Assembly (NCBI GenBank): GCA_965153355.1
Contig: OZ231126.1
Location: 9,052,001 to 9,116,000 of the forward strand
Length of the DNA: 64,000 bases
Direction of reading: 5' to 3'
From: Flaccisagitta enflata
Taxonomy: Eukaryota
Part shown: piece by piece, positions 1 through 64,000 of the stretch
Layout of the letters: each line of letters opens with the position of its first letter
How positions within the stretch are numbered: position 1 is the stretch's first letter
The notes under the pieces: model-generated
The model's database searches: none
What the model was told of the DNA's origin: nothing
The model's input: the letters and a program-made list of their open reading frames with translations, nothing else
Position numbers and translations under genes: made by a program

Positions 1-1383
1 AGTGTGAAGAATTGATAACGATGATGGATGTTGAGTTGATGAGTAGGAGGAAGAGGATGTGTGTAGAATTGAAAAGGATGATAAATGAATATTTGATGAG
101 GAGGATGAAGAGGATGGAGGAAGAAATGATGAATGTAGATGAAAAGTTGATGAGGAGGAGGGGGAAAGAATTGCATTAAGGGCCATGGGCCTTAGGAGAT
201 TGAGCGCGAGAGCACCTCCAGACCCCATGGATGCAGAATTCTGAATCCATGGTCACCACTACCTATGAAATCACTCCCTCCTCCAACTCTCTCTTGGGTG
301 TAAGAGGAGGAGGATTTGTGGAGGACCTTTGGAGGACCTCCTCCTCCTCCAACACTTGAGGGCAAATCTGAATTCATCTATCAATATTGACCAAGAAATC
401 AGTTAAAATTTTTACTTTGAGGTGCTTGGAGGAGGCAATGTGAGCAATGAAACCATGATTTGTTATATCATTTACAGTTGTCAAATCATGATTTTTTGTT
501 TCTTTCAGAGTTTTCAAATCATGGTTTGGTTAGAATAAATAATTAATTGCTGGAAAGATAGTATGATTTTTTTAATGACTGTATCACTAACTATTATTAT
601 TGGTTCTTAACTAGTTACTTTAAAGAAGTAATTTTTCATTGAAAAAAGAAATAAATGATATTTAGTATCTGTTATATCCTTATAAATTTAACCTTGTAGA
701 AAAGTGTTGAGTAAGAATGTTTTCCAACTTAAAAAGTTTGAAATGTGTCTATACGGTTTTTATTATCCTCAAAAAAATTTTGTTTAATAATCAGCTTATT
801 GATGTTTGGAAAAAAGTCGAATTATGTAATTTTACTTTTTGAAAGGTAGGGGATAATAAATTTTTCTATTTTCAGTTATAGACAATTTTAGAAAGTTGTG
901 CCATTTTGGGGCTGGGAGTGTACATTTTTTGATATTCATGAGAAGAAAGAGCTTATTTATCTCTTTCAAATGGCGCCAACCAGAAGTCAATTTTTAACCT
1001 ATAGGTAACAATAGTAATGAAAAAAGATGTTACGCATATTGACTTAAACTTTTATGACGCTAGCTTTGATATTTCAATCTGCTTGAGAGAGAGAAGTAAC
1101 ATTTGATGAAGTTGTGTCCGGTGGTTTCCATGGCATTGTACTCCTTGATTTCTTTTGTAAACAAAGTTCCCCATGAGTTATTAAGAAAATTATGAATAGA
1201 AAAGTCCGCTGAAAAATAGAAAGAAAAAGAGCACGAAAAAAGCTTGCCGTAAGAACCGTCAAAAATTATTTTTCATCTATTCTTCCGTCTGAAAATTAAA
1301 AAACCGCTTGACCAAAACATTTCTGGAAGTGTAGGGTAATACCCCAAAACTAAGCTCTTGTAGTGAAGTGATTTCCTGCTCGT

Positions 1384-1595
<212 letters not shown>

Positions 1596-2311
1596 CAAAC
1601 ACTCACTCACTCAAAGACCAAGAGGAAAAAAAGACAGAGAGACAGATGTTGAATAACAAAAACAGACAAGCAGTCAACCAAATGTCATGAGATGCTCACA
1701 CTGAAGAACATGGGGTGTATTTCCCCACAGCAAAAGCGCCCAACAGCTAAAATTTTATCATGACAGATTGGCCCAAGAGCTAAAAATTTCTTTTAGCTGT
1801 GCAGCCAATTTTGAGCTTTTTATTTCTAAAGTTTTTATCAGAAAAAGTGGTCTAACTTCTAAAATTTCTATCTGTGATTGGCCTAAGTTCTAAAAAAAAA
1901 AAGAGGGAAGAAGAGAATAATAAAAGAGAACAAAAAAAGGTCTAAAGCCCCTTTTGAAACATCATCGCTTTACACATGTTTTATTCAGTGATACTATTCT
2001 TTGAATATACAGCTTCCGTCTAGAGGGCATTTCAAGGGACCATGCAAATCTATCGTTTTTAGTGAAGTTGCCTTTTTTCCAATTCAAAAAAAGATTACAA
2101 AATCTCTTAAAGGACAGCAACTAGTATACCTCATATATGGGCATGTTTAAATGGCAGGTGCCTATCAATTCTAAAAAATATAGGTCTTTTTTTTAATGCA
2201 ACATAAGGAACCTTCTTATCCCTTCTATGGAGCATAGTAGCAAGATGCAATTTACTGTTTATTTAAAGATGTAGTACTATAGATAGAGCACAAAAAACTA
2301 TTTCATAATAG

Positions 2312-2512
2312 TTTTTAAGTCGCGTGAATGCAACTTTACAACCCATTTCAGCCATCCATCCATCGGTTGGTTGTTTGGTTGGTCGGTCATGTCTTACTTT
2401 ATTTCATGATTTGACTTTTGACCACACTGCTCCTGCCTAAATGGTCTAGTGACCTCAAATATGGCCCCTGCCTTCCCGCATGCGACTTTGGTAGCCATGT
2501 ATTTGGCCTTAT
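2312..2512 (+). mobile_element. Short HINE-like element, family B (degenerate copy)
   Basis: agtcgcgtg start, ggtcggtc-type microsatellite, end gcgact...gtagccatgtatttggccttatt; similar to the copy at 20502-20698. Confidence 0.55.
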
Positions 2513-3113
2513 TCTGAGATGATGCATCATGACGTGTTTCTACCACAATGCCATTAAAAACCATGACATCTTCAAGATCTAAAAAATAGCTGTTTGATTC
2601 TCCCTCTAAAGAAGTTGATTAAATTGATTGTTTGATAATTTAAATAATTGGCAATTATGGGACCAACTGAATTATAATATGAACATTTTTTAAATTTTCT
2701 CGAGAAAATCACAGGAAAGAACTTTTGAATGCCAATCATTTGATCAATTGAACTTCTTGTTTTTAAAGAGGGACAGCTATTTTAAAGATATTGGAAATTT
2801 CAAAGTTTTTACTGGCATTGTAGTAGAGATGCCTTCCTTTTTTTAGACATCAGGTGCTTACTTTTTAGCTGTTAGGCGCATTTGAATTTTCAAACCATGC
2901 CAATACTTTTAGTTTCAAATTGGCCTCAAGTCTAAAATTTTATTTAGCACTCAGGCCAAAATCATTTTTAGACATCAGGCCACTGGATTATTTTAGCTGT
3001 CAGGCGCCTCCCCCAAGAAAAAAAAAGCTCCCATTTACGACTTTTTTCAAGTCGGCGAGAGCCGCCTTTATTGGTAATGATATTCGCATGATGATATTTT
3101 GAGGAATAGGATA

Positions 3114-3287
3114 CAGTGGAGCTTCACTAAAGTGCACCCGCTAATAAGGCATGCCCGCCTATGAGGCATTCAAATTGTAGTCTCATGAGAAATTTTATAG
3201 TTATTTTTATAATGGTAATAAGGCAGCTTCACTATAAGGCATAATTTAGCCCAGTCCCTTGAAATGCACTCTAGTGAAGCCTAACTG
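3114..3287. mobile_element. TA-flanked MITE (Tc1/mariner/pogo-type)
   Basis: TA|cagtggagcttcacta ... tagtgaagcctaactg|TA imperfect TIRs; similar layout to 39371-39547. Confidence 0.6.
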
Positions 3288-3976
3288 TATATTTTAATGT
3301 TCATGGATAATAGTGTGATAGTGTATGCAAATATCCAAAAAAATATAGAGCATCTTGACAATCAATTTGCTGGACATTTTATCAGGTTTTACTTACATGC
3401 CTGATCGATGAAATCATGATTTGATCTTGGAAAGTAACCAATGAAATCATGATTAGAGACCGCGGTAAGTGTTTTTGTTATTGTTTTGAGGGGATGGATT
3501 CACGTCTCCCATTACACCGTCTTTGGATCAGACAGAGATGCACTTTAAGAAAAAAAATATTCATACACCGTCTTCGGATAGGACTGTAAAATGCAAAACC
3601 TTTATAGCTCCTAAACCACTAGGAAAAAAGTTAGAAATTTTCAGTGAATATTGGTAACATGTGACGGTTTTTGCATGTCAAAGCTCAGATCATAGTATAG
3701 AAAAGGTGAGGGAAAAAGAAATATTAAAAGAAAACCCATCTTTTAATTAGGATCAATTTTTCCCCATTTCCTTAGGATGGAGTTGTCTTTATCTGCTTGA
3801 AATTACTTTGCATTTCAAGAAAAACTCTTGATTTATTTTTGGTGACAGATGTTAACTTATGTATTACCTTTTCCTGCTTATTCTTAGAAAAAAAACAGCA
3901 CCTTCCAAAAAAAAAACAGGGAAAAAAACAATTTTGCTTAAGAAATGGATATTCTTTCAATATTTTGCTTTCCCCT

Positions 3977-4586
3977 TGAGAGCGTTTAACGTCTGATTTC
4001 TTATCAAGCTCCTGATGCGTAATCGCGAGAACTGACTCCACTGCGTAGCTGCGCTAATGATTTGGAACGTACACCCGCTTAGAACGAATTGTTGAGATGA
4101 GCGGTCAAGTTGTCCGCGAAATCAGTCTATTCGTGGAATCCTGATGGACAGAGAGAAAGAAAAAGGTTAGGACAAACTCTGTACATCAATGAAGGACACT
4201 TCTGTAAACGCGCCAAAAAGGTAAAAGGTCAAGGACTTACACGGATGTTGTCGAACGGTTTCCAATCTAGGCGCAGGGCAGGGAAGTCGGGGAAAAAGCA
4301 TCAAAATCGAGTCTTTAACTGAGATTGTGAAGTCGAATGTCAGTAAGAGAGTCAGGGAAGCTACTTTTACTTAACCTAGGAATAAATAACAAATTTAATC
4401 AAAGCATCACGAGATTTGAAATTATTTGGCAGCAATGGAACAATGATCAATGAAATCCACTCTGCAGTCGAGCAGACGCCATCTTGGAATCATCGACGGC
4501 GAGAGAGCCTCTCCTCTTCGGGATCCGCGGAGTCGAATGCATCCGATCGAGCGCTTCTTGACCTGGATATGGTGGGGAATGTCACA
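3977..4586 (-). repeat. 3' LTR (610 bp)
   Basis: Direct repeat of 15488-16277, lacking a 168-bp block plus 3-bp and 9-bp indels. Confidence 0.95.
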
Positions 4587-4598
4587 GTCCCCCCATTT
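4587..4598 (-). promoter_or_regulatory. Polypurine tract
   Basis: Minus strand reads AAATGGGGGGAC immediately before the TG of the 3' LTR. Confidence 0.75.
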
Positions 4599-5424
4599 GA
4601 AATATTTGCCAAAAAAATTTCAAATCTCGTATCTAACTAGTTTCTTGTCAGGGAATACCGTTCATTTAAAATTATATAAGCTATGACAACATCCGGGGCT
4701 CATCTCAAAAACAAAAATTTAAAATTACAAAGACACTATTATAAATAACGTGGATCTCGCGCGGATAAGACGATTCAGAAAATGGGTTCTAGGAGCAGAG
4801 ACACCTACCACGGTCGATCGTCCGGGCTATCGCTACGGTCTGGTTATGAATTGCTCCTCTTGCTCCATTCTGCATCCAGTCTTCATGCTAAAAAAAGGGA
4901 AATTAAACGAAACTAGATCCACGGGAATGATGGACTGAAATAAATAATTAGACTATATGCTAAGTGGTCTATACTAATGTATACACTATACTATTCTACG
5001 TACCAACGCCCCGTTAGGATTGTCCATCACTCCAGCACGTGCGTCTCTGAAAGGTAAGTGGGAGGGGGGATTCCCCCACACCCGGGATGGGCATGGAGAA
5101 ACGGATTTGGAGAGTTAGAACTGATTCTCATTCCTCAAATCATACGCTTAATATTCTAATTTGGTACAATTGATTCATGAGCAATTCAAGACCCCCCCTA
5201 CCCCTCGAGACTTACGCGGGAGAGTTGCAGGGGGTCCCTGTTGGGAACCCCTCCCCCGACCGCCCTCTAGAGAAGCGAGGATGGCCGGCCTGTCCGTCAC
5301 CGGAAGCATCTCGAGTCGCCATTGGATGATCAACCGCTAGTCTTCCGCGACGACGTGAAACGTCGGTATGATACGCGCGATTGAAGTGGGAAGACGATGG
5401 CCGGGATCATGGCGACGAGACCCT

Positions 5425-7761
5425 CTACTTCCGGCCTTTACCCCTGCCGCCCTTGCCTCCACGATAGGATGGCGTGTCGTCTTTCCTACTGTGGCGTGGA
5501 GGGGGGTTTCTGCCGGAAGGTGGCGCGTGGTTGCTCGACGACGCGGAGTGGCGTTGAGTGCCGGAAGTCGAAGGCATCTGTCCGTCGGGCTGAGAGAACT
5601 CAGCGCGGACGCGGTCGGCTTCCTTCTGCGCGTCGGAAAGCAGCTGGGCCATCTGAGCAACCTTTGCGTCATGCTCACCGACAACTTTCATCCTAAAATT
5701 GTACTGTTCGATGAGCTTCCTCGCCAATCTGGCTCTATCCGCGGCGTGATCGGCAGCGTGGATCGCGCGATCCATCGGAGATGAGTTGGGATAGAATGCC
5801 GCCGGAAGAATGTCTACAACCTTTTGAATGTCCTTTGGCCGAGGATGATTTGGCAGCTTGATGGCGATGGCCAACATCTTCTCGGTCAGAAGGTCTTCCG
5901 GCGATTGGGGAGGGCGATGTGAAGGAGAAGCGGATGCAGTCGACGTTGACGACCTGTTGGACGTCGACGCATCCCCAGACTTCCTTTTTGGACGACGATT
6001 TTTCTTCTTTTTGTTGGCGTTTTGCTCCTCTCGTCGCTGTTGGTCGTCGTTGACGGGAGGAGGAGGAGGTGGGGGCAGATTTGCGGCTGCCCCTGCGAGC
6101 GCACCCCCTTGGTTATTCGTTGTCGTCGTCGTTTGAGTTGGGACACGGATTGGTGAAATGTCACGTGACCGCTGGCGTTGAGGAGGAGGAGGCCGGGGAG
6201 CAGGACCATGTGGTAATCTCGCAGGACCATCCATCACCGTCGATGACAACGATGCAGATGCATCCAGCGGTCCACCCCTGCTCACCCGACGTCTCTTCTC
6301 CCTCACTTCGATTTGTAGATTGTTGCCGCCAGCTTTGGCTCGTCGATCGTCTCTCGGATGATGTTGTGGAGGATCCTGCGTCACGGGCGTCTGATGCTGA
6401 TCGCTGCCACTTCCGGTCGAACGCGTAGCCTCCGCGATCCGACGAGCGGCTCCTTCACGTCGTCTTTTTCTCTGATTTGAGGCTTTTCCACGGGAAATGT
6501 CTCTCAAAGTCCCATTTCCCATGTCCGCCATTGCTCCAATTGATCTGATGTTGATGATTTTGCACAATTGGAGCGTCTCGCGAGTTTCAACCGTCGCAAT
6601 CTCTCCGTCCTCTTCGACTAATTCGTCTCTGATGATTTGCGTAGGAACATATGCTCTTCGCTCGGCTTGTGGATGAAGGGCATCTCTCTCCGCACGTAAG
6701 CTACGCTGCTTGTCGTGGTACATCGCAGTGTGCTTCCGTTCGATGAGGGCGTCGACTTGGGCGTTGTAGATCTTCACCAATTCGACTCCTTGTTCCTGCG
6801 AGATGGAGGACAGGTCACTGATGTGCGGCGGGATCACCAGCGTCGCGTCAGGTGATGCTTGAAACGGCGCCGGTACGGTCGAGTCTGCGGCCGGCGTTAC
6901 TTGTAACGTCGACGACTCCACGACCGCCTGCGACGTCTGCGGCGGCGGCGGCAGAATTGGGGGAGCAAGAGGAGGAGCAGTCAATACCCCTTGGGGGCCT
7001 GTAAGGGCGGGTTGAGCAACCTCCCCGGGAGGAAGTCCCTCTCCCCTTCCGTCATGTTCGTGAGTATCCATGTCATCATCCTCACTGTCATCCTGAGTTT
7101 CGTAATTGTCATCGTCGTCGTCGTCGTCATCGTCAAAGTCCAAGTTGTTAGGGTCATTTAAATCTTGTCGCTCTACTCCTTCTGCTCCGCGTGGCGGCGG
7201 GGGGGCGTCCGTGGTTGACTCCGACGTCGAATCCCCCATGAGCGCTTCCACTCCCGAAACTGCCGTATCGAAGCTTTCGTTGGCAGCTTGATTTCTTCTC
7301 GCCTTTCTTGCCGCCCGGAGCGCATCGTCGGCTTGACGACGCGCTTCACTGGCGGCGCGCTTGTCGGCGAAGGCGTTGGCATCGAACGCGTTGAGGGCCC
7401 GAGTAGGAATAGGGTCTGTAACGGTCCACGCACCGGAAGACGAGCTGTTGAAGAGATGGCTGACCCCGTCGATGACGTCATCAGCTCCTCCAACAGCAGA
7501 CTGTTGCAACCCGCGAAGCCGACGTTGTTCTCTGAGGGACGCTGCCCTGGACTCCTGCTCCTGCCTCCTCCTCTTCTTCTCCGGGTCGTTCTTTTCTTCC
7601 TCCACTTTCCTCTTCTCCTCTTCCACCCTCGCCCGTTCCTCCTCCATCCTCCTTGTCTCCTCCTCATGATTCCTCACCAACTCGTCCTGGGCAAGCGCCA
7701 TTCGCTGCCTCCTCGCTTCGCGGATCTCGTCCGGCGTGCCTTGGTTGTTCTGCTGCGACAT
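5425..7761 (-). CDS. Retrotransposon ORF3 in the env position: 778-aa low-complexity/coiled-coil protein of unknown function
   Basis: Intact ORF between pol and the 3' LTR, same strand as gag/pol. E/R/K-rich N-terminus, acidic and Pro-rich tracts, basic clusters, C-terminal RGGKGGRGKGRK; no signal peptide or TM segment visible. Candidate acceptor ttgcag just upstream of the ATG. Confidence 0.8.
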   Translation of the reverse strand: MSQQNNQGTPDEIREARRQRMALAQDELVRNHEEETRRMEEERARVEEEKRKVEEEKNDPEKKRRRQEQESRAASLREQRRLRGLQQSAVGGADDVIDGVSHLFNSSSSGAWTVTDPIPTRALNAFDANAFADKRAASEARRQADDALRAARKARRNQAANESFDTAVSGVEALMGDSTSESTTDAPPPPRGAEGVERQDLNDPNNLDFDDDDDDDDDNYETQDDSEDDDMDTHEHDGRGEGLPPGEVAQPALTGPQGVLTAPPLAPPILPPPPQTSQAVVESSTLQVTPAADSTVPAPFQASPDATLVIPPHISDLSSISQEQGVELVKIYNAQVDALIERKHTAMYHDKQRSLRAERDALHPQAERRAYVPTQIIRDELVEEDGEIATVETRETLQLCKIINIRSIGAMADMGNGTLRDISRGKASNQRKRRREGAARRIAEATRSTGSGSDQHQTPVTQDPPQHHPRDDRRAKAGGNNLQIEVREKRRRVSRGGPLDASASLSSTVMDGPARLPHGPAPRPPPPQRQRSRDISPIRVPTQTTTTTNNQGGALAGAAANLPPPPPPPVNDDQQRREEQNANKKKKNRRPKRKSGDASTSNRSSTSTASASPSHRPPQSPEDLLTEKMLAIAIKLPNHPRPKDIQKVVDILPAAFYPNSSPMDRAIHAADHAADRARLARKLIEQYNFRMKVVGEHDAKVAQMAQLLSDAQKEADRVRAEFSQPDGQMPSTSGTQRHSASSSNHAPPSGRNPPPRHSRKDDTPSYRGGKGGRGKGRK

Positions 7762-8307
7762 GATGGATCTTTACTGCAACAGTTATGCGACGATACCGAC
7801 AAGGGGAAGCTTTTAGCGTAAGATAGTGTAAACGCCTGTTTTTGGAGAAAATTCAGATTTCGAGGTGTAATCAAACGGAAAAGGGAAGACATATTCATTG
7901 ACATCGAAGGAAGGTTAAATGGTATACGCAAATAAAGAAATAAAGACTCTTCGATCAGCGCCTCAAATGACCTCCACACTCAACAGTCAACGATATGGAT
8001 AAAACAGAAAAGGACATGAACGAACGAATGCCTCTATATGGTCAATACGAGATTGAAATGGCATGGCAAAATTTAGATTGTCAGTCAATCATGCGGACAT
8101 TCTCAACTGACTGGGGGCACCATGTACCTCTCTCTCTCCCGTAATCACACACAAAAACATATCAGACAGACCGACTGAGAAAAAGTAAACAAGACCAAAA
8201 TTCATGAGAGAAAGAAACCCTCATTTCCATGTGTAGTCTTTACAAATAGAAACACTTATGCTTCTCTCTGGTCTACTTTCTCTCTCTCTCTTCACACTTA
8301 TCCGTTT

Positions 8308-8795
8308 TTAATCTGAATCCAGCTCCAATCGGACGATCTTTGACCGATCCTTGAGGACGATCTTGCCGTCGGGGCGTAGGATCTGTGCTTTCCGGACATG
8401 ATCACCAGATCCTTCCACTTCGACGACGCGTCCCAAAGACCACTGATGCCGATGAATCGTCTCGTCAACGATGATGACCAATGCATCTTTTTTGATGTTA
8501 ACTTCCGATTTTGTCCATTTGCTCCTTGCGTGCAGCAACTGAAGGTATTCGGCGCGCCATACCTTCCAGAAGGCGTCGACACGGGCCTGTGCGTTTCTCC
8601 ATCGGCATCTCGTTCCCACGGCGTCGTTTCCGGTCTCTGGAGGGAGAATAGCTGCCGACAAGTGTGAGAACGTAGACGGATGCAAGATGTTCACCGGCCT
8701 CAACGCCGATGTATCGCTAGGGTCGTCGCTCAAAGGCGTGAGAGGTCGGCGGTTGAGAATTCCTTCCACCTCGATCACTGCCGTTTGGAAGACGT
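8308..8795 (-). CDS. pol C-terminus (end of integrase core and BEL-type C-terminal domain), frameshifted from the main pol ORF
   Basis: EVEGILNRRPLT...FWKVWRAEYL...W.LGRVVE motifs typical of BEL/Pao integrase ends. Confidence 0.85.
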
Positions 8796-11300
8796 GTCGT
8801 AATGGAGCACGTGACCGGAAGTAATGGATGCCAAATGTTTTTTGAAAAGGGATACGACCCTTTCCCATACGCCGCCGTAATGGGGAGTCCCAGGAGGAAT
8901 GAAGTCCCATTGGAGTCCATGCTGCTGCAGAGCCACCGTCGACGACGCGTTCCACGACTGCATCTCCTCCTTCATGACGCGATTTGCTCCAACCAGGTTG
9001 GTGCCACAGTCGGAGATGAATCGACGCACCGTTTGTCGTCTCGCCGCAAATCGAATGATGGCGTTGATCATTGCCTCTGTGTCCATTTTAAACAACACCT
9101 CCACATGCACCGCCCTCGAAACCATGCAGGTAAATACCACTGCCCAGACTTTATGATCCGCCCTGCCGTTCAGTTTCACCAGGAAGTGACCCATACAGTC
9201 AAGTCCCACCTCCTCAAAGGGCGCTGTTGGAATGAGCCGTCGTTGAGGAAGAGGCGCCATTTGCTGCTTCATAGGATCTTTGAAGTTCCTTTGGCACGTG
9301 ACGCAATGGTGGATAACTGTCTTCACCGCTTGGAGACCTCGAAGAATCCACACGAAGCGTCGCAGTTGGCATAAGACGTGTTTTGGGCCCGCGTGGAGAT
9401 CCTGATGGTGGACGTGGCGAATCAGAGAAGCGACGTTCGGATCCTTCGAAGGGAGAATCATCGGGTATTTCTCATCATGGCCAATGTCCGCGTTTACAAG
9501 TCTGCTTCCGACACGCATCGTCCCTTTCTCGTCGACAACCGGATTGTGATGGCGTAGAGTCTTGCAGATAACTTTGGCGCCGGCGTCGTTGATCAGCGGC
9601 GTCGTTTTCCCCACCGCCTTCAACTTAGTTATCTCTCCGTGGAAATGTTTGAACTGGATTGCGTTGATCAAGCGGCGTTGTGCGTCGTACAATTCAGCCA
9701 TAGATACAGAGTAGGGATTTTGCAGCGTCGTCGCCGCTGCTCTAGTCTTTGCCTTCACCTTCTGTCTCCATCGCTGCGCACACTTCACAATCACGGCGAT
9801 CAAACGCAATTTCGCCACCCATTCCTGGCGACGGGCAGCCACTGCATAGGCGAACATTTCCTTTTCCTTTTCCCCCTCTTCTTCCACCGCTCCTGTCGCG
9901 ACGGCGTTGATTGACGCCTTCGGCGCCGTCGCAATATTCATTGTCGGCCACTCAGATTTGGGGAGGTAGAGAAACTTTGGACTGAAATGGAAAATGTCCC
10001 ATTTGTCCTTGTCGCCGGCGTCAATGCCCCGCGAACAATAGTCCGCTGGGTTGTTGTCCGTGTCAACCCATCTCCATTGAGAATCACTTGAGCCGCTGTG
10101 GATTTTTGAAAGTCGGTTTGCAAAGAAGCTCGGGCGTTTAGACTTGTGGTCAAAAATCATATTCAGCACAGCCTCTGAATCTGACCAGAGCGTCACCATA
10201 TCCTCGGTCACCTTTGGAATGGTTCTCTTGATGAATAGTTTGAGTTTCACCGCTTTCTCTGCCGCTGTCATTTCTAACCTCGGCACCGAATTGTGGTGCG
10301 ACGCTTTTGACGCATTAAGAGGGACGACGTGGGCCTTGGCGCACAAGATGGTAACGCGGATTGTTCCATCCTCGTCTTCCACCAACCAATAGCCCACTAC
10401 TCCAAAACCAGGGATGGCGGCGTCGCAGAAGATGTGAACTTCTCGTCGAATGGCCCACTCAATATGGCGCGGAATTTCAATTTGGATCAGCAATGGAGTC
10501 GCAGAGTACCATTTGGCGAAGCGTTTGATCAACGCCTCCTCCATCGTCGAATCCCATCCTTTCTCGGAAGCTCTCGTCAACTGGAGGCACCTTCTCCCTT
10601 CAAGGGCGCGGGGCGCTGTGAATCCTAGTGGATCATAGTTGTCGGCTTGCATGGAGACCAATTCGCGAGGAGTTGTTGCCACCCTCTTACACGCTTCTGG
10701 ATCGCATCTGAAGATGCAGTCCGTCGACGGCAACCATTGGACCCCCAAGACCTTCGTTGGCTCCTCGAGTTTGGCGCTCAAGTCGACCGCGACATTCGGA
10801 TCCTCGTCCATCACTTCCACCGCGTTCGACTTCCACTTGGTTAAAGTAAATCCGCCGCTCTTCATGGCGGCGATGAGATCTTGCTTCAACTGCAGTGCCT
10901 CGTCAACTGAATCCGCACCACCAGAGCCGTCATCAACGTAGAAGGCATGTCTCAACATTTCGTAGACATTTTCCGGGAAGTCTGGTTTGATCTTTTCTGC
11001 ATGATGGCGTAAAACATAGCTGGTGACGAGACTTGATGAGACTGATCCAAAGATGTGCGCCAAGAAGAGCATCACGACTGCTTCTCTCATGCTTTTGTCA
11101 GTGAACCACATATATCTGAACGTGTCCGCGTCCTCAGGATGGACGCGGACATTATGAAAAAACGCCTTAATATCGGTCATAAGACCGATTTTATGAAGGC
11201 GAAATTTCATAAGAACTTCAGTCAACACGTTCATGATATTAGGGCCTCCAATCAGTAGCTCATTGAGGCAAATGCCGCCAGTCTCCGTCCATCGTGACAA
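8775..11300 (-). CDS. pol: reverse transcriptase, RNase H and integrase
   Basis: RT CLNELLIGGP, DIKAFF, FYVDD; RNase H HIFCDA, LEMTAA, WSDSE, NPADYCSRG; IN H..H/CVTC zinc finger, GLDCMG, ISDCGTN, GGVWERVV. Confidence 0.95.
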   Translation of the reverse strand: MSRWTETGGICLNELLIGGPNIMNVLTEVLMKFRLHKIGLMTDIKAFFHNVRVHPEDADTFRYMWFTDKSMREAVVMLFLAHIFGSVSSSLVTSYVLRHHAEKIKPDFPENVYEMLRHAFYVDDGSGGADSVDEALQLKQDLIAAMKSGGFTLTKWKSNAVEVMDEDPNVAVDLSAKLEEPTKVLGVQWLPSTDCIFRCDPEACKRVATTPRELVSMQADNYDPLGFTAPRALEGRRCLQLTRASEKGWDSTMEEALIKRFAKWYSATPLLIQIEIPRHIEWAIRREVHIFCDAAIPGFGVVGYWLVEDEDGTIRVTILCAKAHVVPLNASKASHHNSVPRLEMTAAEKAVKLKLFIKRTIPKVTEDMVTLWSDSEAVLNMIFDHKSKRPSFFANRLSKIHSGSSDSQWRWVDTDNNPADYCSRGIDAGDKDKWDIFHFSPKFLYLPKSEWPTMNIATAPKASINAVATGAVEEEGEKEKEMFAYAVAARRQEWVAKLRLIAVIVKCAQRWRQKVKAKTRAAATTLQNPYSVSMAELYDAQRRLINAIQFKHFHGEITKLKAVGKTTPLINDAGAKVICKTLRHHNPVVDEKGTMRVGSRLVNADIGHDEKYPMILPSKDPNVASLIRHVHHQDLHAGPKHVLCQLRRFVWILRGLQAVKTVIHHCVTCQRNFKDPMKQQMAPLPQRRLIPTAPFEEVGLDCMGHFLVKLNGRADHKVWAVVFTCMVSRAVHVEVLFKMDTEAMINAIIRFAARRQTVRRFISDCGTNLVGANRVMKEEMQSWNASSTVALQQHGLQWDFIPPGTPHYGGVWERVVSLFKKHLASITSGHVLHYDTSSKRQ

Positions 11301-12283
11301 ATCCGCGTTTTATTCCTTTCCTCCACCACATGGATGGGTAAATACCAGCGTGGCGATGAGATGGTTGCGTCGTCGTTCTTCGGATCAATCTCTATCGCCA
11401 CGCCCGTGTCTACAAATTTGTCCATTTCTTTGAAGACGCGATCGCGGAGGTCATGGTCGTTTGAGAGTTTATATCGGAGGCTTTTTGTCCTTTTGATCGT
11501 CATCGCACGTGCATTTACAGACTTGATAATTTCGACGATTTTCTCTTTCTCATACAGCCATGGAAGCCCCACGACATATTTCTGGAGATTCTCGTCGAAG
11601 TATATCGTCTCCATCACCCGTTTTACAGCGCGACGATTCTCTTCAGACTGGCCCATTTCTTCCTCCGATACAATGGCGAAGTCATGGTAGAACATGCGGT
11701 CGAGAGATTTGCTCAATGCGACGTTATCCACATGGATTGCGTTAATGACAGCGGTATCATCAGATCTTCGTCCACTCTTTCCTGCTACAGTCCATCCAAA
11801 ACCGCATCTGAAGGCTGTCAAAGATCCCGATGGACCTCTTGCCTCCACAGGCATCGTCGCGTCGTAATGGGCGGCGCCGATGATCGATTGGACAGGACCA
11901 TTTACTTTTGGAAATGGAACGTTGCGAAGATGAGATTGATTTGTGAAGTCGCGTTGGCATGGAGCAATATCCGCTTCACCCGTCAATAATTCTCCCGTTA
12001 ATGCGTTACTGATGTGGACATTGTATTCCTCGTCAATCGATGAAAGGATAAAGGACGCTAAGACTTTCTCCTCCACCACTTCACAATTGACCGTATGCAC
12101 GCGCATCAGCATCTTTTCAATTGGTAAGTCTAATTTTTTAACGATTTGAAGCGATAAAACGTCACGATCCGCACCGCTGTCAATCATCCCCAACACTACG
12201 GTGGAACGGCCCGTCGACGCGTTGGTGATCTTTGCAGGGACAATCGGTCGCGTGACATCATCCTCCGCAACTACCGTCCTCAT
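11252..12283 (-). CDS. pol N-terminus: aspartic protease and linker
   Basis: MIDSGAD active-site motif, IIGA flap-like motif, GFGWTVAG, YVVGLPW, WYLPIHVV...RICHD; typical of the BEL/Pao pre-RT region. Confidence 0.9.
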   Translation of the reverse strand: MRTVVAEDDVTRPIVPAKITNASTGRSTVVLGMIDSGADRDVLSLQIVKKLDLPIEKMLMRVHTVNCEVVEEKVLASFILSSIDEEYNVHISNALTGELLTGEADIAPCQRDFTNQSHLRNVPFPKVNGPVQSIIGAAHYDATMPVEARGPSGSLTAFRCGFGWTVAGKSGRRSDDTAVINAIHVDNVALSKSLDRMFYHDFAIVSEEEMGQSEENRRAVKRVMETIYFDENLQKYVVGLPWLYEKEKIVEIIKSVNARAMTIKRTKSLRYKLSNDHDLRDRVFKEMDKFVDTGVAIEIDPKNDDATISSPRWYLPIHVVEERNKTRICHDGRRLAAFASMSY

Positions 12284-12326
12284 CGCGGAGGTAGCAGCGA
12301 GTCACGCCTCCATCACTCTTCCTTCA

Positions 12327-15300
12327 TCAGATGCAGTCGTCCGTCGACGAGCTGCTTGGGGGCGCTGGAGGAACGGTTTTGGAGGCGGCGGCGGCTGCGG
12401 CTAATGCGGCGGGATTTGGCGTCTTAAACGTGATTCCTTCTCCATTTCCTCTCGGCTTGAATAGGCGATCGTGCAGCAGAGTTGCGTGTCTCTTATTGCA
12501 GGATGAACACGTCGGCTTGTCTTTGCAGTCCCGCGCTGAATGGTTTGGGCAGAAACAATGAAAGCATAGACGTTTCTCCGCCAACTTCTTCACACGATCC
12601 TCTGCTGATGGGATGGCTTCCAAAACATGACACGAATGGGAGTTGTGGCGACCTCCACAAATATTGCAGATGTCATTGGGTTGTTGCTTCGGCGGTGAGT
12701 TGACGAGCTGTTCCTTGAAGGTCGCCGGACCGACTGCCGTCGCTGCAACCTTTGTCGGTTTCGGCGCCATGCGTGTCGGTTCTTTGAGGTTGTTGAACGA
12801 TACCCAATGCTTCACCTCCTCGATGAGTTCTTGGAAGCCGTAAGCCGTGCCGTGGCGAGCTTGTTCACGAGCGCTTGCTTTCCAATAGTCCGTCGAGATA
12901 TGTGGCACCCTCGCGTTGATGATGCGGCGGATGTGGACGTCACGATCACACTCCCCAGTTGCATTCAGCAGTTCTGCGACGCTTTCCAGTTTGTACAACG
13001 TGCCAATCAACGCTTGATGGGCTTTCATGTCGTTTTCTGGAACCTTTCCTTTCCTGCAGATGCTGTCGACGGCCGATTGGAACGGATTGACGCTCGTGTT
13101 GAACATTTCGTCCAGGCGTTTCCACAAGGTGCTGTAGACGCGGCGCATATTGTGCGCCTTGATGATGAGTTGTTGACCGTCGATAATTTCCTTCGCTGGA
13201 TTCGCGAAGACGTTGGCCAATTCAGTCACTTTATCAATTTCGTCTAGCTCGATGTTAGAGGCGGCATTTTCAAATTTGGATTTGGCGATGATATAGTCGA
13301 TTGGCTCGAGGTATCCATATGCTTCTCTTGGGCGTGCTGCGCGCATCTCCCTCAATCCCATGTCCTTCGCTCTGACGCGGGCGTCGTAGGCAATCGGGTT
13401 ATCGATGAAGGACACCGCGTTCATCCTCTCGGCAAAGGATTGCGAATGCGCGAGGCCGTTTCGCGCGGAGTCACTTCCGGTTTGACGTCTTTGATATCTA
13501 GGAGGCGACGGCGTTGGGGGCGGCGTCTTTCTCGACTTCCGTCTGTCAACGCGTTCGAACCCTTCGTCGTCGAAGACGTCGTCGACCAGAGGGCGTTGAC
13601 TTCCGCGTGTGTTGCGGGATGTTTGCGGAGCTGGAGGATCACCCGCGATTTGGTGGACGATGACGGGTGAGCTTGGTGATGGCGGCGTCGATTTGCGCGG
13701 CTGAACACGTGTCTGCAAAACGACGCTGTCCTCCAGGTTGAGATCGCTGATCAGTTGTTGGACTCTTGCCATTGCGTCCGCGTGATCCATCGCGTTCTTT
13801 TCTTGCTCCGCTGCATCTTGTCTCGTGCGCAATTGCTCGTGGAGAGGATGTTCACGGGCGGTTGGGGGCGGCGTCTTGGATGGCAGCTGTCTTTGCTGAC
13901 TTTTCTTTTGCGCTTCTCTCTTCTTCCTCTCCTCCTCTTCTTTCCTTTTCTTCTCTTCCTCCTTTTTCTTTTCTTCGCGTCTTTTCTTCTCCTCCATCTT
14001 CTTCCTTTCTTCCGCGTCTCTCTTAGCCACCGCCTTCCTTCTCTCCTCCTCTGCTTTCCTTTCCGCTTCTTTCCTTTTCTTTTCTTCTTTCTCCTCTTTC
14101 TCTCTTTTCTCCAGTGCCATCTTGTTCTTCAAGTTTATCCTCCTTTTCTCCTCTTGCCCTTTTCTTGTCTCCTCTGCCTTCCTTCTCATTTCTTCAGCGT
14201 GGATGCGTTGTCTTTCCTCCTCCTCCTCCTTCTCCTTCTTCCTCCTCTCCTCCTCCTCCCTTCTTTTCCTCTCGTCGATTCCGGCCGTGACCGCATCTGT
14301 TCGGGCATTAACGGCTGCGTTTAATGCGATGTTTGCCGTCATCTGCCGGGCGTTCTCTTCCCGTTGTTGAGATACAGAGCGCGAGCTGAGACGGAATCTC
14401 GTGTTCGCGCGTGCTTCTCTCGCCACCGAGCGTCGAACTTGGTTAACGTCGTCGACGAGACGTCCGACGACTTGCACCATCGCGTCGCCTTGAGCGACTC
14501 TGTCGCCGTCGGCAATCGACTGCTGTAACATGTTGAGAAGGTCTTGCGTGGGAGGGGCGCCGCCGACGGCGCCTGGAGGGAGGTTGGCGTCAGCGTCCGG
14601 CCATGACGTTTCCATTGCGTCGCTGGCGTCGTCGTCTTCATTGTCTCTGGCCGACAAAAAACGTGATTTCGCCGGCGTCACCGGTGTTGGAGGTTCAAAG
14701 TTTATGCGTATCTCTTCGGCGTCTTCTAACGCGCCTGGCGTGTGGGGCGGCGCGTTGTGGCGTTGCTCCGCTGCATTGAGATTCGCTGCTTCCGTGCCGA
14801 CGGGCAAGTCGTCCTCTCCCGCGTCTTCATCGTCGCCGGTCACGTTCGGCGTTGATTTACGTCGTCGTGAAAGGGATTGGACGAAATGCGTCGACGACCC
14901 CATCGTCATCTCGAGAGCGCGTTTTGTTCCAGTCTCTGGTGACTCGTCATGGATGTCGTGGTAGGTCGGCAGGAACAGATGCGACGCAAAAGTGTTTTTG
15001 TCGTGGAAGCATGACGCGTCCCACAGTTTCCGTACCTCCGTCAGTGAGCTTTCGGCTGTCGACAACAATGACGCCGCTTTGTCGGGGTTGTTCGTCGATT
15101 CTGCATGTGCGTAAGTCTTCGTCGTATTGACCAATCGCCACGCCGCTAACCACACTTCCTTTCGAAGGCAGTCCATATCTTGGTAAAAGTCCAAAATATC
15201 GTCATCGTTAAGGGTATCGGCGGTTTTCAACGCCGACATGAAGGCGTTGCGCGTTTTGCGTAGAGCCTTTCGTAATCCGCGAAGCGTCGTGGCTACGGGG

Positions 15301-15443
15301 TCCATTGCGCCCGCATAGACGGACGAGTCGGAAACGACGGACATGCAGTCGGTTGGTCGAAAAGCCTTCCTGCGTTGATTGGGCAGCGAAGGTGGCGGCA
15401 TTGACGTCGCGTCGGTGTTGGCGTTGTTGTTGGCGGTCGACAT
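12327..15443 (-). CDS. gag with a long charged coiled-coil region and triple zinc knuckle
   Basis: CNICGGRHNSHSC, CFHCFCPNHSARDC, CSSCNKRHATLLH; first ATG downstream of the LTR is at 15443 (MSTANN). Confidence 0.9.
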   Translation of the reverse strand: MSTANNNANTDATSMPPPSLPNQRRKAFRPTDCMSVVSDSSVYAGAMDPVATTLRGLRKALRKTRNAFMSALKTADTLNDDDILDFYQDMDCLRKEVWLAAWRLVNTTKTYAHAESTNNPDKAASLLSTAESSLTEVRKLWDASCFHDKNTFASHLFLPTYHDIHDESPETGTKRALEMTMGSSTHFVQSLSRRRKSTPNVTGDDEDAGEDDLPVGTEAANLNAAEQRHNAPPHTPGALEDAEEIRINFEPPTPVTPAKSRFLSARDNEDDDASDAMETSWPDADANLPPGAVGGAPPTQDLLNMLQQSIADGDRVAQGDAMVQVVGRLVDDVNQVRRSVAREARANTRFRLSSRSVSQQREENARQMTANIALNAAVNARTDAVTAGIDERKRREEEERRKKEKEEEEERQRIHAEEMRRKAEETRKGQEEKRRINLKNKMALEKREKEEKEEKKRKEAERKAEEERRKAVAKRDAEERKKMEEKKRREEKKKEEEKKRKEEEERKKREAQKKSQQRQLPSKTPPPTAREHPLHEQLRTRQDAAEQEKNAMDHADAMARVQQLISDLNLEDSVVLQTRVQPRKSTPPSPSSPVIVHQIAGDPPAPQTSRNTRGSQRPLVDDVFDDEGFERVDRRKSRKTPPPTPSPPRYQRRQTGSDSARNGLAHSQSFAERMNAVSFIDNPIAYDARVRAKDMGLREMRAARPREAYGYLEPIDYIIAKSKFENAASNIELDEIDKVTELANVFANPAKEIIDGQQLIIKAHNMRRVYSTLWKRLDEMFNTSVNPFQSAVDSICRKGKVPENDMKAHQALIGTLYKLESVAELLNATGECDRDVHIRRIINARVPHISTDYWKASAREQARHGTAYGFQELIEEVKHWVSFNNLKEPTRMAPKPTKVAATAVGPATFKEQLVNSPPKQQPNDICNICGGRHNSHSCHVLEAIPSAEDRVKKLAEKRLCFHCFCPNHSARDCKDKPTCSSCNKRHATLLHDRLFKPRGNGEGITFKTPNPAALAAAAAASKTVPPAPPSSSSTDDCI

Positions 15444-15475
15444 CGTTGACGTTGCGTGGATCGTTGATGGTTTTT

Positions 15476-15487
15476 GATTCCACGAAT
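15476..15487 (-). promoter_or_regulatory. Primer-binding-site position: ATTCGTGGAATC, complementary to LTR 15640-15651 rather than to a tRNA
   Basis: Directly abuts the 5' LTR end; perfect 12-bp inverted repeat with 15640-15651. Confidence 0.65.
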
Positions 15488-16277
15488 TGAGAGCGTTTAA
15501 CGTCTGATTTCTTATCAAGCTCCTGATGCGTAATCGCGAGAACTGACTCCACTGCGTAGCTGCGCTAATGATTTGGAACGTACACCCGCTTAGAACGAAT
15601 TGTTGAGATGAGCGGTCAAGTTGTCCGCGAAATCAGTCTATTCGTGGAATCCTGATGGACAGAGAGAAAGAAAAAGGTTAGGACAAACTCTGTACATCAA
15701 TGAAGGACACTTCTGTAAACGCGCCAAAAAGGTAAAAGGTCAAGGACTTACACGGATGTTGTCGAACGGTTTCCAATCTAGGCACAGGGCAGGGAAGTCG
15801 GGGAAAAAGCATCAAAATCGAGTCTTTAACTGAGATTGTGAAGTCGAATGTCAGTAAGAGAGTCAGGGAAGCTACTTTTACTTAACCTAGGAATAAATAA
15901 CAAATTTAATCAAAGCATCACGAGATTTGAAATTATTTGGCAGCAATGGAACAATGATCAATGAAATCGTCGCGTCGTGGGAATTTGTTAGAGGGGTCGA
16001 AGTCTATTCTCCTCTAAGCGGTTGAGGAGATACAGTCCATCAATCCTCAACCGGAAGTCAGCGCTTTCTGCGCGCGCGCGCGCTCCTCCACTTCCTCCGT
16101 CGATCGAAGATCTTTCTCCTTTTCCTCGATTTCCTCCACTCTGCAGTCGAGCAGACGCCATCTTGGAATCATCGACGGCGAGAGAGCCTCTCCTCCTCTT
16201 CGGGATCCGCGGAGTCGAATGCATCCGATCGAGCGCTTCTTGACCTGGATATGGTGGGGAATGTGAAGAATGTCACA
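15488..16277 (-). repeat. 5' LTR (790 bp)
   Basis: TG...CA termini; direct repeat of 3977-4586. Confidence 0.95.
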
Positions 16278-16941
16278 CCCCTCATCTTTTCCATACTATG
16301 ATCTGAACTTTGACATGCAAAAACCATCACATATTACCAATATTCACTGAAAATTTCATGATTTTTTTCCAAGTGGTTTAGGAGCTATAAAGGTTTTGCA
16401 TTTTACAGTCCTATCCGAAGACGGTGTATGAATATTTTTTTTCTTAAAGTGCATCTCTTGAATTCCAAATGTTTTTCTTTTATAATTGCTATTTATTTAA
16501 AATTAGGAGCTGTCATCTCATCACCCTGCTAATTTTTTTTTCATTTTATTCCATATTTTTTTTCCCTGAAATGTCAGCTGGAATGAATGTTGATTTTAGT
16601 CACCAACTGGCGATTTAGTAAGCAGATAATTTGCATCACTATTTCCTTCCGCTAAAAGTATTTGTTAGCAGATTTCACTTTACTAATAGCTGCTTGGTAG
16701 TTGGTCAATTTTCTTTTTTGCTGTTCAATTTTGTTACGATCTATCATACTGTTTTTCCTTAATTTTGAATCAATCCCTTGATAAATATTCCATGAATACA
16801 TCTACATGTTAGATGAAAAATCATAGTTATCTGAGATTGTCAGGATAATCAACTGACCCACACACATACACAAAGATACACAGACACACACACACTCACA
16901 CTCACACACACACTCACACACACACACACACAGAAAAGGTA

Positions 16942-17543
16942 CAGTGAGGTTCGTGGAATAACAGCCTAAACTGGAGGAAGGTATTTAAGTGTCTTAATTT
17001 CATTTGTCAAATTTGATATTTGAGATATAAGTTGTTCACTTGATGCTTTTGTCCTTGAGTTTATCGGTTGCTATGGAAACCAAAATCATTTTTTCAAACA
17101 TTTATTACCACTAAAATATCAATATTCTGAGAAATATTGTCAGGGAACATTGCTCAAAATTAAATTTGCTACAACTTTCCCACAGTATGTTCTGTAAGAA
17201 TATTGCTCGTTTGGCCGTTGCTAGGGGGCATCACACCTAGCAACCGCTAAATGATGCTCCCTAGCAACGGCTAAACCAGCAATATTCTTACAGGACATAC
17301 TATGGGAAAGTTGTAGCAAATTTAATTTTGAGCAATGTTCCCTGATAATATTTGTCAAAATATTGATATTCTAATTGTTATAAATGTTCAAAAAAATAAT
17401 TTTGGTTTCCATGGCAACCAAAAAACTCAGGGACAAAAGCATCAAATGAACAACTTAAATTCCAAATATCAAGTTTGTCAAATGAAATTAAGACACTTAA
17501 ATACCTTCCTCCAGTTTAAGCTGTTATTCCACGAACCCCACTG
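16942..17543. mobile_element. TA-flanked palindromic (foldback) MITE
   Basis: TA|cagtgaggttcgtggaataacagc ... gctgttattccacgaaccccactg|TA; arms complementary almost to the centre (~17243). Confidence 0.85.
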
Positions 17544-18020
17544 TAGCAAAAAGAATGGGAGATAAAGAAAGAAACTTAAACTGACAAAAAAAAAAAAAAA
17601 AGATAATGAAAAATTCTGGAAAAATTCGTGCAAAAAAAAACATAGACAGACGCTTGAACAAAGACAATGTCAGTCTTTAGAGAGAAGTGATATTTTTAGA
17701 CTATCAACTTGCTATACAACGGAAAATTGGCAGATGAATCCATAGTAAAAAAATAACTGTAAACGCATGATTTGATAACACTTGTTCAAGCCTCATCTGC
17801 GGAGAGCTCTCCAGGTGGTTGGAGAGCTCTCAAAGTCTCGGAGAGTGCCAGGAGAGCTCTCAAACTCTCAGAGAGCTCTCAAGCTCTCCTAAAGTCCATG
17901 GCCCTCACTCAAGAATTGATTTGGAGGGGAGGAGGTAGTTGATGAAGAGAAGGAGGATGGAATTGATGAGGAGGAGGAATGACAGAGATAGTGGATAATT
18001 CTTTAGCCTCTCTGCCTCAG

Positions 18021-18561
18021 ATTGCCCACACTGACTCTTCGCGCATCGTGGGGCAGAACGAGACTTCGTTCCCGTGCGATGGAACCAACGCCACTTTCCG
18101 CGTCATGTTCAAGGAACCAGTCGAGATCTACCCAAACATGAATTACACCGCTGCATGCACTCTCAAAGGTCATTAAAGTTATGGTTATCATTCTTCTCTT
18201 CGGCTCATCTCTTTGAATGCTTCGAACCCCAATCGAACCCCAAGCATTGAAATGACTAAAATTCGGCTTCTTTACTTAACTCTCTTATCACGATTTGCCC
18301 CCTTCTTCCCCCCCCCCCCCTTCCCCAACTTATCATTTTGTAATCACCCTCACCCTTCTCTTCCCTCCCCACCTTTCTTTGTCTCCCATCCCCCTTTGTT
18401 CAGGTCCGGATTCGTATTACGGTACGAAAGGCCAGCGTAAAGTCGTTCACGAAAGCGTTTCGCGGGAGAGAGTCGTGTTCACTTTCTCCTACGCGGCCGG
18501 ATCGAACAATGGAACCTCGGTCGAAGACGGACAAATACCGGAAATCATCTTCTACACTTGA
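18021..18561 (+). CDS. BTBD2: Last two exons (18021-18168, 18404-18561) of a BTB/BACK/PHR-domain protein, BTBD1/BTBD2-like
   Basis: PHR C-terminus [30 protein letters not shown]...[18 protein letters not shown]; phase-compatible AG/GT sites. No upstream exon found in the window. Confidence 0.85.
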
Positions 18562-19669
18562 AAACGGACGAGAGGCCAACGGGCCCAGAGACGGACGAGG
18601 TCAGGCGGACCGATGTGACCCAAATCATTCTTTACATGTGAAAAGCGCACGAATCTTTTCACTGAATGGACAAAAACCTCTGTTCGAACTTGAGTCCAAA
18701 GATGGCTTGATGCCGCAAATCATCAATTGTATTCAGAGTCGTCGGTTGGAAGAAAGATTCACAGATGTAGAGATTAATTGGAGTTGTGGAAGGAGGCTGT
18801 CTAGATGAGCAAGTGCAGAGTGACTAGAAAGATGATGATGATGATGAGGATGATGATGAGGATGATGATGATGATGATTTTGAGGTTTGACGCGCCGCCG
18901 TGTACGAGCGAAACGTCAAATGCACAGACAACGCACTCGAGCCGGTGTAAACTGATCAATTTTGTGTGAGTGCGTGGCGTTATGATATAGTAGCGTAGCT
19001 TATTATTATCTAGTAGCTCGGTAGTACATTACCCTTGCCTTATCGCGAAAAGAGAATCAAACTGCAACGCCTATTTGCCAACATTGTAATCGTACGCTAA
19101 ATGCTCAATGAACTCATGTTAGTCTGACAAGCTCTCGCCCCCGCTTTCTGTCCGTCTGTTTACCTATCTGTCCGTCTGTTTACCTATCTGTCTCTCTGTC
19201 TGTCCTTTTTGTCTTTCCTCCGCCCTATTTCTTTCTCCTTTTCACCCTCAGTCTCGTCAATTGTGAATGTGATAATCTCCCATCGTATGTTTCTCGCAGA
19301 TATGTATACATAACTAATATTCTTATTCCTAGGAACAAGGTATTTCTCAGAAAAGCTCAATTGCGATTAACGATGCTTACGACACTAGAATTTTACGTAT
19401 CACTTACAAAGGAAGAATTAAGGCAAAATAATTTTTGAAAAATTGCCACAAAAAAAACCTTCCTAACGTTTGAATACGGGCAGGACTGAGTAATGATAAT
19501 CGAAATTCAGACGAGTGATATCAAAAGACCCGCACTTGGCCTAATTAAGGAAACTGGCATTTTGCCGCAAAACAGCATTAAAATTGTGACAAGAAACGAC
19601 TAAAACAGGCACAAAGGAAACTTATTCAAAAAAAAAAAAAAGAGAAAGATTACTTCGCCCTACGTAGCA

Positions 19670-33337
<13,668 letters not shown>

Positions 33338-35186
33338 AGACTAGGAAATATTTTGTGCTCAACAAATATGTCAATAATGAGTCTATCCTGGCCAATCGTC
33401 TTGGCCCTAATTTCCGATCCCATGGAAATTTCGTCCATGTCGAATTGTCGAAAATTCGACCCAAGAGAATCCTTTTTGTTTATGACTATCAAAAAAAAAA
33501 ATAATCGAGCTTCTCAGCAAATCGCTCATACGATATACGTTTGAAATTCGATATGGAGCAAAACTACAAAAAAAAAGTGCCTTGTTATAGACCTCGCGTC
33601 TTCCAACGTGGACAATATTAAACCCGCGCGCGCATTTTCAGTTTTCTTTCTCATTTCCTTTCATTTAGTTTTAGTGTTTTGTGTTTCCTTTCAAGTTAAA
33701 GTCGAGATGGCGCTTGAGATCTGTATGGTTTGGTTCAACCTTGTAATGAGGAAGGACTCGTTTCCATCAGTCCATCACTGCGCAATCCTTTTTCTCCTCA
33801 CAATGCTTTGGATAGTCATTATTATTTCGATATTGATGAATCACTTTTGAATTGTGTACTCCTAATCATGTTTTGAAAAACGTTCATCCCGTAATGATTG
33901 CTGCGTTTTTTCTTACTCTTACTTTTTGCATCCTCTCCTTTTTCATAAAAGTCATTTGCATATTTGCCATCAAGCTGAGATACCCATCTAACCATGTATT
34001 CAATGGTTTTAAGTCCCTTATCCCCACTCCACCCCATACACTCATCCGTCACCCTTACGTCTGTTATCTCCTAAAATGAATTCTTCCACTGACCACTGTC
34101 CTTATTCATCGTTGATTGTATGAAAAGAAGTTGTAGATTTTTGCGCAACGGGAAATTAAGGAATTTTGCCATTTCTATGGAAGATCTTCTCTAGTTGATA
34201 CTCGCAAGAAGGTAAAAAAAGGGGCGAACTTCATTACAGTTTAACTGCTTGTCAGTGCTTGGGAATCGTGTCATTATCGCAATATTCATTTTGCTTACAC
34301 ATTCAGTACCCCAAGCTCGTCTGCTTGCGGTCCGTCCATCCTTGGGCCAGTTGGTCGCGCATTCTTAAGACGATTTACTAGGCTTATTTATCGGCTTATC
34401 TATTGCAAGATGTCTTACTATCAATATATTTCTGCTGGTATATTAAGAGAGTTATCAAAACGCTAGGATGCATCACCGTGGGTTTTTGTTTTCTTTACGA
34501 CCTTTTACAGCTAGAGCTTCCTCTTTATATCTTGTTGTGGTTGCTTTTCAATTCATATTTACTCATCAAGTCATTTGAAATTTCGTGTTATTTTCGATCT
34601 TCTTTCCGTCGATTTACCCCTAATCCCACCTAATCTGATGATTTACTGAGTTTGCTGCTATACTTTCTCTATACAGTCTTCCTGGTGAGATATCAGTCGC
34701 TAGAGCACCTACAGCATTCTCACTTTCTCTGTATTCTTCCCTCTCGAGAAAGCTTAATATACAATTACAAGACGAAAACTCCACTAACTAGCAATGACTC
34801 GTCGTACTACTCTGTTGGGCCATTGCGACGGAGGAAATCATCTCCCAGTAACGTAACTAAATTATACAAAGACATTCAGTGACATTTTGGCCACTTTATC
34901 ATAAAAAGAACCTTAAATTACTTCCATGGAATGATTAAACTTTGTTTATAAATCGCATTTCGGTTGAATGCTTTGCGCAATCTCGTGGAACGATCGAAAG
35001 TGGATTTGGAAGTAGACTCGTCACCGCGTAATACCATCGCGTGACAATTGAGTCTCATTGATCTCTCCAAAGAAAACGAAGGTTCCTCTCGTGACACAGC
35101 GTGTCTTTTCTCTCTTTTGCCTTGGCGAACGATCAACCAATCAATCAATCGATCAATCGTTAACCCATCTTCACCAACCCTTCACG

Positions 35187-53582
<18,396 letters not shown>

Positions 53583-54151
53583 AAAGATTTGGGAAAGGGA
53601 CGTGCGGAGATGGCGAGTAGTGGACGAGCATGATTTAAAGAAAGAAGGGAACAAATTATTAGAGAAAGAAATCGTGAGTGGAAAGGATAGATGGAATGGT
53701 CTTGGCCTCGGGATAGTGTGACCTTTGATTGAATAGTGTTTGAGCGTAGGAATGTATCATAATCTTGAAATGTGTGGGGCGACTGGATTTGAATTGATTA
53801 CGTGGGAGTAAGGAAAAATAAGTACCCCGGGGGTACAACGATGCGTCCACATGCTGCTTAGCTTGTTAAGGATGATGCAATATTAATCATGTGGAATGAT
53901 GCAATGACGACATTTTGGGTGATTTTCCTGAGTTTTAACCACTTTCGACTCGTGTGTTACGGACCGACGGACGGACCGACGGACGGACAAAGCCTTTTAT
54001 AGTGATGCGTGGACGCATCTAAAAATAATGAAATGGCGTTTCGAAAAAAAGATTGGTCTTTTATGTTGTAGCCCGTGTCAATAAGCTGAGTATGGGGTTG
54101 AAGGGCCTTCCAATTTATTGCACGTATTTCCGCTTCGATTAGGAGAAAGAG

Positions 54152-54255
54152 AGGAAGGAAGGTAGGAAGGAAGGAAGGAAGGTAGGAAGGTAGGAAGGAA
54201 GGAAGGAAGGAAGGAAGGAAGGAAGGAAGGAAGGAAGGGAGGGAAGAAAGAAAGA
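54152..54255. repeat. (GGAA)n microsatellite
   Basis: Directly visible. Confidence 0.9.
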
Positions 54256-54954
54256 AGCAAGAAATTTGAAGACCACTGAGCTCTAATGTTACTCCCTTGC
54301 CGTCGCCACCTCTTCAAAATCTCCGATCAGCCAAAGCGCAGACGTGGCTTGATCTGCGTATGGTGTTGTTGCCTACTTTTAGCGCAATTAGTTTCGTAGT
54401 TGCAGTCCTCATCGCATTCCCTCGTTTTATGCTTTACATAGTATTCGGCATTTTATAGTCATGGTATAAACACATTTTTGGATGCGTGGTCGTAGTTTGT
54501 TTGTAAACAATTGTCCGATTGCAATTAGGGGTTGCAGGGTGTGTTCTCTTTCATTGGAGGAGGGGAAAAGAAACAAATTTTGCATGGAACTAGAAAAATA
54601 CTTCTCGCTGACTGGACTTATTCTTGATAAATGCGTAAGTAGTGAGCTTAGCTCAGGAATTGTTGTTGTACTCTATCTCACCCTGCGACTCGATCTAACT
54701 GCCTCTTTTGAAATCTAAAATTTTAACTTTATGAGAGCTGAGCGTCATCCGGGTTATCATATAAGCACGCTGATCTCATTTTTGAAAGGATGGGCGGGTC
54801 CGTGAGTGATTAATGTTGAATTATCGTTTGGAATGACATTCCAACTCACCGCTAAATCTCACGATGATTATAAGTTCTGGCACTAGCCTATTCGCTTCTA
54901 CATGCAAAGCTGAAGATAATTATGATTAGAACTTTCATGACGTCCAGTGTACTT

Positions 54955-55717
54955 CAGGGTGTACCAACTCAGTTGTAATATAAAGAATCGATGTATCTCT
55001 GCTTCTAAAAAAGATAATCTAATTCTGAAAAAAAGTTCTAAAGAGCTTTTGAAAAACGATTTTTGTTCAATAAGAGGAAAATGATGGGAAGGTATTAACA
55101 GTCATGGAAAAATGGCTTGGAAGTACTTGCCTTTTTGCAACCATTTTGCCATTTTTCATTGATCTCCTATGACAACCACTCTTTGTTTAGCTATTATCTG
55201 TAAATAATTTGATAAAACATGAAGAGTTGGACTCAAATTAAAGGTATCCTGCATAGTGAAAGAGATTTGATAGAAAAATTTACATTTTTTTGTAAAGATA
55301 GTATGATATTTGAAAAATTCATGCCAATCGAGTTGTTTTTTTTAAATGTGGTTTTGAAGAAAGAAAGAAGAAAATCTTCAATATTTTGAGGATGTTTTTT
55401 AATGGGGCCAAAAACTACTGCAAAAATTCTTAAATTTGGGACCAATCTCAGGTCTCTAGCTCAATCCGTTTAGAAATGAGAGCCTCTTAAAGAAAAAGAG
55501 TCTATGAGCAATGTCAGCCAAAATTGCAAATTTAGAAATAGTTGCATTATTTTAGGTTGTGAATGTGTAAAATTCTTTTCTGGACGGAAAAATTTTATTA
55601 GCATGAGCAAAAATCGTTTTGTAAGAGCTCCTTGGAACTTTTTTCAGAATGGGATTATCTTCTTTAGAAGCAAAGATACATCGATTCTTTATGTTACAGC
55701 TGAGTTGGTACACCCTG
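54955..55717. mobile_element. MITE copy 2 (inverted relative to 23385-24151)
   Basis: Same TIRs cagggtgtaccaactcag...ctgagttggtacaccctg and reverse-complement interior. Confidence 0.9.
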
Positions 55718-57188
55718 TATTTTAAACGCAATCAATAAATAAACCTTTTGCAGATCATTTTTATGTACACACTAAAGCTAGATTTTTTTCCCGCGCAAAA
55801 CACGTTCATGCTTCATGACAAGTCTCTGTATTTTCTTCGTATTAAAAAAAATAAAATATCTCTCTGTAAGCACTTGTTTTAAACTGAAATTGGTGATCGA
55901 TGTAAGAATGTGATAACCTATGAATCCAGTACGCTTCCGCTTGACAGTGGGTCTGTTGTACCGTGTCATCTGTTGCCATCTCGTCCACGCTCTACTTTAT
56001 CTGGAAGTGTCTGAAAACAATCTCAATCTTCTTTCTTGATCGTTTATAACTACAAATTTATCTACGTCACGCCGTGTATGATTTTATATACTGGATTTGT
56101 ATTTTTGTCAAAGTTATTTTCCTTTTTCCTCGGTTTATTTTTGTCTCTTCACCGCCTTTTTCAATGTCTTTCCTCATCATTCATACATTTTTATCGCAAT
56201 TCCCATCAACGAGAGAAAAAAAAAACAAAACAAAAGAATTATTATTGATATTATTACTACTACCACTTCTATACCATTCTTTAACGACGACGCTCATTGA
56301 ATTAATTTATTTCATTTTTTCTTCGTTAGATTTTTGATTTTGTCTTCAGTTTCATTTACACGAAATTATACGCCCAATGCCAAAGATGATTTGCATTTAC
56401 ACGAGTCAAAAACCGTATTATTCGCGACCCGACGGGTGAGGCTAGCTTCCTCCCGTCATCGTCCAATCAGCATCACCATGACAACTAACGACAACGACAA
56501 CAACGAGCGCATCCATGACAAGAAAATCAAAGAGCACAATGTAACAACGACAACAACAACAAAGTCAACGAGCAAATTTGAGATTGAATCTTCATTACAA
56601 GTGAACAAGGTCAATGAAAGAGGTGAATTTCAAGTGTAAATTCCTGACTAGTGGAAATGAACTTCAGTAAGCCGGAAACAATACGATGAAAGAAAAACCT
56701 CGAGAACAATTTACAGATCTCATCACAAGTTTGATCGTGGAAGCTTAACTTAGCGCCTGGCTAGGGTCCAGCAATTCTGAAATTATCTCTTCTCGTAATA
56801 CAAAGAAAAATCCGACAATGTGAAAAAAAGCGACGTTCGTGAAATGTTGAGGACTACCTCTCCAGCTAACAGGATTTAGACTAGGATACTAGTAGAACTT
56901 TTTTTCCTTTTCGAAAATTTTCGTTTTTTTTCTGTTTCTTTTTCTCTGTCTACAATATTATTCCACGGAAGCGGCACCACGTCTCTTCATCACCTTCGTT
57001 ATCATCGCCATCATCATCATCGACTTCATCCGTATTAGCATCTTCCACTTATTAAGCCTATGAAAACGTTTCGTCTCTGAAGACGCGGACAATGGCTCGA
57101 AGTCGAACAATTCCATGGTGAAGGGATAAACCTACCAACCAAACCATCGACCAACCGACTTACCGGCACTCCAATTGACCGACCAACC

Positions 57189-58225
57189 ATGTTCTTCTTT
57201 TCTCTGCGCAGCGGCGGGAAGCGGTTGATATTCTCCTTGCTGCTCGTTTGGCTCGTCATCCTCATTTACGTGTCGACGTTTCTCTTCCACGCCACCGACG
57301 AAGCCGCCGGCGTCACTGGAAGCGGCGATGGCGCCGCGTTTCATGGTGGCGCCGGTGGTGGCGTCGATTCCTACGGCGTCGGTGGCGGGATGTTACACCG
57401 CCGGGATGTCGTGGAGTTAGGTGGGGGAGGAGGAGGGGATGATTTACGGCGGCGGTTGGACGAAGCCATGCGTGAATTAGAGGCAGTCAAAAGACAAAAT
57501 CGGGATTTGCAAAAAATGGCGCTGGAAATTAGGGAGGCCAGACACGTCGTGGCTCAGGAGATGAAAGGCGGGGAGAAAATGCCGAAAGAGGTAATTATGT
57601 AAATTCAAAAATGGTAATGAACTGCGGGAGAGATGGTATGATGCTCACTGGCCACTGCAAAATTGGATGGCTTTGGGATGTGATGAAATGTTTAGTCCAC
57701 AGCATTGATTTGGATGAATGTTCTTATAAGAGATAGTGAGCACAAATACGTAGCTTAGTTTTACTTCACACGAAAAGACATGTGCAGACGACACACCTGG
57801 ACATCAGTTACTACACTACGGAATCATACTTTACAGAATCATACACTTCTACATGTATACCGTGCACTACAGAATGACACTTTCAAAAGAAAAGAGAAAA
57901 GAACAATCCATAACATAACAAGATTAGTGCTTCATGGTCGTCATCGATGATATATCAAAATGGACTATTAGTTCAGACTAGTGGAATATGGATTAGCAGG
58001 TGCAGAAAGGGCGACCTGATCAGAGACCCCAAATTGTCTAACTAAAATGCTTATGTTCATTGGTCCATGTTTTTCCAAATTCTCCTTCTTACTTAATTGT
58101 AACTGGATGAGTTTGTAACAAGGAAGGCCATATGCGTCGTAGCGCAGGAAATAAAAGGGGAAGAGAAAGTGCCACAGGAGGTATTGATATCGACAGATCC
58201 TATAGAATTGGCAAGTATAGGTGTT

Positions 58226-58289
<64 letters not shown>

Positions 58290-59453
58290 GGTGGCGGTCC
58301 TTTGGCGGCGATTAGAAAAAGCTCTAAAGGAGCTAGAAAAGGCGTCCTTTTCCGCCGGCAACATTCTCGCCGTGGACGCCGCCGACGCCGCCGCAGCCGC
58401 AGCGCCATCCTCCGTCCACGAATTGACGCGCATGCGCATCGAGAATACCGTCAAGGAAGCGAATCGCTTCTTCATCGGACAAATCAAGTCACTCAAGGAC
58501 AAATTCGACGCTGCCATCGTCAGCGCATCAAGAAGCCATAAAGACGCTAAAAAGAACGCAGGAGGAGGATTATCAGACAATGGGGAATTTGCGGGAGGAT
58601 TTCCATTTTCCGATCCGCGCGGCCGAATGGTCGTCGATAGTGACAACAGTGATACAAATAATGACAATAACTTGAATACAAACAATGTCGTGCCCGGTCT
58701 CGCCGCGTCTTCGTCTTCTTCACACGGCGCCTTCGTCGGAAATGGCGCCGCGGCGGAATGGATGGCCCTCGTCGGCGGCGCCTCGACTCAACTGGCGTCG
58801 ATGTTGTCGACGGGCGGCGAACATCTTCGCGTTCTCGGCGTCGATTTAGAACAATTCCGCGATCTCGACGGTTTAGGCGATTGGCGCCGAAGGGAAGCCC
58901 AACAACTCAGTCAAATCGTACAAAATAGATTGGATTCTCTTCAAAATCCCAAAGACTGCAAAAATGCCAAAAAACTAGTTTGTAATTTGAATAAAGGTAA
59001 GAAGTGTTAACAAATAGAGGCTTATTGGGCGCTAGTTTGTCTGATGTTTCTATGTTTACCGTCAATAGTGTAACATTAATATTAGGGAGACTTGAGAACA
59101 TTTGCCTTGTTGTTTCAAAAATGCGATTAAAAGAGATGCCAATAAGGTGGGACTCCATTGTAGTTAAAACATACGAGATCTTCTTGAGATTCCTGCTCAA
59201 AACTCCTGATTTTACTTAGGTTGTGGTTACGGTTGTCAGCTTCACCACGCTGTTTATTGTTTGGTGGTGGCTTTCGCATCCGGTCGCACATTGATCCTGG
59301 AGTCTTTGGGGTGGCGATACCATCCCGAAGGTGGCTGGGATTCCGTCTTTCAACCCATCTCAAGAACTTGCCTCATTTCCAACGCCGCGCTTCAAGCCTT
59401 GGAGAAACGCGCCAACGATACGAGAGCACAACCATTCACCAATTCTAGGAGAG
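57189..59453 (+). CDS. FUT8: Alpha-1,6-fucosyltransferase, first three coding exons (57189-57590, 58291-58996, 59220-59453); the gene continues beyond the window
   Basis: Type II TM anchor ([17 protein letters not shown]), coiled-coil stem, [50 protein letters not shown]...[12 protein letters not shown]...[13 protein letters not shown]. Confidence 0.93.
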
Positions 59454-62400
59454 GTTAGTGGCCTAGCAATAGCAACACAGCGCCAACGATACAAGATCAC
59501 AACCATTCACCAATTCTAGGAGAGGTTAGTGGCCTAGCAATGGCAACACAGCGCCAACAATACGAGATCACAATCATTCACCAATTCTAGGAGAGGTTAG
59601 TGGCCTAGCAATGGCAACACAGCGCCAACGATACGAGATCACAATCATTCATCAATTCTAGGAGAGGTTAGTGGCCTAGCAGTGGCAACACAGCGCCAAC
59701 GATACAAGATCACAACCATTCATCAATTCTAGGAGAGGTTAGTGGCCTAGCAATGGCAACACAGCGCCAACGATACGAGATCACAACCATTCATCAATTC
59801 TAGGAGAGGTTAGTGGCCTAGCAATGACAACACAGCGCCAACGATACGAGATCACAACCATTCATCAATTCTAGGAGAGGTTAGTGGCCTAGCAATGGCA
59901 ACACAGCGCCAACGATACAAGATCACAACCATTCATCAATTCTAGGAGAGGTTAGTGGCCTAGCAATGGCTACACAGCGCCAACGATACAAGATCACAAC
60001 CATTCATCAATTCTAGGAGAGGTTAGTGGCCTAGCAATGGCAACACAGCGCCAACGATACGAGATCACAACCATTCATCAATTCTAGGAAAGGTTAGTGG
60101 CCTAGCAATGGGAACACAGCGCCAACGATATGAGATCACAACCATTCATCAATTCTAGGAGAGGTTAGTGGCCTAGCAATGGCAACACAGCGCCAACGAT
60201 GCGAGATCACAACCATTCATCAATTCTAGGAGAGGTTAGTGGCCTAGCAATGGCAACACAGCGCCAATGATACAAGATCACACCATTCATCAATTCTAGG
60301 AGAGGTTAGTGGCCTAGCAATGGCAACACAGCGCCAACGATACAAGATCACAACCATTCACCAATTCTAGGAGAGGTTAGTGGCCTAGCAATGGCAACAC
60401 AGCGTCAATGATACAAGATCACAACCATTCACCAATTCTAGGAGAGGTTAGTGGCCTAGCAATGGCTACACAGCGCCAACGATACAAGATCACAACCATT
60501 CATCAATTCTAGGAGAGGTTAGTGGCCTAGCAATGGCAACACAGCGCCAACGATACAAGATCACAACCATTCATCAATTCTAGGAGAGGTTAGTGGCCTA
60601 GCAATGGCAACACAGCGTCAACGATACCGGATCACAACCATTCACCAATTCTAGGAGAGGTTAGTGGCCTAGCAATGGCTACACAGCGCCAACGATACAA
60701 GATCACAACCATTCATCAATTCTAGGAGAGGTTAGTGGCCTAGCAATGGCAACACAGCGCCAACGATACAAGATCACAACCATTCATCAATTCTAGGAGA
60801 GGTTAGTGGCCTAGCAATGGCAACACAGCGTCAACGATACAAGATCACAACCATTCACCAATTCTAGGAGAGGTTAGTGGCCTAGCAATGGCTACACAGC
60901 GCCAACGATACAAGATCACAACCATTCATCAATTCTAGGAGAGGTTAGTGGCCTAGCAATGGCAACACAGCGCCAACGATACGAGATCACAACCATTCAT
61001 CAATTCTAGGAAAGGTTAGTGGCCTAGCGATGGGAACACAGCGCCAACGATATGAGATCACAACCATTCATCAATTCTAGGAGAGGTTAGTGGCCTAGCA
61101 ATGGCAACACAGCGCCAACGATGCGAGATCACAACCATTCATCAATTCTAGGAGAGGTTAGTGGCCTAGCAATGGCAACACAGCGCCAACGATACAAGAT
61201 CACAATCATTCATCAATTCTAGGAGAGGTTAGTGGCCTAGCAATGGCAACACAGCGCCAACGATACAAGATCACAACCATTCATCAATTCTAGGAGAGGT
61301 TAGTGGCCTAGCAATGGCAACACAGCGTCAATGATACAAGATCACAACCATTCACCAATTCTAGGAGAGGTTAGTGGCCTAGCAATGGCTACACAGCGCC
61401 AACGATACAAGATCACAACCATTCATCAATTCTAGGAGAGGTTAGTGGCCTAGCAATGGCAACACAGCGTCAACGATACGAGATCACAACCATTCACCAA
61501 TTCTAGGAGAGGTTAGTGGCCTAGCAATGGCTACACAGCGCCAATGATACAAGATCACAACCATTCATCAATTCTAGGAGAGGTTAGTGGCCTAGCAATG
61601 GCAACACAGCGCCAACGATACAAGATCACAACCATTCATCAATTCTAGGAGAGGTTAGTGGCCTAGCAATGGCAACACAGCGTCAACGATACAAGATCAC
61701 AACCATTCACCAATTCTAGGAGAGGTTAGTGGCCTAGCAATGGCTACACAGCGCCAACGATACAAGATCACAACCATTCATCAATTCTAGGAGAGGTTAG
61801 TGGCCTAGCAATGGCAACACAGCGCCAACGATACGAGATCACAACGATTCATCAATTCTAGGAAAGGTTAGTGGCCTAGCAATGGGAACACAGCGCCAAC
61901 GATATGAGATCACAACCATTCATCAATTCTAGGAGAGGTTAGTGGCCTAGCAATGGCAACACAGCGCCAACGATACGAGATCACAACCATTCATCAATTC
62001 TAGGAGAGGTTAGTGGCCTAGCAATGGCAACACAGCGCCAACGATACAAGATCACAACCATTCATCAATTCTAGGAGAGGTTAGTGGCCTAGCAATGGCA
62101 ACACAGCGCCAACGATACAAGATCACAACCATTCATCAATTCTAGGAGAGGTTAGTGGCCTAGCAATGGCAACACAGCGCCAATGATGCGAGATCACAAC
62201 CATTCACCAATTCTAGGAGAGGTTAGTGGCCTAGCAATGGCTACACAGCGCCAACGATACAAGATCACAACCATTCATCAATTCTAGGAGAGGTTAGTGG
62301 CCTAGCAATGGCAACACAGCGCCAACGATACAAGATCACAACCATTCATCAATTCTAGGAGAGGTTAGTGGCCTAGCAATGGCAACACAGCGTCAACGAT

Positions 62401-64000
62401 ACGAGATCACAACCATTCACCAATTCTAGGAGAGGTTAGTGGCCTAGCAATGGCTACACAGCGCCAACGATACAAGATCACAACCATTCATCAATTCTAG
62501 GAGAGGTTAGTGGCCTAGCAATGGCAACACAGCGCCAACGATACAAGATCACAACCATTCATCAATTCTAGGAGAGGTTAGTGGCCTAGCAATGGCAACA
62601 CAGCGTCAACGATACAAGATCACAACCATTCACCAATTCTAGGAGAGGTTAGTGGCCTAGCAATGGCTACACAGCGCCAACAATACAAGATCACAACCAT
62701 TCATCAATTCTAGGAGAGGTTAGTGGCCTAGCAATGGCAACACAGCGCCAACGATACGAGATCCCAACGAGTCATCAATTCTAGGAAAGGTTAGTGGCCT
62801 AGCAATGGGAACACAGCGCCAACGATATGAGATCACAACCATTCATCAATTCTAGGAGAGGTTAGTGGCCTAGCAATGGCAACACAGCGCCAACGATGCG
62901 AGATCACAACCATTCATCAATTCTAGGAGAGGTTAGTGGCCTAGCAATGGCAACACAGCGCCAACGATACAAGATCACAACCATTCATCAATTCTAGGAG
63001 AGGTTAGTGGCCTAGCAATGGCAACACAGCGCCAACGATACGAGATCACAATCATTCACCAATTCTAGGAGAGGTTAGTGGCCTAGCAATGGCAACACAG
63101 CGCCAACGATACGAGATCACAACCATTCACCAATTCTAGGAGAGGTTAGTGGCCTAGCAATGGCTACACAGCGCCAACGATACAAGATCACAACCATTCA
63201 TCAATTCTAGGAGAGGTTAGTGGCCTAGCAATGGCAACACAGCGCCAACGATACAAGATCACAACCATTCATCAATTCTAGGAGAGGTTAGTGGCCTAGC
63301 AATGGCAACACAGCGTCAACGATACCGGATCACAACCATTCACCAATTCTAGGAGAGGTTAGTGGCCTAGCAATGGCTACACAGCGCCAACGATACAAGA
63401 TCACAACCATTCATCAATTCTAGGAGAGGTTAGTGGCCTAGCAATGGCAACACAGCGCCAACGATACAAGATCACAACCATTCATCAATTCTAGGAGAGG
63501 TTAGTGGCCTAGCAATGGCAACACAGCGTCAACGATACAAGATCACAACCATTCACCAATTCTAGGAGAGGTTAGTGGCCTAGCAATGGCTACACAGCGC
63601 CAACGATACAAGATCTCAACCATTCATCAATTTTAGGAGAGGTTAGTGGCCTAGCAATGGCAACACAGCGCCAACGATACGAGATCACAACCATTCATCA
63701 ATTCTAGGAAAGGTTGGTGGCCTAGCAATGGGAACACAGCGCCAACGATAGAGATCACGATCACAACCATTCATCAATTCTAGGAGAGGTTAGTGGCCTA
63801 GCAATGGCAACACAGCGCCAACGATGCGAGATCACAACCATTCATCAATTCTAGGAGAGGTTAGTGGCCTAGCAATGGCAACACAGCGCCAACGATACAA
63901 GATCACAACCATTCATCAATTCTAGGAGAGGTTAGTGGCCTAGCAATGGCAACACAGCGCCAACGATACAAGATCACAACCATTCATCAATTCTAGGAGA
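59409..64000 (+). repeat. 71-bp satellite built from the FUT8 exon-3 3' end plus donor; ~65 units, running off the window
   Basis: Unit gcgccaacgatacaagatcacaaccattcatcaattctaggagag|gttagtggcctagcaatggcaacaca; donors at 59454, 59525 and onward. Confidence 0.97.

Follow-up and report, generated by a model that had tools for sequence, protein, structure and literature searches.

A BEL/Pao retrotransposon of Flaccisagitta enflata whose first post-LTR bases are complementary to its own LTR: a candidate for Tf1-like self-priming

Results

An LTR retrotransposon with well-defined ends

The window analysed here is a 64,000-nt stretch of the Flaccisagitta enflata assembly (contig OZ231126.1, positions 9,052,001 to 9,116,000), and one LTR retrotransposon of 12,301 bp spans 3977–16277 on its minus strand (Table 1). 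The same window contains a Drp1 exon that is ~80% identical to insect and branchiopod proteins. The LTR begins with TGTGACA and ends with CTCTCA, the terminal sequence of the 5′ LTR being ...CGCTCTCA with 15488 as the last base. The two LTRs are identical across 482 nt (15487–15968 vs. 3976–4457), and what distinguishes them, namely an extra 168 nt in the 5′ LTR (16134–15967), a 9-nt duplication and a further 3 nt, is confined to the upstream part. Further, 20 contigs of DNA run X1 represent the empty site, passing from 16278 straight to sequence like that before 3976. The ends of the element are therefore not in doubt, and what fixes them (LTR pair, target duplication, empty-site contigs) makes no use of the pairing described below.

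Pfam domains were matched on the minus strand in the order Peptidase_A17 (1.5e-27), RVT_1, Integrase_H2C2, rve and DUF5641 (4.2e-20), corresponding to the order PR-RT-RH-IN. The named homologues of pol are annotated merely as uncharacterised proteins and carry the same Pfam set. On the strength of this domain set the element is classified as BEL/Pao (Belpaoviridae), which bears out the initial annotation, and the TG...CA ends, short target duplication and purine tract that are features of Belpaoviridae are all present. The gag ORF comprises 1,038 codons, and its C-terminal third resembles the gag of two related loci described below (L001 and L007). In a database protein 98% identical to the window pol (P0001) all three pol parts lie within a single 1332-aa ORF, and the window copy, with pol split over three frames, may itself be non-autonomous. 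Similarity of ORF3 to its positional counterparts in four related loci (L001, L002, L062 and L066) was sought and none was detectable.

Table 1. Features of the element, in coordinates of the window
Feature	Position	Strand	Remarks
Target-site duplication CCCCT (+ strand), upstream copy	16278..16282		5 nt identical to 3972-3976
5′ LTR	15488..16277	-	790 nt, TG...CA; pairs in alignment with 3′ LTR
TCAG word, possible initiator with A15653 as putative +1	15652..15655	-	~0-3 nt ahead of the 12-mer; part of TCAGGATT
Putative self-primer GAUUCCACGAAU (DNA GATTCCACGAAT)	15640..15651	-	inside 5′ LTR; second copy in 3′ LTR, 4140-4129
5′ arm of nested 8-bp stem (CUGAUUUC)	15629..15636	-	in minimum-energy fold; chance level
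3′ arm of nested 8-bp stem (GAAAUCAG)	15504..15511	-	in minimum-energy fold; chance level
Putative primer-binding site ATTCGTGGAATC	15476..15487	-	abuts terminal CA of LTR; perfect reverse complement of 15651-15640
gag ORF	12327..15443	-	ATG at 15443, 44 nt past LTR; Cys/His knuckles close to C-terminal end
pol part 1 (protease region, DSGA motif)	11252..12301	-	98% identity to P0001 residues 1-334
pol part 2 (RT, Peptidase_A17 region, integrase)	8775..11309	-	frame differs from part 1
pol part 3 (integrase C-terminus, DUF5641)	8308..9087	-	third frame
ORF3, 781 aa, low complexity	5425..7770	-	downstream of pol; no Pfam family
Polypurine tract GGGGGGAC	4587..4594	-	directly adjoins 3′ LTR, upstream side
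3′ LTR	3977..4586	-	610 nt; pairs in alignment with 5′ LTR
Target-site duplication, downstream copy	3972..3976		matches 16278-16282

The first bases past the LTR are complementary to the LTR itself

The initial annotation had described the 12-nt word following the 5′ LTR as the perfect reverse complement of a 12-mer within that LTR, and this was confirmed (15487–15476 vs. 15651–15640). A site beside the 5′ LTR that is complementary to the element's own LTR is one feature of Tf1-like self-priming, and it is present here as a 12/12 complement at offset 0. The perfect match is exactly 12 bp long, both flanking positions being mismatched (A–A and G–A), and tolerating the A–A mismatch adds two more pairs to give 15 nt at 93%. 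In the duplex the 3′ U of the primer word (15640) lies opposite the first post-LTR base (15487), with A15488 and C15489 as the first bases that extension would copy. The claim that extension would begin exactly at the LTR terminus likewise held when the register was checked at the end fixed by the target duplication and the empty site; because the complement adjoins an LTR terminus established on other grounds, a DNA strand primed from it would end in TG/CA just as observed.

The 12-bp helix occurs in both the minimum-energy and the centroid fold (z = -2.46), with a pair probability of 0.89–1.0 in contexts of 194 to 554 nt and a duplex energy of -16.6 kcal/mol. It is also the longest of the 7 inverted pairs listed within 15380–16300 (921 nt). 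A second stem nested within the first, which had been thought to close the structure, does exist in the nested position; nevertheless, since 4 of the same 7 listed pairs are perfect 8-bp pairs, this 8-bp stem is not above chance level, and no counterpart is kept at the corresponding place in L001.

The junction is invariant in an abundant and recently active family

Contigs aligning to 15300–16400 at at least 88% identity numbered 1,894 in X1, 257 in X3 and 74 in X14. Among the 40 variant places listed for these three runs (at least 5% of depth; 18 more exist) none falls in either 12-mer or either 8-mer, and none falls anywhere in 15451–15593 or 15595–15684, while many lie in the upstream LTR. 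Such invariance of both arms among copies is conservation and yields no covariation. One X3 contig tracks only the first 7 nt of the site after the LTR and then diverges. Taken together, the 482-nt LTR identity, the 1,894 X1 contigs and the variant-free stretches reveal a family that has been recently active, is very abundant and is constrained at the junction. Words of the window were moreover present in a species-labelled DNA study and in marine, aquatic and plankton metagenome DNA runs, where their share of the sampled words was 0.31–0.55, and at a smaller share (0.07–0.33) in six RNA runs.

Relatives of the element with tRNA-like sites

A protein search returned 71 pol relatives; 23 of these were aligned, and metagenome contigs scanned with that alignment yielded 80 loci. 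One of two GC-rich TGG words, each a tRNA-like site, was found in 15 of 81 related loci, and in the 7 of those 15 with a defined LTR it lies 2–5 nt after the CA. The longest complement of the post-LTR sequence to the element's own LTR is 0–6 nt in all seven of these tRNA-type relatives, compared with 12 nt in the window, and a search of the window element for the two GC-rich words of the relatives recovered neither. The relatives with tRNA-like sites share ~30% pol identity with the window element. For the Belpaoviridae (genus Semotivirus) the ICTV profile gives an 18-nt site for tRNA-Arg or tRNA-Gly, host-tRNA-primed replication and genomes of 4.2–10 kb (PMC8742986), so that these loci confirm BEL/Pao relatives as tRNA-type, in line with the background given in the initial annotation.

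The RT-RH region was analysed with FastTree in 58 rows, comprising the window element, 15 chosen from the 71 proteins, and the loci with an ORF of at least 650 aa. By topology alone, the window element falls in a clade with P0001–P0023, L001–L003 and L007 (all but L003 from ENA assemblies), and, again on topology alone, every locus with a tRNA-type site falls outside that clade. This separation from the tRNA-primed relatives suggests that self-priming, if it operates here, would have had an independent origin. In viral contigs a single-protein query detected no relative and an alignment query gave one weak partial match; the prokaryote genome contigs searched contained no relatives. L064, which had been taken for a second case of a self-complementary site, was discarded when its "LTR" turned out to be a coding-region overlap of a wrapped contig. 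L023, whose repeat alignment ended too soon, had been taken for a locus lacking a tRNA site; its true LTR junction at 1521 carries one.

A close relative with the same layout and a different word at one of two candidate sites

L001, with 44% pol identity, is the sole close relative with upstream DNA. Its contig is circularly permuted, reading ORF3 end, purine tract, LTR, leader, gag, pol and ORF3 start, and therefore the LTR end is not readable from it; a second copy of the upstream 2.3 kb was sought among the loci and none was found, the tail of L002 having no match to it. Two places in this contig can be compared with the window junction. At the first (site 1), the sole TCAGGATT of the locus stands at 1748 and is followed by GGATTAAAT at 1751–1759, the complement of which, ATTTAATCC, occupies 1889–1897 directly after a CA that is the putative LTR end. 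The layout is the same as in the window and the word is different, GATT and AAT being kept while CCACG/CGTGG is replaced by A/T, which is the pattern to be expected if primer and site had changed in concert. Aligned colinearly from TCAG to the site, window and L001 scored 81, compared with 60.8 ± 6.6 for shuffles, 1 of 500 of which reached that score, and with 73.5 at most for 56 other L001 segments. The L001 duplex is 9 bp long with an energy of -7.3 kcal/mol and is gone from folds of 351 nt or more. In addition, 9-mer inverted pairs are common in this locus, which has 15 word pairs of at least 9 nt, in ~10 clusters, within 2,300 nt.

The second place (site 2), at 2063 (TTCGTGGTTCCCATCAAC), shares TTCGTGG and CATCAAC with the post-LTR sequence of the window and includes a TGG word at 2066. 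When the window junction was aligned over short lengths to sites 1 and 2, the scores of 24 and 21 were at background level (19.4 ± 3.8). The L001 word TGGTTCCCAT resembles what we take to be the end of an arthropod tRNA-Glu, and among the matches listed by a literature look-up of this word nothing was related by title. RNAalifold on a MAFFT alignment of window and L001 was uninformative, as the arms were out of register and the 3′ arm was misaligned. Keeping in mind that L001 may be read for or against self-priming, we regard it as suggestive and not as proof. As to covariation between the two words, proposed at the outset as a check, the family copies are invariant at both arms, and the words at site 1 of L001 differ from those of the window in both arms, next to an LTR end that is putative and with site 2 as a rival.

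Host RNA as a possible alternative primer

A host tRNA or another small RNA might prime instead, either near TGGAATC... (15482 onward) or at offset 0, with the 12-bp pairing acting as a leader structure that hides or presents the site, comparable to retroviral U5 stems. We consider this unlikely, while acknowledging that its profile describes the family as tRNA-primed (PMC8742986) and that tRNA-like sites occur in 15 of the 81 related loci. The window element does have a TGG 5 nt past the LTR, a 5-nt spacer is found in one related locus as well (L010), and a host RNA ending in ...GAUUCCA would fit; the TGG word at site 2 of L001, whose flanks TTCGTGG and CATCAAC recur in the window post-LTR sequence, points the same way. 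Against it, the window word read as a tRNA 3′ end gives ...GGUUUUUGAUUCCA, in which 6 of 7 positions of the acceptor strand would be A/U and an A would take the place of the conserved C61. Judged against the textbook tRNA structure, GGUUUUUGAUUCCA thus looks unlike cytosolic tRNAs, as well as unlike the sites of the relatives, which supports the earlier remark that the region does not read as an acceptor/T arm. Were there such a site, the stem would moreover cover its first 7 nt entirely (7/7), whereas known retroviral U5 stems flank the primer site and do not cover it. ARAGORN found no tRNA within the window, and Rfam gave no match at gathering score in 15350–16300, the three weak matches that appeared at E up to 10 being nowhere near that score. 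In 60 related loci ARAGORN made 3 calls (tRNA-Thr in L018 and in L035, and one of undetermined type in L033), none of which entered the analysis.

Coincidence as a possible source of the complementarity

The complementarity could also be a coincidence, or the leftover of a local rearrangement, without any role, in which case the real primer and site would be others. The feature was picked out of many that were scanned, and inverted pairs are plentiful: 310 pairs of at least 10 nt with arms 40–600 nt apart were counted in the related loci (480 kb), and the second stem of the element itself is at chance level. When arbitrary window positions were compared with their 790 upstream bases, 145 of 18,052 (0.8%) had a partner of at least 12 nt, a figure that genuine inverted repeats push upwards. 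When the LTR was shuffled by dinucleotides, on the other hand, at least 12 nt was reached in 12 of 20,000 cases (6e-4) even with all six offsets from 0 to 5 allowed, and the pair begins exactly at the first base past an LTR end that was defined independently. A working primer site must, besides, lie exactly here in a high-copy, recently active family, and no alternative is visible. We therefore regard coincidence as improbable.

Putative position of the transcript start

With A15653 of the TCAG word as +1, the putative primer would be 14 nt long with 2 unpaired 5′ bases. Perfect TCAGTT words occur twice in the LTR as well (15833, 15546), CATCAGGA is found a second time at 15526, and a scan of the LTR for a TATA-like word and for AATAAA found neither; its sole ATTAAA is at 15910, upstream of 15653, with none in 15653–15488. 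With several initiator-like words and no TATA or AATAAA, the sequence alone therefore fails to place R. In the window, positions +28 to +32 relative to A15653 hold a word that matches the downstream promoter element and is absent in L001; as the match was too weak and L001 did not have it, this reading was dropped.

Summed contig depth, a crude measure, was 37–70 in the five bins of 15485–15669 in metatranscriptome X14, compared with 11–24 in the 16 bins of 15670–16261 and 5.6–13.7 over 15300–15484, so that the depth over 15485–15669 is about five-fold that of the remaining LTR. One mismatch-free X14 contig has its end at 15650. A smaller step occurs at that position in DNA run X1 as well, from 89,180 (15670–15706 bin) to 157,240 (15633–15669 bin). 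The X14 depth step and the contig end lend weak support to transcription starting close to the primer, in which case R-U5 would correspond to 15653–15488. The raw poly(A) RNA run X24 gave 0 element reads among 12.2 million (~6% of the run), which carries no weight either way. That the start lies far upstream, for example at the perfect initiator-like TCAGTT at 15833, with the 12-mer inside U5 and a long 5′ RNA fragment self-priming as in a looser relative of Tf1, would accommodate this TCAGTT, the sole ATTAAA at 15910 and the RNA-library contigs that span the entire LTR, and is nonetheless very improbable given that X14 depth is low (11–21) over 15670–15854 and climbs only from ~15669; the 3′ LTR portion of transcripts would in any case give coverage of U3.

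Discussion

A model for self-priming

We propose that the element probably starts reverse transcription with its own RNA, in the manner of Tf1. In this model, the transcript would start within the 5′ LTR, from 15651 or a position just upstream of it (A15653 of TCAG, perhaps), and the 5′ end of the RNA would fold back across ~150 nt of R-U5, allowing GAUUCCACGAAU to anneal to the 12 nt past the LTR. The RNase H of the element would then cleave after U15640, and reverse transcriptase would extend the cut 3′ end, copying A15488 and C15489 first and thereby generating the observed TG/CA end. What is observed is the complementarity, its exact register, the stability of the fold, the lack of a tRNA-like word, and a family that is abundant and recently active; where transcription starts, that the RNA is cut and that the duplex serves as primer are what we infer. 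If plus-strand synthesis were to copy the primer, as happens with tRNA primers, the site would be rewritten from the primer in each cycle, and the two words would consequently stay perfectly matched. Rewriting of this kind would, if the model is true, also allow primer and site to change together, as the 12 bp of the window and the 9 bp with another word in L001 might illustrate. Self-priming is the best reading of these data and a plausible one, yet it is built on one element, one ambiguous relative and a putative transcript start.

Comparison with known systems

Bases 1–11 of the Tf1 RNA pair with the primer-binding site, and the RNA is cut between bases 11 and 12 (PMC7175516), which matches the background in the initial annotation. 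The Tj1 site, complementary to the mRNA 5′ end, has been read like that of Tf1 (PMC4600332). Tf1, Tf2 and Tj1, which are elements of fission yeasts and belong to the Tf1/sushi lineage of Ty3/gypsy, thus have, next to the 5′ LTR, a site complementary to part of their own LTR, as does the window element. Placed beside Tf1, the latter has a 12-bp duplex, ~150 nt between the arms and an exact register with the LTR end; it differs in being a member of the BEL/Pao superfamily in an animal host, in having a start and a cut predicted from its sequence, and in a primer that would carry 2 unpaired 5′ bases if A15653 is +1. Tf1 reportedly, as ascribed to Lin and Levin in 1998, also needs an additional stem, for which the window element has no convincing counterpart. 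The pol is Pao-type and not the Ty3/gypsy pol, usually with a chromodomain, by which the Tf1/sushi lineage is recognised, and therefore the window element at most works like Tf1 and is not a member of its lineage.

Self-primers have further been predicted in plants, in the Tcn1 chromoviruses (Ty3/gypsy) and the TAR lineage (Ty1/copia), from at least 10 bp of complementarity to the 5′ LTR starting 0–5 bp past it (PMC6317226). With 12 bp at offset 0 the window element lies within this range, Tcn1 and TAR being plant elements of other superfamilies. Tcn1 and TAR thus show that the trait is not confined to a single superfamily; the initial annotation named Ty3/gypsy elements for self-priming, and the idea is less exclusive than stated there, since it is also predicted for the Ty1/copia TAR lineage (PMC6317226). 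The same source describes half-tRNA primed elements of the copia type (plant Osser, Bryco and Bianca) that have no site matching a tRNA 3′ end. These resemble the window element in this respect and differ in their pairing partner, an internal stretch of a host tRNA, whereas the window word is complementary to its own LTR. Compared with a canonical BEL/Pao element, the domain content and order, the TG...CA LTRs, the 5-bp target duplication and the purine tract are alike, and the 12.3-kb length, the 1,038-codon gag, the third ORF and the lack of a tRNA-like site set the window element apart.

In the literature searched, which covered few subscription journals and no supplements, self-priming was found for Ty3/gypsy and Ty1/copia and never for BEL/Pao, where we did not find it proposed; this agrees with the earlier claim of no prior description. 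It is possible, and we put it forward tentatively as somewhat short of an even chance, that a marine BEL/Pao clade gave up tRNA priming for the first bases of its own RNA, with an origin separate from those in Ty3/gypsy and Ty1/copia. If real, this would extend a known mechanism to a third superfamily, and the switch away from tRNA would have occurred in all three large LTR superfamilies, with an animal system available for its study. Few steps in the life of LTR retroelements rely on a specific host RNA, and primer choice is among them; primer sites of the tRNA type can be targeted by host small RNAs that derive from tRNA 3′ ends. Self-priming, if true, might also help to explain the very high copy number of the family in a planktonic animal. 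Annotation pipelines that seek solely tRNA-type sites would score elements of this sort as having no primer site.

LTR variation and primer sites in related elements

Comparison of the two LTRs of the BEL/Pao retrotransposon showed that the 5' LTR carries 168 nt (15967-16134) with a run of CG dinucleotides, a 9-nt duplication close to the LTR start (16255-16270 region) and 3 further nucleotides, all missing from the 3' LTR and all located upstream of the putative transcript start. Separately, one contig of the DNA run X1 joined position 15495 to 16252 with AT in between; this contig is a copy of the element without the inner 756 nt of the LTR.

In L001, a close relative on a metagenome contig, positions 2063-2080 (TTCGTGGTTCCCATCAAC) have TTCGTGG and CATCAAC in common with the sequence that follows the 5' LTR in the window. 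This stretch also contains a TGG word, which we take to resemble the 3' end of arthropod tRNA-Glu, and L001 could use it as its actual primer site or could have retained it as a relic. Among the more distant BEL/Pao relatives, metagenome loci share two recurrent primer-site words of tRNA type: TGGTGCCGAAACC... is present at six loci and TGGTCCA..GAGCCGG, in which two to three central positions differ from locus to locus, at nine (together L010, L017, L020, L022, L023, L033, L037 and 8 more).

Insertion site and coding capacity

The flanks of the window element (16299-16400 and 3940-3976) belong to another repeat, within which the element is inserted, and X1 contigs of this repeat without interruption supply the empty site. 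The summed X1 contig depth of the repeat was 4.5e5 to 1.1e6, compared with ~1e5 for the LTR, and its copy number is far above that of the element. Relative to P0001, a 98% identical database pol protein encoded by a single ORF, the window pol has two frame changes (at ~11285 and ~8795), despite the near-identical LTRs. Either this copy is defective despite its young age, or the assembly contains indel errors here.

In the BEL/Pao clade of the window element, a third long ORF of 459-781 codons lies 3' of pol, with two of the ORFs truncated by contig ends. None of the five listed ORFs matched a Pfam family, and blastp among them revealed no mutual similarity. At 12.3 kb, the window element exceeds the 4.2-10 kb given for the BEL/Pao family (PMC8742986).

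Third ORFs in the window element and its relatives
Locus	Position	Strand	Remark
Window copy	5425-7770	-	low complexity
L001	9031-10560		downstream of pol
L002	2510-4804		downstream of pol
L062	1056-3284		downstream of pol
L066	1096-2472		downstream of pol

Other features of the window

Host exons were found at 47554-48087, 58111-59010, 19604-20248 and 32810-33337. They encode parts of a dynamin of the Drp1 type and of a fucosyltransferase resembling FUT8, as well as a PWWP domain and a NAD_binding_11 domain, a combination that is GLYR1-like in architecture; together these exons indicate an intron-rich host genome. A tandem array with a period of 20 nt and ~45 units (31 overlapping 300-nt register copies) occupies 28606-29500.
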